Under the pieces are notes generated by a model. That model saw nothing but the letters and a program-made list of their open reading frames with translations, made no database searches and was not told the origin of the DNA. Positions 1 through 64,000 of a stretch of DNA of 64,000 bases are shown here, in pieces; positions within the stretch are counted from its first letter, which is position 1; each line of letters starts with the position of its first letter. Location of the stretch: the NCBI RefSeq assembly GCF_988243305.1, contig NZ_OZ547136.1, one strand, 5' to 3'. The position numbers were made by a program, and so were the translations under genes.

Positions 1-12300: not shown

Positions 12301-13094
12301 ATGATGAATCACAGGCAAACGATGCTGTTAACCGCTACAAATTGCTGAAAAAAGATGCGCGTACCGTCGCCGCCCAGCAGGTAGCAAGGCTGGAATCCGC
12401 CATGTGCCTGCGCCGCCGCTGGTCGCCGGAAAACTTTCAGCTCTTCCTGGTTGAGCATCCGCTGGTTCGTCACTTAACCCGCCGTCTGATTTGGGGCGTT
12501 TATAGCACCGAAAACGAGCTACTGGCTTGCTTTCGCGTGGCGGAAGATAACAGCTACAGCACCGCAGACGATGATCTTTTCACCCTGCCGGAAGGCGATA
12601 TCTCTGTTGGCATTCCTCACGTTCTGGAAATATCACCCACGGATGCTGCCGCCTTTGGTCAACTTTTTGCCGACTACGAACTGCTACCGCCGTTCCGCCA
12701 GCTCGACCGTAACAGTTACGCCCTGACAGAAACCGAGCGCAATGCCAGCGAATTGACCCGCTGGGCAGGCAGAAAATGCCCGAGCGGTCGGGTAATGGGG
12801 CTGGCGAATAAAGGCTGGATGCGTGGTGAACCGCAGGACGGTGGCTGGATCGGCTGGATGATCAAACCGCTGGGCCGCTGGTCGTTAATCATGGAAATCG
12901 ATGAAGGTTTTGCGGTCGGCATGTCGCCAGCCGAACTCAGTGCCGAGCAACTCTTGAGTAAGCTGTGGCTATGGGAAGGCAAAGCGGAAAGCTATGGTTG
13001 GGGGAGTAATTCAACACAGGAAGCGCAGTTCTCCGTGCTCGATGCCATCACCGCCAGCGAACTCATTAACGATATTGAAGCCCTGTTTGAATAA
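9345..13094 (+). CDS. yehH: Large protein (1249 aa) with N-terminal WGR-like domain and a long C-terminal region; intact ortholog of the K-12 molR pseudogene
   Basis: Single uninterrupted 1249-aa ORF; N-terminus FWAVEQQGNELHINWGKVGTNGQ resembles a WGR domain; strong paralogy to the next gene across most of its length. Confidence 0.8.
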   Translation: MRHFIFQDEKSHKFWAVEQQGNELHINWGKVGTNGQSQVKSFADAAAAEKAELKLIAEKVKKGYVEELSSPSQPAIKIETIEVDTTGVAETTVVFDQSMVAEPAETPCPWLTDDSTIHLSEKKSQEALPSRRFPGDAVSEPQDSLLMNLGQDIHNLSGKITTYDFSACSANWQQNINEALANGPLSPAALAVQVVLVSRKFWGECPELMDEIVYVYGLEFAVDMFIAMQYISFDCTYHRTSIHITFQPLLNHAHCVTPFDVRLRKHLALAEETLWQRCVDKFITALPDIPPVQQPMVALMLPERPEIAEEVARRLLKQKNVQTVEWLKLVVQESSLLKALESYCAYDLFNDYYHGCIWNVTVLQEQGIAGIARFAPYAYADLCGSILEEINHPQALMLLIRVSGKTKRCHERMTKACAAFPHTALAALAELLAQKEENSWRIMLMTMLISQPALAEQVTPWLSTPAVAVLKSCQQQLTQPSNHASADMLPAVLVSPPWLSKKKKSVMPVLDLTPLPLESCCTLTETAEKEIHARHRWHAHQIDIGQKEDIQNYLTRLGFNRWNNGQYMKASDAVVELWQRGDYSALISEFKTFWHSYQREWQLYMLAALPIEKTAQAWNVLSKEPHVGVEFVMTHLQLAGLQGFIHSFSRYPQEALPVAQYFAAIELAPLIARAFNKLKTLRQDARTWLLKYPEHAITGLLPAALGKAGEAQDNARAALRMLIENDHQPLLQEIARRYNQPEVTDAVNAMLALDPLDNHPTKIPTLPAFYQPSIWTRPVLKANAQSLPDSALLRLGEMLRFPQEEALYPGLLQVKAACTADSLAEFTWDLFTAWLAAGAPSKESWAFTALGVLGNDDTARKLTPLIRAWPGESQHKRATVGLDILAAIGSDIALMQLNGIAQKLKFKALQERAKEKIADIAESRELTVAELEDRLAPDLGLDDNGSLLLDFGPRQFTVSFDETLKPFVRDVSGSRLKDLPKPNKSDDESQANDAVNRYKLLKKDARTVAAQQVARLESAMCLRRRWSPENFQLFLVEHPLVRHLTRRLIWGVYSTENELLACFRVAEDNSYSTADDDLFTLPEGDISVGIPHVLEISPTDAAAFGQLFADYELLPPFRQLDRNSYALTETERNASELTRWAGRKCPSGRVMGLANKGWMRGEPQDGGWIGWMIKPLGRWSLIMEIDEGFAVGMSPAELSAEQLLSKLWLWEGKAESYGWGSNSTQEAQFSVLDAITASELINDIEALFE

Positions 13095-13103
13095 GGAAAG
13101 AGC

Positions 13104-16100
13104 ATGGACAAGGAATTACCGTGGCTGGCGGATAACGCCCAAGTGGAACTGAAATATAAAAAAGGCAAAACGCCGCTCAGCCATCGCAGTTGGCCGGGCG
13201 AACCAGTGCCTGTTATCACTGAAAGCCTCATCCAGACACTGGGTGATGAATTGCTACAAAAAGCTGAGAAGAAAAAAAACATTGTCTGGCGTTATGAAAA
13301 TTTTTCACTGGAGTGGCAGTCGGCCATTACGCAGGCCATCAACTTGATCGGAGAACACAAACCCTCAGTTCCGGCCCGGACAATGGCGGCGCTAGCCTGT
13401 ATCGCGCAAAATGATAGCCAACAGTTGCTCGACGAAATCGTCCAACAAGAGGGACTGGAATATGCGACTGAGGTGGTGATTGCACGCCAGTTTATTGCAC
13501 GGTGTTATGAAAGTGATCCTCTGCTAGTGACATTGCAGTATCAGGACGAGGATTATGGCTATGGTTATCGCTCAGAAACCTATAACGAATTCGATCTCCG
13601 ACTGCGTAAGCATCTCTCTCTGGCAGAGGAAAGCAGCTGGCAGCGTTGCGCCGACAAACTCATTGCCGCACTGCCAGGAATAACCAAAGTTCGCCGCCCT
13701 TTTATTGCGCTGATCCTCCCGGAAAAACCAGAAATCGCCAATGAGTTGGTAGGCCTTGAATGCCCGCGGACTCATTTTCATTCTAAGGAGTGGTTAAAAG
13801 TTGTTGCTAATGACCCCAGAGCGGTGAAAAAACTCGAACGCTACTGGAGCCAGGATATATTTAGCGATCGGGAAGCCAGCTACATGTCGCATGAAAACCA
13901 CTTCGGCTACGCGGCCTGCGCTGCCCTTTTGCGCGAACAAGGACTGGCAGCCGTTCCACGCCTGATAATGTATGCCCATAAAGAAGATTGCGGCAGTCTG
14001 CTGGTACAAATTAACCATCCGCAGGTCATCCGCACCCTGCTGTTAGTTGCTGATAAAAACAAACCCAGCCTGCAACGTGTAGCTAAATACAGTAAAAATT
14101 TCCCCCATGCGACGCTTGCCGCACTGGCAGAGCTTCTGGCGTTAAAAGAACCGCCTGCACGCCCTGGTTATCCAATCATCGAAGACAAAAAGCTGCCTGC
14201 ACAGCAAAAAGCACGTGATGAATACTGGCGTACGCTGTTACAAACGCTGATGGCATCGCAGCCACAACTGGCAGAAGAGGTGATGCCGTGGTTAAGTACT
14301 CAAGCCCAGGCAGTGCTGAATAGTTATTTATCGGCACCGCCCAAAACGGTTATTGATAGCACCGATAACAGCCAAATGCCTGAAATCCTCGTTTCACCAC
14401 CGTGGCGTAGTAAGAAAAAAATGACAGTTCCACGTCTTGATTTGGCACCGTTCGAATTAACGCCGCAAGTTTACTGGCAACCAGGCGAACGAGAGAGGCT
14501 TGCCGCCACTGAGTCTGCCCGTTATTTCAGCACGGAATCTCTTGCGGAACGCATGGAACAAAAAAGTGGACGAGTTGTATTACAGGAGCTGGGTTTTGGA
14601 GATGATGTATGGCTGTTTTTGAATTATATACTCCCCGGAAAACTGGATGCTGCATGCAATTCACTCATTGTTCAGTGGCATTACTACCCAGGGCGGGTTG
14701 AAGAGATCATGAATGGCTGGAGCTCCCCGGAAGCTCAATTAGCAGAACAGGCGCTTCGCAACGGTCACGTAGAAGTGTTAATTAACATATGGGAAAATGA
14801 CAGCTACTCACGCTATCGTCGGGAAAAGAGTATCTGGAACCTGTATTTATTGGCGCAGTTGCCGCGTGAGATGGCTTTGACTTTCTGGCTACGTATCAAT
14901 GAGAAAAAGCATCTGTCTGCGGGTGAGGACTATTTTCTCAGTATCTTCGGATTGGATGCTCTACCAGGTCTGCTGTTGGCTTTTTCACATCGTCCAAAAG
15001 AAACATTTCCATTAATTTTAAATTTCGGCGCAACCGAACTGGCCCTGCCCGTTGCCCGCGTCTGGCGACGTTTCGCGGCGCAGCGTGATCTGGCTCGCCA
15101 GTGGATTTTACATTGGCCGGAACATACAGCTACTGCACTTATCCCTCTTGTCTTCACCAAATCCAGCGATAATAGCGAAGCTGCATTACTTGCCCTGCGT
15201 TTACTTTACGAACAGGGACATGGCGAGTTACTGCAAACCGTGGCAAACCGCTGGCAGCGTACAGATGTATGGCCTGCCCTGGAGCATTTACTTAAACAGA
15301 GTCCAATAGAGATTTACCCGACACGCATTCCAAAAGCCCCTGATTTCTGGCAGCCGGCAATGTGGTCCAGGCCGCGCCTTATCACGAATAATCAGCCTGT
15401 TACTGATGACGCTCTGGAAATTATCGGCGAAATGCTGCGCTTTACCCAAGGCGGACGTTTTTATTGCGGACTGGAACAGCTGAAAACGTTTTGCCAGCCG
15501 CAAACGTTGGCAGCCTTTGCCTGGGATCTTTTCACCGCGTGGCAACAAGCTGGTGCTCCCGCAAAAGACAACTGGGCATTTCTGGCGTTAAGTCTCTTTG
15601 GCGACGAAAGCACGGCACGGGATCTGACGACACTGATTCTCGCCTGGCCACAAGAGGGCAAATCTGCCCGTGCCGTCAGTGGTCTGAATATACTTACTCA
15701 GATGAATAATGATATGGCACTGATACAGCTGCATCATATATCGCAACGGGCGAAATCCCGCCCCTTACGTGATAACGCGGCGGAATTTCTTCATGTGGTC
15801 GCAGAAAATCGCGGTCTAAGCCAGGAACAGTTAGCGGACAGATTAGTCCCAACGCTGGGTCTTGATGATCCGCAGGCGTTGATTTTTGATTTTGGTCCAC
15901 GGCAATTTACCGTTCGCTTCGATGAAAACCTTAACCCGGTTATCTTTGATCAGCAAAACGTTCGCCAGAAAAGCGTTCCCCGGTTGCGCGCCGATGACGA
16001 TCAACTGAAAGCACCCGAGGCACTGGCCCGACTAAAAGGGCTAAAAAAAGATGCTACTCAGGTGAGCAAAAACCTGCTCCCGCGTCTTGAAACTGCCCTG

Positions 16101-16736
16101 CGCACCACCCGACGCTGGTCGCTGGCAGATTTTCATTCTCTGTTTGTTAATCATCCCTTTACCCGCCTGGTTACTCAGCGATTGATATGGGGTGTTTATC
16201 CGGCAAATGAACCGCGTTGTTTACTCAACGCCTTTCGTGTGGCCGCTGAGGGGGAGTTCTGCAATGAGCAAGATGAGCCAATTGACCTGCCTGCCGATGC
16301 TCTGATTGGCATTGCCCACCCGTTAGAAATGACAGCAGAAATGCGCAGTGAATTTGCACAGCTTTTTGCCGATTACGAAATTATGTCGCCTTTTCGCCAA
16401 TTGTCGCGCCGCACGGTGCTGCTCACGCCTGACGAGTCAGCCAGTAATAGTTTGAATCGCTGGGAAGGTAAATCTGCTACCGTTGGGCAACTTATGGGAT
16501 TGCGATACAAAGGCTGGGAGTCAGGCTATGAGAACGCATTTGTCTATGACCTGGGCGAGTACCGGCTGGTCCTTAAGTTTTCATCCGGTTTTAACCACTA
16601 CAATGTTGATAGCAAAGCGCTAATGAGCTTCCGTTCTCTTCATGTATACCGTGAGAATAAATCCGTCACTTTTGCCGAACTTGATGTGTTTGATTTGAGT
16701 GAGGCGTTAAGCGCACCCGACGTCATTTTCCATTAA
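13104..16736 (+). CDS. yehI: Large protein (1210 aa), paralog of YehH lacking the WGR-like N-terminus
   Basis: 1210-aa ORF; shares with yehH blocks such as FD(V/L)RLRKHL(A/S)LAEE..WQRC.DK, GEMLRF, AF.WDLFTAW..AGAP.K..WAF.AL, LDFGPRQFTV.FDE.L.P; AAGGAAAG RBS before ATG 13104. Confidence 0.85.
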   Translation: MDKELPWLADNAQVELKYKKGKTPLSHRSWPGEPVPVITESLIQTLGDELLQKAEKKKNIVWRYENFSLEWQSAITQAINLIGEHKPSVPARTMAALACIAQNDSQQLLDEIVQQEGLEYATEVVIARQFIARCYESDPLLVTLQYQDEDYGYGYRSETYNEFDLRLRKHLSLAEESSWQRCADKLIAALPGITKVRRPFIALILPEKPEIANELVGLECPRTHFHSKEWLKVVANDPRAVKKLERYWSQDIFSDREASYMSHENHFGYAACAALLREQGLAAVPRLIMYAHKEDCGSLLVQINHPQVIRTLLLVADKNKPSLQRVAKYSKNFPHATLAALAELLALKEPPARPGYPIIEDKKLPAQQKARDEYWRTLLQTLMASQPQLAEEVMPWLSTQAQAVLNSYLSAPPKTVIDSTDNSQMPEILVSPPWRSKKKMTVPRLDLAPFELTPQVYWQPGERERLAATESARYFSTESLAERMEQKSGRVVLQELGFGDDVWLFLNYILPGKLDAACNSLIVQWHYYPGRVEEIMNGWSSPEAQLAEQALRNGHVEVLINIWENDSYSRYRREKSIWNLYLLAQLPREMALTFWLRINEKKHLSAGEDYFLSIFGLDALPGLLLAFSHRPKETFPLILNFGATELALPVARVWRRFAAQRDLARQWILHWPEHTATALIPLVFTKSSDNSEAALLALRLLYEQGHGELLQTVANRWQRTDVWPALEHLLKQSPIEIYPTRIPKAPDFWQPAMWSRPRLITNNQPVTDDALEIIGEMLRFTQGGRFYCGLEQLKTFCQPQTLAAFAWDLFTAWQQAGAPAKDNWAFLALSLFGDESTARDLTTLILAWPQEGKSARAVSGLNILTQMNNDMALIQLHHISQRAKSRPLRDNAAEFLHVVAENRGLSQEQLADRLVPTLGLDDPQALIFDFGPRQFTVRFDENLNPVIFDQQNVRQKSVPRLRADDDQLKAPEALARLKGLKKDATQVSKNLLPRLETALRTTRRWSLADFHSLFVNHPFTRLVTQRLIWGVYPANEPRCLLNAFRVAAEGEFCNEQDEPIDLPADALIGIAHPLEMTAEMRSEFAQLFADYEIMSPFRQLSRRTVLLTPDESASNSLNRWEGKSATVGQLMGLRYKGWESGYENAFVYDLGEYRLVLKFSSGFNHYNVDSKALMSFRSLHVYRENKSVTFAELDVFDLSEALSAPDVIFH

Positions 16737-16795
16737 AACACAGCGGGCAGTGATGCGACTGCCCATTTTCAACACGACTTACCAACGGGAAAGCG

Positions 16796-17116
16796 ATGAT
16801 CGTGCAAAAAGAGCTGGTCGCTATTTACGATTATGAGGTCCCTGTACCTGAAGATCCGTTTTCCTTCAGACTTGAGGTCCATAAACGCTCTGAATTATTT
16901 ACAGGTTCCGTCTACCGGTTGGAGCGATTCCGGCCACATCCAACATTTCATCAACGTGATCGAGAGGATGTCGACCCGCTAATAAATGATGCATTGATTT
17001 ATATAAGAGATGAATTTATTGATGAGCGAAAATTACGAGGCGAATCACCTGAACCTGTAATAGTAATTTTTAATTGTGAACTACAGAATATATTCAACCA
17101 ACAAATAGAAAAATAG
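16796..17116 (+). CDS. yehK: Small protein of unknown function (about 105 aa)
   Basis: 106-codon ORF with ATG at 16796; conserved position between yehI and yehL. Confidence 0.7.
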   Translation: MIVQKELVAIYDYEVPVPEDPFSFRLEVHKRSELFTGSVYRLERFRPHPTFHQRDREDVDPLINDALIYIRDEFIDERKLRGESPEPVIVIFNCELQNIFNQQIEK

Positions 17117-17124
17117 CTTTATTA

Positions 17125-17148
17125 AAGGGGGAAACGGTATTCCCCCTT
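17125..17148. terminator. Hairpin between convergent yehK and the zorO-like gene
   Basis: AAGGGGG...CCCCCTT stem (17125-17131 / 17142-17148) lying between the 3' ends of two convergent genes; U-tracts are weak. Confidence 0.45.
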
Positions 17149-17169
17149 AGATGCGTTTCAATTTGCCCG

Positions 17170-17259
17170 TTACTTCAACAAATCAATCAACCGTAACAGA
17201 GCCACTAATAGCTCCAGTACGGCAATGAGCACGGTTAACTTTTGTGTCAGCGTGTCCAT
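17170..17259 (-). CDS. zorO: ZorO-like type I toxin, small hydrophobic peptide (29 aa): MDTLTQKLTVLIAVLELLVALLRLIDLLK
   Basis: 30-codon ORF on the minus strand (ATG 17257-17259, TAA 17170-17172) with an AAGGAG RBS 6 nt upstream. The single amphipathic/hydrophobic helix ending in LLK resembles the ShoB/TisB/DinQ/ZorO peptide class as I recall it. Absent from the ORF track because it is under 60 aa. Confidence 0.7.
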   Translation of the reverse strand: MDTLTQKLTVLIAVLELLVALLRLIDLLK

Positions 17260-17440
17260 CCGCTCTCCTTATTAAGGAGCGCAACACCAGCACCTTACCC
17301 TTACACTGCCTGTCGATACCGGTTTACGTATGTTGGACCACGATGTTGCACTCCGGATCAGGGCACCACCTGCAGCACCACCCGTCCGGTAGCCAGGACT
17401 TAAAATTGGTCCGATCCGGCGCAACGTCCCAACCGTCTGG

Positions 17441-17491
17441 ATTATAAATCTCATTATCTTAATTGCAACGGGGTCCACCGATGGTTATAAT
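17441..17491. promoter_or_regulatory. Back-to-back sigma70-like promoters for zorO (minus) and the OrzO-like sRNA (plus) sharing a palindromic -35
   Basis: TTGCAA at 17463-17468 is its own reverse complement; 17 bp downstream on plus is TATAAT (17486-17491); 16 bp away on minus is TATAAT (complement of 17441-17446). Predicted zorO TSS near 17433 gives a 5' UTR of about 174 nt. Confidence 0.55.
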
Positions 17492-17497
17492 TCGTTC

Positions 17498-17581
17498 GTT
17501 GGAACACGATGTTGCACAGGCTGCGGTGTTGGGCCTGAAAATAGTAAATAAAAGAACCTGCCTCACCAGCAGGTTTTTTTA
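17498..17581 (+). ncRNA. orzO: OrzO-like antitoxin sRNA (about 85 nt) predicted to pair with the zorO 5' UTR
   Basis: Consensus promoter immediately upstream; strong intrinsic terminator ACCTGC-CTCACCA-GCAGGT + T8 at 17556-17581. The sRNA segment 17501-17517 (GGAACACGATGTTGCAC) repeats plus-strand 17335-17351 (GGACCACGATGTTGCAC) inside the zorO leader, so the two transcripts are complementary over 13 contiguous (16 of 17) nt. Confidence 0.6.
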
Positions 17582-17691
17582 TTTACTGTGATCTGCTTTC
17601 CAGATATTTTTCGCTCAAACAACTAATGCGGCAAACATTTATTGCGCGTAAAATATCGTTTATTTCATTAATACATTTCAGGGATGAATAT

Positions 17692-18780
17692 ATGTCACCG
17701 CAGAATAATCATCTGCAGCGTCCGCCTGCCGCTGTGTTATACGCCGATGAACTGGCAAAATTAAAACAAAATGATAACGCACCTTGCCCGCCCGGTTGGC
17801 AGTTAAGTTTGCCTGCGGCCCGTGCTTTTATCCTTGGCGATAGCGCGCAAAATATTAGCCGTAAAGTGGTGATTAGTCCCTCCGCTGTCGAACGTATGTT
17901 AGTCACTCTTGCCACCGGGCGCGGTTTGATGTTGGTGGGGGAACCTGGCACCGCAAAATCTCTCCTGTCTGAATTACTGGCAACCGCTATTAGCGGCGAT
18001 GCCGGGTTAACCATCCAGGGCGGCGCATCTACTACTGAAGATCAAATCAAGTACGGCTGGAACTACGCCCTGCTTATCAACCATGGTCCGTCAACGGAAG
18101 CACTGGTCCCTGCCCCGCTTTACCAGGGAATGCGCGACGGCAAAATTGTCCGTTTTGAAGAGATAACGCGTACACCGCTGGAAGTACAAGACTGTCTGTT
18201 AGGTATGCTTTCTGACAGGGTAATGACGGTGCCAGAACTCACTGGTGAAGCCAGTCAGCTCTATGCGCGGGAAGGCTTTAATATTATTGCCACTGCCAAT
18301 ACCCGCGATCGCGGCGTCAATGAAATGAGTGCTGCGCTAAAGCGTCGCTTCGATTTTGAAACTGTCTTTCCGATTATGGATTTCGCTCAGGAGCTGGAGC
18401 TTGTCGCCAGTGCTTCGGCGCGTTTGCTGGCCCATAGCGGTATTCCGCATAAAGTGCCTGACGCGGTACTGGAGTTACTGGTCCGCACCTTCCGCGATCT
18501 GCGTGCCAACGGCGAAAAGAAAACGTCAATGGATACACTAACAGCGATTATGTCCACCGCTGAAGCCGTGAACGTGGCCCACGCTGTGGGCGTCCGCGCC
18601 TGGTTTTTAGCGAATCGCGCAGGTGAGCCAGCCGATCTGGTGGACTGTATTGCCGGAACCATCGTCAAAGATAACGAAGAAGATCGCGCTCGTCTGCGCC
18701 GTTACTTCGAACAGCGTGTCGCCACACATAAAGAAGCTCACTGGCAGGCTTATTATCAAGCCCGCCACCGCCTGCCGTGA
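17692..18780 (+). CDS. yehL: MoxR-family AAA+ ATPase (362 aa)
   Basis: Walker A GEPGTAKS, Walker B-like VRFEEI, sensor-1 IIATANTR and LKRRF arginine region visible in translation; AGGGA RBS before ATG 17692. Confidence 0.85.
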   Translation: MSPQNNHLQRPPAAVLYADELAKLKQNDNAPCPPGWQLSLPAARAFILGDSAQNISRKVVISPSAVERMLVTLATGRGLMLVGEPGTAKSLLSELLATAISGDAGLTIQGGASTTEDQIKYGWNYALLINHGPSTEALVPAPLYQGMRDGKIVRFEEITRTPLEVQDCLLGMLSDRVMTVPELTGEASQLYAREGFNIIATANTRDRGVNEMSAALKRRFDFETVFPIMDFAQELELVASASARLLAHSGIPHKVPDAVLELLVRTFRDLRANGEKKTSMDTLTAIMSTAEAVNVAHAVGVRAWFLANRAGEPADLVDCIAGTIVKDNEEDRARLRRYFEQRVATHKEAHWQAYYQARHRLP

Positions 18781-18790
18781 GGAAAGATGC

Positions 18791-21070
18791 ATGAGCGAGC
18801 CGTTAATTGTCGGCATCCGGCATCATAGTCCAGCCTGCGCCCGGCTGGTGAAATCGTTAATCGAAAGCCAGCGGCCACGATACGTGTTGATTGAAGGCCC
18901 GGCTGATTTTAATGACCGGGTAGACGAACTGTTTTTAGCCCACCAGCTTCCGGTAGCTATTTACAGTTATTGCCAGTATCAGGACGGTGCAGCCCCCGGG
19001 CGTGGTGCCTGGACGCCATTTGCTGAATTTTCGCCGGAGTGGCAGGCGCTACAAGCCGCTCGTCGTATTCAGGCACAAACTTACTTCATCGATTTGCCTT
19101 GCTGGGCGCAGAGTGAAGAAGAGGACGATTCGCCTGATACGCAAGAGGAAAGCCAGACCTTGCTGCTGCGTGCCACCCGCATGGATAACAGCGACACCCT
19201 GTGGGATTACTTGTTCGAAGATGAAAGCCAGCAAACTGCATTACCCTCTGCACTGGCGCACTATTTTGCCCAACTGCGGGGCGACGCCCCCGGAGATGCT
19301 CTCAATCGTCAGCGCGAAGCCTTTATGGCCCGCTGGATTGGATGGGCGATGCAGCAAAATAATGGCGACGTGTTAGTTGTCTGCGGTGGCTGGCACGCTC
19401 CGGCACTGGCAAAAATGTGGCGCGAATGTCCGCAGGTAATTAACACGCCAGAATTGCCGTCGCTGGCAGATGCCGTTACAGGTTGTTATCTCACCCCCTA
19501 CAGTGAAAAGCGCCTTGATGTGCTGGCAGGATACCTTTCAGGAATGCCTGCCCCGGTCTGGCAAAACTGGTGCTGGCAGTGGGGCTTACAGCAGGCGGGA
19601 GAACAACTGCTAAAAACGGTTCTCACCCGTTTGCGCCAGCACAAGTTGCCTGCTTCGACCGCGGATATGGCTGCCGCTCATCTGCATGCGATGGCACTGG
19701 CACAGTTGCGCGGTCATACACTACCGTTACGCACTGACTGGCTGGATGCCATAGCAGGATCGCTGATTAAAGAAGCCCTGAATGCGCCGTTGCCGTGGAG
19801 CTATCGCGGCGTTATTCATCCCGATACCGATCCGATTCTGCTAACGTTGATAGACACATTAGCGGGTGACGGATTCGGTAAACTTGCCCCTTCTACGCCA
19901 CAACCGCCTCTGCCAAAAGATGTCACCTGCGAACTGGAACGTACCGCAATCTCTCTTCCGGCGGAGCTTACCTTAAATCGCTTTAACCCCGATGGACTGG
20001 CGCAAAGTCAGGTGTTACATCGGCTGGTAATACTGGAGATCCCAGGGGTTGTGCGCCAGCAGGGAAGTACACTGACACTTGCAGGCAACGGTGAAGAACG
20101 CTGGAAATTAACCCGCCCGCTTAGCCAACATGCGGCATTGATTGAGGCCGCCTGCTTTGGTGCAACACTCCAGGAAGCCGCACGCCATAAATTAGAAGCC
20201 GATATGCTGGACGCGGGTGGAATCGGCTGCATCACCACATGTCTTAGCCAGGCGGCGTTAGCGGGTCTGGCGTCCTTCAGTCAACAATTACTGGAGCAAC
20301 TTACATTATTAATCGCCCAGGAAAATCAGTTTGCCGAAATGGGCCAGGCGCTGGAAGTGCTATACGCCTTATGGCGGCTGGATGAAATTAGCGGTATGCA
20401 AGGCGCGCAGATATTACAGACGACGTTATGCGCGGCTATCGATCGCACACTCTGGCTGTGTGAATCCAACGGCAGACCGGAGGAAAAGGAGTTTCACGCT
20501 CACCTGCATAGCTGGCAGGCGCTTTGCCATATCCTGCGCGATCTACATAGCGGCGTTAATTTACCCGGCGTTTCGCTTTCTGCGGCGGTAGCCTTACTGG
20601 AGCGCCGCAGTCAGGCGATTCATGCCCCGGCGCTGGATCGCGGCGCGGCTCTTGGCGCACTAATGCGTCTGGAACATCCCAACGCCAGTGCCGAAGCGGC
20701 GCTGACAATGCTGGCGCAATTATCCCCGGCACAATCCGGCGAAGCGCTGCACGGTTTGCTGGCGCTGGCCCGCCATCAACTGGCCTGTCAGCCGGCATTT
20801 ATCGCCGGTTTCAGTAGTCATTTAAATCAACTGAGTGACGACGATTTTATTAACGCCCTGCCCGATTTACGCGCGGCGATGGCCTGGCTACCACCACGAG
20901 AACGCGGGACGCTGGCGCATCAGGTGCTTGAGCATTACCAGCTCGCACAGCTTCCCGTTTCAGCGCTGCAAATGCCGTTGCATTGTCCACCACAAGCCAT
21001 TGCACATCATCAACAACTCGAACAGCAGGCACTGGCATCGCTGCAACACTGGGGAGTTTTCCATGTCTGA
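18791..21070 (+). CDS. yehM: Large uncharacterized protein (759 aa), partner of the MoxR/vWA pair
   Basis: ATG at 18791 with GAGGAAAG RBS directly after the yehL stop; no motif recognisable by eye; 3' end overlaps the yehP start (ATGTCTGA). Confidence 0.8.
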   Translation: MSEPLIVGIRHHSPACARLVKSLIESQRPRYVLIEGPADFNDRVDELFLAHQLPVAIYSYCQYQDGAAPGRGAWTPFAEFSPEWQALQAARRIQAQTYFIDLPCWAQSEEEDDSPDTQEESQTLLLRATRMDNSDTLWDYLFEDESQQTALPSALAHYFAQLRGDAPGDALNRQREAFMARWIGWAMQQNNGDVLVVCGGWHAPALAKMWRECPQVINTPELPSLADAVTGCYLTPYSEKRLDVLAGYLSGMPAPVWQNWCWQWGLQQAGEQLLKTVLTRLRQHKLPASTADMAAAHLHAMALAQLRGHTLPLRTDWLDAIAGSLIKEALNAPLPWSYRGVIHPDTDPILLTLIDTLAGDGFGKLAPSTPQPPLPKDVTCELERTAISLPAELTLNRFNPDGLAQSQVLHRLVILEIPGVVRQQGSTLTLAGNGEERWKLTRPLSQHAALIEAACFGATLQEAARHKLEADMLDAGGIGCITTCLSQAALAGLASFSQQLLEQLTLLIAQENQFAEMGQALEVLYALWRLDEISGMQGAQILQTTLCAAIDRTLWLCESNGRPEEKEFHAHLHSWQALCHILRDLHSGVNLPGVSLSAAVALLERRSQAIHAPALDRGAALGALMRLEHPNASAEAALTMLAQLSPAQSGEALHGLLALARHQLACQPAFIAGFSSHLNQLSDDDFINALPDLRAAMAWLPPRERGTLAHQVLEHYQLAQLPVSALQMPLHCPPQAIAHHQQLEQQALASLQHWGVFHV

Positions 21071-22199
21071 ACTGAACGATCTTCTGACCACCCGTGAGCT
21101 ACAACGCTGGCGATTAATTCTTGGCGAAGCGGCAGAAACGACCCTTTGTGGGCTGGATGACAACGCCCGGCAGATAGACCACGCGCTGGAGTGGCTGTAT
21201 GGGCGCGATCCTGAACGGCTCCAGCGTGGTGAACGCTCTGGTGGATTAGGTGGCTCAAATCTCACCACTCCTGAGTGGATCAACAGTATTCACACGCTGT
21301 TTCCGCAACAGGTGATTGAGCGGCTGGAAAGCGATGCCGTACTGCGCTACGGCATTGAAGATGTGGTGACGAATCTCGACGTGCTGGAACGTATGCAGCC
21401 TTCTGAAAGCCTGCTACGCGCCGTTTTGCACACCAAACATCTGATGAATCCCGAAGTACTGGCTGCCGCCCGCCGGATAGTGCGCCAGGTTGTGGAAGAA
21501 ATTATGGCACAACTGGCAAAGGAGGTTCGTCAGGCTTTTTCTGGTGTCCGCGATCGCCGCCGTCGCTCATTTATTCCACTGGCGCGTAATTTCGATTTCA
21601 AAAATACGCTGCGCGCCAACCTGCAACACTGGCACCCGCAACACGGCAAGTTGTATATCGAATCCCCCCGCTTTAACAGCCGTATTAAGCGCCACAGTGA
21701 ACAATGGCAACTGGTCTTACTGGTTGATCAAAGCGGATCGATGGTTGACTCGGTGATCCACTCAGCGGTGATGGCGGCCTGTTTATGGCAGTTACCCGGT
21801 ATTCGTACCCATCTGGTGGCGTTTGACACCAGCGTGGTTGATCTCACGGCAGACGTTGCCGATCCGGTAGAGTTATTAATGAAAGTGCAATTAGGCGGCG
21901 GAACCAATATCGCCAGTGCCATGGAATATGGTCGGCAACTTATTGAACAACCAGCGAAAAGCGTCATTATCCTCGTGAGCGATTTTTACGAAGGGGGTTC
22001 ATCATCATTACTGACGCATCAGGTGAAAAAGTGTGTCCAGAGCGGCATCAAAGTACTGGGACTGGCGGCGCTCGATAGCACCGCAACACCTTGCTATGAC
22101 CACGATACGGCCCAGGCGCTGGTTAATGTCGGCGCACAAATAGCCGCCATGACACCGGGCGAGCTGGCATCATGGCTTGCGGAGAATCTTCAGTCATGA
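21063..22199 (+). CDS. yehP: von Willebrand factor A (vWA) domain protein with MIDAS motif (378 aa)
   Basis: MIDAS DxSxS in LLVDQSGSMVDS plus downstream GGGTNIASAM and VSDFYEGG; GGGGAG RBS; start overlaps the yehM stop. Confidence 0.85.
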   Translation: MSELNDLLTTRELQRWRLILGEAAETTLCGLDDNARQIDHALEWLYGRDPERLQRGERSGGLGGSNLTTPEWINSIHTLFPQQVIERLESDAVLRYGIEDVVTNLDVLERMQPSESLLRAVLHTKHLMNPEVLAAARRIVRQVVEEIMAQLAKEVRQAFSGVRDRRRRSFIPLARNFDFKNTLRANLQHWHPQHGKLYIESPRFNSRIKRHSEQWQLVLLVDQSGSMVDSVIHSAVMAACLWQLPGIRTHLVAFDTSVVDLTADVADPVELLMKVQLGGGTNIASAMEYGRQLIEQPAKSVIILVSDFYEGGSSSLLTHQVKKCVQSGIKVLGLAALDSTATPCYDHDTAQALVNVGAQIAAMTPGELASWLAENLQS

Positions 22200-24196
22200 A
22201 TTCACTACGTCCGGAATTATTAGAACTGACACCGCAGGCCCTGACGGCGTTAAGCAATGCCGGTTTTGTTAAGCGCAGTCTTAAGGAACTGGAAAATGGC
22301 AACGTCCCGGAGATCAGCCATGAGAACGGCGCTTTAATCGCCACCTTCAGTGACGGTGTCCGTACCCAGCTGGCGAACGGTCAGGCATTGAAAGAGGCTC
22401 AATGCAGCTGCGGGGCCAGCGGCATGTGCCGTCATCGCGTGATGCTGGTGTTAAGTTATCAACGACTTTGCGCCACCACCCAGCCTACGGAAAAAGAAGA
22501 AGAGTGGGATCCGGCAATCTGGCTGGAAGAACTGGCTACCCTGCCCGATACCACCCGCAAACGCGCACAGGCGCTGGTCGCTAAAGGCATCACCATTGAG
22601 TTGTTCTGTACGCCGGGCGAAATTCCCTCTGCCCGCTTACCGATGAGCGATGTGCGTTTTTATTCCCGTAGCAGCATTCGTTTCGCCCGTTGTGATTGTA
22701 TTGAAGGCACACTTTGCGAACATGTCGTACTGGCAGTACAGGCCTTTGTCCAGGCAAAAGCGCAGCAAGCGGAATTGACTCATTTAATCTGGCAGATGCG
22801 CAGCGAACACGTCACATCATCTGACGATCCGTTTGCCAGCGAAGAAGGCCAAACGTGTCGTCAATATATTCAACAATTAAGTCAGGCATTATGGCTGGGC
22901 GGCATCAGCCAGCCGCTTATTCATTACGAGGCTGCTTTCAGCCGCGCGCAGCAAGCGGCGGAACGCTGCAACTGGCGCTGGGTGAGTGAATCGCTACGGC
23001 AACTGCGCGCCAGCGTTGATGCCTTCCACGCCCGCGCCAGCCACTATCATGCCGGAGAATGCTTACGTCAGCTTGCGGCATTAAACAATCGATTAAATTG
23101 TGCACAAGAGATGGCCCGGCGCGACAGTGTTGGTGAAGTTCCTCCCATGCCGTGGCGCACGGTCGTTGGCGCTGGCATTGCCGGAGAAGCAAAGCTTGAT
23201 CATCTGCGGCTGGTGTCTTTAGGTATGCGTTGCTGGCAGGATATTGAGCAGTATGGTTTACGCATCTGGTTTACCGATCCCGACACCGGCAGTATTTTGC
23301 ATCTTTCACGTAGTTGGCCGAAAAGCGAACAGGAAAACTCACCGGCAGCGACGCGTCGGCTGTTTAGTTTTCAGGCTGGCGCACTGGCTGGTGGGCAAAT
23401 TGTTTCACAAGCAGCAAAACGCAGTGCCGATGGCGAGCTGCTGTTAGCTACCCGCAACCACTTGAGTAGTGTTGTTCCACTGTCGCCAGACGCCTGGCAA
23501 ATGTTGAGTGCGCCGTTGCGCCAGCCGGGCATTGTGGCTTTGCGTGAATATTTACGCCAGCATCCCCCCGCCTGCATACGACCACTCAACCAGGTCGATA
23601 ACTTATTTATTCTGCCGGTAGCGGAGTGTATTTCGCTCGGTTGGGATAGCAGCCGCCAGACACTGGATGCGCAGGTCATTAGCGGCGAAGGGGAAGATAA
23701 TGTGCTGACGTTATCCCTTCCGGCATCTGCCTGTTCTCCTTTTGCCGTTGAACGCATGGCGGCGCTTTTGCAACAAACAGACGACCCCGTGAGTCTGGTT
23801 TCTGGCTTTGTCAGCTTTGTAGAGGGGCAATTGACACTGGAACCACGGGTGATGATGACAAAAACTCGCGCCTGGGCGCTGGACGCAGAAACTGCGCCTG
23901 TGGCACCGCTACCTTCTGCCAGCGTTTTGCCTGTGCCGTCTACCGCTCATCAGTTGCTGATGCGCTGCCAGGCGTTACTTATTCAACTGCTCCATAACGG
24001 CTGGCGCTATCAGGAACAGAGTGCTATTGGTCAGGCAGAGTTGCTGGCGAATGACCTCACCGCGGTCGGTTTTTATCGGCTGGCACATGTGTTGGCACAA
24101 TTTCGTAATACAGAAAGCGAGGCACGGGTAGAAGCAATGAATAACGGTGTTTTGCTTTGCGAACAATTATTCCCCATGCTTCAGCAACAAGGATGA
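22196..24196 (+). CDS. yehQ: Protein with two SWIM-type zinc-finger motifs (about 666 aa from this start)
   Basis: CxC...CxH motifs CSCGASGMCRHRV and CDCIEGTLCEHVV; ATG 22196 overlaps the yehP TGA (ATGA); GGAGAA RBS. Confidence 0.8.
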   Translation: MNSLRPELLELTPQALTALSNAGFVKRSLKELENGNVPEISHENGALIATFSDGVRTQLANGQALKEAQCSCGASGMCRHRVMLVLSYQRLCATTQPTEKEEEWDPAIWLEELATLPDTTRKRAQALVAKGITIELFCTPGEIPSARLPMSDVRFYSRSSIRFARCDCIEGTLCEHVVLAVQAFVQAKAQQAELTHLIWQMRSEHVTSSDDPFASEEGQTCRQYIQQLSQALWLGGISQPLIHYEAAFSRAQQAAERCNWRWVSESLRQLRASVDAFHARASHYHAGECLRQLAALNNRLNCAQEMARRDSVGEVPPMPWRTVVGAGIAGEAKLDHLRLVSLGMRCWQDIEQYGLRIWFTDPDTGSILHLSRSWPKSEQENSPAATRRLFSFQAGALAGGQIVSQAAKRSADGELLLATRNHLSSVVPLSPDAWQMLSAPLRQPGIVALREYLRQHPPACIRPLNQVDNLFILPVAECISLGWDSSRQTLDAQVISGEGEDNVLTLSLPASACSPFAVERMAALLQQTDDPVSLVSGFVSFVEGQLTLEPRVMMTKTRAWALDAETAPVAPLPSASVLPVPSTAHQLLMRCQALLIQLLHNGWRYQEQSAIGQAELLANDLTAVGFYRLAHVLAQFRNTESEARVEAMNNGVLLCEQLFPMLQQQG

Positions 24197-24320
24197 AATA
24201 GTGCTTTTTACTAAGAGTTCTACTCCAGTTCCGGACTGCTCACGCCACGGTATTAGGCATATCCTATATAGCCCCTGGTGAGAGTCACCAGTTTCTTGAT
24301 TAAATAAAATGGAGTTTTAC

Positions 24321-24782
24321 ATGAAGGCTTTCAATAAGCTGTTTTCCCTCGTTGTTGCATCTGTTCTGGTTTTCTCTCTTGCTGGCTGCGGTGACAAAGA
24401 AGAATCGAAAAAATTCAGCGCCAATCTGAACGGTACTGAAATTGCCATTACCTATGTCTACAAAGGTGACAAGGTGCTTAAGCAATCTTCTGAAACCAAA
24501 ATTCAATTTGCCTCCATTGGTGCAACCACCAAAGAAGACGCTGCCAAGACACTTGAGCCGTTAAGCGCCAAATACAAAAACATCGCGGGTGTTGAAGAAA
24601 AATTAACCTATACCGATACTTACGCGCAGGAAAACGTGACTATCGATATGGAAAAAGTGGATTTTAAAGCCCTGCAGGGTATTTCAGGAATCAACGTTTC
24701 TGCTGAAGATGCCAAAAAAGGTATCACTATGGCGCAAATGGAACTGGTGATGAAAGCCGCTGGTTTTAAAGAAGTGAAATAA
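24321..24782 (+). CDS. yehR: Lipoprotein YehR (153 aa)
   Basis: Signal peptide with lipobox LAGC (MKAFNKLFSLVVASVLVFSLAGCGD). Confidence 0.8.
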   Translation: MKAFNKLFSLVVASVLVFSLAGCGDKEESKKFSANLNGTEIAITYVYKGDKVLKQSSETKIQFASIGATTKEDAAKTLEPLSAKYKNIAGVEEKLTYTDTYAQENVTIDMEKVDFKALQGISGINVSAEDAKKGITMAQMELVMKAAGFKEVK

Positions 24783-24788
24783 TCTGTC

Positions 24789-24814
24789 GGCGGCCATGTT
24801 TTTGCATGGCCGCC
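24789..24814. terminator. Hairpin between convergent yehR and yehS
   Basis: 10-bp inverted repeat GGCGGCCATG / CATGGCCGCC with TTTTTG loop; flanking U-tracts poor. Confidence 0.4.
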
Positions 24815-24823
24815 ATACCCGTC

Positions 24824-25294
24824 TTAGCTTTTCTTCACATGCTGGCGCGCTGCCAGTCCACGCAGAAAATAACGTAAAAATTGATCGCCGCATTCGCGGA
24901 AGTTTTTATGATCCGGTGCACGCATCATCGCCGTAATTTCCGGCATCGAAACGCGGAACTGCTGTTCGGTGAGGATCGCCAGAATATCATCGGTTTTCAG
25001 CGAAAACGCGATGCGTAATTTTTTCAGCACGATGTTGTTATTAATGCGACGTTCCGGCTCCAGTGCCGGAGCAGACTCATCCTTGCCGCGTTTTTCATAA
25101 ATCAGGCCATTGAGGAATGACGACAAAACAATGTCCGGACAACGCTGAAAACCCTCTTCGTCTTCTTTACGTAGCCAGACGGCGATCTGTTCCGCGGTGG
25201 CTTCGACATTACCCAGCGCCAGAATACGCACCAGGTCATTATTATTGGCTTTCAAAATGTAGCGCACGCTGCGCAGAATATCGTTACTTAGCAT
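24824..25294 (-). CDS. yehS: Conserved protein YehS (156 aa)
   Basis: ORF with internal ATG start MLSNDILRSV...; conserved position downstream of btsR. Confidence 0.75.
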   Translation of the reverse strand: MLSNDILRSVRYILKANNNDLVRILALGNVEATAEQIAVWLRKEDEEGFQRCPDIVLSSFLNGLIYEKRGKDESAPALEPERRINNNIVLKKLRIAFSLKTDDILAILTEQQFRVSMPEITAMMRAPDHKNFRECGDQFLRYFLRGLAARQHVKKS

Positions 25295-25340
25295 GAGGCC
25301 TTCAGGTGTTGATGAGGCAAAAAGCCATTTTAGCAGCCTT

Positions 25341-26060
25341 TTACAGGCCAATCGCCTCTTTTAAGCTTTTCAGATAACGGCGGCTGACCGGCACGGTTAA
25401 GCCATTACGCAAAATCAACTCGGCCTGGCCGTTATCTTCCAGACGAATCTCCTGTAAATGCGCGAGGTTAACCAGATACTGACGATGGCAGCGCAGTAGT
25501 GGTGTACGACTTTCCAGGGTACGTAATGTCAATTCGGTAAAGCCCTCTTTCCCTTCGTGACTCGTAACGTAGACACCGCTCATCCGACTGCTGACAAATG
25601 CCACATCTTTCATTTGCAGCAAATAGATCCGACTATGCCCCGTACAAGGGATAAATTTCAGCGCCTGTTGATTTTCCGGTAACAGCGAAACATCCTGCTT
25701 ACTGCGTTCCTGACGCAAACGCGCCAGCGTTTTCTCCAGTCGCGCTTCATCAATTGGCTTCAGCAGATAGTCAAAGGCATGTTCTTCAAAGGCTTTAATA
25801 GCGTATTCGTCAAACGCGGTGAGAAAAACGATATACGGTCGATGTTCGGGGTCGAGCATCCCCACCATTTCCAGACCACTGATGCGCGGCATCTGGATAT
25901 CGAGAAACAGCACATCCGGGCGCAGTTTATGCACCGCGCCGATCCCTTCTACGGCGTTTGAACACTCTCCAACGATTTCAATATCGCTCTGCTCCTGCAA
26001 AAATACGCGCAGGTTCTCCCGTGCAAGCGGTTCATCATCGACAATTAAGACTTTAATCAT
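25341..26060 (-). CDS. btsR: LytTR-family two-component response regulator (239 aa)
   Basis: N-terminal receiver domain ([17 protein letters not shown]...D...) and C-terminal LytTR-type region; 4-bp overlap with upstream kinase gene. Confidence 0.9.
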
Positions 26061-27742
26061 GCCTCGTCCCTCCATGGTAGTCGTAACGTTATTCGGGTGT
26101 AACTATCAGGCTCACAGGCGACGCTTATCCCATAGTCATCGCCAAACCGTTCACGTAAACGCTTATCCACCAGATTCATCCCCAGCCCACTGGCATTGGT
26201 TACCGGTTGATACAAACCGGCATTGTCTTCGATCTCCAGCATCAAATGTTGCCCCTCACGTCGGGCGCTGATTGCCACTCGCCCTGTATCCAGCAGTTGT
26301 GATGTCCCATGTTTAATGGCGTTTTCCACTATCGGTTGCAGGGTAAACGCGGGCAATTGCTGCTGGGATAATTCTTGCGGAATAGCAATATTGACCTGCA
26401 ACCGCGACTGGAAGCGCGCCTTTTCAATTTGCAGATAAGCGTTCACATGTTCAATTTCGTCGGCGAGAGTAACAAACTCCGAAGGCCGCTTTAAGTTTTT
26501 GCGGAAAAAAGTGGAAAGATACTGCACCAGCTGGCTGGCCTGTTCGCTGTCGCGACGGATCACCGCTTTAATGGTGTTAAGCGCATTAAACAAAAAATGG
26601 GGGTTCACCTGAGCGTGAAGCAGTTTGATCTCTGACTGGGTGAGCATCGCTTTTTGCCGCTCATATTGCCCGGCAAGGATCTGCGCCGAAAGTAGTTGCG
26701 CAATCCCCTCACCCAGCGTGCGATTGATTGAACTGAATAAACGGTTTTTGGCTTCATACAATTTGATGGTGCCCATCACCCGCTGATTTTCGCCACGCAA
26801 CGGAATGACCAGCGTCGATCCCAGTTTGCATTGCGGATGCAAAGAGCAACGATAAGGTACTTCGTTGCCATCAGCGTAGACCACTTCACCGGTTTCAATC
26901 GCTTTTAAGGTATAAGTCGAAGAAATCGGTTTGCCGGGTAAATGGTGGTCGTCACCAATTCCGGTAAAGGCCAGCAATTTCTCTCGATCGGTAATCGCGA
27001 CTGCACCAATATCCAGCTCCTGATACAGCACCTGTGCCACTTTCATGCTGTTCACTTCGTTAAACCCCTGGCGCAAAATGCCTTCCGTCGAGGCAGCCAC
27101 TTTTAGCGCAGTGGCAGAAAAAGCCGAAGTGTATTTTTCAAACATCGCGCGTTTATCGAGCAATATACGCATAAACAGCGCCGCGCCGACGGTATTGGTG
27201 ACCATCATTGGCGCAGCAATATTACTCACCAGACGCACCGCATCTTCATAAGGTCGGGCGATCGCCAGGATGATCAGCATTTGCACCATTTCAGCGACGA
27301 ACGTGACGGCACCGGCGGTAATGGGGTTAAAGACTTTATCAGTGCGCCCGCGACGGATCAGGATGCTGTGTACCAGGCCGCCGAGCAATCCTTCAACGAT
27401 GGTCGAGATCATGCAACTTAGCGCGGTCATGCCCCCCATCGAATATCGATGTAACCCGCCGGTCAGACCAACCAGCCCACCGACGACCGGGCCGCCGAGT
27501 AAGCCGCCCATTACCGCGCCTATCGCACGGGTATTGGCAATAGAATCGTCAATATGCAGCCCAAACCAGGTGCCCATGATGCAGAAGATGGAAAAGACGA
27601 TGTAGCAGAGAAATTTATGCGGCAGACGAACCGTGACCTGCATTAACGGTATGAATAATGGTGTTTTACTCATTAACCACGCAATGACTAAAAAAACGCA
27701 CATCTGCTGAAGCAGCAGCAACACCAGATTAAAATCGTACAT
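26057..27742 (-). CDS. btsS: LytS-type sensor histidine kinase (561 aa)
   Basis: Multi-pass membrane N-terminus, GAF-like middle, H-box/ATPase C-terminus ([10 protein letters not shown]); overlaps btsR start. Confidence 0.9.
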
Positions 27743-27963
27743 ACCCGCAAACCACACTTCCCTTTAAAACGCGTAACATACATTGCCTGCGTTTAACTTT
27801 CTTTGAACTCTTGCAGAAAAATGAGAATTCGTGAGTACGATCACTCAAAATCGCCTGGCAAAAATAAAATCACCCTATAGATGTACAAAAAACGGGCAAA
27901 ACTACCTGGTTCGCAAAACTGCGTCTAAAGTTAAACCGGGACCTCGCGAGCAAGGGTGAGACG

Positions 27964-28695
27964 ATGGCGCTTTACACAATTGGTGAAGTGGCGTTGCTTT
28001 GTGATATTAACCCTGTCACGTTACGCGCGTGGCAGAGGCGTTACGGATTGCTGAAACCGCAACGGACAGACGGCGGTCATCGGCTGTTCAATGATGCCGA
28101 TATTGACCGGATCCGCGAGATCAAACGCTGGATCGACAACGGCGTGCAGGTCAGCAAAGTTAAAATGCTGCTCAGTAATGAAAATGTTGATGTGCAGAAC
28201 GGCTGGCGCGATCAGCAAGAAACATTACTGACTTACCTGCAAAGCGGCAATCTGCATAGCCTGCGAACGTGGATCAAAGAGCGCGGTCAGGATTACCCCG
28301 CCCAGACACTCACCACGCATCTGTTTATTCCTCTGCGCCGACGACTTCAGTGCCAACAACCGACCCTCCAGGCGCTGCTGGCGATCCTCGACGGCGTACT
28401 GATCAACTACATCGCCATTTGCCTGGCTTCGGCACGTAAAAAACAGGGTAAAGATGCGCTGGTGGTTGGCTGGAATATTCACGATACCACCCGTCTGTGG
28501 CTGGAGGGCTGGATTGCCAGTCAACAAGGATGGCGCATTGATGTCCTCGCCCACTCGCTCAATCAACTACGCCCTGAACTGTTCGAAGGCCGTACATTGC
28601 TGGTGTGGTGCGGTGAAAATCGAACCTCCGCCCAACAGCAGCAACTCACCAGTTGGCAGGAACAAGGCCATGATATTTTCCCACTCGGCATTTAA
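27964..28695 (+). CDS. mlrA: MerR-family transcriptional regulator (243 aa), regulator of curli/csgD
   Basis: N-terminal MerR HTH (YTIGEVALLCDINPVTLRAWQRRYGL); length matches MlrA. Confidence 0.9.
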   Translation: MALYTIGEVALLCDINPVTLRAWQRRYGLLKPQRTDGGHRLFNDADIDRIREIKRWIDNGVQVSKVKMLLSNENVDVQNGWRDQQETLLTYLQSGNLHSLRTWIKERGQDYPAQTLTTHLFIPLRRRLQCQQPTLQALLAILDGVLINYIAICLASARKKQGKDALVVGWNIHDTTRLWLEGWIASQQGWRIDVLAHSLNQLRPELFEGRTLLVWCGENRTSAQQQQLTSWQEQGHDIFPLGI

Positions 28696-28754
28696 TGATT
28701 CGTTAACAAATGCGCTTTACTGTACAATCCTTTCGTTAACATAAGGAGTGCATT

Positions 28755-28862
28755 ATGCGCATAGCTAAAATTGGGGTCATCGCCCTGTTCCTGTTTATGG
28801 CGTTAGGCGGAATTGGTGGCGTCATGCTCGCAGGTTATACCTTTATTTTGCGTGCTGGCTAA
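28755..28862 (+). CDS. yohO: Small membrane protein (35 aa): [35 protein letters not shown]
   Basis: 36-codon ORF, ATG 28755 with AAGGAG RBS; single transmembrane helix; not in the ORF track (under 60 aa). Its 3' end overlaps the 3' end of convergent yehW by 20 bp. Confidence 0.7.
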
Positions 28863-29574
28863 GCGCCTGCACCAGCCTTTCAAACAGGCGGTCTGCAATG
28901 ATCGCCGCCAGTGCCACCAGTAACGCCCCCTGGATCACATACGCGGTATTAAATCCGCTAAGCCCGATGATGATCGGCGTACCCAGCGTGCTGGCCCCTA
29001 CCGTTGAGGCGATCGTCGCCGTACCAATGTTGATAATCACCGAAGTTCGCACGCCCGCCAGAATCACCGGAGCCGCCAGCGGTAGCTCGACCTTACGCAG
29101 TCGCTGACCACGGCTCATTCCCATACCTTTCGCAACTTCTGTCACGCTGGCATCAATCGCTCCCAGCCCGGCAAGTGTCGCCTGCAGGACGGGCAGCACA
29201 CCATAAAGGATCAAGGCGATAATCGCGGGTTGCAGACCAAACCCAATCACCGGAACGGCAATCGCCAGCACCGCGACGGGCGGAAAAGTCTGTCCAACGG
29301 CGGCAATAGTTTCCACCAGTGGGCGAAATTCCGCGCCCCACGGGCGAGTAACAATAATTCCTGCACCAGTGCCAATGATCACCGCAAACAAACTCGAAAT
29401 TCCCACCAGCCAGAAATGAGCCAGTGCCAGAGCAGCAAAACTTTCTTGCTGATAAACGGGTCGTGGCAGTTGTGGGAACAAGGCAGCAAACAGCGGCTGG
29501 CTGTAAGGCAGCCAGAAAATCAGCGCCACAAACAGAGCAATGAGCCAGAACAGCGGATCGCGCAACATCTTCAT
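28843..29574 (-). CDS. yehW: ABC transporter permease (osmoprotectant uptake), 243 aa
   Basis: Polytopic membrane ORF; last gene of the osmF-yehYXW operon. Confidence 0.9.
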
Positions 29575-29578
29575 ACGT

Positions 29579-30505
29579 TTACGCCTCCACCAGCAGATCC
29601 TGAAAATGCAGCGTGCCGCAAGGCTCGCCCTGCGTGTTCACCACCGGCAGCACTTCACATCCCCGCGCGACAAACAGGGAGAGTGCATCGCGTAGCGTCA
29701 TCTCTTCTGCCAGCGCCTCACCTTCTGCCCGTTCTTCGCGACGCACGTAATCCGCCACGCTACGTAACGAAAGCAGGCGGACACCCAGTTCACTATGCCC
29801 AAAAAACTGGCGGACAAAATCATTCGCCGGACGAGTCAGCATCGTCAGCGGATTGCCCTGCTGCACCACTTCACCGTGATCCATCAACACCAGATGTTCT
29901 GCCAGCCGTAGCGCCTCATCAATATCATGAGTGACCAGCACAATAGTGCGCCCCAGCAAACGGTGAATGCGCGTCATCTCTTGTTGCAACGCGCCGCGCG
30001 TTACCGGGTCCAGCGCGCCAAAAGGTTCATCCATCAGTAAGACTTGCGGATCGGCAGCCAGTGCGCGCGCCACTCCCACACGTTGCTGCTGACCACCGGA
30101 AAGCTGATGCGGATAACGCTCACGCAAATTTGGCTCCAGCCCCAGTAGCGCCATTAATTCGTCGATACGATCGTCGATCCGCGCCCGTGACCATTTTTGT
30201 AATTGCGGCACGGTGGCAATATTTTGCGCCACGCTCCAGTGGGGAAACAGGCCAATAGATTGAATGGCATAGCCCATCCGGCGGCGCAACTCCAGCACTG
30301 GCAGCGAGCGAATTTCTTCTCCGGCAAAGCGGATCACGCCACTGTCATGCTCCACCAGGCGGTTAATCATTTTCAGAGTGGTGGATTTACCGGAGCCTGA
30401 TGTACCAATCAGCACCGAAAAACTCCCCTCCTGAAAATTGAGATTGAGATCGTTAACGGCTTTTTGTATGCCGAACAGTTTGCTGACATGGCTAAATTCA
30501 ATCAT
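29579..30505 (-). CDS. yehX: ABC transporter ATP-binding protein (308 aa)
   Basis: Walker [13 protein letters not shown] signature LSGGQQQR, Walker B LLMDEP. Confidence 0.9.
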
Positions 30506-31655
30506 TACGTTTCACCTTCAGCAGTGCGATAAGCAAATCGAACAGCGCATCGATCAGCACCGCCAGAACAATTACCGGGATCACCCCTAGCAACACTAAA
30601 TCAATGGCACTGCTTAGCAGCCCCTGGAAAACCAGCGCACCAAAACCGCCTGCGCCGATTAACGCCGCAATCACCGCCATGCCGACGGTTTGCACCATCA
30701 CCACCCGCAGGCTACGCAGAAATACCGGTAACGCCAGTGGTAACTGAACATGCAGGAATCGCTGCGCCCCGCTCATGCCCATCGCTCTGGCGCTCTCCAG
30801 CACATCGCGCGGGATCTGGTTCAAGCCGACTACCACGCCGCGCACCAGCGGCAGCAAGGCATAGAGCACCAGCGCAATCAGTGCGGGTGTCATTCCGGTT
30901 CCTGCTATGCCGAGCTTACCCAGCCACGGAAAGGCCGTAACCAGTGCGGCAAGCGGCGCAATCAACAGGCCAAAGAGCGCCACCGAAGGCACGGTCTGAA
31001 TGACATTCAGCAGAGAAAAAATCGCCCCCTGCCGCGCAGTGGAAAAGTAGCACCAGACGCCCAGCGGCACACCAATCACTAACGCAGGCAGCACCGCACC
31101 AAACAGCAACGTCAGATGTTGCGCCAGCGCGTCATCAAACACATCCTGACGGTTGGCGTATTCTTTCATTAGCGAGAGATCGTTAAGCGCGCCGGAATAC
31201 AGCAACCACAGCGGAATGATGGCAATCTGCATATGCAACAACCAGCGCCACAGCGGATGCGTGGAGATTCGTCGGATGGCATCGCTACAGGCAAGCAATG
31301 CCAGCGCCGCAGCCAGCCAGAAACCACTGCCGAGGCTGGTACGCGCCAGCGCACTGCCATTTTGCGCCAGTTGTGTCGCCGCCTTTCCTGCTCCCCACAC
31401 CAGCAATACGAAGACGAATTGCGCCAGAATGAGTGCAAAAATGCTGCCTTTTTTAGCGGGAATAAAACAGGCTGTCATCCAGGCGCAACCAACGCCCACC
31501 AGCATCCAGATCGTTTGCGGCCACAGCTGCCAGAGATGACGCCCCTCACCCGAAACTAAACGATTAGGCGCGTAACTGATAAACGGCAGCGCCGCTGCGA
31601 TTGCCGTCAGCAACAGCAGCAGCGCCAGAACAGGATTAATACGGAAATAAGTCAC
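30498..31655 (-). CDS. yehY: ABC transporter permease (385 aa)
   Basis: Polytopic membrane ORF; 8-bp overlap with yehX. Confidence 0.9.
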
Positions 31656-31661
31656 GGGAAA

Positions 31662-32579
31662 TTACTTCGTCCACCCTTTTTGTTTCAGGTAGTCGGCAGC
31701 CACTTTTTTGGCATCCAGTCCTTCCACAGCAATGCTGGCATTCAGTTGCTGCAATGTTTTTTCATCGAGGCTGGCGAAGACTGGCTGTAGCCACTGTGCC
31801 ATTTGTGGATACTCTTTCAACACCGACTCACGCACCACTGGTGCAGGCGCGTAGATAGGTTGCACGCCTTGCGGATCGCTTAAGGTTTGCAGCCCCAGCG
31901 CCGCGACCGGGCCGTCAGTGCCGTAAGCCATCGCCGCATTAACGCCAGAGGTTTGCTGGGCAGCGGCTTTGATCGTCACCGCCGTGTCGCCACCAGCCAG
32001 TGACAGCAACTGATCCTGACCGAGCTTAAAGCCATAGGCTTTTTCAAACGCGGGTAACGCATCGGCGCGTTCGATAAACTCTGCTGAGGCAGCCAGTTTG
32101 AAGGTGCCGCCCTCTTTCAGATAACGACTCAGGTCAGCAAGCGAAGTGAGTTTGTTTTTCTCTGCCACATCCTGACGCACGGCGATGGTCCAGGTGTTAT
32201 TCGCAGGTGCGGGCGTCAGCCAGATTAACTTGTTTTGCTCTGCATCGAGCTTTTTGACTTTCTCGTAGCCCTGCCCGGCATTTTTCCATGCCGCATCGTT
32301 TTCATCTTTAAAGAAAAACGCGCCATTGCCGGTATATTCCGGATAGATATCCAGTTCACCGGAAGTAATCGCCCCGCGCACCACGGGAGTCGTTCCCAGT
32401 TGCACTTTATTTACCGTAGGAACACCGTGACTTTCCAGCACCTGCAAAATGATATTGCCGAGCAGCGCGCCTTCGGTATCGATTTTTGAACCGACCTTAA
32501 CGGGGGAAGCCGCCTGTAGCGGCAGGCTCACGGCTGCCATCAGAACCAGTGAACCTGCCCAGACCTTTGAGAGTGGCAT
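31662..32579 (-). CDS. osmF: Periplasmic glycine betaine-binding protein (305 aa)
   Basis: Signal peptide plus substrate-binding-protein fold ORF; first gene of the operon. Confidence 0.9.
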   Translation of the reverse strand: MPLSKVWAGSLVLMAAVSLPLQAASPVKVGSKIDTEGALLGNIILQVLESHGVPTVNKVQLGTTPVVRGAITSGELDIYPEYTGNGAFFFKDENDAAWKNAGQGYEKVKKLDAEQNKLIWLTPAPANNTWTIAVRQDVAEKNKLTSLADLSRYLKEGGTFKLAASAEFIERADALPAFEKAYGFKLGQDQLLSLAGGDTAVTIKAAAQQTSGVNAAMAYGTDGPVAALGLQTLSDPQGVQPIYAPAPVVRESVLKEYPQMAQWLQPVFASLDEKTLQQLNASIAVEGLDAKKVAADYLKQKGWTK

Positions 32580-32705
32580 GATGCTTTCCTCATTCTTTTA
32601 CTGTTGTTTTCAGCGAATTAAGAGAAAAGCATAGTTGATAATGGCGGGGTTAGCCTGAGCGGAAGGATTCAGTTGCAGAATCAGATAAATACTTAAGAGG
32701 CATAT

Positions 32706-32757
32706 TCGGTCCGGCGTTTCCTGCCGGATGCGGCGCGAGCGCCTTATCCGGCCTACA
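32706..32757. repeat. REP (repetitive extragenic palindrome) element
   Basis: GCCGGATGCGGCGCGAGCGCCTTATCCGGCCTAC at 32723-32756 matches the E. coli REP consensus. Confidence 0.8.
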
Positions 32758-32830
32758 AAGGGCGAAAATTCAGCAAGTTAAGATATGAACATCAGGCAAA
32801 GGGCGCAAACGTCGCGCCCTTACTAAAGCA

Positions 32831-35128
32831 TTACAGCAACTCAAACTCGCCTTTCTTAACGCGTGCGGAATCAGTGCCGATAAAGACATTGAACTTGCCA
32901 GGCTCGGCGTCATATTTCATCTGTTGATTCCAGAACTTCAGCGCCTCAATATCAATCGGGAAGCTGACGGTCTGGGTTTCGCCTGGTTTCAGGGTGATTT
33001 TCTCAAAGCCTTTCAGCTGCTTCACCGGACGACTCATGGAAGCCGTCACATCCTGCAAGTACATCTGCACTACCGTCGCCCCTTCGCGCTTACCGGTGTT
33101 CGTCACCTGCACACTGGCGGTCACTTTGCCGTCACGCTTCATGGTCGGCGCAGAAAGTTTCACATCAGAGACGGTGAAAGTGGTATAGCTCAGACCATAG
33201 CCGAACGGATAAAGCGCCCCGTTAGCTTCATCAAAATAACGCGAAGTGTATTTGTTCGGCTTGTCGGCATTATACGGACGCCCGGTGTTCAGATGGCTGT
33301 AGTACACCGGGATCTGCCCGACAGAACGCGGGAAGGACATCGGCAGCTTGCCGGACGGGTTGTAATCGCCAAACAATACATCGGCAATCGCATTCCCCCC
33401 TTCAGTCCCCGCAAACCAGGTTTCCAGAATCGCATCAGCCTGCTGATCTTCTTTCACCAGCGCCAGCGGACGCCCATTCATCAGCACCAGCACCAGCGGT
33501 TTACCGGTGGCTTTCAGCGCCGCAATCAAGTCACGTTGGCTTTGCGGAATAGTGATATCGGTACGGCTGGAAGCCTCGTGCGCCATCCCCTGTGCTTCAC
33601 CGACCACAGCCACCACCACATCAGATTGTTTCGCGGTTTGCACCGCTTCATCAATCATCTCTTGCGGCGAGCGCGGGTCGACTTTGACCGCCTCTTCATA
33701 CTGATTCAGGAAATCGATAATGCCTTTGTCACTGGTAACGTTCGCCCCTTTGGCGTACAGCACTTTACCGTTTTCACCGACGGCATTTTTAATCCCGGTC
33801 AGTACGGTCACGGATTGATCGGCAACACCGGCTGCGGACCAGCTGCCCATCACGTCACGTTTGCTGTCTGCCAGTGGCCCAACCACCGCAATGGTGGCTG
33901 ATTTTTTCAGCGGTAACGTTTCGAGACGGTTTTTCAGTAACACCAGGCTTTCGCGTGCCACTTCACGCGCTTCTTTACGGTGCAGGCGGCTTTCGGCATT
34001 GGTATCCACCGGGTCAGACTCTTTCGGACCGAGATGGCTGTACGGGTCGTTAAACAACCCCATATCATATTTAACGTTCAGTACATGACGGGCAGCGTCA
34101 TCCAGCTCTTCCATCGTCACTTTGCCGGATTTGATCAACCCAGGCAGATACTTCGAGTAATACTCGTCGCTCATACTCATGTTGATGCCGGATTTCAGCG
34201 CCACGCGCACCGCATCTTCCGGGTCTGCCGCCGTGCCATGTTTAATCAGCTCTTTGATTGCGCCGTGATCGGAAACGGTGATGCCTTTAAAGCCCCACTG
34301 GTCGCGCAGAACATCTTTCAGCAGCCAGGAGTCGGAGGTGGCTGGCGTACCGTTCAGCGAGTTCAGCGCCACCATCACCGCGCCGCTGCCTGCGTCCAGC
34401 CCCGCTTTGTACGGCGGCATATAATCATTAAACAGGCGCTGCGGACTCATATCGACGGTGTTGTACTCTTTACCGCCTTCTACCGCGCCGTATGCGGCAA
34501 AGTGTTTGACGCTGGTCATCACCGAGTAGCGATCTGCCGGGCTTTTACCCTGCATCGCTTCCACCATGGTTTTACCCATTGTTGAAGTGAGATACGTATC
34601 TTCGCCAAAACCTTCGGAAGCACGTCCCCAGCGCGGATCGCGCGAGACATCGACCATCGGTGCCCAGGTCATATTCAGGCCATCATCTGCCGCTTCATAA
34701 GCAGAGACACGTCCGACCGTTTTCACCGCATCGAGGTTAAAAGACGAGGCCAGACCGAGGCTAATCGGGAACACCGTGCGCTGACCGTGCAGCACGTCGT
34801 AAGCAAAGAAAAGAGGAATTTTCAGGCGGCTTAATTCCATCACCTGATCCTGCATGGCGCGGATATCCTGACGGGTTACGGTGTTGAAAATCGCCCCAAC
34901 CTGCCCGTCTTTGATCATCTCGCGGATCGCCTCTTTCGGATTATCCGGGCCGACGCTGATTAAGCGCAGCTGACCAATTTTCTCATCAACCGTCATTTTC
35001 TTAAGCAGTTCGGTGACGAACGCATCCCGCGCTTCAGGCGTTAAGGGATGGTTACCGAATAAATCATCCGCCAGTGCTGGCTGCAGGGCCAGACTCACCG
35101 CGATTCCTACTGAACATAGCCATTTCAT
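32831..35128 (-). CDS. bglX: Periplasmic beta-glucosidase, glycoside hydrolase family 3 (765 aa)
   Basis: GH3 ORF with signal peptide MKWLCSVGIAVSLALQPALA; GAGGAAG RBS before ATG at 35126-35128. Confidence 0.9.
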   Translation of the reverse strand: MKWLCSVGIAVSLALQPALADDLFGNHPLTPEARDAFVTELLKKMTVDEKIGQLRLISVGPDNPKEAIREMIKDGQVGAIFNTVTRQDIRAMQDQVMELSRLKIPLFFAYDVLHGQRTVFPISLGLASSFNLDAVKTVGRVSAYEAADDGLNMTWAPMVDVSRDPRWGRASEGFGEDTYLTSTMGKTMVEAMQGKSPADRYSVMTSVKHFAAYGAVEGGKEYNTVDMSPQRLFNDYMPPYKAGLDAGSGAVMVALNSLNGTPATSDSWLLKDVLRDQWGFKGITVSDHGAIKELIKHGTAADPEDAVRVALKSGINMSMSDEYYSKYLPGLIKSGKVTMEELDDAARHVLNVKYDMGLFNDPYSHLGPKESDPVDTNAESRLHRKEAREVARESLVLLKNRLETLPLKKSATIAVVGPLADSKRDVMGSWSAAGVADQSVTVLTGIKNAVGENGKVLYAKGANVTSDKGIIDFLNQYEEAVKVDPRSPQEMIDEAVQTAKQSDVVVAVVGEAQGMAHEASSRTDITIPQSQRDLIAALKATGKPLVLVLMNGRPLALVKEDQQADAILETWFAGTEGGNAIADVLFGDYNPSGKLPMSFPRSVGQIPVYYSHLNTGRPYNADKPNKYTSRYFDEANGALYPFGYGLSYTTFTVSDVKLSAPTMKRDGKVTASVQVTNTGKREGATVVQMYLQDVTASMSRPVKQLKGFEKITLKPGETQTVSFPIDIEALKFWNQQMKYDAEPGKFNVFIGTDSARVKKGEFELL

Positions 35129-35323
35129 ATGGATTTTTCTTCCTCTGTTGCCCGACGAGGCAGCGAAAATGGTGCAAAAACCGTAGTTTGCCATAAGCAT
35201 GGTGGAGAGAGAAAAAGAATGCTCAGTTTATTGTCTGAATTTTCAAAATATTCACTCGCTGAATTGTCATACAAGGCGCTATTCTAGTTTGTGATATTTT
35301 TTCGCCACCACAAGGAGTGGAAA

Positions 35324-37039
35324 ATGTCTTCCATGACAACAACTGATAATAAAGCCTTTTTGAATGAACTTGCCCGACTGGTGGGTTCTTCACACCTGCT
35401 CACCGATCCCGCAAAAACGGCCCGCTATCGCAAGGGCTTCCGTTCTGGTCAGGGCGATGCACTGGCTGTCGTTTTCCCTGGCTCACTACTGGAATTGTGG
35501 CGGGTGCTGAAAGCCTGCGTCACCGCTGACAAAATTATTCTGATGCAGGCTGCCAATACAGGCCTGACCGAAGGATCGACGCCAAACGGTAACGATTATG
35601 ATCGCGATATCGTGATCATCAGCACCCTGCGTCTCGATAAGTTGCACGTCCTCGGTAAGGGCGAACAGGTGCTGGCCTATCCTGGCACCACGCTTTATTC
35701 GCTGGAAAAAGCCCTCAAACCTCTGGGACGCGAACCGCACTCAGTGATTGGATCATCGTGTATAGGCGCATCGGTCATCGGCGGTATTTGTAACAACTCC
35801 GGCGGCTCGCTGGTGCAACGTGGCCCGGCGTATACCGAAATGTCGTTATTCGCGCGTATAAATGAAGATGGCAAACTGACGCTGGTGAACCATCTGGGGA
35901 TTGATCTGGGCGAAACGCCGGAGCAGATCCTTAGCAAGCTGGATGACGATCGCATCAAAGATGACGATGTGCGCCACGATGGTCGTCACGCCCACGATTA
36001 TGACTATGTCCACCGCGTTCGTGATATTGAAGCCAACACGCCCGCACGTTATAACGCCGATCCGGATCGGTTATTTGAATCTTCTGGTTGCGCCGGGAAG
36101 CTGGCCGTCTTTGCGGTACGTCTTGATACCTTCGAAGCGGAAAAAAATCAGCAGGTGTTTTATATCGGCACCAACCAGCCGGAAGTACTGACCGAAATCC
36201 GCCGTCATATTCTGGCTAATTTCGAAAATCTGCCGGTTGCCGGGGAATATATGCACCGGGATATCTACGATATTGCGGAAAAATACGGCAAAGACACCTT
36301 CCTGATGATTGATAAGTTAGGCACCGACAAGATGCCGTTCTTCTTTAATCTCAAGGGGCGCACCGATGCGATGCTGGAGAAAGTGAAATTCTTCCGTCCG
36401 CATTTTACCGACCGTGCGATGCAAAAATTCGGTCACCTGTTCCCCAGCCATTTACCGCCGCGCATGAAAAACTGGCGCGATAAATACGAGCATCATCTGC
36501 TGTTAAAAATGGCGGGCGATGGCGTCGGTGAAGCCAAATCGTGGCTGGTGGATTATTTCAAACAGGCCGAAGGCGATTTCTTTGTCTGTACGCCGGAGGA
36601 AGGCAGCAAAGCGTTTTTACACCGTTTCGCCGCTGCGGGCGCAGCAATTCGTTATCAGGCGGTGCATTCCGATGAAGTCGAAGACATTCTGGCTCTGGAT
36701 ATTGCTCTCCGGCGTAATGACACCGAGTGGTATGAACATTTACCGCCGGAGATCGACAGCCAACTGGTGCACAAGCTCTATTACGGCCATTTTATGTGCT
36801 ATGTCTTCCATCAGGATTACATCGTTAAAAAAGGCGTGGATGTGCATGCGTTGAAAGAACAGATGCTGGAACTGCTACAGCAGCGCGGCGCGCAATACCC
36901 TGCCGAGCATAACGTCGGTCATTTGTATAAAGCACCGGAGACGTTGCAGAAGTTTTATCGCGAGAACGATCCGACCAACAGCATGAATCCGGGGATCGGT
37001 AAAACCAGTAAGCGGAAAAACTGGCAGGAAGTGGAGTAA
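35324..37039 (+). CDS. dld: FAD-dependent D-lactate dehydrogenase (571 aa)
   Basis: AAGGAG RBS, ATG 35324; length and sequence match Dld. Confidence 0.9.
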   Translation: MSSMTTTDNKAFLNELARLVGSSHLLTDPAKTARYRKGFRSGQGDALAVVFPGSLLELWRVLKACVTADKIILMQAANTGLTEGSTPNGNDYDRDIVIISTLRLDKLHVLGKGEQVLAYPGTTLYSLEKALKPLGREPHSVIGSSCIGASVIGGICNNSGGSLVQRGPAYTEMSLFARINEDGKLTLVNHLGIDLGETPEQILSKLDDDRIKDDDVRHDGRHAHDYDYVHRVRDIEANTPARYNADPDRLFESSGCAGKLAVFAVRLDTFEAEKNQQVFYIGTNQPEVLTEIRRHILANFENLPVAGEYMHRDIYDIAEKYGKDTFLMIDKLGTDKMPFFFNLKGRTDAMLEKVKFFRPHFTDRAMQKFGHLFPSHLPPRMKNWRDKYEHHLLLKMAGDGVGEAKSWLVDYFKQAEGDFFVCTPEEGSKAFLHRFAAAGAAIRYQAVHSDEVEDILALDIALRRNDTEWYEHLPPEIDSQLVHKLYYGHFMCYVFHQDYIVKKGVDVHALKEQMLELLQQRGAQYPAEHNVGHLYKAPETLQKFYRENDPTNSMNPGIGKTSKRKNWQEVE

Positions 37040-37044
37040 AAATT

Positions 37045-37070
37045 ACGGATGGCAGAGTATCGCCATCCGT
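37045..37070. terminator. Bidirectional hairpin between convergent dld and pbpG
   Basis: 9-bp inverted repeat ACGGATGGC / GCCATCCGT with 8-nt loop. Confidence 0.5.
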
Positions 37071-37077
37071 CATTCAT

Positions 37078-38010
37078 TTAATCGTTCTGTGCCGTCTGCC
37101 CCGCCGCCGCCATCTGGGCGGCTTTTTGTTTTTTATAGCTCAACGCTGCTGCCGGAACAGGCATCACTTTACCGGTTTCAATCCAGGTACGCAGGCGGCT
37201 GGCATCGGCAAAATGGGTATATTTGCCAAACGCGTCCATCACTACCAGCGCCACCGGTTTATTATTGATAACCGTACGCATCACCAGACAATGGCCCGCC
37301 GCATTGGTAAAGCCGGTTTTGGTTAACTGAATATTCCAGTTATCGCGATACACCAGATGGTTAGTATTGCGGAACGGCAGCGTATACGTCGGGTTAGAGA
37401 AGGTTGCCATATCTTCCCGGGTAGTACTTAACTGCCCGATCAACGGATATTGTTTGCTGGCAATGAGCAGTTTGGTTAAGTCACGGGCGGTTGAAACGTT
37501 ATGCACCGACAATCCGGTCGGTTCAACAAAGCGCGTGTTGTTCATTCCGAGCGATTTCGCTTTCGCATTCATCGCCTTAATAAAGGCTTTGTAACCACCG
37601 GGATAATGGTGCGCAAGGCTTGCCGCCGCGCGGTTTTCTGAAGACATCAGCGCCAACAACAGCATATCTTTACGGCTGATTTCGCTGTTCAGTCGTACGC
37701 GCGAATAGACCCCTTTCATCTCCGGCGTCTGGCTGATATCCACTTTTAGTTTTTCATCCAGCGGCAGTCGCGCATCCAGCACGACCATCGCGGTCATTAA
37801 TTTGCTGATAGACGCAATCGGACGCACCAGATCCGGGTGGTTCGAATAGATCACTTTGTTGGTATTCAGATCAACAATCATCGCGCTACCGGAGGCAATT
37901 TCCGGCTGTGAAGCGGTGGTAGCGGCTGCCGTTTTCGCAACGGCCTGCGGTGCCAAAGGCACAGCCAGCATCAGGGCCAGGCTAAATAAAGAAACTCGAA
38001 ATTTCGGCAT
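37078..38010 (-). CDS. pbpG: D-alanyl-D-alanine endopeptidase, penicillin-binding protein 7 (310 aa)
   Basis: Signal peptide; SxxK active-site motif (ASISKLMT) visible. Confidence 0.9.
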
Positions 38011-38183
38011 GATGAGCATTCAGATAGTGGTTCACGCGCACGGGTTGCGCACCGCCGGAGTAAGGATTTACTGAGGCTAGCGACGCCATCATAACGAGCA
38101 AAAAGTGCGATCGTCAAAGGAGAATCGTGAGGAAATGCTGCATTGCTGACATTTACGCCAGCAATGCAACACAAAAGAACTTT

Positions 38184-38771
38184 CTAGAACAAACGATAAC
38201 CGTAACCCCATAGTATAACGGTAAGGGCGAGCAGCACTTCCAGCACCAGCACGCCTATCGCCAGCGTCGAACTGGAGAAGCTAAGGCCTTCCTCTTTGTT
38301 GATATTCAGGAAGCTCGGAATACCGAGGTAAAGCAGGTAGCCGGTGTAAAACAGCGCCACCGTGCCGACCAGCGCACACAACCAGACCAGCGGATAAAGC
38401 GCCACCAGACCGCTTAAAAACAGCGGAGTTGCAACGTAGCCCGCGAAGACCATGCAGTGCGCAAGTGACGGACGCTGCGGATAATTACGCGCCATCCACC
38501 AGATGACCCGCCCCATCACCGCGACCCCAGCGAGCATAACGCCATAAAACAGGACAGCCAGCGCCAGTCCGGTAAACCAGGATAACTTCAGGATAGTGCC
38601 ATCGCCAAAATTCCAGCCAATTTGTGTGGTGCCAATGAAGGCGCAAATCACCGGAATCGCCGCCATCAGCAAAACGTGGTGGGTGTAGTGATGAGAAATC
38701 GTTTCGTTTTCGCGATTAATCACCTGCATTTCACGATCGGGATGGGAAAACAGTCCCCAGACATGGCTCAT
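38184..38771 (-). CDS. yohC: Inner membrane protein YohC (195 aa)
   Basis: Polytopic membrane ORF, ATG at 38769-38771. Confidence 0.8.
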   Translation of the reverse strand: MSHVWGLFSHPDREMQVINRENETISHHYTHHVLLMAAIPVICAFIGTTQIGWNFGDGTILKLSWFTGLALAVLFYGVMLAGVAVMGRVIWWMARNYPQRPSLAHCMVFAGYVATPLFLSGLVALYPLVWLCALVGTVALFYTGYLLYLGIPSFLNINKEEGLSFSSSTLAIGVLVLEVLLALTVILWGYGYRLF

Positions 38772-38940
38772 ACCGCCCCCTTGTTGTGAGTTCATGAACC
38801 TGACAGTTCAAGTATAAGTCAGCTTGTGATTATTTTTTGTTCACTCATGTAATTTGCACCGTCTGATGTACGTCCTTTTTCAGCGTGAACTATTCACAGG
38901 GTGTATGCTTACAGGCAAGCAAAGGGAGACAGACTGGCCT

Positions 38941-39519
38941 ATGGATCTCAATACACTCATCTCACAATATGGTTATGCCGCGCTGGTGATCGGTAGCCTG
39001 GCGGAAGGTGAAACCGTGACTTTGCTGGGAGGCGTTGCGGCACATCAGGGGCTATTAAAGTTCCCGCTGGTGGTACTTTCTGTGGCGCTTGGCGGCATGA
39101 TTGGCGACCAGGTGCTTTATCTGTGCGGGCGGCGGTTTGGCGGCAAGCTGTTACGCCGTTTCTCGAAACATCAGGATAAAATTGAGCGGGCGCAGAAACT
39201 TATCCAACGCCATCCGTATCTGTTTGTCATTGGTACGCGTTTTATGTATGGCTTTAGGGTGATTGGCCCGACGCTGATTGGTGCCAGCCAGCTGCCGCCG
39301 AAAATCTTTCTGCCACTGAATATCCTTGGCGCATTTGCCTGGGCGTTGATTTTTACCACTATCGGTTACGCTGGTGGTCAGGTGATTGCGCCGTGGTTGC
39401 ACAATCTCGACCAGCATTTGAAGCACTGGGTCTGGTTGATTCTGGTCGTGGTTCTGGTGGTAGGCGTGCGCTGGTGGCTGAAACGGCGCGGGAAGAAAAA
39501 GCCGGATAATCAGGCGTAA
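38941..39519 (+). CDS. yohD: DedA-family inner membrane protein (192 aa)
   Basis: ORF with internal ATG start MDLNTLISQYGY...; DedA/SNARE-associated-type membrane protein. Confidence 0.8.
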   Translation: MDLNTLISQYGYAALVIGSLAEGETVTLLGGVAAHQGLLKFPLVVLSVALGGMIGDQVLYLCGRRFGGKLLRRFSKHQDKIERAQKLIQRHPYLFVIGTRFMYGFRVIGPTLIGASQLPPKIFLPLNILGAFAWALIFTTIGYAGGQVIAPWLHNLDQHLKHWVWLILVVVLVVGVRWWLKRRGKKKPDNQA

Positions 39520-39571
39520 AGCAGTTGCCACAGATAAGCATTCACGCCACATCCGGCACCGGGTGTTCCAT

Positions 39572-39608
39572 GCCTGATGCGACGCTGGCGTGTCTTATCT
39601 GGCCTAAC
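39572..39608. repeat. REP element
   Basis: GCCTGATGCGACGCTGGCGTGTCTTATCTGGCCTAAC between convergent yohD and yohF. Confidence 0.7.
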
Positions 39609-39637
39609 CCAATGAAATATCCACGCACCTCACTGCG

Positions 39638-40399
39638 CTATTCTGGGTTGAACTGCGGATTCGCCAACATAAAGCCGCCATCCACTATCAACGACTGCCC
39701 GGTGGTGTAATTTGCGCCCTCTGAGCACAGCCACGCTACCAGGCTGGCAATCTCATGCGTTGCGCCAAAACGCCGCAAGGGAATCGAAGGCTCCGCGCCG
39801 GGCTTCACGTCGCCATCATCCATGCCGTTCATTGGCGTGGCGATCGCCCCAGGTGCAACCGCATTCACCAAAATCTTATGCCTGACCAGCTCCAGCGCCA
39901 TCGCTTTGGTTAACCCGCCGAGCGCATGTTTAGCGGCTGTGTAGGCGCTGGCATCCGGCAACGGCGTATGTTCATGCACCGACGTAATGTTGATGATGCG
40001 ACCACCCTGCCCTTGTTTCACCATCTGGCGGGCAGCAATTTGCGAGCATAAAAATGCACCATCGACATCAACGGTAAAAATCTTGCGCCACTCATCGAAA
40101 GCCATATCAAGAAACGGCGCTTTGGTCATTGCGCCCGCATTATTCACCAGCACATCAATACGCCCCAGCCGTTGAATGAGTTTCTCCAGCGCCAGTGCCC
40201 CTTCTGGTAGATTGCCGAGATCCAGCTGCACGATCTCCGCACGTACGCCGTGGCTAACCACCTCACGCGCGGTATCTTTTGCCCCTTCTTCATCAGAGTG
40301 CCAGGTAATACCAATATCAAACCCCTGCTGCGCCAGTAATAACGCGCACTCTTTGCCGATCCCCGAATCGGAGGCGGTAATAATCGCGACCTGTGCCAT
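39638..40399 (-). CDS. yohF: Short-chain dehydrogenase/reductase (253 aa)
   Basis: SDR cofactor motif near the N-terminus (IITASDSGIGKE); YxxxK (YTAAK) catalytic motif. Confidence 0.85.
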   Translation of the reverse strand: MAQVAIITASDSGIGKECALLLAQQGFDIGITWHSDEEGAKDTAREVVSHGVRAEIVQLDLGNLPEGALALEKLIQRLGRIDVLVNNAGAMTKAPFLDMAFDEWRKIFTVDVDGAFLCSQIAARQMVKQGQGGRIINITSVHEHTPLPDASAYTAAKHALGGLTKAMALELVRHKILVNAVAPGAIATPMNGMDDGDVKPGAEPSIPLRRFGATHEIASLVAWLCSEGANYTTGQSLIVDGGFMLANPQFNPE

Positions 40400-40451
40400 C
40401 GAGTTCTCCACTTAACGCTGAATAAACGTTAAGTATAGAAGGCGCATATCA

Positions 40452-41888
40452 TCAACGTTTGTAACCCCCGCCCAACGCACCAGTGAGTTGAATGGAGGCA
40501 TCCAGCCACTGCCCTTGCAATAACAGGCCATTGGCCCGCTCACGCAGCGCGGGGATTCTGGCTTCGCTGACGCGGGAACCCGCAATGATGCCCGCGTTAA
40601 AGCGCGCCTGCGCAAGACCTACTACACGCAAGGCATCGCGCTCAATTTGCGCCTGATGCTGGTTTTTCTCCGCCAGTGTCTGAACCTGACTAGCTGCCCG
40701 CGCCACGTCATTCACCGCTTCAACCACCGCTTTGTTGTAGCTGGCGATAGACAAGTTGCTTTCGGCTTTTGCGATATCGAGGTTGGCGTTAAGACGGCCA
40801 CTATCGAAAATGGGTAGCGTCAGGCCTGCCGTAACGCCCATTTGCTGCGCGGAATGACGGAACAGATCGCTTAAGTGCAACGCATCCTGTTGCAGGAAGG
40901 CCATCAGGTTGATGTCAGGATAAAATGCCGCTTTTGCCGCATCAATAGTGCTTAACGATGACTCAACGTACCAGTGCGCCGCCTGCAAATCTGCCCGCCG
41001 GGCCAGTAAGGAGTACCCCAGTTCATCAGGAAGCTGGCTTGCCACTTTCGGCAACGCGACCGGATTAAGCTTCAATGCCTTTGTCTGGTGATTTGTAAGT
41101 GCGCTTAACCGTGCCTCAATAATTTTCATTTTCCCCGCGACATCGTTGAGCTGCTGCCGGGTTTTGCTGGCATTAATATCGGTTTCCACACCTTCAACTG
41201 AAGAAGTAATCCCGTTCTGATATAGCTGGCGATCGGTGGCGATAATGGTGTTCTGCTCTTTTTCGATTTGCTGTAAGACAGTGTTTAACGCCGCCTGGGT
41301 TTGCCACTCCCAGTACAGGCGGGCTACGCTGCCAGCCAGCAATTGGCGGGTTTGCTCGCGTTCCGCCGCTCGTGCTTTAACCGTACCCAGGCGAGCAGTA
41401 ACCTCCGCCCGATTCTTTCCCCAGATATCGAGATGCCAGCCCGCCGTTAAGCCAAAAGTACCGTTGGTGTACCACGGACCGGTCGTACCTGCGGCAGGAT
41501 CGTTCAGAGCAAACGGCCCCATTAACCCTTCTGCCGACATTTTTTGCCGCTCCATATCCGCAGAAAAGTCGATCTGCGGACCATCCTGAGTGGCAACTGC
41601 CTTCGCCTGGGCTTCAGCCAGCTGAATGCGCTGTTCAGCCACCTGCATATCCGGTGCGTTCTGTAGTGCATTGTTAATTAAGGAAGTGAGCTGATTATCG
41701 TGATACTTCAGCCACCATTGGCTGTCTGGCCAACCATTTTTCAGCGCCGTGGGTAATGCGGTGTCAACTTGCACAGCGGGCGTTTGCTGGCTTAACGCCT
41801 GGCGGGTTTCATGCATAGGCGCACACCCGGCCAGCATCAGTAACAGCGGAAAACAGGCGATGGCGGGATAAAAGGAATCACGATTCAT
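40452..41888 (-). CDS. mdtQ: Outer-membrane efflux lipoprotein (TolC/OprM-like), intact (about 478 aa)
   Basis: Uninterrupted ORF with lipoprotein signal (LLLMLAGCAP); start codon choice uncertain (41888 vs 41978). Confidence 0.7.
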   Translation of the reverse strand: MNRDSFYPAIACFPLLLMLAGCAPMHETRQALSQQTPAVQVDTALPTALKNGWPDSQWWLKYHDNQLTSLINNALQNAPDMQVAEQRIQLAEAQAKAVATQDGPQIDFSADMERQKMSAEGLMGPFALNDPAAGTTGPWYTNGTFGLTAGWHLDIWGKNRAEVTARLGTVKARAAEREQTRQLLAGSVARLYWEWQTQAALNTVLQQIEKEQNTIIATDRQLYQNGITSSVEGVETDINASKTRQQLNDVAGKMKIIEARLSALTNHQTKALKLNPVALPKVASQLPDELGYSLLARRADLQAAHWYVESSLSTIDAAKAAFYPDINLMAFLQQDALHLSDLFRHSAQQMGVTAGLTLPIFDSGRLNANLDIAKAESNLSIASYNKAVVEAVNDVARAASQVQTLAEKNQHQAQIERDALRVVGLAQARFNAGIIAGSRVSEARIPALRERANGLLLQGQWLDASIQLTGALGGGYKR

Positions 41889-42111
41889 GGGGGAATAATC
41901 AGGTAAGAAAAGGTGCGCGGAGATTACCGTGTGTTGCGATATATTTTTTAGTTTCGCGTGGCAAAACATCAGTGGCAATAATATGACATATCCAGAAAAA
42001 TATACACTAAGTGAATGATATCTTCCGATTTATCTTAATCGTTTATGAATAACGGCAAAGGGCTTCGTTTTTTCCTATACTTATTCAGCACTCACAAATA
42101 AAGGAACGCCA

Positions 42112-42195
42112 ATGAAAATTATACTCTGGGCTGTATTGATTATTTTCCTGATTGGGCTACTGGTGGTGACTGGCGTATTTAAGATGATATTTTAA
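42112..42195 (+). CDS. yohP: Small membrane protein (27 aa): MKIILWAVLIIFLIGLLVVTGVFKMIF
   Basis: 28-codon ORF with AAGGAA RBS; single TM helix; below ORF-track threshold. Confidence 0.7.
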   Translation: MKIILWAVLIIFLIGLLVVTGVFKMIF

Positions 42196-42447
42196 AATTA
42201 ATTAATGTCATCAGATCCGAAAATAACGAGAATATTTCAGTCTCTCATCCTGTTGCGCTCCTGTCATGTGCATTGCTTCATATAATCACTGGCGCAAGGA
42301 GCGCGCAGGGGGCGACCAATCGCCGCTGCGCGGTGCCCTCGGCTTATCCCTTACGGCTACCGGGTCGGCGATTTTGACGCCACCAAACAACCGTGCGGCC
42401 TATTGATAAAGAGCTAACACATTGTCAAAAAACATCACTATGGTTTT

Positions 42448-43395
42448 TTAGAGTTTCTCGATATCAATTGCCTGAATAGCCCTTGCAATATCAGGGGAAT
42501 TATTCAACACCCGAACATGCTGAAATAATTCCGTTGCTTCATCGTATTCTTTACGCAAATAACTCAACCACTGTTTAATCCGCGCAACGTGATATAACCC
42601 GGTATCGCCCTGCTTTTCCAGACGGGTATATTTTTGCAGCAAAGCAACTACCTCCGGCCACGGCATTCGCGGTTCGTTATATTTTACCACCCGGCTCAGG
42701 TTGGGAATATTGAGCGCCCCGCGACCAATCATCACTGCGTCGCAGCCGCTGATCGCCATGCATTGTTGCGCGCTCTGCCAGTCCCAGATTTCACCGTTGG
42801 CAATCACCGGAATATTCAGCCGCTGGCGAATCTCGCCAATCGCCTGCCAGTCAATATGCTCCGCGCGGTAACCCTGCTCTTTTGTCCGCCCATGCACCAC
42901 CAGCTCCGTAGCGCCAGCCTGTTGAACCGCATCGGCGATTTCAAATTTCTTCTCACCGCTGTCCCAGCCCAGACGCACTTTTACGCTGACGGGCAAATGC
43001 GCTGGTACAGCTTCACGCATCGCTTTTGCACCCTGGTAGATGAGTTCAGGATCTTTGAGTAACGTCGCGCCGCCGCCGCTACCGTTAACCGTTTTCGACG
43101 GGCAGCCGCAATTGAGATCCACGCCCCAGGAACCTAACTCCACCGCACGGGCGGCGTTCTCTGCCAGCCATTGTGGGAACTGACCTAACAACTGCACGCG
43201 CACCAGCGTACCAGATGGTGTCCGGCTGGCGTTTTGTAGCTCAGGGCAAATGCGATGAAAGACTTTTACCGGCAGCAGTTGATCCACCACGCGGACAAAC
43301 TCGGTGATGCACAGATCGTAGTCGTTAACTTCGGTCAGCAATTCACGCACCAGAGAGTCAAGCACTCCCTCCATCGGTGCCAGTAACACACGCAT
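42448..43395 (-). CDS. dusC: tRNA-dihydrouridine(16) synthase (315 aa)
   Basis: Dus-family ORF ([13 protein letters not shown]..., TIM-barrel flavoenzyme). Confidence 0.9.
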
Positions 43396-43597
43396 ATCAT
43401 CACCCGCAAAAAAATGAGGCGCTATGTTAGCGCCTATGGTCAGCGGATTAAAGGTCTGCAAAGAGGGATTGCTGCAAACTGCAATCCCTCTCTATGCTTG
43501 ATGTATGCCTGAGTTCGCTGCTCATTGCGTAATACCGGGGAGCGAAAAAATAAGCGCTGATTTCTTAATGTGATCGGTAGCACGTTTTACGAATTAA

Positions 43598-44724
<1,127 letters not shown>

Positions 44725-44728
44725 AATT

Positions 44729-44794
44729 TGCGATGCGTCGCGCATTTTTGATGTAAGTTTCACGCGTTGCATAATTAATGAGATTCAGATCACA
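44729..44794 (+). promoter_or_regulatory. Tandem CRP-like sites in the cdd promoter (centres about 50 bp apart)
   Basis: TGCGA-N6-GCGCA at 44729-44744 and TGAGA-N6-TCACA at 44779-44794; consistent with the known CRP/CytR-regulated architecture of cdd. Confidence 0.5.
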
Positions 44795-44853
44795 TATAAA
44801 GCCATAACGGGTTCGTAAACTGTTATCCCATTACATGATTATGAGGCAACGCC

Positions 44854-46849
<1,996 letters not shown>

Positions 46850-47042
46850 TATTTTCTCTTTTCTGTTAATTATTGAGAATAATTATTACTTCACTCAATA
46901 AGCTGCGGATATAACATTCTGAACCGCAGCTATTTGTGAATCCTTTCACAGTATAAATTTCCCCACGCGCATAGCCTTAATATCAGCACGCAATATTTAT
47001 TTAGCGTTCGCCTTAATTACTCATAGCATTAAGGAAGATCAC

Positions 47043-48281
47043 ATGCCGCAACAAAATTATCTGGATGAACTCACTCCGGCTTTTACACCGTTACTGGCGA
47101 TTAAAGAAGCCTCTCGCTGTTTATTATGCCATGACGCCCCCTGTAGTCAGGCTTGCCCGGCACAGACCGATCCGGGGAAATTTATTCGCTCAATCTACTT
47201 TCGTAATTTTAAAGGCGCTGCCGAAACAATTCGTGAAAATAATGCCCTCGGTGCCGTTTGTGCCAGAGTGTGCCCGACGGAGAAATTATGCCAAAGCGGT
47301 TGTACCCGTGCCGGTGTTGATACTCCCATTGATATCGGTCGCTTACAGCGTTTTGTTACTGATTTTGAACAACAAACTGGGATGGAAATTTATCAGCCCG
47401 GTACTAAAACGCTCGGCAAAGTCGCCATTATTGGCGCAGGTCCTGCCGGATTGCAGGCCAGTGTGACGCTGACAAACCAGGGTTATGACGTCACGATCTA
47501 TGAGAAAGAAGCACAACCCGGTGGCTGGTTGCGTAACGGCATTCCGCAATTCCGGTTACCGCAATCAGTACTGGATGCAGAAATCGCCCGTATTGAAAAA
47601 ATGGGCGTGACCATTAAGTGCAATAACGAAATCGGTAAAACACTCACCCTGGAGCAGCTGAAAGCGGAAAACCGCGCGGTACTGGTCACCGTGGGGTTAT
47701 CAAGCGGTTCGGGGCTACCACTGTTTGAGCATAGCGACGTTGAGATTGCCGTCGACTTCTTGCAACGTGCACGACAGGCGCAAGGCGATATCAGCATTCC
47801 ACAAAGCGCATTAATTATCGGCGGCGGTGATGTCGCGATGGACGTAGCCAGCACGCTGAAAGTTCTCGGCTGTCAGGCAGTAACTTGCGTAGCGCGTGAA
47901 GAGTTAGATGAGTTTCCGGCAAGCGAAAAAGAGTTTGCCAGCGCCCGGGAGCTGGGCGTTTCGATCATTGATGGATTCACGCCAGTAGCCGTGGAAGGCA
48001 ATAAAGTCACGTTTAAGCATGTACGGTTACCGGGCGAACTGACGATGGCGGCAGATAAAATTATTCTCGCCGTCGGTCAGCATGCCAGACTGGATGCCTT
48101 TGCGGAGTTAGAGCCGCAGCGTAACACCATCAATACACAAAATTACCAGACCCGCGATCCGCAAGTCTTTGCTGCTGGCGATATTGTTGAGGGGGACAAA
48201 ACCGTGGTCTATGCCGTGAAAACCGGGAAAGAAGCCGCCGAGGCGATTCATCACTATTTAGAGGGAGCTTGCTCATGTTAA
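47043..48281 (+). CDS. preT: NAD-dependent dihydropyrimidine dehydrogenase subunit PreT (412 aa)
   Basis: Fe-S cysteine clusters and GAGPAG nucleotide-binding motif; AGGAAG RBS. Confidence 0.9.
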
Positions 48282-49510
48282 CGAAAGATCTTTCGATTAC
48301 TTTTTGCGGCGTGAAGTTTCCCAACCCGTTCTGCCTCTCTTCTTCGCCGGTAGGCAACTGCTATGAGATGTGTGCCAAAGCCTACGACACAGGCTGGGGT
48401 GGCGTGGTGTTTAAAACGATCGGTTTTTTTATCGCCAACGAAGTCTCGCCGCGTTTTGATCATCTGGTGAAAGAAGATACCGGTTTTATCGGCTTCAAAA
48501 ATATGGAGCAGATTGCTGAACATCCGTTGGAAGAGAATCTGGCCGCCCTGCGTCGGCTGAAGGAAGATTACCCGGACAAAGTATTGATAGCTTCAATCAT
48601 GGGGGAAAATGAGCAGCAGTGGGAAGAGCTGGCGCGCCTGGTGCAAGAAGCTGGCGCGGATATGATCGAGTGTAACTTCTCCTGTCCGCAAATGACTTCT
48701 CATGCGATGGGTAGCGATGTCGGGCAAAGCCCGGAGCTGGTAGAAAAATATTGTCGGGCAGTGAAACGGGGTTCCACGCTGCCGATGCTGGCGAAGATGA
48801 CGCCGAATATCGGTGATATGTGCGAAGTGGCGCTGGCGGCGAAGCGCGGCGGCGCAGATGGCATTGCGGCGATTAACACCGTTAAATCCATCACCAATAT
48901 CGATCTTAATCAGAAAATCGGTATGCCGATCGTTAACGGTAAATCGAGTATTTCCGGATATTCCGGTAAAGCGGTAAAACCGATCGCCCTGCGCTTTATT
49001 CAGCAAATGCGCACCCATCCAGAGCTGCGCGATTTCCCGATCAGCGGTATCGGCGGTATCGAAACCTGGGAAGATGCGGCAGAGTTTTTATTGCTCGGTG
49101 CAGCGACGTTGCAGGTGACCACCGGCATTATGCAGTACGGCTATCGCATCGTAGAAGATATGGCGAGCGGGTTGTCGCATTATCTCGCCGATCAGGGATT
49201 TGATTCGTTGCAGGATATGGTAGGTCTGGCGAATAACAATATTGTCCCGGCGGAAGATTTAGACCGCAGTTATATTGTCTATCCCCATATCAATCTCGAT
49301 AAATGTGTTGGCTGTGGACGCTGTTATATTTCCTGTTACGACGGCGGTCACCAGGCGATGGAATGGAGCGAGAAAACACGCACGCCGCATTGTAATACCG
49401 AGAAATGTGTTGGTTGCCTGCTTTGTGGTCACGTCTGCCCGGTGGGTTGTATTGATCTCGGAGAAGTGAAGTTTAAGAAGGGAGAGAAAGAACACCCGGT
49501 AACGTTGTAA
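48275..49510 (+). CDS. preA: NAD-dependent dihydropyrimidine dehydrogenase subunit PreA (411 aa)
   Basis: Dihydroorotate-dehydrogenase-like TIM barrel plus C-terminal 4Fe-4S ferredoxin motifs (CVGCGRC..., [12 protein letters not shown]); overlaps preT by 7 bp. Confidence 0.9.
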
Positions 49511-49519
49511 AACCAGAGA

Positions 49520-49568
49520 CGCATCCGGCATTTGGCACCGATTGCCGGATGCGGCGCATCCGGCAATA
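49520..49568. repeat. REP/BIME element between convergent preA and mglC
   Basis: GCATCCGGCA...TTGCCGGATGCGGCGCATCCGGCAA, including a perfect palindrome at 49542-49566. Confidence 0.75.
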
Positions 49569-49580
49569 CCCACATTCACA

Positions 49581-50591
49581 TCATTTCTTACGCGCGTATT
49601 TCAGTGAATCCAGCGCCACGGCGAAGATAATAATCGCCCCTTTGATGATGTACTGCCAGTATGGGTTTACGCCGATATACGTCAGGCCATAGTTGATGAC
49701 GGTAAAAATAATCACCCCGGTCACCACGCCAATCACCGTCCCTACACCACCGCTGAACGATACACCGCCTACCACACACGCCGCGATAGCATCCAGCTCA
49801 TACATAAAGCCGAGGTTGTTGGTGGCAGAGCCGATACGTCCGGCTTCTAACATCCCGCCGAAGGCATAGAACACACCAGACAACGCGTAGATCATCAGCA
49901 GGTTCAGGCCGACGTTGACACCAGATACTTTCGCCGCTTCCGGGTTACCGCCAATGGCAAAAATGTTCTTGCCGAAGCGGGTTTTGTTCCACAACACCCA
50001 GACGAACGCCACCGCAATCAACGCGTAGAAGGTGATGTAAGAGAGACGGAAACTCCCCAGCGCGACAAAGCCCTGAGCAAAGGTAGAGAAGCCACTGTCA
50101 AAACCAGAAATTGGCGACGCCCCGACAAAGTCGTAATAGAGCGAGTTGATGCCATAGACGATGATCATCGTGCCGAGCGTGGTAATGAACGGCGTCACGT
50201 TGAGATAAGCGATAATCAGGCCGTTGATCAAACCGATCACCGCACCAATGGCACAGACAATCAGAATAACCAGCGCAATCGGCATCGTCGCCATTTCCGG
50301 GAACACTTTGTTGGCGTTATCCATGGACTGCAATAACGTCGCCGCTACTACTGCCGCCAGCCCCACCTGGCGACCTGCAGAAAGGTCGGTCCCCTGGGTG
50401 ACAATTAACCCTGCCACACCGAGCGCGATAATAATACGCACCGATGACTGGGTGAGAATATTACTTAAGTTCAACAGACTTAAAAATGTTGGGTCCTGGA
50501 AAATAATAATCGCCAGCAAAACTAAAAGAACGACGTAAATACCGCCCTCTTTCAGGTAAGTAAGAAAACTTTTCTTATTTAACGCACTCAT
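49581..50591 (-). CDS. mglC: Galactose/methyl-galactoside ABC transporter permease (336 aa)
   Basis: Polytopic membrane ORF downstream of mglA. Confidence 0.9.
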   Translation of the reverse strand: MSALNKKSFLTYLKEGGIYVVLLVLLAIIIFQDPTFLSLLNLSNILTQSSVRIIIALGVAGLIVTQGTDLSAGRQVGLAAVVAATLLQSMDNANKVFPEMATMPIALVILIVCAIGAVIGLINGLIIAYLNVTPFITTLGTMIIVYGINSLYYDFVGASPISGFDSGFSTFAQGFVALGSFRLSYITFYALIAVAFVWVLWNKTRFGKNIFAIGGNPEAAKVSGVNVGLNLLMIYALSGVFYAFGGMLEAGRIGSATNNLGFMYELDAIAACVVGGVSFSGGVGTVIGVVTGVIIFTVINYGLTYIGVNPYWQYIIKGAIIIFAVALDSLKYARKK

Positions 50592-50606
50592 GGGAAGCCC
50601 CTAATC

Positions 50607-52127
50607 TTAAAGGTGCAAAGACGCAAGACGCAGAATTTCGTTTTGCGTTGTTGTTTTTGTATCGACAATTCCGGAAACGAGACCATTGCTCATGACCAGA
50701 ATACGGTCTGTTATCCCTAACAACTCAGGCATTTCAGAGGAGATAATAATAATCCCTTTGCCTTTCTTCGCCAGTTCGGCAATTAACTGATAGATCTCAA
50801 ACTTCGCTCCGACATCAATACCGCGCGTCGGTTCATCGAGCATTAATATTTCTGGTTGCGTTAGTAGCCAGCGACCAATAATCACCTTTTGCTGATTACC
50901 GCCGGAGAGCGAACCAATTTGCGTCCGATGCCCCGGTGTTTTTACCCGCATCGAATCAATCACCCACTGGGTATCGCTTTTCATCCGCGAGTTATCCAGT
51001 AAACCAACTTTATTTTTGTAGTTGCGAATATTGGAAATTAACGAGTTAAAACCGATATCCAGATAGGCATAAATTCCCGTTGAGCGGCGCTCCTCAGTTA
51101 CCAGAGCAAATCCGTGGTTTATGGCTTCGTTGGCATTATGGTTATTGATCTTTTTGCCGTGCAGCGTAATGGTGCCAGCCGATTTCTCGCGAATACCAAA
51201 TAACGTCTCAACAATATCGGTACGTTTCGCCCCCACCAGACCGGCAATACCGAGGATCTCCCCTTTATGCAGGTCAAACGAGACATCGCGAATCGACGGC
51301 TGGCGCAGTGACGTCAGGTTACGCACTTCGAGGATCACTTCGCCCGGCTTGTTTTCTTTATCCGGGAAACGCTGGTTAAGAGAACGACCAACCATCATGG
51401 CGATGATCTTGTCCATCGTCAGCCCTGCCAGCGGTTCGGTAGCGATCCACTGACCGTCGCGCAATACGGTAACTTCATCACATAACTGGAAGATTTCTTC
51501 CATTTTATGCGAGATATAAACAATACCGCAGCCGCGCTCTTTTAATTTACGGATAATAGTGAACAGATGATTGACCTCTTTTTCGGTTAACGAAGAAGTC
51601 GGTTCATCCATAATCACAATTTTCGCGTTATAGGAAAACGCTTTGGCGATTTCGATCATCTGCATTTGCGAAACGGATAATGTGCCGACGCGCGCACGCG
51701 GATCGATATCAATATCCAGTTCATCAAAAATCGCTTTGGTTTCGCGGTACATTTTGTCCTGATCGACAAACATGCCTTTGGTGGGATATCGCCCCAGCCA
51801 CATGTTATCCATCACCGAACGTTGTAATACCAGGTTTAACTCCTGGTGTACCATCGAAATACCATTTTCCAGGGCTTCTTTTGCAGAATGGAAATCGATC
51901 TCTTTACCCTGGAATAAAATGGTGCCGGAGTCTTTTTGATAAATACCAAACAGGCATTTTAATAATGTTGATTTTCCTGCGCCGTTTTCCCCCATTAATG
52001 CATGGATAGAATGTGGCCGGACTTTTAAATTAACGTTATCAAGTGCCTTAACACCAGGAAAAGACTTGTTGATACCGCTCATTTCCAACAAGTATTCCCC
52101 GGAAGACGGAGTCGTTGAGCTGACCAT
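50607..52127 (-). CDS. mglA: Galactose ABC transporter ATP-binding protein, duplicated ABC domains (506 aa)
   Basis: Two Walker A motifs (GENGAGKST and a second ABC domain) in one ORF. Confidence 0.9.
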
Positions 52128-52187
52128 ATAATTTTACCTTGTTGGCCATACAATAAGGGCGCAGTAAACGACTGCGCCCAATCAGTC

Positions 52188-53186
52188 TTATTTCTTGCTG
52201 AATTCAGCCAGGTTGTCTTTATCTACGCCAACATAAGGTACGCGGACCACTTTGTTGTCGATTTTCCAGTTGGTGCCATCAGCCGCACCTTTGCCATCGG
52301 CCAGGTTTTTCGCCAAATCAAAGGTCGCTTTCGCCTGGTTGTTAGCATCGTTCAGTACGGTGCCCGCCAGTGCACCGGATTTCACCAGCGCCAGCGCTTC
52401 TGGCAGCGCATCGACGCCAAACACCGGAATGCTGGACTTGTTGTGTGCTTTCAGTGCTTCTACCGCGCCCATTGCCATCGCATCGTTGTTGGCGATAACC
52501 ACTTCGATTTTGTTGGCGTTCGGGCCAGACAGCCAGGCGTCCATCTTATCTTTCGCCTGAGCGGTATCCCACATAGCGGTATCTAACTGTAACTGTTCAG
52601 TTTTGATGCCTTTGTCGTTTAATTCTTTAATCACGTAAGTGGTACGTGCTTCTGCATCCGGATGGCCCGGCTCACCTTTCAGCAGTACGAACTGAATCTG
52701 ACCGTCTTTGTTCAGATCCCAACCCTGATTCGCCGCCCAGTGTTTAGCAATCAAATCGCCCTGAATAATGCCGGACTCTTTGGAGTCAGTGCCAACGTAG
52801 TAGGCTTTGTCGTAGCTATCCAGCGCCTTACGAGACGGTTCTTTGTTGAAGAAAACCACCGGCACATTTTGCCCACGCGCTTTCTCAATCACCGTACCCG
52901 CAGCTGCCGGGTCAACCAGGTTGATTGCCAGTGCCTTCACCCCTTTCGCCAGCAATACGTCGATCTGATCGTTCTGCTTGGACTGGTCATTCTGAGAATC
53001 ATTCATCAGCAGCTGAACATCTGGCGCGGCTTTCGCATCTTGCTCAATAGCCTTGCGCACTACAGACATAAAGTTATCGTCGTACTTATAGATTGTTACA
53101 CCAATGCGAGTATCAGCAGCGTGTGCAGCGGCACCGAATAACATGCTGGCCATCACAGCAGACAGGGTTAACACCTTCTTATTCAT
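52188..53186 (-). CDS. mglB: Periplasmic D-galactose/D-glucose-binding protein (332 aa)
   Basis: Signal peptide plus periplasmic-binding-protein ORF. Confidence 0.9.
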
Positions 53187-53437
53187 GGTATCTCCGGTTT
53201 TTCTTATGCAGGGTAGTGCTTGAGATAAATGCTCGGCGGGGCAGTAGAGTTAATGAAGTGTTACTGAACGCCGAAGCTCACTTTTTAAAATTCGTTCTTC
53301 CATGCCCGGTAACGCTCCAGAAAACGGCTTTAATTGTTGTTATGACGCTATTACCTCGGTGAAAGTGATTATTCACTGTTACATACGGGTTACAACGTTA
53401 AAACGGTGCAATCATAGCTATCACATTGTTAAGATAC

Positions 53438-53471
53438 TGTGAAATCACTCACAGATTGAAAGCGGTTACAT
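53438..53471 (-). promoter_or_regulatory. mglB promoter elements: CRP site adjacent to a GalR/GalS-type operator
   Basis: TGTGA-AATCAC-TCACA at 53438-53453; minus-strand ATGTAACCGCTTTCAA (53456-53471) fits the gal operator pattern and overlaps the galS stop codon; candidate -10 TATGAT (complement of 53411-53416). Confidence 0.5.
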
Positions 53472-54506
53472 CGCCTGATTTGTTGAGTTAGTGATCGCCG
53501 CCGCATTCTGGCGCGTTGCGACAGAATGGCGACGCACTAACGTCGGCATAAAACAGTGGCTAGCACGAGGATCAATATTGCCTGCTGCCCCCTGCAAGGC
53601 CAGTTCGGTGGCTAATTTAGCCATTGAAGCAATGGGATAGCGCACAGTCGTTAATTGCGGGTCGGTGTAACGGGCGATGGGAATATCATCGAAACCGATG
53701 ATTGAGAGATGTAACGGAATCGCAATGCCATTATCTTTTAATGCTGTCAGTGCGCCAGCGGCCATATTGTCGTTATAAGCAAATACAGCGGTAAGTTGTA
53801 GATTGCGCCCCAGCAGTTCAACCATCGCCGCCTCACCGCCCGGCATGTCCGGCGTGCCAGTGCCAATCCAGCTTTCCGGCGGAATAATATCCTGCTCTTT
53901 CAACGCACTCATCCAGCCTGCTTTACGCATGGCGTCATCTTCAATGCCGTGACTGGAAGAAAGATAACCAATACGTTGATGACCGTTATTCAGCAACATG
54001 CGCGTCGCCATTCGGGCACCGCTGAGATTATCCAGGCAAACGCAACGATGGGCGTACCCCGGCACAACGCGGTTGATTAACACCATACCGGGAATGTTAT
54101 CCATAAATTGTGCCAGTTCATCGTCACTCAATGCTTTTGAGTGAACAATCAATGCATTACAACGCTGGCGAATTAACACCTCAATGGCGTGACGCTCTTT
54201 TTCCGCTTCATGATAGCTATTGCCGATTAGCACGTATTTCTGATGCTGCTGGGCGACCAGATCCACCGCTTTTACCAGCGCGCCGAAAAACGCATCAGAA
54301 ACGTCCATCACCACCACGCCAATGGTGTCGCTAACCTGAGTTGCCAGCGCCTGGGCATTGGCATTTGGTCGATAATCCAGCTCACTAACGGCTTTCATTA
54401 CTGCTTCACGCGTGTCGGCACTGACCAGCGTGCTGTTATTGAGCACTCGAGAAACCGTTGCCACAGAGACGCCAGCCTGACGCGCTACATCACGAATGGT
54501 GATCAT
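53466..54506 (-). CDS. galS: LacI/GalR-family repressor GalS (346 aa)
   Basis: N-terminal HTH ([24 protein letters not shown]). Confidence 0.9.
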
Positions 54507-54600
54507 ATTCACTACCTGTTATGAGATTGCAGTAAATGACTGCTTGCTGGCGGCTATTTTGTCAGCACTGAATACAGGACTTCGTGAATCGAGTCACAGC

Positions 54601-54616
54601 AATGGAAACGGTTACA
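54601..54616 (-). promoter_or_regulatory. Candidate GalR/GalS operator in the galS promoter
   Basis: Minus-strand TGTAACCGTTTCCA matches GTGTAANCGNTTNCAC-type operator; located about 100 bp upstream of galS ATG. Confidence 0.4.
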
Positions 54617-54647
54617 GCCGTTTTGTTAACGAATGTGATCCAGATCG

Positions 54648-55805
54648 TTATCTTGATGTTTTAGATATTGCCGGTCCGGCAGCACGCAAAGTTAACTGAC
54701 GCCAGAGCCATTCCACCGGCCCCTGGCGGAAGTAACGCAGCCAGATAACAGAGAAGAGGATATTCGCCAGCCATACCGGAATAACAAACGCCAGCAGCTC
54801 CAGACGGTCAAACAGCATAAACAAACCGAGGTGGTAAAAAAGCGTGGTACAAATCAGCGTTTGCAATAGATAGTTGGTTAGTGCCATCCGTCCGACGCAG
54901 GCGATTGCCAGTACCAGCTTAAAGCGGCTTAATTGCGGCCAGAAGCCATAAAACAGCGACGCATAGCCAATCGCCTGAAACGGCGCACTCAGTTCCCGCG
55001 GCATCTGAAGTAAGAAGGCGCACCAGCGATACGCCCAGTCCAGCCGCCATTGCAGGGCGATAGCAGGAAGGTTAATGATCACCCCAATCGCCACCAGCAC
55101 AAAACCAGTACGACGATAGTGACGTAAGCTGAACTGCCCTTTCAGCCAGCCGCTGCGCATCAGCGCCGCACCAATGAGCATCATCCCTGCCAGTTGCCAG
55201 CCATACTGTGCGCCCAGTGCCAGTAAACTGTTTCCAACACCATCGGCACGATTACTGATCGCTTCAACGCCGCCGTGAAGCTTCCAGTATTTTTCATACA
55301 AAATAGCCGATGCATCCGGCGTCCAGGCGCGGCTGGTCTGGCTGTCGGAAATCAGCCCCAATAACATCAAAACGCCAAGCCCCACCAGATAAAGCATGAC
55401 GCCTGTATTAAACAGGCTTTTTACCGATGGCGCATCGCGCACCAGCCGCCAGCAGATTAAGCCCACCAGCCCGTAAGCCAGCAGAATATCGCCGTCCCAG
55501 AACAATAAACCGTGAATAAAGCCCAGCAAGACTAACAGCGTTAACCGCGACTGGATCCAGCGTCTGCCACGGGGCAGCAACATTTGCAGGCCAGCACCAA
55601 ACAGCAGCGCAAAAAGCGTGAGGAATTTCACCTGGCCGATGAGATCGAGAAATGCCCAGGTCCATGCATCCTGCGGCGTAATAGCGCCGTACCAGGCGGG
55701 ATTAAGATAAGCCGCCTTTGGTAGCCCAAAGGCGCTGATGTTTAATAGCAGGATCCCCAGAATGGCGACGCCGCGAACAAAATCGAGCGTGACGTTGCGC
55801 TCCAT
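54648..55805 (-). CDS. yeiB: Inner membrane protein YeiB, DUF418 family (385 aa)
   Basis: Polytopic membrane ORF 16 bp downstream of folE. Confidence 0.8.
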   Translation of the reverse strand: MERNVTLDFVRGVAILGILLLNISAFGLPKAAYLNPAWYGAITPQDAWTWAFLDLIGQVKFLTLFALLFGAGLQMLLPRGRRWIQSRLTLLVLLGFIHGLLFWDGDILLAYGLVGLICWRLVRDAPSVKSLFNTGVMLYLVGLGVLMLLGLISDSQTSRAWTPDASAILYEKYWKLHGGVEAISNRADGVGNSLLALGAQYGWQLAGMMLIGAALMRSGWLKGQFSLRHYRRTGFVLVAIGVIINLPAIALQWRLDWAYRWCAFLLQMPRELSAPFQAIGYASLFYGFWPQLSRFKLVLAIACVGRMALTNYLLQTLICTTLFYHLGLFMLFDRLELLAFVIPVWLANILFSVIWLRYFRQGPVEWLWRQLTLRAAGPAISKTSR

Positions 55806-55821
55806 GGTTCCTGCCTTTTAA

Positions 55822-56490
55822 TCAGTTGTGATGACGCACAGCGCGCAGAAATTCGTGGCGCGTATTCTGACTGGATTTGAACAATCCACCAAGAGAGGTC
55901 GTTGTTGTGGCACTGGTTGCGTCGCGGATGCCACGCGCTTTCACGCAGTAATGCACCGCGTCGATAGAGACAGCCACGTTATTGGTGCCCAGCAGCGTTT
56001 GTAGCGCAATGAGAATTTGCTGGGTCAGACGTTCCTGCACCTGCGGACGCTGGGCAAAGAACTGCACGATGCGGTTAATTTTTGACAGACCGATCACCGA
56101 ATCTTTCGGGATATAAGCCACCGTCGCTTTGCCATCTATGGTAACAAAATGGTGTTCACAGGTGCTGGTCAGGGTGATATCGCGCACGGTGACCATTTCA
56201 TCGACCTTCATTTTGTTTTCAATGAGGGTGATTTTCGGGAAATTGGCGTAATCCAGACCGGAGAAAATTTCATCGACATACATTTTAGCGATGCGATGCG
56301 GCGTTTCCATCAAACTGTCATCAGCCAGGTCGAGATTCAGCAGCTGCATGATTTCGGTCATATGACCAGCAATAAGGCTTTTGCGCGTTTCGTTATCCAT
56401 TTCATGCACGGGCGGGCGCAGCGGTGTTTCCAGTCCTCGCGCAACTAACGCTTCATGAACCAGGGCCGCTTCTTTACTGAGTGATGGCAT
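55822..56490 (-). CDS. folE: GTP cyclohydrolase I (222 aa)
   Basis: 222-aa ORF matching FolE (…STCEHHFV… motif). Confidence 0.9.
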
Positions 56491-56714
56491 TTATGATTTC
56501 TCCTGCAGGTGTGACGCCTCCGCCCTGCGTGGGGGCAAAGTTATTAAGCTGATTTACAGCCTGATTATTGTGCGTGAGGCGGCGCACATAATCCAGTATT
56601 CACAGCGATAATTATTGTAATTGCCGCTGCCTTTCATCAGCAGATGTTAAAACATCGTTATGCAAATACGGAAGTGAAAGTTACTCACAGCACATTGAAT
56701 AAACGGTATGATGA

Positions 56715-57584
<870 letters not shown>

Positions 57585-57589
57585 AGTCT

Positions 57590-57605
57590 GCCCGGTTCGC
57601 CGGGC
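57590..57605. terminator. Hairpin between convergent yeiG and cirA
   Basis: GCCCGG-TTCG-CCGGGC stem-loop in the 30-bp convergent spacer. Confidence 0.45.
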
Positions 57606-57614
57606 ATCTTCCTG

Positions 57615-64000: not shown

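What the first reader, a model, noticed from the sequence alone, without database searches (positions are those of the whole stretch)
17170..17259. Unannotated 29-codon hydrophobic peptide gene with a strong RBS: ZorO-like type I toxin
The minus-strand ORF encoding MDTLTQKLTVLIAVLELLVALLRLIDLLK has ATG preceded by AAGGAG and sits in a gap that the 60-aa ORF track renders as empty or spurious. The peptide resembles the ShoB/TisB/DinQ/ZorO class of membrane-depolarising toxins, a locus I recall as absent from K-12.
Basis: partly seen in the sequence, partly recalled or inferred. Interest (0 to 1): 0.6.

Follow-up and report, generated by a model that had tools for sequence, protein, structure and literature searches.

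The report
Known ZorO toxin with OrzP-type antitoxin
The small hydrophobic gene is real, but it is the already well-studied E. coli membrane toxin ZorO with its small-RNA antidote next to it, so it is an ordinary, known locus that automatic annotation simply skips.

Summary
The 29-codon minus-strand ORF at 17170..17259, with AAGGAG 5 nt upstream of its ATG, is exactly as described. Its product is 100% identical to the published, experimentally characterised type I toxin ZorO (UniProt ZORO_ECO57), so it is ZorO itself and not merely ZorO-like. It lies between yehK and yehL, where the zor-orz locus was discovered in 2010.

The rest of the module is intact:
- a 174-nt 5'UTR with the RBS buried in a hairpin;
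- a divergent antitoxin sRNA at about 17498..17582 (+), which scores 101 bits against Rfam OrzO-P (gathering score 60);
- 19 of 20 nt of pairing between the sRNA 5' end and UTR positions +83..+102.

One refinement: the pairing module (V1 = ACG) is the zorP/orzP type, while the protein has the ZorO sequence. Six of the seven sampled single-copy loci (the window included) share this combination.

The toxin gene is present in 3397 of 5426 complete E. coli genomes. RefSeq annotated it in none of the 40 rows listed, and NCBIfam has no model for it. A K-12 strain lacks the toxin and keeps only the sRNA, which is also published.

The parts
17170..17259 (-). zor toxin CDS, 29 codons plus stop; product identical to ZorO
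   Evidence: identity to the published ZorO peptide and to UniProt ZORO_ECO57
17265..17270 (-). Shine-Dalgarno AAGGAG, at +164..+169 of the mRNA, the published zorO RBS position
   Evidence: position given in PMC5397157
17260..17284 (-). hairpin that sequesters the RBS (UUGC-G-CUCCUU / AAU / AAGGAG-A-GCGG), +150..+174
   Evidence: MFE and partition-function fold; RBS unpaired probability 0.08 in the full-length UTR; RBS in a stem shown by structure probing in PMC5397157
17260..17433 (-). 174-nt 5'UTR of the toxin mRNA. The TSS is inferred at 17433, 7 nt after the -10 box. The published processing (delta-28) would start the processed mRNA at about 17405
   Evidence: the length matches the published 174 nt with no indels against both O157 units; the TSS is not mapped in this strain
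17332..17351 (-). antitoxin target site (GTGCAACATCGTGGTCCAAC), +83..+102, at the 3' end of the EAP region
   Evidence: duplex prediction; the EAP region +73..+102 and OrzO binding at its 3' end are in PMC5397157
17349..17354 (-). conserved GGAGTG RBS-like motif in the EAP region (proposed ribosome standby element)
   Evidence: sequence; motif and its mutagenesis described in PMC11264685
17441..17468 (-). toxin promoter: -35 TTGCAA (17468..17463), 16-nt spacer, -10 TATAAT (17446..17441)
   Evidence: 10 of 12 matches; the same hexamers are reported as conserved in at least 99% of loci
17463..17491 (+). antitoxin promoter: -35 TTGCAA (17463..17468, the same palindromic hexamer as the toxin promoter), 17-nt spacer, -10 TATAAT (17486..17491)
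17498..17582 (+). Orz antitoxin sRNA, OrzP-type (V1 = ACG at nt 9-11), about 85 nt, ending in a GC-rich terminator hairpin and a U-run
   Evidence: Rfam RF02083 OrzO-P at 17505..17580, 101.3 bits against a gathering score of 60. The 5' end is inferred from the -10 box and by homology to the O157 sRNAs. V1 definition from PMC3919570
17125..17148 (-). toxin mRNA terminator hairpin (AAGGGGGAA ... UUCCCCCUU), 8 bp from the convergent yehK stop codon
   Evidence: fold gives -15.3 kcal/mol. The simple terminator scan did not call it because the T-run is short

Best explanation
This is an intact single-copy zor-orz type I toxin-antitoxin module of E. coli, at its canonical site between yehK and yehL. 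The minus-strand gene encodes the 29-aa inner-membrane toxin ZorO. Its mRNA starts at about 17433 and carries a 174-nt 5'UTR that folds so that the Shine-Dalgarno sequence is buried, which makes the primary transcript poorly translatable. By analogy with published work, removal of the first 28 nt opens the +73..+102 (EAP) region, which promotes translation. A divergent sRNA of about 85 nt (17498..17582, +) is transcribed from a promoter that shares the toxin promoter's -35 hexamer. Its first 20 nt pair with +83..+102 of the toxin mRNA, blocking translation and triggering RNase III-dependent decay, so toxin stays low in growing cells. If the toxin accumulates it inserts into the inner membrane, depolarises it and depletes ATP, giving growth arrest or death. 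Shown here: peptide identity, sRNA family membership, pairing, promoter matches, the predicted RBS hairpin, genomic position and population distribution. Taken from the literature on the identical peptide and near-identical RNAs: toxicity, membrane localisation, the RNase III requirement and the processing step. Inferred: that these elements are expressed and behave the same way in this strain. By pairing specificity the module is the zorP/orzP type, although the protein has the ZorO sequence.
For: The peptide is identical to the published ZorO peptide, to UniProt ZORO_ECO57 and to one O157:H7 copy. Rfam OrzO-P scores 101.3 bits against a gathering score of 60 at 17505..17580 (+). The sRNA 5' end pairs with UTR +83..+102 at 19 of 20 positions (6+13 around one A.G mismatch), dG -34 kcal/mol, against -24 with the O157 OrzO seed. 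This passes the published requirement of at least 17 paired nt with one internal mismatch. V1 is ACG, the OrzP type. The UTR is exactly 174 nt and the RBS lies at +164..+169, as published. Predicted RBS unpaired probability is 0.08 in the full-length UTR, and target-region accessibility rises from 0.27 to 0.42 after delta-28. Both promoters match 10 of 12 consensus positions. The flanks are yehI/yehK and yehL, the site reported in PMC2887945. The toxin gene with its UTR is in 3397 of 5426 complete genomes. Published experiments cover toxicity, depolarisation, ATP loss and inner-membrane localisation and RNase III-dependent repression by the sRNA 5' end.
Against: There are no expression, processing or toxicity data for this strain. 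The TSS, processing site and sRNA ends are placed by homology. Published repression experiments were done with the O-type pair, and the P-type pair has been characterised less directly. The in-silico folds reproduce the published opening of the EAP region only modestly (0.25 to 0.37). The physiological role of chromosomal zor-orz at native expression levels is still unresolved in the literature, and toxicity has been shown only on overexpression.
Confidence: 0.95

Rival explanations
1. The unit is a recent recombinant: a deletion between the tandem zorP-orzP and zorO-orzO units fused the P-type sRNA and UTR to the O-type coding region and terminator.
For: Against the O157:H7 reference, the window matches unit P at nearly all diagnostic positions from the yehL side through the target site. 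It matches unit O at codon 3, two further CDS sites and the terminator.
Against: The same combination (P-type seed and target with the MDT peptide) occurs in 6 of the 7 sampled single-copy loci (the window included). It also occurs in the yehL-proximal unit of a two-copy strain whose other unit is Q-type. The T3S change therefore looks specific to the O157 zorP copy, not diagnostic of P-type units. The survey paper reports the ZorO protein sequence for 72.5% of all zor ORFs. The middle of the UTR shows interleaved O and P matches, not one clean crossover.
Confidence: 0.12
2. The elements are intact, but at native levels the module does not act as a growth-arresting toxin. Its relevant effect would be something else, such as the aminoglycoside tolerance reported for multicopy zor-orz, which can be uncoupled from toxicity.
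For: PMC9860968 reports that a non-toxic R23L variant still improves growth in kanamycin and that multicopy zor-orz does not depolarise cells.
Against: This concerns the physiological role, not the identity of the locus. The peptide is unquestionably toxic when overproduced. Nothing in the window distinguishes between the two roles.
Confidence: 0.25
3. The ORF is a chance open frame in an intergenic spacer and is not translated.
For: Short ORFs are abundant: 60 of at least 20 aa in 3.5 kb. RefSeq annotates nothing here and NCBIfam has no model.
Against: The ORF is exactly identical to a protein detected by Western blot and shown to be toxic. UniProt has a curated entry for it. A cognate sRNA targets its UTR. 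Changes among copies are mostly synonymous.
Confidence: 0.01

Closest known systems
zorP-orzP of E. coli O157:H7 EDL933 (z3290 and sRNA-2)
   Same: Same yehL-proximal position. The sRNA seed (first 26 nt, V1 = ACG) and the 20-nt target are identical. The UTR is 174 nt with the same promoters, and the pairing pattern and energy are the same.
   Different: The window peptide has T3 (the ZorO sequence) where EDL933-type ZorP has S3. The sRNA differs at 2 nt outside the seed (U27C, A34G). There are a few UTR, CDS and terminator substitutions. The window has no second unit.
zorO-orzO of E. coli O157:H7 EDL933 (z3289 and sRNA-1), the experimentally dissected pair
   Same: The protein is identical. 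The terminator hairpin is identical over the compared stretch and abuts yehK in the same way (the flank beyond it differs). UTR length, RBS hairpin and overall architecture are the same.
   Different: The pairing module differs: the target is AGCAACGTTTCGTACCAAC and the seed is GUUGGUACGAAAUGUUGC (V1 = GAA). O157 OrzO is predicted to pair poorly with the window UTR (-24 against -34 kcal/mol). The paper shows that OrzP does not repress O-type zorO.
OrzPmg, the orphan antitoxin sRNA of E. coli K-12 (orz-only locus)
   Same: Same sRNA family and the same position upstream of yehL. The first 26 nt of the sRNA, including the seed, are identical.
   Different: K-12 has lost everything from about +30 of the toxin UTR through the CDS and terminator. 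The window has the complete toxin gene.
tisB-istR1 and shoB-ohsC (and dinQ-agrB) type I systems of E. coli
   Same: All encode a small hydrophobic inner-membrane toxin with a divergently encoded sRNA whose 5' end pairs about 100 nt upstream of a sequestered RBS. In each, the mRNA needs 5' processing to become translatable, in a standby-site-like manner.
   Different: These are different loci, regulators and sequences. tisB is LexA-controlled. Peptide similarity to ZorO is marginal (shuffle p about 0.005-0.04, using sequences recalled from memory).

Membership tests
Zor toxins (ZorO/ZorP/ZorQ; UniProt ZORO_ECO57) | 29-aa hydrophobic peptide with the ZorO sequence, including the ALLRL motif (20-24) and charged residues D2, K7, E16, R23, D26, K29 | tested here: met
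   100% identity to the published peptide and exact match to the UniProt ZorO entry. GRAVY is 1.4, as published.
Zor toxins (ZorO/ZorP/ZorQ; UniProt ZORO_ECO57) | Chromosomal position between yehI/yehK and yehL | tested here: met
   position stated in PMC2887945
Zor toxins (ZorO/ZorP/ZorQ; UniProt ZORO_ECO57) | Overproduction causes growth arrest, inner-membrane localisation, depolarisation and ATP loss | not testable with these tools
   Established for the identical peptide in PMC6669753 and PMC9860968; not measured for this strain.
zor-orz type I TA module | Divergently encoded Orz sRNA of about 85 nt (Rfam RF02083) | tested here: met
   101.3 bits against a gathering score of 60, full-length model match; own promoter with 10 of 12 consensus matches
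zor-orz type I TA module | The sRNA 5' end pairs with the toxin 5'UTR over at least 15 continuous nt, or at least 17 nt with one internal mismatch | tested here: met
   6+13 paired nt around one A.G mismatch, at +83..+102; threshold
zor-orz type I TA module | 174-nt 5'UTR with the RBS (+164..+169) sequestered in a stem, and an EAP region that opens after delta-28 processing | tested here: met
   Length and RBS position are exact. Predicted RBS unpaired probability is 0.08. EAP accessibility rises only modestly in silico, from 0.25 to 0.37. Processing itself is not testable here.
zor-orz type I TA module | Repression requires RNase III and is independent of Hfq | not testable with these tools
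   Literature only (PMC3919570)
zorO-orzO pair in the strict sense (O-type specificity) | sRNA V1 = GAA, with 18-nt complementarity to the target GCAACGUUUCGUACCAAC (one position a G.U wobble) | tested here: not met
   The window has V1 = ACG and the target GTGCAACATCGTGGTCCAAC, identical to the O157 P unit.
zorP-orzP pair (P-type specificity) | sRNA V1 = ACG with the matching zorP-type target | tested here: met
   The protein, however, carries T3 (ZorO sequence), not the S3 of EDL933 ZorP.
TisB / ShoB / DinQ toxin families | Detectable sequence homology of the peptide | tested here: inconclusive
   Local alignment scores lie 2-3 sd above shuffles (p about 0.005-0.04), over low-complexity hydrophobic helices. 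The comparison sequences were recalled from memory, not retrieved.

The most novel reading that the evidence does not exclude
The divergent toxin and antitoxin promoters use one and the same palindromic -35 hexamer (TTGCAA, 17463..17468). RNA polymerase could therefore occupy only one of the two at a time, making toxin and antitoxin initiation mutually exclusive and perhaps setting their ratio or its cell-to-cell noise. I did not find this discussed in the text of the papers I searched, although their figures box the promoter elements.
Probability: 0.15. Interest if true: 0.3.

Novelty: already known. Interest (0 to 1): 0.08.

Why it matters
This matters little for discovery. The locus was found in 2010 and has been dissected in at least five later papers, including a 2024 survey of copy number and allele types. 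The practical point concerns annotation. A validated toxin gene present in about 63% of complete E. coli genomes was unannotated in every RefSeq row examined, and NCBIfam has no model for it, so any scan that relies on RefSeq or on a 60-aa ORF cut-off will keep rediscovering it. The O/P/Q pairing types also show that the protein name (ZorO) and the regulatory specificity (OrzP-type) can be uncoupled. That matters when predicting cross-talk between units.

Tried and rejected
- NCBIfam scan of the peptide at E up to 10 gave no family. Pfam could not be run because the tool needs at least 30 aa.
- My first regex classification of units returned nothing because the length bounds were wrong; it was fixed. 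The fixed regex still misses Q-type sRNAs, so the second sRNA in L010 and L011 is not listed.
- I first read the window unit as an O/P recombinant. I downgraded this after finding the same combination in most sampled single-copy loci and in a P+Q strain.
- I looked for TisB, ShoB and DinQ sequences in a review in order to avoid relying on memory. They are not in the searchable text, so one search uses recalled sequences and is treated as inconclusive.
- The terminator scan did not call the toxin terminator, whose T-run is short. It reported the sRNA terminator hairpin only on the minus strand. I rely on the Rfam alignment and the folds instead.
- A search of the 2024 and 2014 papers for any discussion of overlapping or palindromic promoters found none in the text.

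Full report
**Observation.** Reading the minus strand and listing ORFs confirm an ATG-initiated 29-codon ORF at 17170..17259 (-). It encodes MDTLTQKLTVLIAVLELLVALLRLIDLLK. AAGGAG lies at 17270..17265, 5 nt upstream of the ATG. The ORF sits in the 575-bp spacer between yehK (16796..17116, +) and yehL (RefSeq-equivalent ATG at 17692, +). yehI (13104..16736) is upstream and yehM downstream. A 29-codon ORF is not remarkable in itself: one search lists 60 ORFs of at least 20 aa in 3.5 kb. The case rests on what follows.

**Identity.** The peptide is identical to the full-length ZorO peptide synthesised in PMC6669753 (section 4.3). An exact-sequence look-up returns 'Small toxic protein ZorO, ZORO_ECO57', and the T3S variant returns 'Small toxic protein ZorP'. 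An O157:H7 genome carries both in tandem between yehK and yehL. This is the arrangement in which Fozo et al. discovered the family in 2010 as z3289/z3290.

**The antitoxin.** Rfam finds the OrzO-P antitoxin family (RF02083) at 17505..17580 (+), with 101.3 bits against a gathering score of 60 and a full-length model match. By homology with the O157 sRNAs and the position of the -10 box, the sRNA starts at 17498 (GUUGGAACACGAUGUUGCAC...). It ends in a GC-rich terminator with a U-run at about 17582, which fits the published length of about 85 nt.

**Anatomy against published landmarks.**
- *Promoters.* The consensus scan finds exactly two sigma-70-like promoters in 17100..17650, each matching 10 of 12 positions. 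One is on the minus strand: -35 TTGCAA at 17468..17463 and -10 TATAAT at 17446..17441. The other is on the plus strand: -35 TTGCAA at 17463..17468 and -10 TATAAT at 17486..17491. They share one palindromic -35 hexamer.
- *5'UTR and RBS.* A TSS at 17433 gives a 5'UTR of exactly 174 nt. That places AAGGAG at +164..+169, the published zorO values.
- *Target site.* The sRNA target GTGCAACATCGTGGTCCAAC is at +83..+102 (17351..17332). This is the 3' end of the published EAP region, +73..+102. The conserved GGAGTG standby-like motif is at 17354..17349.
- *Folding.* Folding the window sequence puts the RBS in a hairpin (+150..+174, 17284..17260) with an unpaired probability of 0.08. Removing the first 28 nt raises target-site accessibility from 0.27 to 0.42. 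The direction agrees with the structure probing in PMC5397157, but the effect is modest.
- *Terminator.* A hairpin at 17148..17125 (-15.3 kcal/mol) ends the toxin mRNA 8 bp from the convergent yehK stop codon.

**Pairing and specificity.** The sRNA 5' end pairs with the UTR at 19 of 20 positions, as 6+13 around one A.G mismatch (dG -34 kcal/mol). The O157 OrzO seed would give only -24. Published mutagenesis sets the requirement at 15 continuous nt, or 17 nt with one internal mismatch, so the pair passes. The specificity triplet V1 (nt 9-11) is ACG, the OrzP type, whereas OrzO has GAA. A column-by-column alignment shows the window matching the O157 P unit through the sRNA, the promoters and the target. 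It matches the O unit at codon 3, two other CDS sites and the terminator.

I first read this as a recombinant. Sampling other genomes changed that reading. Six of the seven single-copy loci (the window included) have the same P-type module with the ZorO peptide, and one is O-type. A two-copy strain has P-type (MDT peptide) plus Q-type (A20S) units. This agrees with the 2024 survey, which found the ZorO protein sequence in 72.5% of zor ORFs, three locus types (O, P, Q) and a variable pairing region. Variation among the 14 copies is 4 synonymous against 2 conservative replacement changes in the CDS. UTR variation clusters at +84..+98, the pairing region.

**Distribution and annotation.**
- The toxin gene with its UTR matches 3397 of 5426 complete E. 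coli genomes. The median is 2 places per genome and the maximum is 4.
- The wider 1-kb region matches 5244 genomes. K-12-like strains cover only about 71% of it.
- K-12 TG1 has no toxin ORF but keeps an OrzP-type sRNA gene scoring 99.9 bits. This is the published orz-only state, OrzPmg.
- No RefSeq feature lies under the toxin in any of the 40 listed rows, and NCBIfam has no model. The missing model is the likely reason for the annotation gap.

**Mechanism.** Established for the identical peptide and near-identical RNAs:
- the primary transcript is translationally inert because the RBS is sequestered;
- 5' processing exposes the EAP region, which promotes translation;
- the sRNA pairs there, inhibits translation and drives RNase III-dependent decay, independently of Hfq;
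- accumulated ZorO localises to the inner membrane, depolarises it, lowers ATP and triggers hydroxyl-radical formation;
- ALLRL (residues 20-24) and several charged residues are required.

Shown here are the sequence-level prerequisites for all of this. That the module is expressed and behaves the same way in this strain is an inference.

**Comparison with other type I toxins.** The architecture matches tisB-istR1 and shoB-ohsC: a divergent sRNA, pairing about 100 nt upstream of a sequestered RBS, and activation by processing. Peptide similarity to TisB, ShoB and DinQ is marginal (p about 0.005-0.04 against shuffles). That test used sequences I recalled from memory, so it is inconclusive.

**Verdict.** The locus is already known in detail, including its absence from K-12 and its copy-number and allele variation. 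The only additions here are the exact coordinates in this window, the P-type specificity combined with the ZorO protein sequence, and the shared -35 hexamer.

Noticed in passing
window 17463..17468: The divergent toxin and antitoxin promoters share a single palindromic -35 hexamer, TTGCAA. The 2024 survey lists TTGCAA as the -35 of both genes, with identical conservation percentages, but I found no discussion of the overlap in the text.
   Followed up: partly
L003 2028..2110 (K-12 TG1), corresponding to window 17498..17582: K-12 lacks the toxin but keeps an intact OrzP-type sRNA gene with its promoter and about 30 nt of the toxin UTR. This is the published orphan antitoxin OrzPmg.
   Followed up: yes
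window 38015..38095 (-): Rfam hit to the Peptidase-S11 RNA cis-regulatory motif (RF03039), 72.8 bits against a gathering score of 34.8. It is unrelated to the finding.
   Followed up: no
window 13104..16736 (+): yehI is an intact 3633-bp, 1210-aa ORF in the window. In the genome that matches the 1-kb query at 100% (O158:H23 CFIAFB20140388) it spans 3632 bp and is flagged as frameshifted. Either the window comes from a different strain or assembly, or that record has a 1-bp error.
   Followed up: no
window 16796..17116 (+) and L005, L007, L009, L010: yehK, which converges on the toxin terminator, is polymorphic. It is 106 aa in the window, 105 aa in O157 and K-12, frameshifted in two sampled strains, and called 'hypothetical protein' with other lengths in two more.
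   Followed up: no
window 17626..17694 (+): The longest yehL ORF starts at ATG 17626 (384 aa), only about 45 nt after the sRNA terminator. RefSeq instead starts yehL at the equivalent of 17692 (362 aa). The sRNA is co-directional with yehL, so terminator read-through could reach it.
   Followed up: no
L010 1490 and L011 882 (toxin ATG positions): A third pairing type (target GTGCAACATGGCGACTCAAC) occupies the yehK-proximal unit in two sampled two-copy strains. It occurs once with the A20S (ZorQ) peptide and once with the ZorO peptide. This matches the published zorQ/orzQ type.
   Followed up: partly
window 17170..17259 (-): ZorO aligns weakly with TisB and DinQ over the hydrophobic core (scores about 3 sd above shuffles), using sequences recalled from memory. 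The 2024 paper separately notes 71-74% identity between part of the zor 5'UTR and a plasmid dinQ-like UTR, so a distant zor-dinQ relationship is conceivable.
   Followed up: partly

Follow-up and report, generated by a model that had tools for sequence, protein, structure and literature searches.

The zor/orz loci of Escherichia coli are type I toxin-antitoxin systems in which a small membrane toxin is repressed by a divergently encoded sRNA. The two-copy layout of O157:H7 is zorO-orzO / zorP-orzP (Fozo et al. 2010, PMC2887945; Wen et al. 2013, PMC3919570). Both EDL933 copies give an sRNA of about 85 nt whose start has been mapped, and Z3290/ZorP is toxic (PMC2887945). The zorO-orzO copy has been dissected experimentally: overproduction of ZorO is toxic and OrzO rescues via base pairing and RNase III (PMC3919570, PMC5397157), with Hfq dispensable (PMC3919570, PMC5397157). 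The zorO mRNA that has lost its first 28 nt (the delta-28 form) exposes the region +73..+102, named EAP, which is required for efficient translation and has been proposed to be a standby site, and it is via this region that OrzO inhibits translation (PMC5397157). Pairing rules have also been established; at least 15 continuous pairs are needed, or at least 17 discontinuous pairs with one internal mismatch (PMC3919570, PMC11264685), and repression is achieved with nucleotides 1 to 18 of OrzO alone (PMC3919570). Specificity was traced with compensatory mutations, alongside rescue of zorO by OrzO, to the V1 triplet at sRNA +9..+11, which is GAA in OrzO and ACG in OrzP (PMC3919570). OrzP does not repress zorO (PMC3919570). 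The rescue experiments in the cited papers were made on OrzO/zorO and V1-swapped constructs, with none reported for native OrzP/zorP; the swap itself (OrzO-V1 with zorO-V1) showed ACG-type pairing to be functional in the zorO context (PMC3919570).

The variation of the system is likewise described. Pairing-region variation, single-copy loci and orz-only strains are all in print (Fozo 2010; Wen 2013, 2016; PMC11264685, 2024), single-copy loci making up 25% of E. coli assemblies (PMC11264685). Outside the zor/orz family, tisB-istR-1, shoB-ohsC and dinQ-agrB are built in the same way. Their divergent sRNAs use the 5' end to pair with about 18-21 nt of a long toxin leader, far upstream of the RBS, and act by competition at a standby-type site on mRNAs that become active through 5' processing (PMC3919570, PMC5397157). 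They differ from zor/orz in having unrelated toxin and RNA sequences and other chromosomal sites, and SOS regulation has not been reported for zor/orz.

The window analysed here is a stretch of 64,000 nt from contig NZ_OZ547136.1 (assembly GCF_988243305.1). The region 17117-17692 is very likely a single-copy zor/orz type I toxin-antitoxin locus of E. coli with an OrzP-type sRNA, located in the yehK-yehL gap. The gap measures 575 bp and holds both zor and orz, between the coding sequences of YehK (16796-17116, plus strand) upstream and YehL, an AAA-type ATP-binding protein (17692-18780, plus strand), downstream. The chromosomal position is thus that of the known loci, with yehK on the yehI side, yehL on the other, and TTGCAA / TATAAT promoters for both genes; O157:H7 has zor/orz at the same position, in a gap of about 1.2 kb with two tandem copies. 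The locus is the already published ZorO/Orz system and not merely a zor/orz-like one, and nothing in it is new: the locus, the sRNA family, the far-upstream pairing, the allele-specific recognition, the single-copy and orz-only states and the promoter conservation are already in the literature and in Rfam. Family membership by sequence, the anatomy, the predicted duplex and the covariation were all obtained directly for the window locus.

The gene for the 29-amino-acid hydrophobic Zor toxin is adjacent to and divergent from the sRNA. The ORF list places it at 17170-17259 on the minus strand, stop codon included, and the peptide, MDTLTQKLTVLIAVLELLVALLRLIDLLK, is an exact match to the UniProt entry ZORO_ECO57, 'Small toxic protein ZorO', and is also identical to copy 1 of O157:H7. 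The coding sequence is identical to zorO in 89 of 90 positions and encodes the ZorO peptide (T3), which is the dominant Zor protein with 72.5% of ORFs (PMC11264685). A search of NCBIfam with the 29-amino-acid toxin gave no family up to E = 10.

The zor 5' UTR is 174 nt long, of zorP type, and covers 17260-17433 (minus strand), with the start at 17433 placed by homology and the ATG at 17259. The inferred start lies 7 nt past the minus-strand -10, and the published length of the zorO 5' UTR is also 174 nt (PMC5397157). The UTR aligns without insertions or deletions to the O157:H7 copies, with 169 of 174 positions identical to zorP and 161 of 174 to zorO. A terminator hairpin, GGGGGAAUACCGUUUCCCCC followed by UUUAAUA (17120-17148, minus strand), is predicted in the MFE fold at the 3' end of the mRNA and is kept in all aligned units. 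From this start to the predicted terminator the zor transcript would measure about 310 nt, and for zorO lengths of about 280 and 310 nt have been published (PMC3919570). The Shine-Dalgarno sequence AAGGAG (17265-17270) is part of a small hairpin, CUCCUU-AAU-AAGGAG (17265-17279, minus strand), found in the sequence and in the MFE folds of both the full-length and the delta-28 mRNA, and structure probing has placed the zorO RBS within a stem in both the full-length and the processed form (PMC5397157).

The predicted Orz-binding site on the leader, 5'-GUGCAACAUCGUGGUCCAAC-3', is at mRNA +83..+102 (17332-17351, minus strand), as indicated by the repeat, the duplex and the alignment. It makes up the 3' portion of the EAP (+73..+102, here 17332-17361), and its 5' edge is overlapped by an RBS-like GGAGUG motif (+80..+85, here 17348-17354). 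The site and the motif hold the same positions in the window leader as in the published zor leaders (for the EAP region and the OrzO footprint PMC5397157; for the GGAGTG motif PMC11264685). The first 28 nt of the leader (17406-17433, minus strand), absent from the translationally active delta-28 form, would be removed in the window strain as described in PMC5397157. In the predicted full-length fold the sequences on either side of the Orz site are paired with the segments GUUGGGAC and GUUGCGCCGGAUC of the leader 5' end, which agrees with the published EAP model (PMC5397157). The toxin mRNA also begins with a sequence (GUUGGGACGUUGCGCC, 17418-17433, minus strand) that resembles the Orz seed (GUUGGAACACGAUGUUGCAC, 17498-17517, plus strand). 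In the fold it would serve as an internal antitoxin mimic by pairing with the Orz-target region of the leader, consistent with the EAP model. The mean unpaired probability of the Orz site was 0.35 in the full-length and 0.38 in the delta-28 form, a weakly informative comparison in which the predicted opening is only partial, although the 3' half does open.

The antitoxin gene is recognised by Rfam. The OrzO-P RNA antitoxin family (RF02083) matches 17505-17580 on the plus strand over its full length (model 1-76 of 76) with 101.3 bits against a gathering score of 60 (E = 1e-16). The OrzP-type sRNA extends over 17498-17581 (plus strand), about 84 nt, with G17498 as +1 according to the published numbering, in which V1 is +9..+11. 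The RNA has a predicted fold of -26.5 kcal/mol (z = -2.0) and ends in an intrinsic terminator with a 13-bp stem (17549-17581, plus strand, from the fold), whose core at 17556-17576 (AACCUGC/GCAGGUU) is followed by U7, the U-run reaching 17581. The Rfam OrzO-P model includes this stem as its 3' helix. The terminator scan listed the hairpin on the minus strand only (17575-17555), presumably because the stem extension consumed the T-run on the plus strand. A match to OrzO-P on the minus strand (25 bits, 17550-17611) was rejected as a product of the palindromic terminator hairpin.

The orz promoter (17463-17491, plus strand) consists of a -35 TTGCAA at 17463-17468, a 17-nt spacer and a -10 TATAAT at 17486-17491, and scores 10 of 12 against the sigma-70 consensus. 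The zor promoter (17441-17468, minus strand) has the -35 TTGCAA at 17468-17463, a 16-nt spacer and the -10 TATAAT at 17446-17441. Both were obtained by promoter scan and homology. Identical -35 and -10 hexamers are kept in at least 99% of zor/orz loci (PMC11264685). The scan alone found 2 promoters against 2.8 expected in shuffles and thus no enrichment, and the two calls therefore lean on homology to the mapped promoters of EDL933. The palindromic TTGCAA (17463-17468) is common to the two divergent promoters, which physically overlap, and they might compete for RNA polymerase. The first-pass annotation had read this strand as a TTGCAA-17-TATAAT promoter driving a divergent transcript of about 85 nt with a terminator. 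Promoter, sRNA and terminator are all borne out, the first by homology to EDL933 and the others by the RF02083 score and the folded stem. It was also right to call the RNA an antitoxin, but this is not a prediction, as the RNA is already curated in Rfam although RefSeq/PGAP leaves it unannotated.

The sRNA and the leader are connected by a direct repeat in the DNA. The 20-mer GTTGGAACACGATGTTGCAC (17498-17517, plus strand) recurs at 17332-17351 (plus strand) as GTTGGACCACGATGTTGCAC, the two being identical in 19 of 20 positions with one A/C difference. With up to three mismatches allowed, the 20-mer matches only these two places in the 64 kb, where 0.01 are expected, and two matches were found in 0 of 100 shuffles. 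The repeat had been given as 17 nt (17335-17351 / 17501-17517) in the first-pass annotation; it is real but longer, the additional 3 nt extending it 5' to the start of the sRNA. The pairing (seed) domain of Orz, 5'-GUUGGAACACGAUGUUGCAC-3' (17498-17517, plus strand), thus forms 19 pairs over 20 nt with the leader from sRNA +1, of which 13 are continuous, in the geometry 6(1)13. The single mismatch is A·G at +7, sRNA A7 at window position 17504 being opposite a leader G at 17338, and its repair in silico gained about 6.7 kcal/mol. Counted from the homology-inferred start at 17433, the site lies within the EAP (+73..+102) of the 174-nt leader.

The location of the duplex is specific. When a 22-nt seed was offered the whole predicted mRNA (17433-17122, minus strand) it picked exactly +82..+103 at -34.0 kcal/mol, while 500 shuffled seeds gave a mean of -17.3 kcal/mol (sd 2.5) and a best value of -25.4 kcal/mol, none being as good as the real seed. 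The claim of the earlier reading that the sRNA would pair with the 174-nt leader far upstream of the RBS is in this way supported, with the predicted site at +83..+102. The duplex between the whole 84-nt sRNA and the whole leader (RNAduplex, -65.7 kcal/mol) was an unrealistic end-to-end structure and was discarded. The 6(1)13 geometry satisfies the published rule for pairing between the sRNA 5' end and the leader. An engineered OrzO with 6(1)11 pairing and its mismatch at the same position fully represses zorO (PMC3919570), and the window pair therefore exceeds what is experimentally sufficient, both by this comparison and by the rule of at least 17 discontinuous pairs.

The V1 triplet of the window sRNA is ACG (17506-17508). 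The window sRNA is, by its sequence, OrzP-type and not OrzO in the strict sense, an assignment based on V1 and on overall identity, which is 82 of 84 positions to orzP of O157:H7, with an identical 20-nt seed, against 65 of 84 to orzO. The strict OrzO class, with V1 GAA and a match to the zorO leader, does not apply: the duplex of the window sRNA is -17.2 kcal/mol with an O-type leader and -32.3 kcal/mol with its cognate leader. The comparison with OrzO-ZorO made in the first-pass annotation consequently holds for the zor/orz system, but not for the specificity class. By sequence comparison the window locus, present in one copy, combines P-type regulatory parts with the widespread ZorO peptide.

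The closest relative is zorP-orzP of O157:H7 EDL933 (Z3290 / sRNA-2), at the same site adjoining yehL, with 82 of 84 identical positions in the sRNA and 169 of 174 in the 5' UTR, and with the same 20-nt seed and leader site including the A·G at +7, the same V1 (ACG) and the same -35 and -10 hexamers. It differs in being the second of two tandem copies, where the window has a single copy, in two bases of the middle sRNA hairpin, and in the toxin, ZorP having S3 and the window toxin T3 as in ZorO. The zorO-orzO copy (RF02083, ZORO_ECO57) has the toxin peptide, the architecture, the 174-nt leader and the position of the EAP site in common with the window, but with V1 GAA in place of ACG and 65 of 84 positions in the sRNA it belongs to a separate specificity class. 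The orphan orz of K-12 MG1655, OrzPmg, is represented by a K-12-like strain, against which the window sRNA is identical in 82 of 84 positions and the promoter in 59 of 64; K-12-like strains lack the toxin ORF and the pairing site, with about 30 nt of zor leader left, whereas the window pair is complete. The zorQ/orzQ class (PMC11264685) has the same locus architecture and also a mismatch at +7, but its seed differs (GUUGAGAUGCCAUG...), as does its sRNA in the central part (63 of 84 identical).

The alignment comprised 16 full zor/orz units, from the window, eight E. coli genomes, E. whittamii and two other Escherichia species, together with one K-12-like orz-only remnant. The allele classes O, P and Q, with one variant of Q (L004) and one of P (L008), gave five distinct pairs of seed and site. 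Among the 20 intermolecular pairs on these five rows, 95% of the cells are standard pairs, against 86% in shuffled data (0 of 500 as high), and 5 of the 20 pairs, at positions 5, 6, 9, 10 and 11, change on both sides. The covariation score was 0.39 with just five distinct pairs, compared with 0.18 when shuffled (0 of 500) and at most 0.11 when the partner was slid by 1-3 columns. Since seed and site are direct repeats in the DNA, short-tract gene conversion may also have changed both in concert. Cognate duplexes range from -29.6 to -32.7 kcal/mol and those between the O, P and Q classes from -14 to -26 kcal/mol, and the weakness of the latter agrees with the published failure of OrzP on zorO. 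A 23-nt conserved leader/RBS pattern was found only in Escherichia (E. whittamii and two other Escherichia species) in a genome collection of 100,044 species; the scan of this collection added no new allele class and the covariation stays at five distinct pairs.

Only the O class has a pair at position +7. The P (A·G) and Q (A·A) classes and L004 (G·A) have a mismatch there, with the bases varying and the position retained. The mismatch was noted at 17504/17338 in the window and at the loci L001, L004, L005, L006, L009 and L010.

A megablast search with 17100-17640 against 5,426 complete E. coli genomes gave matches in 5,232, with 3,392 covering at least 80% of the query. Among the matches listed one strain, O158:H23 CFIAFB20140388, was 100% identical over 17100-17640, and in the matching records inspected the locus was always between yehK and yehL. 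In about 1,840 of these 5,232 the match falls short of 80% of the query, and the sampled ones match the orz half or less. The K-12-like strain 4FA (L003 1500-1700) has lost the toxin ORF and the pairing site; what is left is an orzP-type sRNA gene with both promoters and some 30 nt of zor leader. This orz-only K-12 state has already been published as OrzPmg (PMC11264685). The zor ORF and the orz sRNA are absent from the annotation of every RefSeq/PGAP record inspected (loci L001-L009).

The orz-only genomes bear on whether the sRNA, if expressed, is the antitoxin of the adjacent toxin at all, or at least whether this is its sole role. It might instead act on other targets in trans, its complementarity to the leader being partly vestigial. 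About one third of E. coli genomes retain the orz half alone, promoter intact, with neither toxin nor pairing site; the orphan OrzPmg is expressed in MG1655, as confirmed by northern, and functions beyond toxin repression have been proposed for it (PMC11264685); and the cognate duplex carries a conserved mismatch. The two sides of the duplex nevertheless covary over the O, P and Q alleles, which is expected only with selection for pairing with the leader, the 6(1)13 geometry exceeds the 17 discontinuous pairs that suffice experimentally, and no other Orz target has been reported in the literature. A trans-acting RNA in place of an antitoxin is on this evidence improbable. An extra trans function of OrzP-type RNAs is possible, and would supplement rather than replace the antitoxin role.

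The plus-strand promoter and hairpin could also be a transcription-attenuating leader of the downstream yehL operon and not a free-standing sRNA, with yehL following about 110 nt downstream on the same strand. Weak sub-threshold Rfam matches cover the terminator (Thr_leader 26.3 bits, Trp_leader 21.7 bits), but they fall far short of the gathering scores and reflect nothing more specific than a terminator hairpin. Beyond +1 there is no start of a leader peptide, OrzO-P matches this stretch with 101 bits, northerns of EDL933 and MG1655 have shown discrete RNAs of about 85 nt (PMC2887945, PMC11264685), and the upstream copy of O157:H7 (orzO) has no yehL downstream. An attenuator is accordingly very improbable. 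The candidate identity as a Thr or Trp operon leader was itself rejected, the scores being 26.3 against 55 bits for RF00506 and 21.7 against 41 bits for RF00513. That the 20-nt repeat is a neutral remnant of a local duplication with no regulatory pairing is barely credible, for although the copies are same-strand direct repeats, as a duplication would leave, at least 19 of the 20 pairs (wobble counted) are kept in every allele class while the bases vary at five positions, and in the homologous O pair mutations and their compensation have shown the pairing to be functional (PMC3919570).

The preferred reading remains an antitoxin sRNA acting on the zor leader, and its mechanism can be proposed by homology to zorO-orzO. 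Back-to-back sigma-70 promoters with a common -35 would give a leftward zor mRNA of about 310 nt, encoding the 29-amino-acid membrane toxin, and a rightward OrzP-type sRNA of about 84 nt. The full-length leader would be poorly translated, its own 5' end sequestering the region of the Orz site and the RBS lying within a hairpin. Loss of the first 28 nt would expose the EAP, a probable ribosome standby site on which efficient translation depends, and binding of Orz at the EAP would block translation and trigger RNase III-dependent decay. Transcription, processing, toxicity and repression in the window strain would in each case follow the published work on the EDL933 O copy.

Some observations were made elsewhere in the window. 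Rfam RF03039 (Peptidase-S11 RNA motif) matches 38015-38095 (minus strand) with 72.8 bits against a gathering score of 34.8, directly upstream of pbpG (D-alanyl-D-alanine endopeptidase) according to the annotation of a related strain, which is the expected context. NZ_CP076709.1, the strain that matches the window at 100% in the zor/orz region, has an insert between sanA and yeiS, made up of about 9 kb of genes resembling those of filamentous phages (Zot-family, pIV/GspD-like, replication initiator, PLD) and an IS110 transposase. The phage-like insert was looked for at window positions 46595-47000 and is absent there, sanA running straight into yeiS. The window comes from a different isolate than NZ_CP076709.1, since the overall identity is just about 98%. 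At 9541-11356, inside a large DUF4132 gene upstream of yehI, there is no megablast-level alignment to the approximately 98% identical strain save a 365-bp patch at 88%, which suggests a divergent or recombined allele.

The value of the locus as a discovery is small, as the locus, the RNA family, the mechanism and the population variation are all published. A reader of sequence only can 'rediscover' zor/orz because RefSeq/PGAP is blank for both genes and NCBIfam has no toxin model, and annotation pipelines would gain from the addition of Rfam RF02083 and a ZorO model. The case also demonstrates that a divergent type I toxin-antitoxin module can be pieced together correctly by such a reading of the bare sequence. 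The conserved mismatch at +7 is a small observation that may or may not have a meaning. It is unlikely that the mismatch is a selected feature and that OrzP-type RNAs have a second function explaining the persistence of the orphan gene in about one third of E. coli genomes. If true, a selected mismatch at +7 could tune the strength of the duplex or its cleavage by RNase III, or help to insulate co-resident copies from each other.

What the first reader, a model, noticed from the sequence alone, without database searches (positions are those of the whole stretch)
17441..17491. Divergent toxin and antitoxin promoters share a single palindromic -35 hexamer
TTGCAA (17463-17468) is self-complementary and is correctly spaced to a TATAAT on each strand (17 bp on plus, 16 bp on minus). 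RNA polymerase binding for the two transcripts would therefore be mutually exclusive, giving a built-in competition between toxin and antitoxin transcription.
Basis: seen in the sequence. Interest (0 to 1): 0.4.

Follow-up and report, generated by a model that had tools for sequence, protein, structure and literature searches.

The report
Zor/Orz toxin-antitoxin promoters share -35
This is the already published back-to-back promoter pair of the E. coli zor/orz toxin-antitoxin locus, where one TTGCAA hexamer serves as the -35 element for both genes; the geometry is real and strictly conserved, but nobody has tested whether it makes the two genes compete for RNA polymerase.

Summary
ATTATA-16-TTGCAA-17-TATAAT lies at 17441-17491. 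It is the only divergent promoter pair sharing a -35 in the 64-kb window, and none appeared in 200 shuffles at 10/12 or better per promoter.

The locus is the known zor/orz type I toxin-antitoxin module between yehK and yehL. It has a 29-aa ZorO-identical toxin on the minus strand and an OrzP-type sRNA on the plus strand (Rfam RF02083, 101 bits).

Published start sites fit both -10 elements. The 174-nt zor 5' UTR puts zor +1 at 17433. Cappable-seq in MG1655 and EDL933 maps a start 194 nt upstream of yehL, which is exactly 17498.

Across eight core variants from E. coli and three other Escherichia species, the three hexamers and the 16/17 spacing never change, while 18 of 33 spacer positions vary.

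The hexamers are already published for both promoters (Wen 2014 Fig. 1A; Shore 2024 Table 3). No paper I could search says it is one shared element or discusses competition.

Mutual exclusion of RNA polymerase follows from the geometry. Whether it matters quantitatively is untested, and data from other overlapping promoters say it depends on occupancy.

The sister system tisB/istR-1 keeps its promoters about 145 bp apart, so the sharing looks derived. Interest is low to moderate.

The parts
17463..17468 (.). Shared palindromic -35 hexamer TTGCAA, read identically on both strands
   Evidence: Invariant in 8 distinct core variants from 4 Escherichia lineages. Published as the -35 of both zor and orz, with identical conservation of 99.4%/99.4% (PMC11264685 Table 3). 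Best of all 4096 hexamers for a fully shared -35 under a simple PWM.
17441..17446 (-). zor (toxin) promoter -10 hexamer TATAAT
   Evidence: It has 7 nt between it and the zor +1 derived from the published 174-nt UTR. Invariant. 100% conserved in 2439 loci (PMC11264685).
17447..17462 (-). zor promoter spacer, 16 bp
   Evidence: Length invariant. The central 8 positions are variable, and the AATCTC and AA edges are invariant. Mean pairwise difference 0.14.
17469..17485 (+). orz promoter spacer, 17 bp (the optimal length)
   Evidence: Length invariant. 10 of 17 positions are variable, and TGGT next to the -10 is invariant. Mean pairwise difference 0.34.
17486..17491 (+). orz (antitoxin sRNA) promoter -10 hexamer TATAAT
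   Evidence: Invariant. 99.8% conserved (PMC11264685).
17433..17433 (-). zor mRNA transcription start (+1, G)
   Evidence: Published 174-nt 5' UTR and RBS at +164..+169 (PMC5397157), transferred through a gap-free alignment to O157 zorO. The original primer extension is in PMC2887945.
17498..17498 (+). Orz sRNA transcription start (+1, G)
   Evidence: OrzO cloning primers begin GTTGG directly after the AatII site. Cappable-seq places a TSS 194 nt upstream of the yehL ATG in MG1655 and EDL933, and 17692-17498 = 194. The same arithmetic holds in MG1655 and in O157 locus L001.
17498..17580 (+). Orz antitoxin sRNA (OrzP-type), about 83 nt, with terminator hairpin 17555-17575 and a U-run
   Evidence: Rfam RF02083 OrzO-P matches 17505-17580 at 101.3 bits (gathering score 60). 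The hairpin was found. Published size is about 80-85 nt by northern blot (PMC2887945).
17260..17433 (-). zor 5' UTR (174 nt), including the RBS AAGGAG at 17270-17265
   Evidence: It carries the motif AAGTCCTGGCT..ACGGGTGGTGC at +33..+58, shared with tisB.
17332..17351 (-). Orz target site in the zor 5' UTR (+83..+102): 19 of 20 complementary to the Orz 5' end
   Evidence: It lies inside the published EAP region +73..+102 (PMC5397157). It meets the published pairing requirement of 17 nt with one mismatch (PMC11264685).
17170..17259 (-). zor toxin ORF, 29 aa, MDTLTQKLTVLIAVLELLVALLRLIDLLK
   Evidence: Identical to the O157:H7 unit-1 (zorO) product; unit 2 (zorP) differs by T3S.
17127..17146 (-). 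Terminator hairpin downstream of zor (GGGGGAA-ACGGTA-TTCCCCC), followed by TTTAATAAA on the minus strand; it lies back to back with the end of yehK
   Evidence: Read from the sequence. It aligns with the tisB terminator.

Best explanation
The 51-bp core at 17441-17491 is the back-to-back promoter pair of a zor/orz type I toxin-antitoxin module, with a ZorO-identical toxin and an OrzP-type sRNA.

A single TTGCAA serves as the -35 element for both directions. Reading leftward, a 16-bp spacer and TATAAT start the zor mRNA at 17433. Reading rightward, a 17-bp spacer and TATAAT start the Orz sRNA at 17498.

The starts are 65 bp apart and both promoters need the same six base pairs. One locus can therefore hold only one sigma-70 holoenzyme at a time.

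The two promoters have identical hexamers and differ only in context. The orz side has the optimal 17-bp spacer and an AT-rich upstream flank (17 of 22 A/T), which is in fact the zor spacer and -10. The zor side has a 16-bp spacer and a GC-richer flank (12 of 22 A/T).

My inference is that orz wins most binding events. The antitoxin would then be initiated more often than the toxin mRNA, and toxin initiation would be confined to moments when the orz promoter is vacant.

Shown: the sequence geometry, the identity of the genes, the fit of both start sites, and the conservation. Inferred: steric exclusion, from polymerase footprint and sigma region 4 contacts, which is established knowledge. Also inferred: the direction of the bias. 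Not shown: that exclusion changes RNA output in vivo.
For: - Geometry and rarity.
- Gene identity: ORF identical to ZorO; Rfam OrzO-P at 101 bits; position between yehK and yehL in 5232 of 5426 E. coli genomes.
- Start sites: the 174-nt UTR and RBS at +164..169 (PMC5397157), with a gap-free alignment to zorO, give 17433. Primers and Cappable-seq TSS at -194 of yehL in two strains give 17498.
- Selection: 0 of 18 hexamer positions vary against 18 of 33 spacer positions in 8 variants (Fisher p = 4e-5). There are no indels, so the spacing is always 16/17. Per-region diversity is 0 in the hexamers, 0.14-0.34 in the spacers and 0.20-0.26 in the discriminators. Published conservation is 99.4-100% in 2439 loci.
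- TTGCAA is the best possible fully shared -35 under a simple PWM.
- The general principle that overlapping tail-to-tail promoters exclude each other is established: PMC3167631 and PMC12825309.
- Orz sRNAs are abundant in exponential phase (PMC2887945).
- Flank composition.
Against: - No experiment on this locus addresses polymerase competition. None of the zor/orz papers I could read mentions it, and Bogati 2022 is not held.
- At five natural -10-sharing bidirectional promoters, knocking down one direction did not raise the other. Competition appeared only after strong activation (PMC12825309).
- Conservation of the hexamers is explained equally well by each promoter simply needing its own elements, so it does not argue for competition in particular.
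- Toxin control in this system is already explained after transcription: an inhibitory 5' UTR, processing, and Orz pairing with RNase III cleavage (PMC3919570, PMC5397157).
- The 8 variants are not phylogenetically independent, so the Fisher p-value overstates the evidence.
- The zor start rests on a published UTR length and not on data I could inspect directly.
Confidence: 0.6

Rival explanations
1. Both promoters are real and share the hexamer, but the sharing has no regulatory meaning. Occupancy of each promoter is low enough that the two polymerases rarely meet. The toxin to antitoxin ratio is set by promoter context and, above all, after transcription. The compact layout is just what remained when a tisB/istR-like intergenic region shrank.
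For: - Competition was negligible at basal activity in all five overlapping promoters tested (PMC12825309).
- In the overlapping-promoter model, overlap need not cause interference (PMC3167631).
- zor/orz is homologous to tisB/istR-1, where the starts are about 145 bp apart. This is consistent with a deletion origin.
- Post-transcriptional control is well documented.
Against: - Both promoters are much closer to consensus (perfect -10, TTG in the -35, 16/17 spacers) than typical weak bidirectional promoters, so occupancy may be high.
- Only 5 sites of this quality exist in the 64-kb window.
- The strict 16/17 asymmetry is kept in all variants despite saturated spacers.
Confidence: 0.33
2. The palindrome is primarily the binding site of a dimeric regulator that controls both promoters together. 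Its fit to a -35 in both directions would be secondary.
For: - AATTGCAA and the flanking GG are invariant beyond the hexamer itself.
- Endogenous zorO and orzO expression is reported to respond to carbon source (PMC3919570).
- In the O-type core the palindrome extends imperfectly (CACTGAATTGCAATGGAGTG).
Against: - The extended symmetry is absent from the P-type, E. whittamii and MOD1-EC7003 cores.
- There is no LexA box, and by eye I saw no match to the CRP or IHF consensus as I recall them. This was not scanned formally.
- No regulator has been reported in the papers I read.
- Six base pairs plus two is short for a specific operator.
Confidence: 0.05
3. The match is a chance juxtaposition, and one or both hexamer sets are not used as promoters.
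For: The consensus scan by itself finds no more sites in 16500-18500 than shuffles do (2 found, 2.8 expected).
Against: - No shared pairs at this quality in 200 shuffles.
- Both mapped starts fit.
- All three hexamers are invariant amid divergent spacers.
- ZorO expression from its native promoter elements has been detected (PMC9860968).
Confidence: 0.02

Closest known systems
zorO-orzO / zorP-orzP type I toxin-antitoxin locus of E. coli O157:H7 EDL933 (Fozo 2010; Wen 2014, 2017; Shore 2024)
   Same: It is this locus.
- Same position between yehK and yehL.
- Same 29-aa toxin (identical to ZorO).
- Orz sRNA and promoter core closest to orzP: 3 substitutions in 51 bp against O157 unit 2 and K-12.
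- Same hexamers, spacings and start sites.
- The -35 TTGCAA and -10 TATAAT are already tabulated for both genes and boxed in Wen 2014 Fig. 1A.
   Different: This strain carries a single unit, not the tandem O+P pair. It combines a ZorO-type peptide with an OrzP-type sRNA. The papers I could search do not state that the -35 is one shared element, and they do not discuss polymerase competition.
tisB/istR-1 type I toxin-antitoxin locus (SOS-induced)
   Same: - Divergent toxin mRNA and sRNA.
- The toxin mRNAs align collinearly over nearly their full length (z = 12.6). This includes the 5' UTR motif, a target site ending in CAAC, the RBS hairpin, a 29-codon ORF and the terminator.
- The antitoxin promoters correspond: TTGCGC/17/TATACT with +1 GTTG in istR-1, against TTGCAA/17/TATAAT with +1 GTTG in orz.
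   Different: The tisAB and istR-1 starts are about 145 bp apart, with separate -35 elements and a LexA box over the tisAB promoter. None of the 96 tisB-type loci has a shared -35. zor/orz has no LexA box.
shoB/ohsC type I toxin-antitoxin locus
   Same: A divergent toxin and sRNA pair, with pairing in the toxin 5' UTR far from the RBS (PMC5397157).
   Different: Separate, different -35 elements (GTGACC for shoB; TTGTAA or TTGTAC for ohsC) with different conservation, and CpxR boxes in the intergenic region (PMC11264685 Table 2).
Overlapping tail-to-tail divergent promoters (Bendtsen et al. 2011; for example aroP P1/P3)
   Same: The reverse start lies within -80..+20 of the forward start (here at -65). 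One polymerase excludes the other, and interference is governed by occupancy. About 14% of E. coli promoters fall in this class.
   Different: Here the overlap is exact and symmetric: one palindromic hexamer is the -35 of both. No regulator is known, and the two products are a toxin mRNA and its own antitoxin RNA.
Bidirectional promoters with shared -10 symmetry (Warman/Grainger 2021; Forrest et al. 2026)
   Same: [quoted passage not shown] Competition was demonstrated experimentally when activity is high.
   Different: That class shares the -10 region. Here the -10 elements are 39 bp apart and it is the -35 that is shared. The authors explicitly do not count separate divergent promoters as bidirectional.

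Membership tests
zor/orz type I toxin-antitoxin system | Small hydrophobic 29-aa Zor toxin ORF | tested here: met
   ORF 17259..17170, MDTLTQKLTVLIAVLELLVALLRLIDLLK. Identical to the O157:H7 unit-1 (zorO) product.
zor/orz type I toxin-antitoxin system | Divergently encoded Orz sRNA of about 80-85 nt matching the curated OrzO-P model | tested here: met
   RF02083 matches 17505-17580 at 101.3 bits against a gathering score of 60, E = 1.8e-17.
zor/orz type I toxin-antitoxin system | Orz 5' end complementary (at least 15 nt continuous, or 17 nt with one mismatch) to the zor 5' UTR, far upstream of the RBS | tested here: met
   19 of 20 with one internal mismatch, at zor +83..+102. Requirement taken from PMC11264685.
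zor/orz type I toxin-antitoxin system | Chromosomal position between yehK (yehI side) and yehL | tested here: met
   PMC2887945.
zor/orz type I toxin-antitoxin system | Toxicity of Zor on overproduction, and rescue by Orz | not testable with these tools
   Shown for the EDL933 genes in PMC3919570. The toxin here is identical in sequence.
Overlapping tail-to-tail divergent promoters (Bendtsen 2011 definition) | Start of the opposite promoter lies between -80 and +20 of the forward start | tested here: met
   Starts at 17433 and 17498, so the opposite start is at -65. Definition.
Overlapping tail-to-tail divergent promoters (Bendtsen 2011 definition) | Polymerase at one promoter measurably reduces firing of the other | not testable with these tools
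   Needs in vitro transcription or reporters with -10 knock-downs. No such data were found.
Bidirectional promoters sensu Warman/Grainger | Divergent starts driven from one pseudo-symmetric shared -10 region | tested here: not met
   The two -10 hexamers are separate (17441-46 and 17486-91) and the starts are 65 bp apart. Class description.
tisB/istR-1 system | LexA box over the toxin promoter, and an antitoxin promoter well separated from it | tested here: not met
   No CTGT-N8-ACAG in 17380-17520. In tisB loci the box is present and the starts are about 145 bp apart.
tisB/istR-1 system | Homologous toxin mRNA (5' UTR motif, target site, RBS hairpin, 29-codon ORF) | tested here: met
   Collinear local alignment scores 65 against shuffles at 22.6 +/- 3.4. 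The motif scan recovers both families.

The most novel reading that the evidence does not exclude
The shared palindromic -35, together with the conserved 16/17-bp spacer asymmetry, is a hard-wired switch that needs no regulator. Each locus can initiate either antitoxin or toxin, never both at once, with a built-in bias toward antitoxin.

This would fix the transcriptional toxin to antitoxin ratio and damp bursts of toxin transcription. It would have arisen when a tisB/istR-like ancestor lost its LexA-controlled intergenic region and the two promoters collapsed onto one hexamer.
Probability: 0.3. Interest if true: 0.5.

Novelty: already known. Interest (0 to 1): 0.25.

Why it matters
Type I toxin-antitoxin control is usually explained entirely at the RNA level. 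If the shared -35 really forces toxin and antitoxin initiation to be mutually exclusive, zor/orz would have an additional transcriptional layer that sets the ratio and limits toxin noise without any protein regulator. It would also be a natural example of -35 sharing to set beside the well-studied -10-sharing bidirectional promoters.

The test is simple, because the three hexamers are well defined and both start sites are mapped.

If competition is negligible, the finding is no more than a compact layout of two already published promoters.

Tried and rejected
1. Genome-wide TSS tables. The Ettwiller 2016 Cappable-seq supplement is truncated in storage and holds no entry near the locus. The EDL933 table gave the orz/yehL start, but the rows for the zor genes (presumably gene numbers 15645 and 15650) are not in the stored part. 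The zor start therefore rests on the published UTR length.

2. Supplementary Fig. S4 of Fozo 2010 (the primer extension) is not held. Bogati 2022 J Bacteriol is not held.

3. Full-text searches for explicit precedents of a shared or overlapping -35 returned only noise, because the search tool cannot take '-35' as a term. My recollection that Tn10 tetA/tetR and many LysR-type regulator/target pairs have overlapping divergent promoters is unverified here.

4. Regulator-site idea. The extended palindrome around TTGCAA exists only in the O-type core and is not conserved. There is no LexA box. A resemblance of ATTGCAAC to a CytR half-site comes from memory only and was not tested.

5. Covariation between the two variable spacer cores, checked by eye on 8 variants: none seen, no formal test.

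6. A second TTGCAA-centred pair in Leminorella grimontii (L044:10017; 18/17 spacers; TATAAT/TAAAAT; 9/12). It faces a terminator and has no toxin-like ORF in the DNA held. I judge it a chance partner of an ordinary promoter.

7. Discriminator composition (zor CCAGACG, GC-rich; orz TCGTTC) as a hint of stringent control. The simple prediction, zor down in starvation, does not explain the reported fall of Orz in stationary phase, so I draw no conclusion.

8. No quantitative promoter-strength model was available offline. The claim that orz is the stronger promoter rests on the 17-bp versus 16-bp spacer rule and on flank composition.

Full report
**What is there.** The sequence at 17441-17491 reads ATTATA-AATCTCATTATCTTAA-TTGCAA-CGGGGTCCACCGATGGT-TATAAT. 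The consensus scan finds exactly two promoter-like sites in 16500-18500. Both score 10/12 and both use TTGCAA at 17463-17468 as the first hexamer. The spacer is 17 bp to TATAAT on the plus strand and 16 bp on the minus strand.

**Is it more than chance?** The exact pattern occurs once in the window and in none of 100 shuffles. A general search for any opposite-strand promoter pair sharing its -35 finds only this one in 64 kb. Shuffles give a mean of 0.01 at >=9/12, and 0 of 200 at >=10/12. In about 1 Mb of enterobacterial DNA collected later, all ten shared pairs at >=10/12 are copies of this same element.

**What it belongs to.** On the minus strand, 17259..17170 encodes MDTLTQKLTVLIAVLELLVALLRLIDLLK. 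This is identical to the product of the first zor unit of E. coli O157:H7. On the plus strand, Rfam's OrzO-P antitoxin model (RF02083) matches 17505-17580 at 101 bits against a gathering score of 60.

The locus lies between yehK and yehL, where the zor/orz type I toxin-antitoxin system was discovered (PMC2887945). Similar DNA is present in 5232 of 5426 complete E. coli genomes, though RefSeq annotates neither gene. Alignment with O157:H7 (two tandem units), K-12 (orz only), NC101 and Jnd12 shows that this strain has a single unit. Its sRNA and promoter core are of the orzP type, while its peptide has the ZorO sequence. The Orz 5' end is complementary at 19 of 20 positions to zor +83..+102, inside the published EAP region (PMC5397157).

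**Do mapped starts fit the -10 elements?** Yes, both do.
- *zor.* The zorO 5' UTR is published as 174 nt, with the RBS at +164..+169 (PMC5397157). There are no gaps between this window and O157 zorO from the ATG to the promoter. So +1 is 17433, a G with 7 nt between it and the minus-strand TATAAT.
- *orz.* The cloning primers place GTTGG directly at +1 (PMC3919570 supplement), which is 17498, with 6 nt between it and the plus-strand TATAAT. Independently, a Cappable-seq study lists a start 194 nt upstream of yehL in both MG1655 and EDL933 (PMC10469882 Table S5). The value 194 is exactly yehL ATG minus predicted orz +1 in the window (17692-17498), in MG1655 (2,204,596-2,204,402) and in O157 locus L001 (2075-1881).

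The two starts are 65 bp apart.

**Conservation.** I collected eight distinct versions of the 51-bp core. They come from E. coli lineages, E. whittamii (two units), Escherichia sp. E1V33 and Escherichia sp. MOD1-EC7003. The non-coli loci were found through a 5' UTR motif, not through the promoter.
- All 18 hexamer positions are invariant, and 18 of 33 spacer positions vary (Fisher p = 4e-5).
- There is no indel, so the spacing is always 16 on the zor side and 17 on the orz side.
- Mean pairwise difference is 0 in each hexamer, 0.14 and 0.34 in the spacers, and 0.20-0.26 in the discriminators.

This is a clean footprint showing that all three hexamers and both spacings are under selection. The variants are not independent, so the p-value is generous. 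Shore et al. 2024 report the same from 2439 loci: -35 TTGCAA at 99.4% for zor and 99.4% for orz, and -10 TATAAT at 100% and 99.8%. The identical -35 figures are what one shared hexamer would give.

**Is it already known?** Largely yes. Wen et al. 2014 box the predicted -35 and -10 elements and mark the mapped starts in their Fig. 1A. Wen 2017 does the same for zorO. Shore 2024 tabulates one TTGCAA row for both genes. I searched these texts for 'shared', 'palindrom', 'overlap' and 'bidirectional' and found no statement that it is a single shared element, and no discussion of polymerase competition. The physiology papers I could read use the 'native promoter elements' without dissecting them.

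**How it most likely works.** Established knowledge of sigma-70 holoenzyme applies here. Region 4 sits in the major groove of the -35 hexamer, and the footprint runs roughly from -55 to +20. That means a polymerase at the orz promoter covers 17443-17518, which is the whole zor -35, its spacer and most of its -10. The reverse also holds. Binding is therefore mutually exclusive. This is inference, but a strong one.

TTGCAA is the best compromise for this job. Under a simple PWM it is the top hexamer of all 4096 when scored by the weaker of its two orientations, because it keeps TTG in both directions. Any change toward TTGACA for one promoter would damage the other.

With identical hexamers, the bias between the two promoters must come from context:
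- orz has the optimal 17-bp spacer and an upstream flank of 17 of 22 A/T, which is the zor spacer and -10;
- zor has 16 bp and a flank of 12 of 22 A/T.

I infer that orz is favoured. This fits the abundance of Orz in growing cells and the general need for excess antitoxin.

**How much does exclusion matter?** This is the weak step. Bendtsen et al. 2011 show that about 14% of E. coli promoters overlap an opposite one, and that interference depends on the fraction of time a promoter is occupied, not on overlap itself. Forrest et al. 2026 tested five natural -10-sharing bidirectional promoters. They found no competition at basal activity and clear competition only after one direction was strengthened or activated, with interference also lowering expression noise.

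The zor/orz promoters are far closer to consensus than typical promoters: only five sites of this quality exist in the window. High occupancy is therefore plausible, but it is not shown. I put meaningful competition at roughly even odds, and the whole statement at 0.6.

**Comparison with relatives.** The scan with the 5' UTR motif AAGTCCTGGCT-N2-6-ACGGGKGGTG returned 107 loci across Enterobacterales. Of these, 96 have tisB-type spacing, and none of those has a shared -35 even at lenient thresholds. In tisB/istR-1 the starts are about 145 bp apart. istR-1 uses TTGCGC/17/TATACT, and tisAB has its own promoter under a LexA box. shoB/ohsC also have separate -35 elements. The shared -35 is confined to the Escherichia zor/orz clade.

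The zor and tisAB mRNAs align collinearly over nearly their full length (score 65; shuffles 22.6 +/- 3.4; z = 12.6), and the antitoxin promoters correspond position for position. The simplest reading is that zor/orz is a paralogue of tisB/istR-1 in which the intergenic region collapsed and LexA control was lost (no LexA box). This step is inference.

**Verdict.** The promoter assignment is supported by mapped starts and by conservation. The element is part of a well-studied locus, and its hexamers are already published. The competition idea is reasonable, belongs to a known class of promoter interference, and remains untested. Interest is low to moderate.

Noticed in passing
window 17120-17433 (minus strand) compared with locus L021 (E. 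coli tisAB): The zor and tisAB mRNAs are collinearly alignable over almost their full length (local score 65; shuffles 22.6 +/- 3.4; z = 12.6). The shared features are the 5' UTR motif, a target site ending in CAAC, the RBS hairpin, a 29-codon ORF and the terminator. Romilly et al. 2020 (PMC7708055) describe tisB, zor and shoB as non-homologous.
   Followed up: partly
loci L008, L010, L013, L042-L044, L080, L092: The tisB/zor 5' UTR motif, with other gap lengths, occurs in Haemophilus sputorum, Pantoea stewartii, Pluralibacter gergoviae, Leminorella grimontii (3 loci), Ca. Erwinia dacicola and Serratia marcescens. Each has a TATAAT-type promoter upstream. This suggests a wider tisB/zor-like toxin family. 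Their ORFs and antitoxins were not examined.
   Followed up: no
window 17498-17692; MG1655 2,204,402-2,204,596: The orz start is the only MG1655 TSS assigned to yehL in PMC10469882 Table S5 (distance 194). Read-through of the Orz terminator may therefore contribute to expression of yehL and the genes downstream. If so, the shared -35 would matter for more than the toxin-antitoxin pair.
   Followed up: no
locus L002 about 1000-1092 (K-12 orz-only) compared with window 17400-17491: In orz-only strains the deletion leaves the intact zor promoter plus about 29-31 nt of the zor 5' UTR. That endpoint is very close to the published delta-28 processing site. The orphan zor -10 is reported as 100% conserved in 656 such loci (PMC11264685). 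Such a start would point back toward yehK; its product, if any, is unknown.
   Followed up: no
window 17453-17460 and 17472-17481: The centres of both promoter spacers are hypervariable: 4-5 different versions among 8 units, and up to 47% pairwise difference. The adjacent zor UTR and ORF differ by only about 2%. The same patchy pattern affects the Orz body and the pairing sites. Only substitutions occur, never indels.
   Followed up: partly
window 17170-17580: This strain's single unit is a mosaic relative to EDL933. The peptide has the ZorO sequence (T3), while the promoter core, Orz sRNA and target site are of the zorP/orzP type.
   Followed up: partly
locus L044 9994-10047 (Leminorella grimontii): This is the only other shared -35 pair in about 1 Mb of held DNA, and it is also built on TTGCAA (18 bp to TATAAT, 17 bp to TAAAAT). 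It lies at the edge of the fetched DNA, next to a terminator, and is probably a chance partner of an ordinary promoter.
   Followed up: partly
plasmid hits H40-H55 (query positions 145-257 = window 17294-17406): About 48 Salmonella, E. coli and Klebsiella plasmids carry a roughly 113-bp segment 74-75% identical to the zor 5' UTR. This was also noted by Shore 2024. It may mark a plasmid-borne tisB/zor-like toxin.
   Followed up: no

What the first reader, a model, noticed from the sequence alone, without database searches (positions are those of the whole stretch)
17692..24196. yehLMPQ: translationally coupled MoxR-ATPase / large unknown / vWA / tandem-SWIM operon, a candidate NTP-dependent conflict or quality-control system
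Four co-directional genes with minimal or overlapping junctions (10-bp gap, ATGTCTGA overlap, ATGA overlap) encode a MoxR-type AAA+ ATPase (GEPGTAKS), a 759-aa protein with no recognisable motif, a vWA protein with an intact MIDAS motif (DQSGS), and a protein with two SWIM-type CxC..CxH zinc fingers. MoxR+vWA pairs are known chaperone-like modules, and MoxR/vWA plus a large variable partner have been proposed as conflict systems. To my knowledge this operon has no assigned function. It sits directly between two giant paralogs and a type I toxin-antitoxin locus.
Basis: partly seen in the sequence, partly recalled or inferred. Interest (0 to 1): 0.75.

Follow-up and report, generated by a model that had tools for sequence, protein, structure and literature searches.

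The report
Conserved five-part MoxR–vWA hydrolase system
The E. coli yehLMPQ operon is real, and with the giant DUF4132 genes just upstream it forms a gene cluster conserved in at least five bacterial phyla that combines an ATP-driven motor, an adaptor, a predicted hydrolase and predicted DNA-binding proteins, with no function yet shown by experiment.

Summary
Four co-directional genes lie at 17692-24196, joined by a 10-bp gap, an ATGTCTGA overlap and an ATGA overlap. They encode a MoxR/AAA_5 ATPase (YehL), DUF5682 (YehM), a CoxE-type vWA protein with an intact MIDAS motif (YehP), and a SWIM protein (YehQ).

- **The unit is larger than reported.** Across Gamma-, Beta-, Alpha- and Deltaproteobacteria, Actinobacteria and Bacillota, L-M-P-Q travel with one to three giant DUF4132 proteins, most carrying an N-terminal WGR domain. 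They stay together when gene order is permuted and when plasmid-borne. The "two giant paralogs" (yehH, yehI) therefore belong to the system. A second form carries DUF5691 in place of DUF4132.
- **YehM is not motif-less.** Its model has a TIKI/TraB/ChaN/erythromycin-esterase fold with invariant GxxH…E…GxxH residues, followed by HEAT-like repeats.
- **YehQ looks DNA-binding.** Its model has SWIM fingers followed by tandem OB folds resembling RPA70, Teb1 and LEF-3.

Best reading, inferred not shown: a DNA-structure-sensing, MoxR/vWA-gated hydrolase complex. A role in genetic conflict is possible but unsupported. There are no PADLOC hits, the cluster is core in E. coli (5362 of 5426 genomes), and YehL and YehP are highly conserved. 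It is a new variant of a known kind.

The parts
9320..9335 (+). Imperfect LexA box CTGGATAAAATTACAG, ending 10 bp before the yehH/molR start codon
   Evidence: molR is listed among LexA-regulated genes with a known SOS box in review PMC6590174. One-mismatch matches occur at chance frequency in the window (20 observed, 18 expected), so the sequence alone proves nothing.
9345..13094 (+). yehH/molR-like giant protein (1249 aa): N-terminal WGR, a variable middle, and a conserved C-terminal half that includes DUF4132. It is intact in this window.
   Evidence: Pfam WGR E=5e-18 and DUF4132 E=5e-51. Homologues lie next to L-M-P-Q in nearly all loci. Conservation profile.
13104..16736 (+). yehI, a paralogous giant DUF4132 protein (1210 aa) without WGR
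   Evidence: Pfam DUF4132 E=7e-47. 37% identical to YehH over 1178 aa.
16796..17116 (+). yehK (106 aa), an Escherichia-specific insertion between the DUF4132 genes and yehL. Probably not a core part.
   Evidence: phmmer finds it only in the window and in E. coli locus L001. Klebsiella L081 lacks it.
17692..18780 (+). yehL, a MoxR-type AAA+ ATPase (YehL subfamily). Walker A GEPGTAKS at nt 17938-17961.
   Evidence: Pfam AAA_5 E=2.6e-34. Walker A/B, sensor and Arg-finger regions are at least 90% conserved in 80 species. The YehL subfamily is named in PMC3893208.
18791..21070 (+). yehM (DUF5682): the N-terminal ~240 aa form a TIKI/TraB/ChaN/Ere-type alpha/beta domain, followed by a HEAT-like helical domain. 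Motifs: G8-x-R10-H11 at nt 18812-18823 (H12 follows at 18824-18826), E35 at nt 18893-18895, G199-G-x-H202 at nt 19385-19396.
21063..22199 (+). yehP, a CoxE-type vWA protein. MIDAS residues D222-x-S224-x-S226 (nt 21726-21740), T281 and D307.
   Evidence: Pfam VWA_CoxE E=5e-71. MIDAS residues are at least 90% conserved in 80 species. DUF5682-vWA fusion proteins P0290, P0352 and P0380 exist.
22196..24196 (+). yehQ: two SWIM zinc fingers (nt 22403-22435 and 22691-22723), a helical bundle, two OB-like beta-barrels (about aa 331-428 and 470-561) and a C-terminal helical bundle
24275..24291 (+). Terminator-like stem-loop plus T-run after yehQ, the likely end of the operon
   Evidence: Consensus scan only.

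Best explanation
yehLMPQ is the core of a conserved five-component cytoplasmic machine. I propose it couples recognition of a DNA structure to an ATP-gated hydrolase.

**Shown:**
- L (MoxR AAA+), M (DUF5682), P (vWA/MIDAS) and Q (SWIM) are inherited together with one to three giant DUF4132 proteins in at least five phyla.
- M models as a TIKI/TraB-type hydrolase fold that keeps the family's His/Glu signature, followed by a HEAT-like scaffold.
- Q models as SWIM fingers plus RPA70-like tandem OB folds.
- Most of the giants begin with a WGR domain, the domain that contacts DNA breaks in PARPs.

**Inferred mechanism:**
1. YehQ and the WGR-DUF4132 giants bind ssDNA, nicks or DNA ends. The variable N-terminal half of the giants gives specificity.
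2. The conserved C-terminal half of the giants docks to the machine.
3. The YehP MIDAS site grips an acidic residue of a partner.
4. The YehL hexamer uses ATP to remodel that complex.
5. This switches on or positions the YehM hydrolase, which cleaves a peptide or ester bond in a DNA-associated target.

The biological role is most likely a response to damaged or foreign DNA. In E. coli the first gene is reported as SOS (LexA) controlled.
For: **Linkage.** D-L-M-P-Q occurs co-directionally in nearly all of 80 species loci. The same five genes occur as L-M-P-Q-D in Burkholderia. They occur as L-M-D-P-Q on a conjugative Sinorhizobium plasmid and as D-L-M-P-Q on a Bacillus mycoides plasmid. No other gene family is conserved nearby. 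M-P fusion proteins exist.

**Active motor and adaptor.** Walker A/B, the Arg finger and the MIDAS residues are at least 90% conserved.

**DNA link.**
- Nearly all of the top 24 Foldseek hits to YehQ are tandem-OB DNA binders, with probability up to 0.99.
- WGR is detected at E=5e-18.
- molR is listed in the LexA regulon (PMC6590174), and a matching box lies at 9320-9335.
- A DUF4132 gene and a WGR gene are strongly induced in the Deinococcus radiation/desiccation response (PMC8533742).

**Selection.** dN/dS is 0.06-0.16 within E. coli. None of the seven proteins (YehH, YehI, YehK, YehL, YehM, YehP, YehQ) has a clear transmembrane segment (YehI peaks at a borderline 1.61).
Against: - There is no experimental evidence for any step.
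- Some TIKI-fold proteins are non-catalytic: ChaN binds haem and PMT lacks the motif. The fold alone does not prove hydrolysis.
- The LexA box is imperfect, and such matches occur at chance frequency.
- No LexA or Cheo boxes are conserved upstream in 34 gamma/beta-proteobacterial and 33 actinobacterial loci.
- The Deinococcus genes are not shown to sit next to an L-M-P-Q cluster.
- The second form has DUF5691 in place of WGR-DUF4132.
- K-12 carries a disrupted molR, and a successful ST131 sublineage has a transposon in the DUF4132 region (PMC9334617). The giants are therefore dispensable in some settings.
Confidence: 0.35

Rival explanations
1. An anti-phage or anti-plasmid conflict system. 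It would follow the logic of MoxR-vWA ternary systems: a sensor (WGR-DUF4132 giants and/or YehQ) detects invader DNA, MoxR/vWA sets a threshold, and the YehM hydrolase acts as a toxic or abortive effector.
For: - It shares the design of MoxR + vWA + peptidase-like effector + sensor (PMC12839542; PMC7159879).
- M-P fusions mimic 'vWA fused to peptidase'.
- The giants are tandemly multiplied and have a variable N-terminal half.
- Distribution is patchy, with copies on plasmids including a conjugative one.
- E. coli proteins are about as close to betaproteobacterial as to Serratia proteins.
- yehL and yehM are upregulated in hns/stpA mutants, next to an H-NS-bound intergenic region (PMC3686432).
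- The cluster is abundant in Actinobacteria and Myxococcales.
Against: - No PADLOC hits for any of the seven proteins.
- The partner domains are not mentioned in Kaur et al. 2020.
- The cluster is present at one chromosomal site in 5362 of 5426 E. coli genomes.
- YehL is 64% and YehP 58% identical across phyla.
- Flanking genes are shared within genera such as Variovorax, Lentzea and Glycomyces.
- No defence or mobile genes appear in seven annotated contexts. The one exception is a xerS recombinase gene about 5 kb downstream in Bacillus.
- There is essentially no presence in phage genomes.
Confidence: 0.25
2. A dedicated assembly or remodelling chaperone whose clients are the giant DUF4132 proteins themselves. 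MoxR/vWA would fold, assemble or dismantle a large DUF4132 complex and YehM would process it, with no DNA involved.
For: - Characterised MoxR-vWA pairs act as maturation factors for specific complexes (PMC3893208).
- The only conserved partners besides M and Q are the giants.
- The C-terminal half of the giants is strongly conserved, as expected for a docking surface.
Against: - It does not explain the WGR, SWIM and OB domains.
- The second form lacks DUF4132 but keeps L, M, P and a SWIM protein.
- Strains with broken giants retain intact LMPQ under purifying selection.
Confidence: 0.15
3. A CoxD/CoxE-like metal or cofactor insertion system, with a historical link to molybdate through 'molR'. 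YehM would act as a ChaN-like haem or metal-binding carrier rather than a hydrolase.
For: - YehP matches VWA_CoxE at E=5e-71.
- CoxD-CoxE and MoxR systems activate metal-cluster insertion (PMC7159879).
- molR was named for a molybdate-utilisation phenotype (cited in PMC8533742).
Against: - No client metalloenzyme gene is conserved next to the cluster in 80 loci.
- The invariant His/Glu constellation fits the catalytic TIKI members.
- DNA-binding-type domains are unexplained.
- Molybdate genes did not respond together with the Deinococcus homologues.
- K-12 has a disrupted molR (PMC3950696).
Confidence: 0.08

Closest known systems
CoxD-CoxE, and other MoxR-vWA maturation pairs (RavA-ViaA, CbbQ-CbbO, NorQ-NorD)
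   Same: A MoxR-type AAA+ ATPase is encoded next to a vWA protein with a MIDAS site. YehP belongs to the CoxE-type vWA family.
   Different: No client enzyme gene is conserved nearby. There are three extra obligatory partners: a TIKI-fold DUF5682 protein, a SWIM-OB protein, and giant WGR-DUF4132 proteins. YehL is its own MoxR subfamily.
MoxR-vWA 'ternary' conflict systems (VMAP, iSTAND and beta-propeller types; Kaur et al. 2020)
   Same: The logic of MoxR + vWA + peptidase-like module + a large variable third component. DUF5682-vWA fusions exist in some lineages.
   Different: None of the defining third components or effector-associated domains is present. There is only a weak partial bpMoxR hit, E=0.002. 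SWIM, WGR and DUF4132 are not mentioned in that paper. No PADLOC hit. The cluster is core in E. coli.
TIKI/TraB/PrgY/erythromycin esterase/RRSP/ChaN superfamily
   Same: The YehM N-terminal domain has this fold. It has GxxH at the end of strand 1, Glu at the end of strand 2 and a second GxxH after a later strand, all invariant.
   Different: There is no detectable sequence similarity to any solved member. The domain is fused to a ~500-aa HEAT-like region and is always partnered with MoxR and vWA. The substrate is unknown.
Rea1/Midasin (eukaryotic AAA_5 ring plus MIDAS domain that strips factors from pre-ribosomes)
   Same: A dynein-related AAA_5 ATPase works with a MIDAS domain. The comparison comes from my own knowledge, as an analogy for how ATP-driven pulling through a MIDAS contact could work.
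   Different: Here the ATPase and MIDAS are separate small proteins. The context is bacterial, and a link to ribosomes was not tested.
RPA70 DBD-A/B, Teb1 and LEF-3 tandem-OB ssDNA binders
   Same: The beta-rich middle of the YehQ model aligns to these over 220-265 columns with Foldseek probability up to 0.99.
   Different: E-values are only about 3e-3 and sequence identity is 8-11%. YehQ adds SWIM fingers and two helical bundles. DNA binding is untested.

Membership tests
MoxR AAA+ ATPases (YehL subfamily) | AAA_5/MoxR-type AAA+ core with intact Walker A, Walker B, sensor and Arg finger | tested here: met
   Pfam AAA_5 E=2.6e-34. The motifs are at least 90% conserved in 80 species. The subfamily is named after this protein (PMC3893208).
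MoxR-vWA chaperone-like pairs | An adjacent vWA protein with a complete MIDAS motif (DxSxS…T…D) | tested here: met
   VWA_CoxE E=5e-71. D222, S224, S226, T281 and D307 are conserved.
MoxR-vWA maturation systems (CoxDE, CbbQO, NorQD, RavA-ViaA) | A conserved client enzyme gene in the neighbourhood | tested here: not met
   Clustering of all flanking ORFs in 80 loci found no family shared across phyla other than D, L, M, P and Q.
MoxR-vWA ternary conflict systems (Kaur et al. 2020) | A third component of VMAP, iSTAND or beta-propeller type, and effector or EAD domains on the vWA protein | tested here: not met
   Pfam scans of L, M, P, Q and the giants show none. There is only a partial bpMoxR hit, E=0.002. 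The paper does not mention SWIM, WGR or DUF4132.
Catalogued anti-phage defence systems | A match to a PADLOC-DB v2 model | tested here: not met
   Zero families at E<=0.01 for all seven proteins.
Defence-island type accessory genes | Variable presence within a species, and neighbourhoods rich in defence or mobile genes | tested here: not met
   The cluster is in 5362 of 5426 E. coli genomes at one locus. Seven annotated contexts show metabolic and regulatory neighbours. Only a small sample of contexts was inspected.
TIKI/TraB/ChaN/erythromycin-esterase superfamily (YehM N-terminal domain) | An alpha/beta fold with a parallel beta-sheet core | tested here: met
TIKI/TraB/ChaN/erythromycin-esterase superfamily (YehM N-terminal domain) | A catalytic His/Glu signature (GxxH…E…GxxH; 2His/2Glu) | tested here: met
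   H11, E35, E83 and H202, with G8 and G199, are invariant in 30 and in 113 divergent homologues. The signature is described in PMC6254334. Spatial clustering in the model was not checked because no coordinates were available.
TIKI/TraB/ChaN/erythromycin-esterase superfamily (YehM N-terminal domain) | Hydrolytic (peptidase or esterase) activity | not testable with these tools
   Needs biochemistry.
SWIM zinc finger | CxCxnCxH | tested here: met
   C70, C72, C78 and H80 are invariant in 25 sequences. The second finger (166-176) is present in Proteobacteria and degenerate in Actinobacteria.
RPA-like tandem OB-fold DNA binders (YehQ middle region) | Two OB barrels superposable on DBD-A/B-type modules | tested here: inconclusive
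WGR domain proteins | A match to the WGR profile | tested here: met
   YehH 5-67, E=5e-18. Found on at least one giant in most loci.
SOS (LexA) regulon | A LexA box upstream, conserved in relatives | tested here: inconclusive
   An imperfect box lies at 9320-9335, and molR is listed as LexA-regulated. No conserved LexA or Cheo boxes were found in 67 other loci.

The most novel reading that the evidence does not exclude
The cluster is a previously unrecognised bacterial genome-surveillance machine. DNA-lesion or DNA-end sensors (WGR-DUF4132 giants and SWIM/tandem-OB YehQ) recruit a MoxR AAA+/MIDAS motor. The motor extracts proteins trapped on DNA and hands them to a TIKI-type protease (YehM). 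Such proteins could include DNA-protein crosslinks, stalled complexes or invader-DNA end-binding proteins. Functionally this would be a counterpart of the eukaryotic Cdc48-Wss1/SPRTN pathway, built from unrelated parts and conserved in at least five phyla.
Probability: 0.15. Interest if true: 0.9.

Novelty: new variant of a known kind. Interest (0 to 1): 0.62.

Why it matters
- These genes are among the larger remaining blocks of E. coli core genes with no function. The five main genes (yehH, yehI, yehL, yehM, yehP, yehQ minus the small yehK) span about 13 kb.
- The same cluster is present in at least 573 species representatives, and the DUF5682 family comprises about 2,270 clusters at 50% identity.
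- The work turns 'MoxR + vWA + unknowns' into a concrete, testable model: a five-part unit, a candidate catalytic triad in YehM, and candidate DNA-binding modules in YehQ and the giants.
- This makes the open question of what the YehL subfamily of MoxR ATPases does directly approachable.
- If the DNA-linked hydrolase idea holds, it would add a new type of DNA-damage or foreign-DNA response to bacteria.

Tried and rejected
1. **PADLOC and NCBIfam.** PADLOC gave nothing. NCBIfam gave only weak generic AAA and vWA hits.
2. **PHROGs.** Near-identical matches to singleton-like families. tblastn against 50,697 phage records found only one weak partial hit. I treat the PHROG families as host DNA captured in prophage calls, not as evidence of phage origin.
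3. **Sequence searches of the PDB.** Single sequences and family profiles of YehM, YehQ and YehI gave no meaningful hits.
4. **Conserved SOS regulation.** No CTGT-N8-ACAG boxes lie upstream of the cluster in 34 gamma/beta-proteobacterial loci. The recurrent CTG-N10-CAG at +41 lies inside the WGR coding sequence. No Cheo-type boxes were found upstream in 33 actinobacterial loci. A conserved LexA link is therefore rejected.
5. **Additional conserved neighbours.** None found.
6. **Profile search with the conserved DUF4132 C-terminal half, to find other domain architectures.** It returned mostly partial proteins with DUF4132 only, which was uninformative.
8. **Literature.** 'yehL' hits in phage papers turned out to be an author's surname.
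9. **yehK and zorO/orzO as system parts.** Rejected because they occur only in Escherichia.

Full report
**Observation.** The window is the E. coli metG-yeh region. There is a 10-bp gap with a Shine-Dalgarno-like AGGAAAG, then an ATGTCTGA overlap and an ATGA overlap.
- Pfam confirms AAA_5 for YehL (E=2.6e-34), DUF5682 for YehM (E=4e-97), VWA_CoxE for YehP (E=5e-71) and two SWIM fingers for YehQ.
- Walker A GEPGTAKS, MIDAS DQSGS and both CxC..CxH motifs are where stated.
- The same 6.5 kb is found in 5362 of 5426 complete E. coli genomes, almost always once and on the chromosome.
- Between two E. coli strains, yehM, yehP and yehQ show dN/dS of 0.06-0.16, so they are under purifying selection.

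**The unit is bigger than four genes.**
- In Serratia fonticola a WGR+DUF4132 giant is followed directly by AAA_5, DUF5682, VWA_CoxE and SWIM genes.
- I scanned one genome per GTDB species with a YehM family alignment. I kept 80 loci with 10-kb flanks from Gamma-, Beta- and Deltaproteobacteria (Myxococcales) and Actinobacteria.
- phmmer searches with the E. coli proteins against six-frame ORFs of these loci gave the order D(1-3 copies)-L-M-P-Q in nearly all of them. Most exceptions look like ORF-calling artefacts in high-GC DNA.
- The five families stay together when order changes. Burkholderia has L-M-P-Q-D. A conjugative Sinorhizobium plasmid has L-M-D-P-Q. A Bacillus mycoides plasmid and a Streptomyces linear plasmid have D-L-M-P-Q.
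- Clustering of all remaining flanking ORFs found no other family shared across phyla.
- The 'two giant paralogs' are therefore components. They are yehH/molR-like (9345-13094, intact here, WGR+DUF4132) and yehI (13104-16736, DUF4132), 37% identical to each other.
- yehK and the zorO/orzO type I toxin-antitoxin pair are Escherichia-specific insertions between the D genes and yehL.
- A second form, in Deinococcus taeanensis and Rhizobium, has an upstream gene (annotated as SWIM in Deinococcus, hypothetical in Rhizobium), then DUF5691, AAA, DUF5682 and vWA. L, M and P are thus the shared core in every form seen. Q accompanies them in form 1 and in Deinococcus, and the fifth part varies.

**What the parts look like.**
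- **YehL and YehP are remarkably conserved.** Median identity between E. coli and Actinobacteria is 64% for YehL and 58% for YehP. It is 38% for YehM, 28% for YehQ and 33-38% for the giants. ATPase motifs and MIDAS residues are at least 90% conserved in 80 species.
- **YehM.** An AlphaFold2 model built from 37 homologues (pLDDT 83.9, pTM 0.77) has an alpha/beta domain at about residues 1-240, followed by helical repeats.
  - The only alpha/beta part of the model is the N-terminal domain, so I infer that the TIKI-fold hits map there.
  - The family's signature is present and invariant: G8-x-R10-H11 at the end of strand 1, E35 at the end of strand 2, and G199-G-x-H202 after a later strand. H51, E83, D101, E143 and R175-E176 are also invariant. 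This holds in 30 distant homologues and in 113 cluster representatives.
  - Active TIKI enzymes use a 2His/2Glu set (PMC6254334).
  - YehM is therefore most likely an active hydrolase, not a motif-less protein.
- **YehQ.** A model built from 25 homologues (pLDDT 89, pTM 0.84) shows SWIM finger(s), a helical bundle, two beta-barrels (about 331-428 and 470-561) and a C-terminal bundle.
  - The Foldseek list is headed almost entirely by tandem-OB DNA binders. These are LEF-3, RPA70 DBD-A/B, Teb1 AB, the MNDA HIN domain, CST, POT1 and archaeal RPA. Probabilities reach 0.99 but E-values are modest, 3e-3 and upward.
  - The first SWIM finger is invariant. The second is lost in Actinobacteria.
- **The giants.** They have an N-terminal WGR domain on at least one copy in most loci. 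A poorly conserved stretch at about residues 100-650 follows. The C-terminal half is strongly conserved and includes DUF4132.
- None of the seven proteins has a clear transmembrane segment (YehI peaks at a borderline 1.61).

**How it most likely works.** The anatomy above is shown. The following is inferred.
- MoxR-vWA pairs are known as ATP-driven remodelling modules in which the MIDAS site holds the client (PMC3893208; PMC7159879).
- Here the pair is always joined to a predicted hydrolase, and in some lineages the hydrolase is fused to the vWA protein.
- It is also always joined to proteins with DNA-binding-type domains: WGR, SWIM and tandem OB.
- I therefore propose that YehQ and the giants recognise a DNA structure, and that YehL/YehP remodel the assembly with ATP. 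This would gate or position YehM, which would cleave a peptide or ester bond in a DNA-associated target.
- A DNA-damage context is suggested by three points. molR is listed among LexA-regulated genes (PMC6590174). A matching imperfect box lies at 9320-9335. A DUF4132 gene and a WGR gene are induced in the Deinococcus radiation/desiccation response (PMC8533742).
- Against this, I found no conserved LexA-type boxes in 67 other loci, and one-mismatch boxes occur at chance level in the window.

**The conflict-system reading.**
- It keeps some support: the design logic, the multiplied and variable giants, the patchy phyletic pattern, and the plasmid copies.
- It lacks direct support. PADLOC is silent. 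The defining third components of the published MoxR-vWA ternary systems are absent. The cluster is core in E. coli. Flanks are stable within genera. Seven annotated contexts show ordinary metabolic and regulatory neighbours.
- A CoxDE-like cofactor-insertion role is unlikely, because no client enzyme is conserved nearby.

**Comparison and novelty.**
- The MoxR-vWA core is a known kind, and YehL is the name-giving member of a recognised but uncharacterised MoxR subfamily.
- Four things appear undescribed in the literature I could search:
  1. the obligatory five-part composition;
  2. the TIKI-type fold and catalytic signature of DUF5682;
  3. the tandem-OB architecture of YehQ;
  4. the alternation between DUF4132 and DUF5691.
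- I rate it a new variant of a known kind. The anatomy is high confidence. The mechanism is about 0.35.

Noticed in passing
window 17170-17259 (-) and 17505-17580 (+): A zorO-like 29-aa toxin ORF (MDTLTQKLTVLIAVLELLVALLRLIDLLK) and an OrzO-P antitoxin RNA (Rfam 101 bits), with divergent promoter-like sites at 17441-17491. This type I TA pair is inserted between yehK and yehL.
   Followed up: partly
window 38015-38095 (-): A Peptidase-S11 RNA motif (Rfam RF03039, 72.8 bits) next to pbpG.
   Followed up: no
window 21921-21936: [quoted passage not shown] Here it reads ATG GAA TAT GGT CGG C, so the Shine-Dalgarno-like GGAG stimulator is lost while the shift-prone codons are kept.
   Followed up: partly
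window 17692-24196 compared with L001: Divergence within the operon is mosaic. Relative to the best-matching complete genome, yehL and yehK are 100% identical, but yehP is 96.9% and yehQ 96.5% identical (dS about 0.11). This suggests recombination breakpoints inside the operon. YehQ also exists in several length classes in E. coli: 623/624, 666 and 671/672 aa.
   Followed up: partly
window 9345-13094: yehH/molR is an intact 1249-aa ORF here. It is disrupted in K-12 (PMC3950696). yehI is frameshifted in the closest complete genome. A successful ST131 sublineage carries a blaCTX-M-15 transposon in this DUF4132 region (PMC9334617).
   Followed up: partly
PHROG families 30700, 33984, 31592, 29006, 20839, 36602 and 36295: These phage-protein families match the yeh proteins at near identity. 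tblastn of YehM against 50,697 phage records finds only one weak partial hit. The families are probably host DNA captured in prophage predictions.
   Followed up: partly
L083 (Deinococcus taeanensis plasmid) 4759-12805; L085 (Rhizobium sp. Kim5 plasmid) 4518-11451: A variant cluster: an upstream gene (annotated SWIM in Deinococcus, hypothetical in Rhizobium), then DUF5691, AAA, DUF5682 and vWA, with DUF5691 in place of DUF4132. Deinococcus also has a small extra ORF between the AAA and DUF5682 genes.
   Followed up: no
proteins P0290, P0352, P0380, P0342, P0346: Some cluster representatives are DUF5682-vWA fusions. P0342 carries a DUF5682 N-terminus followed by about five repeats of a YehQ N-terminal (SWIM-region) segment. 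P0346 appears to join DUF5682 to a YehQ-like C-terminus. I did not check whether these are gene-calling artefacts.
   Followed up: no
window 1298-3379 (-): The longest yehB (fimbrial usher) ORF here is 693 aa, against an annotated 2481-bp gene in the closest genome. The usher may be truncated or frameshifted in this strain.
   Followed up: no
window 18001-24000: yehLMPQ has 55% G+C, against 47-50% in the immediate flanks. This is compatible with acquisition from a donor richer in G+C.
   Followed up: no

Follow-up and report, generated by a model that had tools for sequence, protein, structure and literature searches.

The best explanation is that the E. coli gene yohO is transcribed separately and encodes a single-pass inner-membrane protein of 35 aa, forms a convergent excludon with yehW, probably has a promoter of its own, and makes an mRNA whose 3′ end would arise through Rho-dependent termination and trimming. 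We put the probability of this reading at about 0.85. The gene, its overlap with yehW and the overlap of the two transcripts are already on record in public annotation and published datasets. New here are the retention of the overlap across the Enterobacteriaceae, whatever gene lies upstream, and the promoter-like block of yohO itself. All coordinates refer to the window, i.e. the whole 64,000-nt stretch of DNA that was analysed, and are collected in Table 1.

Table 1. Coordinates of features around the junction of yohO and yehW in the window
Feature	Position	Strand	Basis
mlrA, upstream neighbour in Escherichia (context; no invariant partner)	27964..28695	+	ORF list, annotation
Palindrome TTAATG-N3-CGTTAA (one mismatch in E. 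coli), over the mlrA stop codon	28692..28706	.	E. coli sequence; where a −35 element or operator would be expected
Two exact copies of TTCGTTAACA flanking the −10-like hexamer	28699–28708 and 28732–28741	+	E. coli sequence
−10-like hexamer TACAAT of the predicted yohO promoter	28723..28728	+	Conserved hexamer; alignment
yohO Shine-Dalgarno sequence AAGGAG	28743..28748	+	6 nt before ATG; GGAG-type motif at this position in almost every locus
yohO CDS, small single-pass membrane protein	28755..28862	+	ORF list, NCBIfam NF010225, RefSeq annotation, coding signature, helix prediction
yohO/yehW CDS overlap, 20 bp	28843..28862	both	Direct reading of the sequence, ORF list
yehW, permease, last gene of the osmF(yehZ)-yehY-yehX-yehW glycine betaine ABC transporter operon	28843..29574	−	ORF list, PF00528, annotation
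Stem-loop GGCGGUC-UGCAAU-GAUCGCC in the yohO 3′ UTR, without U-tract	28887..28906	+	Fold, −12.5 kcal/mol
yohO mRNA 3′ end	28911 (MG1655 2215813)	+	Term-seq, Adams et al. 2021
Rho termination region, peak	29093 (MG1655 2215995)	+	Adams et al. 2021, Supplementary file 2

yohO is a protein-coding gene of a narrow family

The DNA of the window is E. coli chromosome: the interval 28600–29000 is present at ≥95% identity in 5423 of 5426 complete E. coli genomes, and the RefSeq annotation of E. coli gives the gene order mlrA, yohO, yehW there. An earlier note on this DNA, made from the letters alone, had arrived at the names yohO and yehW, which are matched by RefSeq annotation and, for yohO, by NCBIfam model NF010225. 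The yehW ORF encodes 243 aa with the BPD_transp_1 domain (PF00528) of binding-protein-dependent permeases. YehZYXW is a low-affinity, non-osmoregulatory betaine transporter, and 'osmoprotectant transporter', the term used in the earlier note, is thus a loose label.

The yohO ORF begins with ATG and runs for 36 codons (35 aa and the stop), and the strong ribosome-binding site ascribed to it in the note is borne out by the AAGGAG motif. Its product matches NF010225 ('protein YohO', an equivalog model) from residue 1 to 35 of the 35 model positions, with 80.1 bits against a cutoff of 57. The local copy of Pfam held no model for YohO; homologues carry PF27791 (UPF0387_membrane) in the contig index. 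Compared with the YohO/UPF0387 family, the protein shows a full-length 80-bit match, a length in the 34–37 aa range, a single hydrophobic helix, the invariant core, and the same genomic position as in other Enterobacteriaceae. We found no point of difference; yohO is a real gene and here represents the type member of the family, that of E. coli.

At ∼35 aa, YohO is predicted to have one hydrophobic transmembrane helix, in line with the earlier description of a 35-aa membrane peptide. AlphaFold2 gives a single helix broken at G19 (residues 3–18 and 20–34; pLDDT 90.7). Residues 6–32 are strongly hydrophobic (Kyte-Doolittle mean of 2.17), and the only charges are R2, K5 and R33. Seven residues (G19, G22, V23, M24, L25, G27 and Y28) are invariant. 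A PDB search with YohO returned no match, even at E = 10. The family is very narrow, comprising 17 clusters among 1.84 billion representatives in an exhaustive search of a 50%-identity library. Most of these (P0002, P0003, P0005–P0008, P0010–P0013, P0016 and P0017) are frameshifted, 5′-extended or chimeric versions of the same gene, and hence the true diversity of YohO is smaller than 17 clusters. In P0017, the reading runs on into the antisense of yehW.

Coding constraint was assessed on 77 distinct CDSs. The pN/pS ratio is 0.27 in the yohO frame, versus 1.16, 2.82, 1.21, 0.43 and 2.38 in the other five, and column entropy is 18, 6.5 and 39 for codon positions 1, 2 and 3, respectively. Judged by this alignment, purifying selection is confined to the annotated yohO frame. 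It could be argued that the small ORF arose by chance and is no gene, as a 4-kb stretch here contains 63 ORFs of ≥20 aa, this one among them, and the local Pfam copy lacks a model for it. That reading is excluded by the equivalog match together with the frame-specific selection, by the conservation of the start codon and ribosome-binding site, and by protein and ribosome-profiling detection already published. YohO has been detected by top-down MS (PMC12529367), and ribo-seq coverage of yohO has been described in a preprint that calls YohO a known membrane small protein (bioRxiv 10.1101/2020.05.05.079178); a passage of the same preprint credits the membrane association to Hemm 2008. The earlier note would have been overturned had the small ORF shown no transcript or translation; Term-seq, Ribo-seq and top-down MS data in the literature already exclude this outcome.

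Conservation of the yohO/yehW overlap

As the earlier note had reported, yohO runs 20 bp into the end of yehW, which is convergent to it. The shared segment places the last six codons of yohO and its stop opposite the yehW stop and its last five to six codons, in a phase that sets third codon positions of either gene opposite second positions of the other.

We compared 80 yehW loci, each from a different species of the Enterobacteriaceae and their relatives. A YohO homologue convergent to yehW is found in 79 of the 80, and the gene is intact in 78 of these 79, with an ATG start, 34–37 codons and a GGAG-type ribosome-binding site. Every intact copy overlaps yehW tail to tail (78/78), by 26 bp (n = 42), 20 bp (n = 33), 17 bp (n = 2) or 14 bp (n = 1). 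Two loci stand apart. In Enterobacterales bacterium CwR94 (L075), yehW is present and yohO is not detectable. In Citrobacter amalonaticus AUH_CA_2023_1 (L007:3216–3330), the yohO frame is disrupted, representing either a pseudogene or an assembly error.

A 20-bp overlap is also seen in six more divergent loci (L082–L087), all of which adjoin an OpuAC-BPD-ABC-BPD operon. Upstream of the two most divergent variants, P0014 and P0015, stands metG together with an HTH regulator, or else a TonB-dependent receptor. On the other side there is again an OpuAC-permease-ATPase-permease operon, whose final permease gene shares 20 bp with yohO.

The other flank of yohO is far less uniform. The gap between mlrA and yohO is usually 51–79 bp, but several loci of Citrobacter and Klebsiella have 109–529 bp. 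No mlrA flanks yohO in L036, L050, L055 and L078, and in Pantoea it lies 1.8 kb (1790 nt) away; counting all loci in which it is absent or displaced, the list comprises L036, L050, L055, L078, L080 and L082–L087. In Klebsiella spallanzanii (L050:3326–3714), and also in L036, L055 and L078, yohO sits next to a 567-aa ORF, with mlrA missing. By its size and position, this ORF is taken to be a putative btsS. The promoter-like block of yohO is intact in these loci, which points to loss of mlrA in several lineages. As far as gene order goes, the constant partner of yohO is the yehZYXW operon, not mlrA.

A promoter-like block precedes yohO

A −10-like hexamer lies 31–37 nt before the ATG in 77 of the 78 intact loci, as TATAAT (48), TACAAT (17), TATACT (10) or TAGAAT (2), and a block of ∼62 nt upstream of yohO travels with the gene. 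In E. coli, the predicted start site is near 28735 (MG1655 ∼2215637). The −35 region is weak, and a promoter scan called none at this site. We infer that transcription of yohO starts from a conserved promoter belonging to the gene itself and placed immediately behind the mlrA stop codon. SMRT-Cappable-seq supplements contain no yohO entry, and because no experimental yohO start site was found, read-through from mlrA could contribute to yohO RNA.

A palindrome, TTAATG-N3-CATTAA, is perfect in 35 of 78 loci and has five of six arm matches in another 20 of 78. The two TTCGTTAACA copies are 33 nt apart in E. coli. Together, the palindrome and the TTCGTTAACA pair (28692–28741) look like putative operator sites for a regulator. 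The recognition site of MlrA is TGTACA-N12-TGTACA. We considered an MlrA box here, because the TTAACA-N12-TGTACAAT that E. coli has just after mlrA is similar to this site, and rejected it: other genera have CGTATAAT, and an 8-nt deletion in Citrobacter alters the spacing.

Could yohO instead be only the distal cistron of an mlrA–yohO transcript, such that the antisense partner of yehW is mlrA mRNA? The two genes are on the same strand with a gap of 59 nt, and no terminator was detected between them. However, the conserved, near-consensus −10 block stays with yohO where mlrA is missing or lies 109–1790 nt away, and in divergent genomes metG, an HTH regulator or a TonB receptor takes the upstream position. 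We therefore regard the distal-cistron arrangement as highly unlikely. Because the block is conserved and the upstream gene variable, the best reading takes yohO for an independent unit joined to yehZYXW rather than for a tail of mlrA. By speaking of an 'mlrA-side transcript', the earlier note put the emphasis in the wrong place, since yohO has its own promoter-like block and stays with yehW without mlrA.

Several observations concern the regulatory surroundings of the locus. mlrA is RpoS-dependent. osmF belongs to the core RpoS regulon (PMC10654073). Genomic SELEX for minor sigma factors gave a peak assigned to the interval 'yohO > yehW < yehX' (type D, intensity 4.0, older MG1655 coordinate 2214150; PMC5493296); the peak falls inside yehW and could mark an antisense or internal promoter. 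For Shigella flexneri, an RNA-seq table gives −2.96 for yohO, apparently in an anaerobic versus aerobic comparison (PMC4229854), a hint at oxygen-dependent expression. Within mlrA, a terminator-like hairpin with a T-run (27968–28002, + strand) lies 5–37 nt into the CDS, and coincides with a Term-seq 3′ end classed as 'internal mlrA' (MG1655 2214904, window 28002; PMC7815308). This end could reflect premature termination or attenuation of the mRNA for this curli regulator. Finally, a 17-nt inverted repeat with 88% complementarity (28657–28673/28777–28793) relates the 3′ end of mlrA to yohO codons 8–13, and is probably a chance match.

The yohO transcript ends inside yehW

Each mRNA must contain its own stop codon, and so the transcripts of yohO and yehW are required to overlap; moreover, the 20-bp CDS overlap leaves no intergenic space for a terminator. 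Published data agree with the earlier note on this point. Term-seq places a 3′ end on the + strand at MG1655 2215813, classed as 'primary yohO, antisense yehW' (Adams et al. 2021, PMC7815308, Supplementary file 1), which is 49 nt beyond the yohO stop and, in antisense, 69 nt inside the yehW CDS, and the pair is listed by ExcludonFinder (see below). We checked the coordinate convention of the Term-seq table on the aspU and aspV tRNA ends, which put the 3′ end at base 51 of the 61-nt strings. In this three-tab file, the yohO end occurs three times, with read counts of 861 and 1115 in two of the rows (PMC7815308). The same data list no 3′ end for yehZYXW mRNA.

The yohO mRNA ends 5 nt past a stem-loop (arms 28887–28893/28900–28906; tail GCCAG). 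This stem-loop is embedded, in antisense, in the yehW codons for Ala-Ile..Asp-Arg. As its arms correspond to the Ala-Ile and Asp-Arg codons, the pairing partly follows from the protein sequence. Even so, pairing was 5.48 of 7 pairs in this set of mutually related sequences and 4.63 ± 0.12 under a synonymous-codon null, and 0 of 2000 resamples came as high. All seven pairs of the hairpin form only in Escherichia, in Salmonella and in some Citrobacter and Enterobacter; elsewhere there are three to five. We rejected it as a family-wide element on these grounds, namely its completeness in some genera only and the relatedness of the sequences, and treat it as a feature that appears limited to certain lineages. 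It follows that the exact mechanism forming the 3′ end may be lineage-specific.

No intrinsic terminator (GC-rich hairpin and U-tract) was found past either stop codon (from 28862 on the + strand, from 28843 on the − strand), and an Rfam scan of 27800–29700 gave only a noise match. Opposite yehW, on its antisense strand, Adams et al. mapped a region of Rho termination (Rho score 5.6, P = 9e-16; PMC7815308, Supplementary file 2). This bicyclomycin-sensitive region peaks ∼180 nt beyond the 3′ end of yohO mRNA. On the + strand, positions 28863–29182 are rich in C and poor in G, the C/G ratio being 1.0–2.0 overall and 1.3–2.0 once a single 80-nt window is set aside.

Dar and Sorek (2018, PMC6061677) described Rho-dependent transcripts in which diffuse termination is followed by a precise steady-state end, positioned just past a protective stem-loop that lacks a U-tract. 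The yohO transcript resembles these in both respects, having its end 5 nt past a stable U-less stem-loop and C-rich, bicyclomycin-sensitive RNA downstream. It differs in that the stem-loop lies within the CDS of the opposing gene and is kept in some genera only. We infer that RNA polymerase coming from yohO would run on, in antisense, into yehW; Rho would stop the polymerase on the untranslated C-rich RNA; and the transcript would then be trimmed back to the stem-loop.

Another arrangement between convergent genes is the bidirectional intrinsic terminator, in which one sequence element ends both transcription units. The yohO/yehW junction departs from this, with no intergenic space, no hairpin flanked by U and A tracts and no terminator call on the minus strand, and with termination of yohO that would be Rho-dependent. 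A structure at 28703–28768 that might occlude the ribosome-binding site, or act as a terminator hairpin on the minus strand, was also considered and was rejected as a conserved feature. Its fold in E. coli has a z-score of only −1.6, and RNAalifold returned no consensus on either strand from 40 diverse sequences.

Possible consequences of antisense transcription

Full-length yehZYXW mRNA is complementary to at least 69 nt of yohO mRNA, and the pair therefore constitutes a convergent excludon. The genes are adjacent, on opposite strands and tail to tail, and their transcripts overlap. ExcludonFinder counts yohO-yehW among 165 convergent excludons present in ≥50% of 58 MG1655 RNA-seq samples (2025, PMC12288877). 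The pair thus shares with this class the convergent neighbours and overlapping transcripts, and is itself on the published list; it differs in that the CDSs themselves overlap, beyond the 3′ UTRs. In the same study, excludon pairs as a class showed less single-cell co-expression and higher synteny, and validation by p19 dsRNA capture failed for convergent excludons in general, the assay being uninformative for such pairs (PMC12288877).

From the arrangement of the genes, antisense interference at yohO/yehW is a possibility. In its strongest form, yohO and yehZYXW would antagonise each other's expression, as polymerases collide and/or RNase III cuts a duplex 69 bp or more in length. If so, high transcription of yohO would mean less transporter mRNA, and vice versa. 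Membership in the published E. coli excludome, the class-level trends in co-expression and synteny, and the fixation of the overlap across ∼80 species all lean this way. Set against them are the failure of dsRNA capture to validate convergent pairs, the low Term-seq counts for yohO (861–1115) and the fact that only the extreme 3′ end of a ∼3.7-kb operon mRNA is touched. On balance, we hold mutual antagonism to be doubtful.

The arrangement may also be neutral, an inherited accident in which a small gene arose in, or drifted into, the 3′ region of yehW, with no regulatory or functional meaning. We think this quite conceivable, at somewhat less than even odds. Both C-terminal tails vary between genera, and on this reading the overlap would be tolerated for that reason: YohO ends in RAG, RGGVG, HAG or HNA, and the overlap measures 14, 17, 20 or 26 bp. 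RNAalifold found no conserved structure over the yohO start and promoter block, the 3′ hairpin is kept in some lineages only, and many convergent overlaps are regarded in the literature as transcriptional noise. What a neutral origin accommodates poorly is that yohO and yehW are separated in none of ∼84 loci, whereas the mlrA-yohO spacer took insertions of up to ∼470 bp (gap range 51–529 bp). We regard the overlap as an ancient feature that has become fixed in the yehZYXW-yohO module, and any effect it has at the RNA level as modest and condition-dependent.

Possible partnership of YohO with the transporter

Several small membrane proteins, such as KdpF, AcrZ, MgtS and CydX, bind transporters or other membrane complexes. 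YohO is like them in having fewer than 50 aa, one transmembrane helix and a conserved motif of small residues, and in its tight genomic association with a transporter operon; as for co-occurrence, the association extends over 79 of 80 yehW loci plus the six divergent ones. The difference is that yohO is convergent to yehZYXW rather than inside it, and its link to YehZYXW comes from gene position.

One might accordingly ask whether the YehZYXW ABC transporter includes YohO as a subunit, accessory or regulatory, with the genomic attachment reflecting a shared function. yohO always sits at the yehW end, whatever the upstream gene. The family is narrow (17 clusters among 1.84 billion representatives), and the invariant residues G19, G22, V23, M24, L25, G27 and Y28 are more specific than membrane anchoring needs. 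Yet yohO lies outside the operon and is convergent to it, the PDB contains no YohO structure, and one yehW locus (L075) has no yohO. A subunit role is, in our estimate, unlikely. Partnership at the protein level, functional antagonism and neutral overlap are not mutually exclusive readings.

A bolder proposal, more unlikely still, joins two of these. In it, yohO and yehZYXW would form one conserved five-gene module of the Enterobacteriaceae, with YohO as a lineage-specific accessory protein or regulator of the Yeh glycine betaine transporter and the CDS overlap coupling expression through antisense RNA. Were this true, a small protein and its target would be set against each other by antisense transcription.

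Implications

Returning to yohO as a separately transcribed membrane-protein gene in a convergent excludon with yehW, two uses follow. The attachment of yohO to yehZYXW offers a testable lead to the function of YohO, which may be a partner or an antagonist of the Yeh transporter. In addition, yohO/yehW provides a well-conserved example in which the excludon could be tested by simple promoter mutations.

Follow-up and report, generated by a model that had tools for sequence, protein, structure and literature searches.

The question raised by this locus is whether the uninterrupted frame of the efflux-channel gene mdtQ in the window (the whole stretch of 64,000 nucleotides that was analysed) is a peculiarity of one genome or the normal state of the gene in E. 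coli, at which codon its translation begins, and whether it is linked to the 27-codon gene yohP that lies divergently beside it. The locus almost certainly represents the normal wild-type E. coli yohF-mdtQ / yohP-dusC neighbourhood. Both genes are well catalogued and everything at the locus is already known; beyond a few conserved non-coding blocks, the window offers no new handle on the pump, the substrates or the regulation of MdtQ.

The mdtQ reading frame and the K-12 lesion

The mdtQ coding sequence (formerly yohG) occupies 40452..41888 on the minus strand and comprises 478 codons followed by a TGA stop at 40452-40454. The original prediction of an uninterrupted efflux-channel ORF is confirmed by the ORF list and the sequence, in which the minus-strand frame is stop-free from TTG 41978 to 40452; the final 478 codons of this frame, starting with ATG 41888, constitute intact mdtQ. 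The product matches the NCBIfam equivalog NF008524 with 1020.3 bits (cut-off 650) over the full model (1-478 of 478) and TIGR01845 NodT with 272.4 bits (cut-off 210), and it contains two tandem repeats of PF02321 OEP (E=2.3e-30). Both gene names had been given correctly, mdtQ by its match to NF008524 and yohP by its matches to NF011345 and PF25659, all of them above the respective cut-offs. A protein of 478 aa identical to that of the window is already in the databases under the name E. coli MdtQ, on 106 contigs, where the RefSeq name for the non-K-12 protein is 'multidrug resistance outer membrane protein MdtQ' (NF008524). The MdtQ proteins of Salmonella and Citrobacter, which belong to the same family, display no substantive difference from it.

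The K-12 MG1655 gene (b2139, formerly yohG/yohH) resides at the same locus between the same neighbours and shares 98% nucleotide identity with the window copy. Global alignment of the two revealed 28 substitutions and one 1-nt indel, which is the sole frame-breaking lesion of the K-12 gene and consists of the loss of one A in the A5 run of codon 50 (41737..41741, minus strand, T5 on the plus strand; gene positions 148-152). In K-12 the run is A4 and the shifted frame ends after 69 codons, whereas the window copy retains A5 and is intact. The original statement that mdtQ is a pseudogene in K-12 was accurate, as the A4 state at codon 50 is matched by RefSeq and the MG1655 reference, in which the gene, 1436 nt long, is flagged as 'frameshifted' or as a pseudogene. 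Once the K-12 frame is repaired, 5 of the 478 residues differ from the window protein.

Among 5426 complete E. coli genomes, 5423 contain the 1.9-kb region of mdtQ and yohP. When the lesion site was scored with an exact 41-mer centred on the run, i.e., as a single site, the A5 allele was found in 4940 of the 5426 genomes (91%) and the A4 allele in 355, while the ~130 remaining genomes carry SNPs nearby or have lost the region. Of the 40 A4 genomes that were listed, most bear the names of K-12 or laboratory strains, among them MG1655, DH5alpha, C600, J53, and strains of NEB and Takara. In view of these counts, intact mdtQ is the normal state in E. coli and no peculiarity of the window genome, and the pseudogene label attached to the K-12 gene is a peculiarity of laboratory strains. 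A 2025 review likewise places mdtQ in the E. coli core genome, conserved despite its pseudogene label (PMC11762307). It follows from the K-12 lesion that the function of MdtQ is not studiable in K-12 and that a strain with an intact gene is required.

Comparison of the window gene with the frame-repaired K-12 gene gave an omega of 0.064, and comparison with the gene for Salmonella MdtQ (478 aa), which aligns gap-free at 81.6% identity, gave 0.071. Such low values against both K-12 and Salmonella indicate that purifying selection on mdtQ is strong and that the lesion in K-12 arose recently.

The A5 run was also considered as a site of phase variation; this was rejected, since the listed A4 genomes are mostly K-12 or laboratory strains and a run of five is too short for efficient slippage. 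The gene does decay in some lineages. In CFSAN061769 (L005 2874-3853), the IS5-like element ISKpn26 stands in place of both mdtQ and yohP, and a 435-aa variant of MdtQ (proteins P0014 and P0005), found on 43 contigs, has an in-frame deletion of 43 residues. The allele in the window is itself a minority one, as only 5 of the 5423 matching complete genomes reach 99% identity across the 1.9-kb mdtQ-yohP query. Over the 22 kb at 30000-52000, no complete RefSeq E. coli genome is at least 99% identical, and the matches listed lie between 98.1 and 98.6%; either the source lineage is sparsely represented among complete genomes or this segment is mosaic.

Start codon, lipoprotein signal and proposed role of MdtQ

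The start of mdtQ had been described as ambiguous, ATG 41888 lacking a clear ribosome-binding site and TTG 41978 being the alternative. The first half of that statement holds, as no Shine-Dalgarno (SD)-like motif was found within 20 nt of ATG 41888; the ambiguity, however, resolves in favour of ATG 41888 through the lipobox, the orthologues and the stops upstream. Translation from this ATG yields a predicted lipoprotein signal peptide, MNRDSFYPAIACFPLLLMLAGC (41823..41888, minus strand), which carries R3 in its n-region, the signal core CFPLLLMLAGC and the lipobox L-A-G-C, with Cys22 as the predicted lipidated residue and Ala at the +2 position. The PROSITE PS51257-type pattern is satisfied only when translation begins here.

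Translation from TTG 41978 (41976..41978, minus strand; 508 aa) or from the in-frame ATG 41969, which would give a protein of ~505-508 aa with an N-terminal extension, is scarcely credible. This reading draws on the frame being open from 41978 in E. coli, on the missing SD of ATG 41888 and on several GenBank E. coli entries that annotate a 508-aa MdtQ. However, it would move the lipobox Cys to residue 52, i.e., beyond the range of a lipoprotein signal, and the upstream codons fare no better for ribosome binding, since an SD is missing at 41978 and 41969 too, with merely a weak 'GGA' 12 nt upstream of the former. The 30-codon extension is missing from the orthologues in Salmonella, Citrobacter and E. 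albertii, which have 478-479 aa and align with 94% of the 508-aa query; in these three genera in-frame stops lie 6-20 codons 5' of the ATG. The DNA alignment across genera additionally displays a 2-nt indel immediately 5' of the mdtQ ATG, and the position of TTG 41978 reads TTT in E. albertii. Moreover, the NF008524 alignment covers residues 31-508 of the 508-aa ORF, its model starting at M31.

The other genera were needed for this comparison since the upstream region is ~99% identical among E. coli strains, which renders a comparison within the species uninformative for the start. They also bear on the missing SD, which is absent in E. coli, E. albertii, Salmonella and Citrobacter; being common to all four genera, this absence characterises the gene and does not count against ATG 41888. 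Deposited annotation is inconsistent, with MdtQ entered at both 478 aa and 508 aa and some GenBank entries giving the longer form, and this inconsistency is settled by the assignment of the start to ATG 41888.

The nearest solved structures to MdtQ are all outer-membrane factors, namely VceC, OprM, SilC, CusC and CmeC, with matches at E=7e-40 for VceC (1yc9) and at E of about 1e-21 to 1e-23 for OprM and CusC; a model of MdtQ itself has been published. The MdtP family NF007390 matches MdtQ at E=2e-105, which falls under that family's cut-off. The OEP/NodT architecture is common to MdtQ, MdtP, CusC, OprM, VceC and TolC. MdtP, CusC and OprM are lipoproteins, which MdtQ resembles by its signal, unlike TolC, which is not a lipoprotein.

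Translated from ATG 41888, MdtQ is an outer-membrane-factor lipoprotein of the NodT family. By analogy with this family, it would be exported by Sec and lipidated on Cys22, and the Lol system would sort it to the outer membrane on account of Ala, not Asp, at the +2 position. There it is expected to trimerise into a TolC-like structure composed of a β-barrel and an α-helical tunnel, which should dock with a pump of the inner membrane and an adaptor of the periplasm, both encoded elsewhere, and act as their exit duct. No pump or adaptor gene adjoins mdtQ in the window, and in comparison with the outer-membrane factors of tripartite systems MdtQ is thus an orphan.

The 2025 review gives the function, partners and promoter of MdtQ as unknown, the promoter lacking experimental confirmation (PMC11762307). 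The only phenotypes that it reports for mdtQ null mutants concern puromycin, acriflavine and tetraphenylarsonium and are attributed to 'E. coli' with the strain unnamed (PMC11762307, its ref. 48). If K-12 was used, these phenotypes are hard to reconcile with the frameshift at codon 50; one possible explanation is that the mutations had polar consequences for yohF, which follows 52 nt downstream in the same direction.

yohP and its relation to mdtQ

The yohP coding sequence occupies 42112..42195 on the plus strand (27 codons followed by TAA) and encodes the single-helix inner-membrane protein MKIILWAVLIIFLIGLLVVTGVFKMIF, in which residues 3-23 form a single hydrophobic helix with a mean Kyte-Doolittle hydropathy of 3.0. 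Its product matches NF011345 with 67.3 bits (cut-off 58) and Pfam PF25659 with 50.6 bits (cut-off 27), in each case over residues 1-27. The ORF is present where it had been predicted and is identical to K-12 yohP, with 0 nt and hence 0 residue differences, and it has a good ribosome-binding site, the SD core AGGA at 42102..42105 (plus strand) lying 6 nt 5' of the ATG.

Preceding yohP, the sequence TTTCCTATACTT contains CTATACT (42075..42081, plus strand), i.e., TATACT with a C at -13, which, in view of the sigma-S consensus, we take to be a candidate sigma-S-type -10 element. The motif TTTCCTATACT is located at a similar distance from the yohP ATG in E. coli, Salmonella and Citrobacter, although its flanks diverge, and a conserved element of this type probably drives yohP. 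This reading is consistent with the published RpoS dependence and stationary-phase induction of YohP. SPA-tagged YohP expressed from the E. coli chromosome under its native promoter is induced in stationary phase and by starvation (PMC12719787), and 3xFlag-tagged YohP in Salmonella can hardly be detected when rpoS is mutated (PMC5437024). The detection of tagged YohP in these experiments, from the K-12 gene to which the window copy is identical (PMC12719787) and from its Salmonella orthologue (PMC5437024), also answers the question, posed by the original prediction, of whether the small ORF is translated at all. In further published experiments, YohP has served as a model substrate for SRP-dependent post-translational insertion into the inner membrane, and it has been found to dimerise, depolarise the membrane, and trigger the stringent response, nucleoid condensation and 'metabolic silencing' in stationary phase. 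yohP is thus a verified and characterised gene.

The two genes are divergent, with 223 bp between their start codons. The original prediction correctly placed yohP upstream of mdtQ on the opposite strand, although its heading, in which mdtQ is 'followed by' the small gene, was loosely worded. On the other side of mdtQ, yohF, which encodes an SDR oxidoreductase, lies 52 nt 3' on the same strand, and dusC converges on yohP. K-12, two further E. coli strains and Salmonella share with the window the placement of mdtQ between yohF/yohD and yohP/dusC, the Salmonella order being dusC-yohP-mdtQ-yohF-yohD as in the window. In Citrobacter, which has no yohF, a methyltransferase gene separates yohP from its neighbour mdtQ. 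A simple pattern search did not find yohP in E. albertii, though mdtQ is present there.

We treat mdtQ and yohP as neighbours rather than partners, since they are no longer adjacent in Citrobacter, the pattern search in E. albertii recovered no yohP, and in K-12 a working yohP stands beside a dead mdtQ. The same observations render it highly improbable that the two form a functional pair that is co-regulated from the shared spacer, for instance with YohP acting on an efflux assembly in the way AcrZ acts on AcrB. Such a pairing would fit their adjacent and divergent arrangement in E. coli and Salmonella, and PMC12719787 cites cases in which a small membrane protein modulates a pump. However, the K-12 yohP is fully functional and stress-induced although its neighbour is dead, and the published YohP phenotypes all stem from K-12, i.e., from cells without MdtQ; in addition, the two proteins are assigned to different membranes, YohP to the inner and MdtQ to the outer.

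The control region and flanking elements

The divergent control region of mdtQ and yohP spans 223 bp (41889..42111) and harbours conserved blocks. In an alignment of E. coli, E. albertii, Salmonella and Citrobacter, two of them are nearly invariant: a non-coding block at 41944-41970, which reads GATGT-TTGCCACGCG-AACTAAAAAAT in the mdtQ sense, and a pyrimidine-rich leader block at 41900-41927, which reads GTAATCTC-GCGCACCTTTTCTTACCTG in the same sense. To judge from this alignment, the two blocks may be regulator-binding or leader elements. A scan of 41700-42600 for consensus promoters and terminators returned fewer matches than shuffled sequence, and none of them was usefully placed for mdtQ or yohP. 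No recognisable sigma-70 promoter was found for mdtQ, which together with the missing SD counts against the reading of the locus as that of a wild-type gene, as does the lack of a pump or adaptor gene next to it. A leaderless mdtQ mRNA was also considered and rejected, since GATTAT at -12 to -7 of the ATG is weak and not kept in the other genera.

The features of the 5' region may be read in two other ways. An intact mdtQ that is effectively silent or dispensable, i.e., an orphan channel with poor expression that is in the course of gradual loss, would account for the missing SD, for the failure to identify a promoter and for the lack of an adjoining pump, as well as for the loss of the gene in K-12, the replacement of mdtQ-yohP by an IS5-like element in some strains and the in-frame 43-aa deletion in one lineage (435 aa, 43 contigs). 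We regard this as unlikely, given that purifying selection is strong both within E. coli and against Salmonella (omega ~0.07), that orthologues of 478-479 aa are retained in Salmonella, Citrobacter and E. albertii, and that the 5' region is conserved across genera. Conversely, the absence of an SD in four genera, combined with the conserved pyrimidine-rich leader and the conserved upstream block, could point to an undescribed transcriptional or translational control of mdtQ, perhaps shared with the sigma-S-driven yohP and with yohF, such that MdtQ would be a stress-induced alternative to TolC. This proposal is given little chance; if it were true, a stress-induced MdtQ would have been missed by K-12-based research since the gene is dead there. 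The normal wild-type neighbourhood stays the preferred reading of the locus.

Several further elements flank the two genes. Within the 52-nt gap between mdtQ and yohF, the segment 40411-40438 (minus strand) contains TTCTATACTTAA, a near-consensus sigma-S-type -10 sequence that is conserved in Salmonella, where it reads TTCCTATACTTAG; yohF thus has a conserved CTATACTT motif of its own. A 7-bp hairpin, CTTAACG-N9-CGTTAAG, overlaps the candidate yohF -10 element just before the GGAG SD, the yohF ATG being at 40399. From these motifs, yohF, like its counterpart yohP at the opposite flank of mdtQ, may have a stationary-phase promoter of its own.

The spacer between yohP and dusC contains, at 42279-42394, a shortened copy of TRIP1c, a known low-copy repeat of E. 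coli. The spacer measures 252 nt in the window versus 372 nt in K-12, and relative to K-12 the window copy of TRIP1c has two internal deletions of ~41 and ~81 nt, the first of which is flanked by the direct repeat AATCGCCGC. In about a third of genomes (e.g., L004), TRIP1c is inverted and has other flanks. The repeat, its three K-12 copies and both of its orientations have already been described (PMC10888264), in a paper from which the word 'Rfam' is absent. Full-length copies of TRIP1c (L003 2230-2381, minus strand, and L004 3370-3509, plus strand) match the Rfam RNA motif TwoAYGGAY with 30.9 and 28.4 bits, respectively, below the gathering score of 43; this TwoAYGGAY-like match has a perfect ACAUGGAUGU loop in the first hairpin, and its second loop is degenerate. 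The deletions in the window copy take out exactly the TwoAYGGAY-like core, and the match is absent from it.

When 39400-43600 was scanned against Rfam with a permissive E-value, no match attained a gathering score. An AgvB-like match at 42218-42278 (22.9 bits vs 56), which is also present in K-12, was treated as a chance hit. A REP-type element at 39500-39604, between yohD and yohF, matches Rfam naRNA4 with 49.3 bits (gathering score 59.5), and the copy of this element in strain AVS0756 attains 59.3 bits.

Follow-up and report, generated by a model that had tools for sequence, protein, structure and literature searches.

A probable relic of a structured enterobacterial repeat related to the TwoAYGGAY motif between yohP and dusC of Escherichia coli

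The yohP-dusC spacer and its palindromic segment

The 64-kb stretch analysed here (the window) is E. coli DNA with the gene order mdtQ, yohP, dusC, yohJ, yohK. A spacer of 252 bp (42196-42447) separates the stop codons of yohP and dusC and lies between two convergent 3' ends (Table 1). A GC-rich tract extends from about 42290 to 42400, preceded by a TATAAT hexamer at 42281-42286, and it is rich in short inverted repeats, including CGCGCAGGGG (42302-42311) with CCGCTGCGCG (42323-42332) and the compact palindrome CCGC-TGC-GCGG. These features had all been noted in a preliminary description of the sequence, which placed the segment at 42290-42420 and suggested that it could be a structured RNA or a cluster of terminators. 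The segment is real, but the element to which it belongs is somewhat wider at the left, running from about 42243 to 42399. Besides the repeats already named, there are two perfect 8-nt inverted repeats, 42255-42262/42297-42304 and 42318-42325/42366-42373. The same description held that the segment does not match REP, and indeed the ~35-bp REP consensus GCCKGATGCGRCGY...RCGYCTTATCMGGCCTAC, allowed up to 3 mismatches and run over the whole window, matches only at 39572-39607.

The corresponding spacer of E. coli K-12 is 372 bp long. On alignment, the difference in length between K-12 and the window consists of exactly two gaps, each of them flanked by direct repeats, and outside both gaps the two spacers are 98-100% identical. 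The sequence that remains in the window is the remnant of a dispersed repeat, 157 bp long here as compared with about 277 bp in K-12, and it starts ~50-60 nt 3' of the dusC stop codon on the dusC strand, placing it within the dusC 3' region.

A dispersed repeat of enterobacteria

Homology over its non-deleted parts places the segment in a repeat that is dispersed among enterobacteria (alignment A4). The family search was made with an nhmmer profile rather than a covariance model, on a family alignment of 311 columns, and it matches 42248-42368 (E = 1.2e-20), the sole match within the 64-kb window; the single internal gap in this match is the first of the two deletions seen against K-12 (deletion 1). 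In a blastn comparison of the spacer with 5,426 complete E. coli genomes, the median number of places per genome was 3 (range 1-6), and in the full-coverage matches listed the spacer aligns in 2-3 pieces over 373-375 bp instead of 255. K-12 has 3 copies, of which those at dusC and aqpZ-lysO are intact and 94% identical to each other, and that at yegH-asmA, a locus which in E. coli carries a second subtype of the repeat, is truncated. A further copy is present between alx and sstT in some E. coli strains, and in K-12 an unrelated palindromic repeat replaces the element at this position. Orientation is also variable: in O157-like genomes the yohP-dusC copy is inverted relative to the flanking genes, and the aqpZ-lysO copy is antisense to its neighbours. 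The occurrence of both orientations at one locus, together with the antisense aqpZ-lysO copy, fits a mobile or recombining DNA element as well as it does an RNA element.

Outside E. coli, a scan of one-genome-per-species data with a core pattern found 76 loci, including a few chance or contaminant matches, in Escherichia, Citrobacter, Enterobacter, Klebsiella, Kluyvera, Leclercia, Silvania and Pseudocitrobacter; no locus was found in the Salmonella entries of the same data. The core pattern requires the first GGA hairpin of the element, so that conservation of this hairpin among the loci found is circular and members that have lost it are missed. The upstream gene is co-oriented with the presumed RNA strand of the repeat in 52 of 68 loci, and the commonest context is between convergent genes (30 loci), with orthologous loci included in both figures so that the counts are not independent. 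Judging from this position, an intact copy would probably be transcribed together with the co-oriented gene upstream and form an RNA element within that gene's 3' region. Alignments of the sequences flanking the ends of the family, inspected by eye, revealed no convincing conserved promoter or terminator.

A phage collection gave no match to the repeat. In a plasmid collection there were 34 matches, and the four that were inspected all lie in housekeeping-gene, chromosome-like contexts. Several of the records are multi-megabase, and one of 5.37 Mb from K. pneumoniae, evidently a chromosome, has the repeat at 13 places. These matches are probably chromosomal sequence filed as plasmids, not plasmid carriage.

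Family structure and the likely RNA strand

Intact copies of the repeat are about 260-280 nt long, and RNAalifold predicts for 56 non-redundant copies (alignment A4) a common fold of 59 pairs in 14 helices. Compensatory double changes occur in 30 of the 59 pairs. Standard pairs fill 98.4% of cells in paired columns against 87.1% in column shuffles, with none of 500 shuffles reaching the observed value, and only 37-45% of cells pair when the 3' partner columns are slid by 1-3 positions. Furthermore, stems have been swapped whole between subfamilies, GCGCTCC/GGAGCGC being replaced by CGTTCAC/GTGAACG and the GC-rich stem GGGGGCGGC/GCCGCCCCC by AAAGGGCG/CGCCCTTT. The suggestion of a structured RNA was thus right as to the origin of the segment, in that the family covaries, but the copy in the window is a deletion remnant without the signature hairpins.

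Read on the dusC strand, the intact fold consists of an outer stem, a long irregular stem with two adjacent A(N)GGA-loop hairpins, a small hairpin, a GC-rich hairpin and a terminal hairpin with a variable loop. The two A(N)GGA hairpins read CACAUGGAUGUG and UACAGGGAUGUUA in K-12. Their GGA loops are invariant in 56 of 56 copies, the first being demanded by the search pattern, and the two GGA triplets are spaced 27-29 nt apart. On the dusC strand, full-length K-12 copies fold with -140.6 kcal/mol (z = -5.3), compared with -127.7 kcal/mol (z = -5.0) for the opposite strand. The RNAalifold energy of the family is -80.9 kcal/mol on the dusC strand versus -67.1 kcal/mol on the opposite strand, and the pairs that are predicted on both strands include ~29 A:C cells, which are G.U on the dusC strand, versus ~7 G:T cells; several pairs alternate C-G with C-A in plus-strand notation. 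Because of these energies and the asymmetry in wobble pairs, the RNA strand is taken to be the dusC strand (minus in the window), on which the loops read AUGGAU. This is moderate evidence from sequence comparison, not proof, and the strand assigned to the remnant in Table 1 follows from the same RNAalifold energies and comparison of G.U with A.C cells.

Anatomy of the window copy

Table 1. Features of the yohP-dusC spacer and of the repeat remnant within it
Feature	Coordinates	Strand	Description and basis
yohP	42112..42195	+	27-aa small membrane protein gene, convergent with dusC; ORF list and K-12 annotation
Whole remnant of the dispersed repeat	42243..42399	- (inferred RNA strand, as dusC)	Alignments with K-12 and paralogous copies; family profile
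Hairpin H5, complete	42255..42304	-	Arms GCGCTCCT (42255-42262) and AGGAGCGC (42297-42304); family helix 14
GC-rich hairpin H4, surviving half	42306..42317	-	CAGGGGGCGACC; partner arm GCCGCCCCCTG deleted
Outer stem P1	42318..42373	-	AATCGCCG (42318-42325) pairs with CGGCGATT (42366-42373)
Deletion 1 junction	42318..42326	.	One copy of the 9-bp repeat AATCGCCGC left; alignment A1
Hairpin H3 (CCGC-TGC-GCGG), intact	42323..42333	-	Family helix 10
Deletion 2 junction	42365..42368	.	TCGG(G)CG microhomologies; alignments A1, A2
dusC stop codon	42448..42450	-	ORF list and K-12 annotation

Some elements of the family structure have survived in the window copy (Table 1). The terminal hairpin H5 is complete. 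Its stem is fully swapped for CGTTCAC/GTGAACG in the other subfamily, and its variable loop of 34 nt, which differs in sequence between copies, is where the TATAAT lies. The neighbouring GC-rich hairpin H4 (family helices 12-13, with 7 covarying pairs) reads GGGGGCGGC-CAATCGCC-GCCGCCCCC at the aligned position in K-12, and only one of its arms is left here. The small hairpin H3 is intact, and three of its four pairs covary in the family (CCAC/GTGG, TTGC/GCAA, TCGC/GCGA). The outer stem P1, which is family helix 1 with 5 covarying pairs and which aligns in K-12 to the outer stem of the Rfam TwoAYGGAY model, keeps its pairing in minimum-free-energy folds; all that is left inside it is H3 and, at 42334-42365, those strands of the inner stems that have lost their partners, which are 3' strands in the plus-strand reading. 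Both GGA-loop hairpins are absent. The remaining GGA on the minus strand starts at 42349, within the internal-loop sequence AAGGGAUAAG at ~42342-42351.

Of the two repeats singled out in the preliminary description, CCGC-TGC-GCGG thus corresponds to a real, conserved hairpin, but CGCGCAG...CTGCGCG is not a conserved pair. The halves of the latter are parts of H5/H4 and of H3, are not partners in the family structure, and were merely moved nearer each other by the 41-bp deletion. The remaining stems, together with this pair drawn closer, account for every inverted repeat in that description.

Folding of both strands, which had been proposed as a check, gave a divided answer. On the plus strand, 42248-42392 folds with -62.4 kcal/mol (z = -3.37), and none of 200 shuffles is as stable, but the minus-strand remnant is unremarkable (z = -0.94), with 39 of 200 shuffles equally stable. 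The plus strand of the remnant still folds significantly better than chance, and a residual role is possible.

Two deletions and their alleles

Deletion 1 removed 41 bp between two 9-bp direct repeats, AATCGCCGC, and with them half of the GC-rich hairpin. Deletion 2 removed 79 bp between TCGG(G)CG repeats, and with them both A(N)GGA hairpins as well as the 5' sides of the inner stems. Both are likely to have arisen by slippage during replication across stable hairpins, because short direct repeats flank them and the hairpins that they span are very stable.

Exact-junction searches of complete E. coli genomes differ greatly for the two. The junction of deletion 1 is present in 2 of 5,426 genomes, both times at yohP-dusC, and that of deletion 2 in 551 genomes. 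Three of the deletion 2 records match 39 of 39 bases, and both of those inspected are at yohP-dusC; the remaining records match 37 of 39 bases, and the single one inspected is at aqpZ-lysO. At yohP-dusC itself, the spacer is 372 bp with no deletion (K-12), 331 bp with deletion 1 alone (19KM1776), 293 bp with deletion 2 alone (Z1323HEC0462), and 252 bp with both deletions in AF40, whose spacer is identical to that of the window.

Relation to the TwoAYGGAY motif

The TwoAYGGAY motif was described by Weinberg et al. 2010 (PMC2864571), with gamma-proteobacteria listed among its hosts. Intact copies of the repeat have the same core, an enclosing stem round two adjacent AYGGAY-type hairpins, and their occurrence in gamma-proteobacteria agrees. 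Against the Rfam model (RF01731, gathering score 43 bits), the E. coli-type copy of Kluyvera sichuanensis scores 44.6 bits over the full 168-position model, and a neighbouring inverted copy scores 49.2 bits. The K-12 copies remain below the threshold at 30.9 and 30.6 bits, as does a Silvania copy at 30.6 bits, and whole Klebsiella and Citrobacter loci gave no TwoAYGGAY match at E <= 1. The link to TwoAYGGAY is drawn because the Kluyvera copies pass and full-length sub-threshold matches are found elsewhere. The AYGGAY loops read AUGGAU twice in Kluyvera, Silvania and Leclercia, and AUGGAU and AGGGAU in K-12.

There are also differences from the described motif. The enterobacterial element is longer, at about 260-280 nt, it has three extra conserved hairpins outside the Rfam model, and the second loop in E. 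coli, AGGGAU, is not AYGGAY. The family straddles the curated threshold and is regarded here as the gamma-proteobacterial TwoAYGGAY branch listed by Weinberg et al. For an orphan Rfam motif this adds a branch in enterobacteria whose E. coli K-12 copies score just below the curated threshold, and this branch sits inside a larger conserved structure of 14 helices that is found preferentially 3' of co-oriented genes.

The window copy is a degenerate relative of TwoAYGGAY rather than a member, because it falls short of the score and has neither of the two hairpins, the outer stem alone having been kept. The hairpins are absent because they lie inside the 79-bp deletion. The covariance-model search that had been proposed for this segment gave little: no match above threshold was obtained in the window region with Rfam, there was no TwoAYGGAY match in 41800-42700 even at E <= 10, and the hits at that cutoff were sub-threshold noise, namely AgvB (22.9 bits, gathering score 56) and eukaryotic snoRNA models. 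The copy itself is ordinary and belongs with a known motif family of unknown function; of modest interest are the enterobacterial branch in K-12, its larger architecture and its natural alleles that lack the putative CsrA hairpins.

Comparison with other intergenic repeats

Like REP and BIME elements, the repeat consists of GC-rich palindromic extragenic sequence that accumulates where transcription units end and where genes converge. Unlike them, it does not match the REP consensus, is roughly eightfold longer, is much less numerous (1-6 copies per genome) and forms a complex fold of many helices whose loops are conserved. It is also reminiscent of ERIC (IRU) and of the RU-1, RU-2 and RU-3 repeats, which are likewise intergenic, multi-copy and structured, and which occur across Enterobacteriaceae in both orientations with presence/absence polymorphism. 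ERIC elements carry clear terminal inverted repeats, and no convincing ones were found here in the alignments. The lengths also differ, being 127, 168 and 103 bp for the repeats treated by Delihas 2007 (PMC2759123). The intergenic repeats of K-12 also include RSA, a rare element of 152 bp reported in the 1997 genome paper and in reviews. RSA may be the same element as the present repeat. Literature searches for RSA, Box C, Rudd-type intergenic repeats and the literal sequence of the element returned nothing relevant.

Status of the window copy

A sigma-70 promoter scan of 41900-42600 found its sole promoter-like site on the minus strand, at 42211..42184, and none at the TATAAT. A scan for intrinsic terminators on both strands of the same interval found 0 sites, with none between the dusC stop codon and the remnant, and the stems are not followed by U tracts; the idea of a terminator cluster is therefore not upheld. 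The segment is most likely a decayed copy of a multi-copy, structured enterobacterial repeat with a TwoAYGGAY core, and a functionless relic. It is read as a relic because the GGA module has been deleted, because neither a promoter nor a terminator was found, and because its ORFs have no Pfam match and their frames are broken by natural indels. What it would contribute is at most some residual stable structure in the dusC/yohP 3' region. The window segment in itself therefore matters little, and nothing points to an undiscovered gene or regulator.

One alternative, possible although not favoured, is that the segment is the remnant of a mobile element at the DNA level, either MITE-like or a passenger of REP-mediated rearrangement, and that its palindromes matter as DNA. 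The repeat is multi-copy, its subfamilies are genus-specific, tandem and tail-to-tail copies occur, and as in MITEs several non-coding copies exist whose presence varies between genomes. At yohP-dusC and yegH-asmA, strains differ both in whether the element is there and in the direction in which it lies. At the latter locus, the filled allele lies between two inverted REPs, the empty allele has one REP, and another filled allele carries the element inverted; the indel is bounded by these inverted REPs rather than by a duplication. However, no convincing terminal inverted repeats were seen in the alignments and no target-site duplication at the two loci compared, alx-sstT and yegH-asmA, and the alx-sstT alleles are replacements, not a clean insertion. 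Furthermore, no associated transposase was seen, phages gave no matches, and the plasmid matches are in chromosomal-type gene contexts. The asymmetry of G.U over A.C pairs and the bias in orientation with respect to genes point instead to selection at the RNA level. Transposition is no likelier than recombination that involves the flanking palindromes. Mobility of the DNA is compatible with the decay of a structured repeat and does not exclude it.

A second alternative, somewhat less probable, supposes that the remnant is still a structure-based 3'-end element shared by the convergent yohP and dusC genes, whether as a REP/BIME-like terminator, a Rho-related pause site or a barrier to 3'-to-5' exonucleases. 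Its position between two convergent 3' ends is what this idea would predict, as is the preference of the family for the 3' side of co-oriented genes (52 of 68 loci) and for convergent spacers; stable GC-rich stems persist, and nothing else in the 252-bp spacer looks like a terminator. Yet no stem is followed by a U tract, the terminator scan is empty, and the fold of the minus-strand remnant is no more stable than expected from shuffled sequence. A barrier would need far less than the conserved loops and 14 helices of the family, and strains tolerate the loss of 120 bp of the structure.

It is very improbable that the plus strand encodes an independent small or cis-regulatory RNA that starts from the TATAAT and folds via the palindromes. 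The hexamer is a perfect -10 element and the plus-strand fold is more stable than any of its shuffles, but no promoter passes the scan at the TATAAT, there is no -35 element at a distance of 16-18 nt, and the hexamer itself lies in the variable H5 loop and is absent from paralogous copies. No terminator in 41900-42600 and no Rfam match attend such an RNA, the wobble asymmetry of the family favours the opposite strand, and alleles with and without the 41-bp and 79-bp indels coexist in E. coli. A small protein gene, either the 46-aa ORF at 42266-42406 (plus strand) or one of two 34-aa ORFs, can practically be dismissed: ORFs exist on both strands, but none of the three has a Pfam match or, as read from the sequence, a ribosome-binding site suitably spaced from its start codon, the 41-bp and 79-bp natural indels are not multiples of three and shift the frames between alleles, and substitutions across copies are compensatory in stems rather than codon-like.

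GGA loops, CsrA and recurrent loss of the hairpin module

For the intact copies, CsrA is a candidate partner. These copies resemble CsrB, CsrC and other CsrA-binding hairpins in having short hairpins, closed by ACA/UGU, with GGA in the loop. The CsrA consensus, RUACARGGAUGU, was reportedly obtained by SELEX by Dubey and colleagues in 2005, and the two loops of intact copies match it in this form, as seen in the K-12 loop UACAGGGAUGU. The two GGA triplets, at 27-29 nt, are spaced at a distance that a single CsrA dimer is reported to bridge. From these sequence features, intact copies are predicted to bind CsrA through their two GGA loops, and CsrA binding has been proposed for TwoAYGGAY (PMC4333381; bioRxiv 10.1101/2021.11.03.467129). 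In contrast to CsrB and CsrC, there are two or three GGA sites per copy rather than 9-22, the element showed neither a promoter nor a terminator of its own, and the window copy is without either hairpin. In K-12, where the dusC element is intact, Supplementary Data 2 of Potts 2017 lists no CsrA CLIP-seq peak for dusC, nor any csrA-dependent change that reached significance. In a csrA mutant the dusC half-life is 1.74 min as against 3.25 min, a decrease flagged as not significant in the same data set, and this is a weak hint in favour of a CsrA model.

On such a model, which we put forward as speculative and rather doubtful, intact copies would be portable docking sites for CsrA. Having entered the 3' region of an enterobacterial gene by insertion or recombination, such a module would make the stability of the mRNA upstream of it depend on CsrA. 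On and off alleles of the module would then exist naturally in E. coli populations, and the allele in the window would be a natural knockout that uncouples dusC. The yohP-dusC spacers form a natural allelic series with and without the putative CsrA-binding hairpins, and they offer ready isogenic contrasts in a tractable model organism for the function of TwoAYGGAY, a question since 2010.

Loss of the module is not confined to dusC. The K-12 copy at yegH-asmA is truncated at almost the same internal point as deletion 2, and the breakpoint in CX07 is similar. Three loci, yohP-dusC, aqpZ-lysO and yegH-asmA (including K-12), have thus lost the two-GGA-hairpin module with almost the same boundary. 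A hot spot for slippage could explain why deletion 2 recurs, as could gene conversion among the copies or selection favouring the loss of the module. At aqpZ-lysO, the module appears to be missing from about 10% of complete genomes, with one such record inspected.

Allelic forms of the repeat

The yohP-dusC spacer forms a complete allelic series, with lengths of 252 bp in AF40, 331 bp in 19KM1776, 293 bp in Z1323HEC0462, and 372 bp in K-12. Because all four alleles exist, each of the two deletions seen in the window copy, of 41 and 79 bp, also occurs singly. The spacer of AF40 is identical to that of the window, but the flanking sequences of the two differ at 15 of 1,436 positions, and the window thus probably derives from a strain related to AF40 rather than from AF40.

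A second polymorphic site of the repeat family in E. coli is the yegH-asmA spacer, where the second subtype is found. The alleles at this site are an empty form with one REP, a full copy flanked by a pair of inverted REPs, another full copy that has the reversed orientation, and a truncated copy in K-12 and CX07. The truncation point almost coincides with the internal point of the window's 79-bp deletion, and the K-12 and CX07 copies thus lack both of the GGA hairpins, the two adjacent A(N)GGA-loop hairpins of intact copies.

Other arrangements were also found. Both subtypes are present in a single spacer of Kluyvera sichuanensis, one copy each, tail to tail, and in a spacer of K. pneumoniae two copies lie in direct orientation, separated by 437 bp. 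At the position of the family copy of E308, the alx-sstT spacer of K-12 carries a different, unrelated repeat, which is palindromic and Box C-like and has many CCCTCTCCC/GGGAGAGGG and GGGGTGAGGG motifs; its motif also flanks the family repeat in Enterobacter and Silvania.

Coordinates of repeat copies and of other features in the window
Feature	Sequence	Position	Strand	Remarks
Tail-to-tail copies	Kluyvera sichuanensis (L081)	3750-4320
Direct copies	K. pneumoniae (L008)	1454-2173
Palindromic repeat spacer	K-12 alx-sstT (L005)	1546-1945
Truncated copy	K-12 yegH-asmA (L096)	503-661
REP consensus match	window	39572-39607		3 mismatches; only good match within window
mdtQ reading frame	window	40452-41978	-	open along entire length
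Promoter-like site	window	42211..42184	-	ATGACA-16 nt-TATCAT; 10/12 matches
AgvB (anti-GcvB sRNA) model, weak match	window	42218-42278	+	22.9 bits vs gathering score 56; E = 0.079

Published data on dusC and CsrA

In K-12, the half-life of the dusC mRNA is 3.25 min in the wild type and 1.74 min in a csrA mutant, a log2 change of -0.90 that is flagged as not significant and that ranks among the larger drops of the table (Potts et al. 2017, Supplementary Data 2). No CLIP-seq peak is given there for K-12 dusC; multi-mapping reads over the repeats may have been discarded, because the repeats are near-identical.

Other features in the window

The match to the AgvB model spans the part of the spacer next to yohP, together with the left arm of H5 (the hairpin at 42255-42304), and is probably due to chance. 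The promoter-like site is oriented antisense to yohP and points into the 3' end of that gene; it may be a chance occurrence, since such sites are fewer in the region than expected from shuffled sequence. The mdtQ frame is open in the window, whereas K-12 mdtQ is annotated as a frameshifted pseudogene.

Follow-up and report, generated by a model that had tools for sequence, protein, structure and literature searches.

The window analysed here is a 64-kb stretch (64,000 nt) of an Escherichia coli chromosome, the minus strand of which carries folE, yeiB, galS, mglB, mglA, and mglC. The Gal isorepressor gene galS (also mglD) occupies positions 53466 to 54506 on the minus strand according to its open reading frame (ORF) and the RefSeq annotation, i.e., 346 codons plus the stop; the gene begins at an upstream GTG in the ORF list and measures 1041 bp in RefSeq. 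The mglB gene, encoding the galactose/glucose-binding protein, lies on the same strand from 52188 to 53186 (ORF and annotation), and the annotated distance between the two genes is 279 nt. Of the 5426 complete E. coli genomes searched with a 501-bp query around the pair of regulatory sites described below, 5425 contain a match.

The minus strand reads ...CAG GCG ATG TAA at the 3' end of galS, with the stop codon at 53466 to 53468, and it is here that the regulatory sites of mglB begin. The mgl operator, a GalS/GalR site with the sequence ATGTAACCGCTTTCAA, covers positions 53456 to 53471 (minus strand) and is supported by the sequence itself, GalR ChIP-chip, RegulonDB, an operator-constitutive (Oc) mutation, and conservation; its centre at 53463.5 corresponds to -59.5 relative to the mglB transcription start (+1). 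A 22-bp CRP site follows at 53435 to 53456 on the same strand, supported by the sequence, RegulonDB, Reg-Seq, SELEX, and an adaptive mutation. Its core TGTGAGTGATTTCACA, at 53453 to 53438, has two perfect pentamers and is centred at 53445.5, i.e., at -41.5. The operator is the upstream member of the pair, with 2 bp between it and the CRP core, a centre-to-centre offset of 18 bp, and 1 bp in common with the 22-bp CRP site, and the interval from 53438 to 53471 (34 bp) is the exact span of the operator and the CRP core. Six of the 16 operator bp (ATGTAA, the last codon Met plus the stop) are shared with galS, and the TAA represents operator positions 4 to 6. A preliminary description of this DNA had named galS and mglB, placed a CRP site and a gal-type operator within 30 bp of the galS stop, and let the operator span the stop codon; the gene identities agree with the ORFs and the RefSeq annotation, the CRP core extends to a distance of 28 bp from the stop codon, and the operator does include this codon.

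Motif and binding evidence for the operator and the CRP site

Exact matches to TGTGA-N6-TCACA number two in the 64-kb window, against 0.05 expected, and the gal-operator core TGTAANCGNTTNCA, for which 0.02 matches are expected, likewise has exactly two. One of them is in the mgl operator, and the other, at 54603 to 54616, belongs to the operator of galS itself. The other exact TGTGA-N6-TCACA, TGTGAATCCTTTCACA, lies on the plus strand at 46935 to 46950 in the yeiS-preT intergenic region, with roughly 94 nt separating it from the downstream ATG of preT (yeiT) at 47044, and yeiT is among the known CRP targets recovered by genomic SELEX. The gal operator has been described as a 16-bp hyphenated dyad, GTGNAANC.GNTTNCAC, with positions 3, 5, 9, and 15 being critical (PMC5110547). 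Written in the same way, the mgl operator ATGTAACC.GCTTTCAA retains G3, A5, G9, and A15 together with the whole core TGTAANCGNTTNCA, as expected of a GalR/GalS site, and deviates from the dyad consensus at positions 1 and 16 (A and A, not G and C).

The binding data coincide with these sites. GalR ChIP-chip yielded a peak at 2240625 with the inferred site TTGAAAGCGGTTACA, which is the plus-strand reading of the mgl operator at 53471 to 53456. Both mglB and galS are CRP targets in genomic SELEX, and Reg-Seq recovered a CRP activator footprint at mglB as well as an RNA polymerase (RNAP) footprint at the annotated promoter. No repressor footprint at -59.5 was seen by Reg-Seq under the conditions used, and the GalR entry carries the mark 'W-confidence'.

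Genetic evidence comes from glucose-limited chemostats, in which an operator-constitutive G->T change '3 bp from the end of mglD' recurs, corresponding to 2,238,647 C>A; a later mutation in the CRP site, 2,238,630 C>A, joins it, and the two derepress or enhance mglBAC expression. These changes were mapped to the window by way of galS, which spans 2,238,650-2,239,690 in the source coordinates. The first falls on window position 53463, the central G at operator position 9, which is among the positions with known Oc mutations, and the second falls on 53446, position 11 of the 22-bp CRP site, where it creates the consensus T; the base identity fits in both cases. It has also been noted that the repressor and activator sites at mglB overlap in part, as a possible reason for the monotonic rise of mglB activity with cAMP (Kaplan et al. 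2008). The comparison with mapped mgl sites that the preliminary description had proposed is thus favourable for RegulonDB, ChIP-chip, SELEX, the Reg-Seq CRP footprint, and the chemostat mutations. The mglB promoter region is already known, its sites, their positions, and the transcription start having been characterised previously, and the overlap of the operator with the galS end can be gathered implicitly from publications dating back to 2009 or earlier.

Conservation of the site pair and its overlap with galS

The region was compared across 80 loci obtained by MglB-based retrieval (one genome per species, all Enterobacteriaceae, more than 25 genera). The pair ATGTAACCGnTTyCAA and TGTGAGTrAwTTCACA is present at a fixed 18-bp offset in all 80 species. 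The operator, the CRP site, a TTAACA in the promoter spacer, the -10 element, and the +1 G show little or no variation and are more conserved than the neighbouring coding sequence. Between the operator and the mglB ATG there are 255 to 286 nt, except in a single locus, in which the distance is 479 nt. This exception, Citrobacter amalonaticus S646, has the longer distance because of an insertion of about 194 nt in its mglB leader (around 2240-2435 of that locus), between the conserved leader blocks and the Spot 42 site. The inserted DNA, containing ...GGGGTGAGCGAGCG...CAACGCACCTGTAAGTTGAAGTATGACGAG, presumably represents an ERIC/IRU-like repeat, which it resembles. A 51-bp segment around the sites has the same sequence in 5062 of 5410 E. 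coli genomes, and two variant sequences that were inspected differ at six positions, three of which are in the last galS codons and none in the sites. The galS gene is interrupted by a 1-nt frameshifting insertion in the type-strain draft of E. albertii NBRC 107761 and by two 1-nt indels in C. amalonaticus AUH_CA_2023_1; these are either pseudogenes or assembly errors, and neither locus has any damage to the operator or the CRP site.

The position of the galS stop was located by an anchor-based search and expressed as the distance of its first base from operator position 1. The gene adjoins the operator in all 80 species, with 12 nt or fewer between them, and its stop starts at -15 in 37 loci, at -14 in seven, at -12 in 30, and at -3 in one, i.e., 12 to 15 nt before the operator in 74 of the 80 species. 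A stop at +3, inside the operator, is confined to four Escherichia loci, the window, and Cedecea sulfonylureivorans (6 of 81 sequences). GalS has mostly 340 to 341 residues and ends in ...ITN or ...ITNL/S, in contrast to 346 residues and ...ITNSTNQAM in Escherichia. The codons at this end are AAC TCA TAA AGT TGG GCT ATG TAA in Citrobacter versus AAC TCA ACA AAT CAG GCG ATG TAA in E. coli, equal in frame and length and free of indels. From this alignment, and by parsimony over the 80 species rather than on a rooted tree, the ancestral Escherichia stop (TCA TAA, as in Citrobacter) appears to have been lost by substitution (TCA ACA). With that stop lost, Escherichia galS would run on for five more codons, up to the TAA of an operator that is invariant and constrained by the repressor. 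The overlap would then have arisen in Escherichia when the stop codon was lost, and a second time, independently, in a Cedecea species. Since the sites and their spacing are unchanged in the 74 species with an upstream stop, it can be regarded as a derived by-product that regulation does not need, and it looks incidental rather than a regulatory requirement. The preliminary description had held that the 3' end of galS is physically coupled to the promoter: what stands of this is the adjacency, which is family-wide, and not the literal overlap, which is limited to the 6 of 81 sequences.

The overlap might instead be a selected coupling device, with transcription or translation of galS through the operator modulating repressor or CRP occupancy, either by transcriptional interference or by nascent GalS being delivered in cis. 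Proximity favours such coupling: with galS within 12 nt of the operator in every one of the 80 species, there is no room for a terminator ahead of the mglB promoter (mglBp), and galS transcripts must cross it. Moreover, a terminator scan of the minus strand from the galS stop to the mglB ATG found no intrinsic terminator in the leader, and the only mapped RNA 3' end, at +69, does not score as Rho-type or as intrinsic. However, the operator, the CRP site, and their spacing are identical in the 74 species whose stop lies upstream, the additional Escherichia tail codons vary within E. coli, and Yersinia pestis is reported to retain a highly similar mgl regulatory region even though it is without galS. 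Effects of read-through would furthermore hinge on adjacency and not on the overlap with the stop codon. Selection for the overlap as such is accordingly considered quite improbable, and an incidental origin of the shared bases is preferred.

Promoter architecture and transcription start

The mglB transcription start is a G at position 53404 (minus strand), as indicated by a published TSS table (Kim et al. 2012), the geometry in RegulonDB, and conservation, the +1 G being invariant in the alignment of 26 genera. The table gives the start as NC_000913.2 2238588(-) with a 5'UTR of 218 nt and 6 reads, and the last base of its upstream sequence CTGTGAGTGATTTCACAGTATCTTAACAATGTGATAGCTATGATTGCACCG (ending ...TATGATTGCACCG) is window position 53404. 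RegulonDB, as quoted in the Reg-Seq supplement, places GalR/GalS at -59.5 and CRP at -41.5 at mglB, and each of these positions also gives +1 = 53404. The preliminary description had predicted a start at about 53404, which turns out to be the mapped position exactly; a start far from there would have spoken against it. Its leader of about 217 nt was close to, and one nucleotide short of, the mapped 218 nt.

The -10 hexamer TATGAT (53411 to 53416) is near-invariant and lies 7 bp upstream of the mapped +1. No usable -35 element accompanies it: the hexamer 17 bp upstream of the -10 is CAGTAT (53439-53434), with 1 of 6 matches to TTGACA, and the mglB promoter was not called by a consensus promoter scan. 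The invariant TTAACA of the spacer (53427 to 53432, -28 to -23), recognised from the alignment and the 80-sequence profile, was rejected as a -35 element, being just 10 bp from the -10.

At class II promoters, the CRP site is centred at -41.5, so that bound cAMP-CRP covers part of the -35 region and brings in RNA polymerase by direct contact (the definition of Busby and Ebright). The TGTGA-N6-TCACA of mglB is centred at -41.5 from the mapped start, with a recognisable -10 and no usable -35, as is typical of this class. We take the site to be class II by the usual definition, although the Reg-Seq supplement labels it 'class I'. Published evidence that mglB activity depends on cAMP-CRP consists of the Reg-Seq activator footprint, the monotonic cAMP response, and the listing of mglB as a SELEX target.

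A promoter further downstream was weighed as the true source of mglB mRNA, corresponding either to a second 5' end at 53326 or to a TTGTAA-16-AATAAT at 53395 to 53368; the CRP site and operator would then act from about -120 and -138, or serve another transcript. The 5' end at 53326 has 9 reads versus 6 at 53404 (Kim et al.), the hexamer pair is a sigma-70-like match returned by the promoter scan, and Reg-Seq found that changing one base near +30 gives rise to a new start. That promoter, however, depends on the mutation for its activity, no good -10 is visible by eye upstream of 53326, and this end sits 10 nt downstream of a strong RNA 3' end, which suggests RNA processing. The invariance of TATGAT and the +1 G, the canonical -41.5 position of the CRP site, and the Reg-Seq footprints of CRP and RNAP at the annotated promoter all argue for 53404, and a downstream origin is held to be very improbable. 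Functionless chance matches have nothing in their favour except that weak CRP-like sequences are generally abundant, and this reading, of practically negligible probability, is already refuted by the counts of two against 0.05 and 0.02 expected per window, by the invariance of the sites in 80 species, and by the ChIP-chip, SELEX, Reg-Seq, and adaptive-mutation data that all map to them.

The interval 53438 to 53471 is thus very likely the core of cis-acting control sites at mglBp, the promoter of mglBAC, with the dual use of the stop codon being secondary and probably neutral. In the regulatory scheme proposed for this core, GalS and, more weakly, GalR would sit on the operator at -59.5 when galactose is missing and counteract activation by CRP, through steric competition with CRP or, alternatively, by covering the DNA immediately ahead of the CRP site, which at class II promoters is used by the alpha C-terminal domain (alpha-CTD) of RNA polymerase. 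Since the operator extends from -67 to -52, with 1 bp in common with the 22-bp CRP site, a GalS/GalR dimer should exclude CRP or occupy the alpha-CTD DNA. Galactose would free the repressor from the operator. The candidate modes of repression (competition with CRP, alpha-CTD occlusion, or a block of the open complex) are those that we infer from the geometry and brief statements in the literature.

The mglBp of E. coli K-12 (RegulonDB/EcoCyc) is the same locus, with identical sites, spacing, and transcription start, and the window differs from MG1655 just by a few leader SNPs, e.g., CACTTTCACCGAGGTAATAGCG at 53352 to 53360 versus CACTTTTGCCGAGGTAACAGCG in MG1655. The P1 promoter of galETK resembles mglBp in having a gal operator (OE) about 60 bp upstream of the start and directly upstream of a CRP site, and in binding the same repressors, but it differs in its second operator, OI, inside galE and in being repressed through GalR-HU looping. 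For mglB, a single operator is annotated in RegulonDB, and an additional weak site within the mglB gene is given in one 3C study. The galS promoter (galSp) has a matching tandem layout: on the minus strand, its operator CTGTAACCGTTTCCAT (54617 to 54602) is followed by the CRP-like TGTGACTCGATTCACG (54598 to 54583), and the Reg-Seq supplement speaks of the 'same architecture'. It deviates from mglBp in an offset of 19 instead of 18 bp, one imperfect CRP pentamer, and the absence of an overlap with coding sequence. According to a Reg-Seq preprint, galSp also has a site near -95 for an activator that was not identified. Another relative is gal OI within galE (Irani et al. 1983), which, like the mgl operator, is a repressor site sharing bases with coding sequence; unlike OI, the mgl operator shares only 6 of its 16 bp, and these with the repressor's own gene, and does so in a lineage-specific manner.

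The mglB leader and possible further control

The mglB leader extends over 218 nt from 53404 to 53187 (minus strand), as defined by the sequence and the TSS of Kim et al. (2012), and contains conserved blocks. Its Shine-Dalgarno sequence GGAG lies at 53192 to 53195 within the invariant AACCGGAG. Two RNA ends have been mapped inside the leader. The first is the strong 3' end at 53336 (+69), an 'orphan' in Term-seq, which is 130 nt past the galS stop and was recorded as 2240498(-), 150 nt before the mglB ATG, with a count of 92,182 (supplementary files 1 and 3 of Adams et al. 2021). Its scores in that study, 0.44 for Rho and 1.47 for intrinsic termination, put it in neither the Rho-type nor the intrinsic class. 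The second is the 5' end at 53326 (+79), listed as 2238510(-) with a UTR of 140 nt (Kim et al. 2012), which reflects either a secondary start or cleavage of the RNA during processing. Neither end is discussed in its source paper (Adams et al. 2021; Kim et al. 2012). The 3' end at 53336 could stem from galS read-through RNA, or from a processed leader fragment or a stable RNA made up of the first 69 nt or so of the leader, and its combination with the 5' end at 53326 implies a leader RNA metabolism beyond one TSS and one full-length leader.

A candidate Spot 42 pairing region was recognised by RNAduplex and conservation at 53207 to 53235, including the invariant ACTACCCTGCA. In a search restricted to the seed (spf nt 1-26), Spot 42 nt 1-24 paired with the 29-nt stretch 53235-53207 at -24.8 kcal/mol, a value reached by 0.7% of shuffles; for the duplex of full-length Spot 42 with the leader, 35% of shuffles did as well. 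The predicted pairing thus combines seed complementarity near the ribosome binding site with conservation across species, and it agrees with the repression of mglB by Spot 42/Hfq through the 5'UTR in Salmonella, the organism in which this regulation has been shown experimentally.

Searches for structured elements gave negative results. An Rfam scan of 52900 to 54800 at E<=1 returned no family, the leader's minimum free energy in E. coli is not unusual (z = -0.86), and RNAalifold gave an empty consensus for +1 to +80. Over the alignment from the galS end to the ATG, RNAalifold recovered nothing but the palindrome of the CRP site and base pairs between the operator and GGAGCGTTAC, a block in the leader (-8.7 kcal/mol with a covariation term of -0.39 and double changes in just one column). 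The latter was rejected as a structure and judged to be a by-product of a recurring GTTAC motif.

This motif, GTAAC/GTTAC, is the core of an operator half-site and occurs five times in the 285 nt from 53471 to the mglB ATG (53469, 53393, 53382, 53313, and 53264, minus strand), against 0.58 expected (shuffle P = 3e-4). Conserved across genera are ATGTAAC at +21, GCGTTAC at +92, AGTAAC at +141, and the invariant TTAACA of the promoter spacer at 53432-53427. Most genera also have a perfect palindrome, GTGATTAATCAC, at about +28 to +39, which has diverged in E. coli (GTGAATAATCAC, 53375-53364), preceded by GCTGAAACGCTATG, of which the E. coli version (about 53396-53383) has likewise diverged. GCTGAAACGCTATG presumably is a Cra/FruR-like sequence, judging by its resemblance to that consensus. 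The new -10 created in Reg-Seq by one mutation near +30 falls in this region.

There is a slim chance that read-through from galS into the leader, the 3' end at +69, and the GTAAC/TTAAC motifs mark an undescribed layer of control. If so, galS transcription may be coupled to mglBp by read-through or interference, a stable leader RNA may be made, or the motifs may be auxiliary GalS/GalR half-sites. The mglBp locus shows that a textbook promoter architecture, including the exact transcription start, can be recovered from sequence alone. What this study adds to the known promoter is the cross-species comparison, an account of how the stop/operator overlap originated, and a few additional leader features. 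As mglBp is a main target of adaptation under glucose limitation, through mutations in the operator and the CRP site, its exact coordinates are useful. The stop codon shared between galS and the mgl operator would be the outcome of a lineage-specific stop loss, and should not be taken as a designed coupling.
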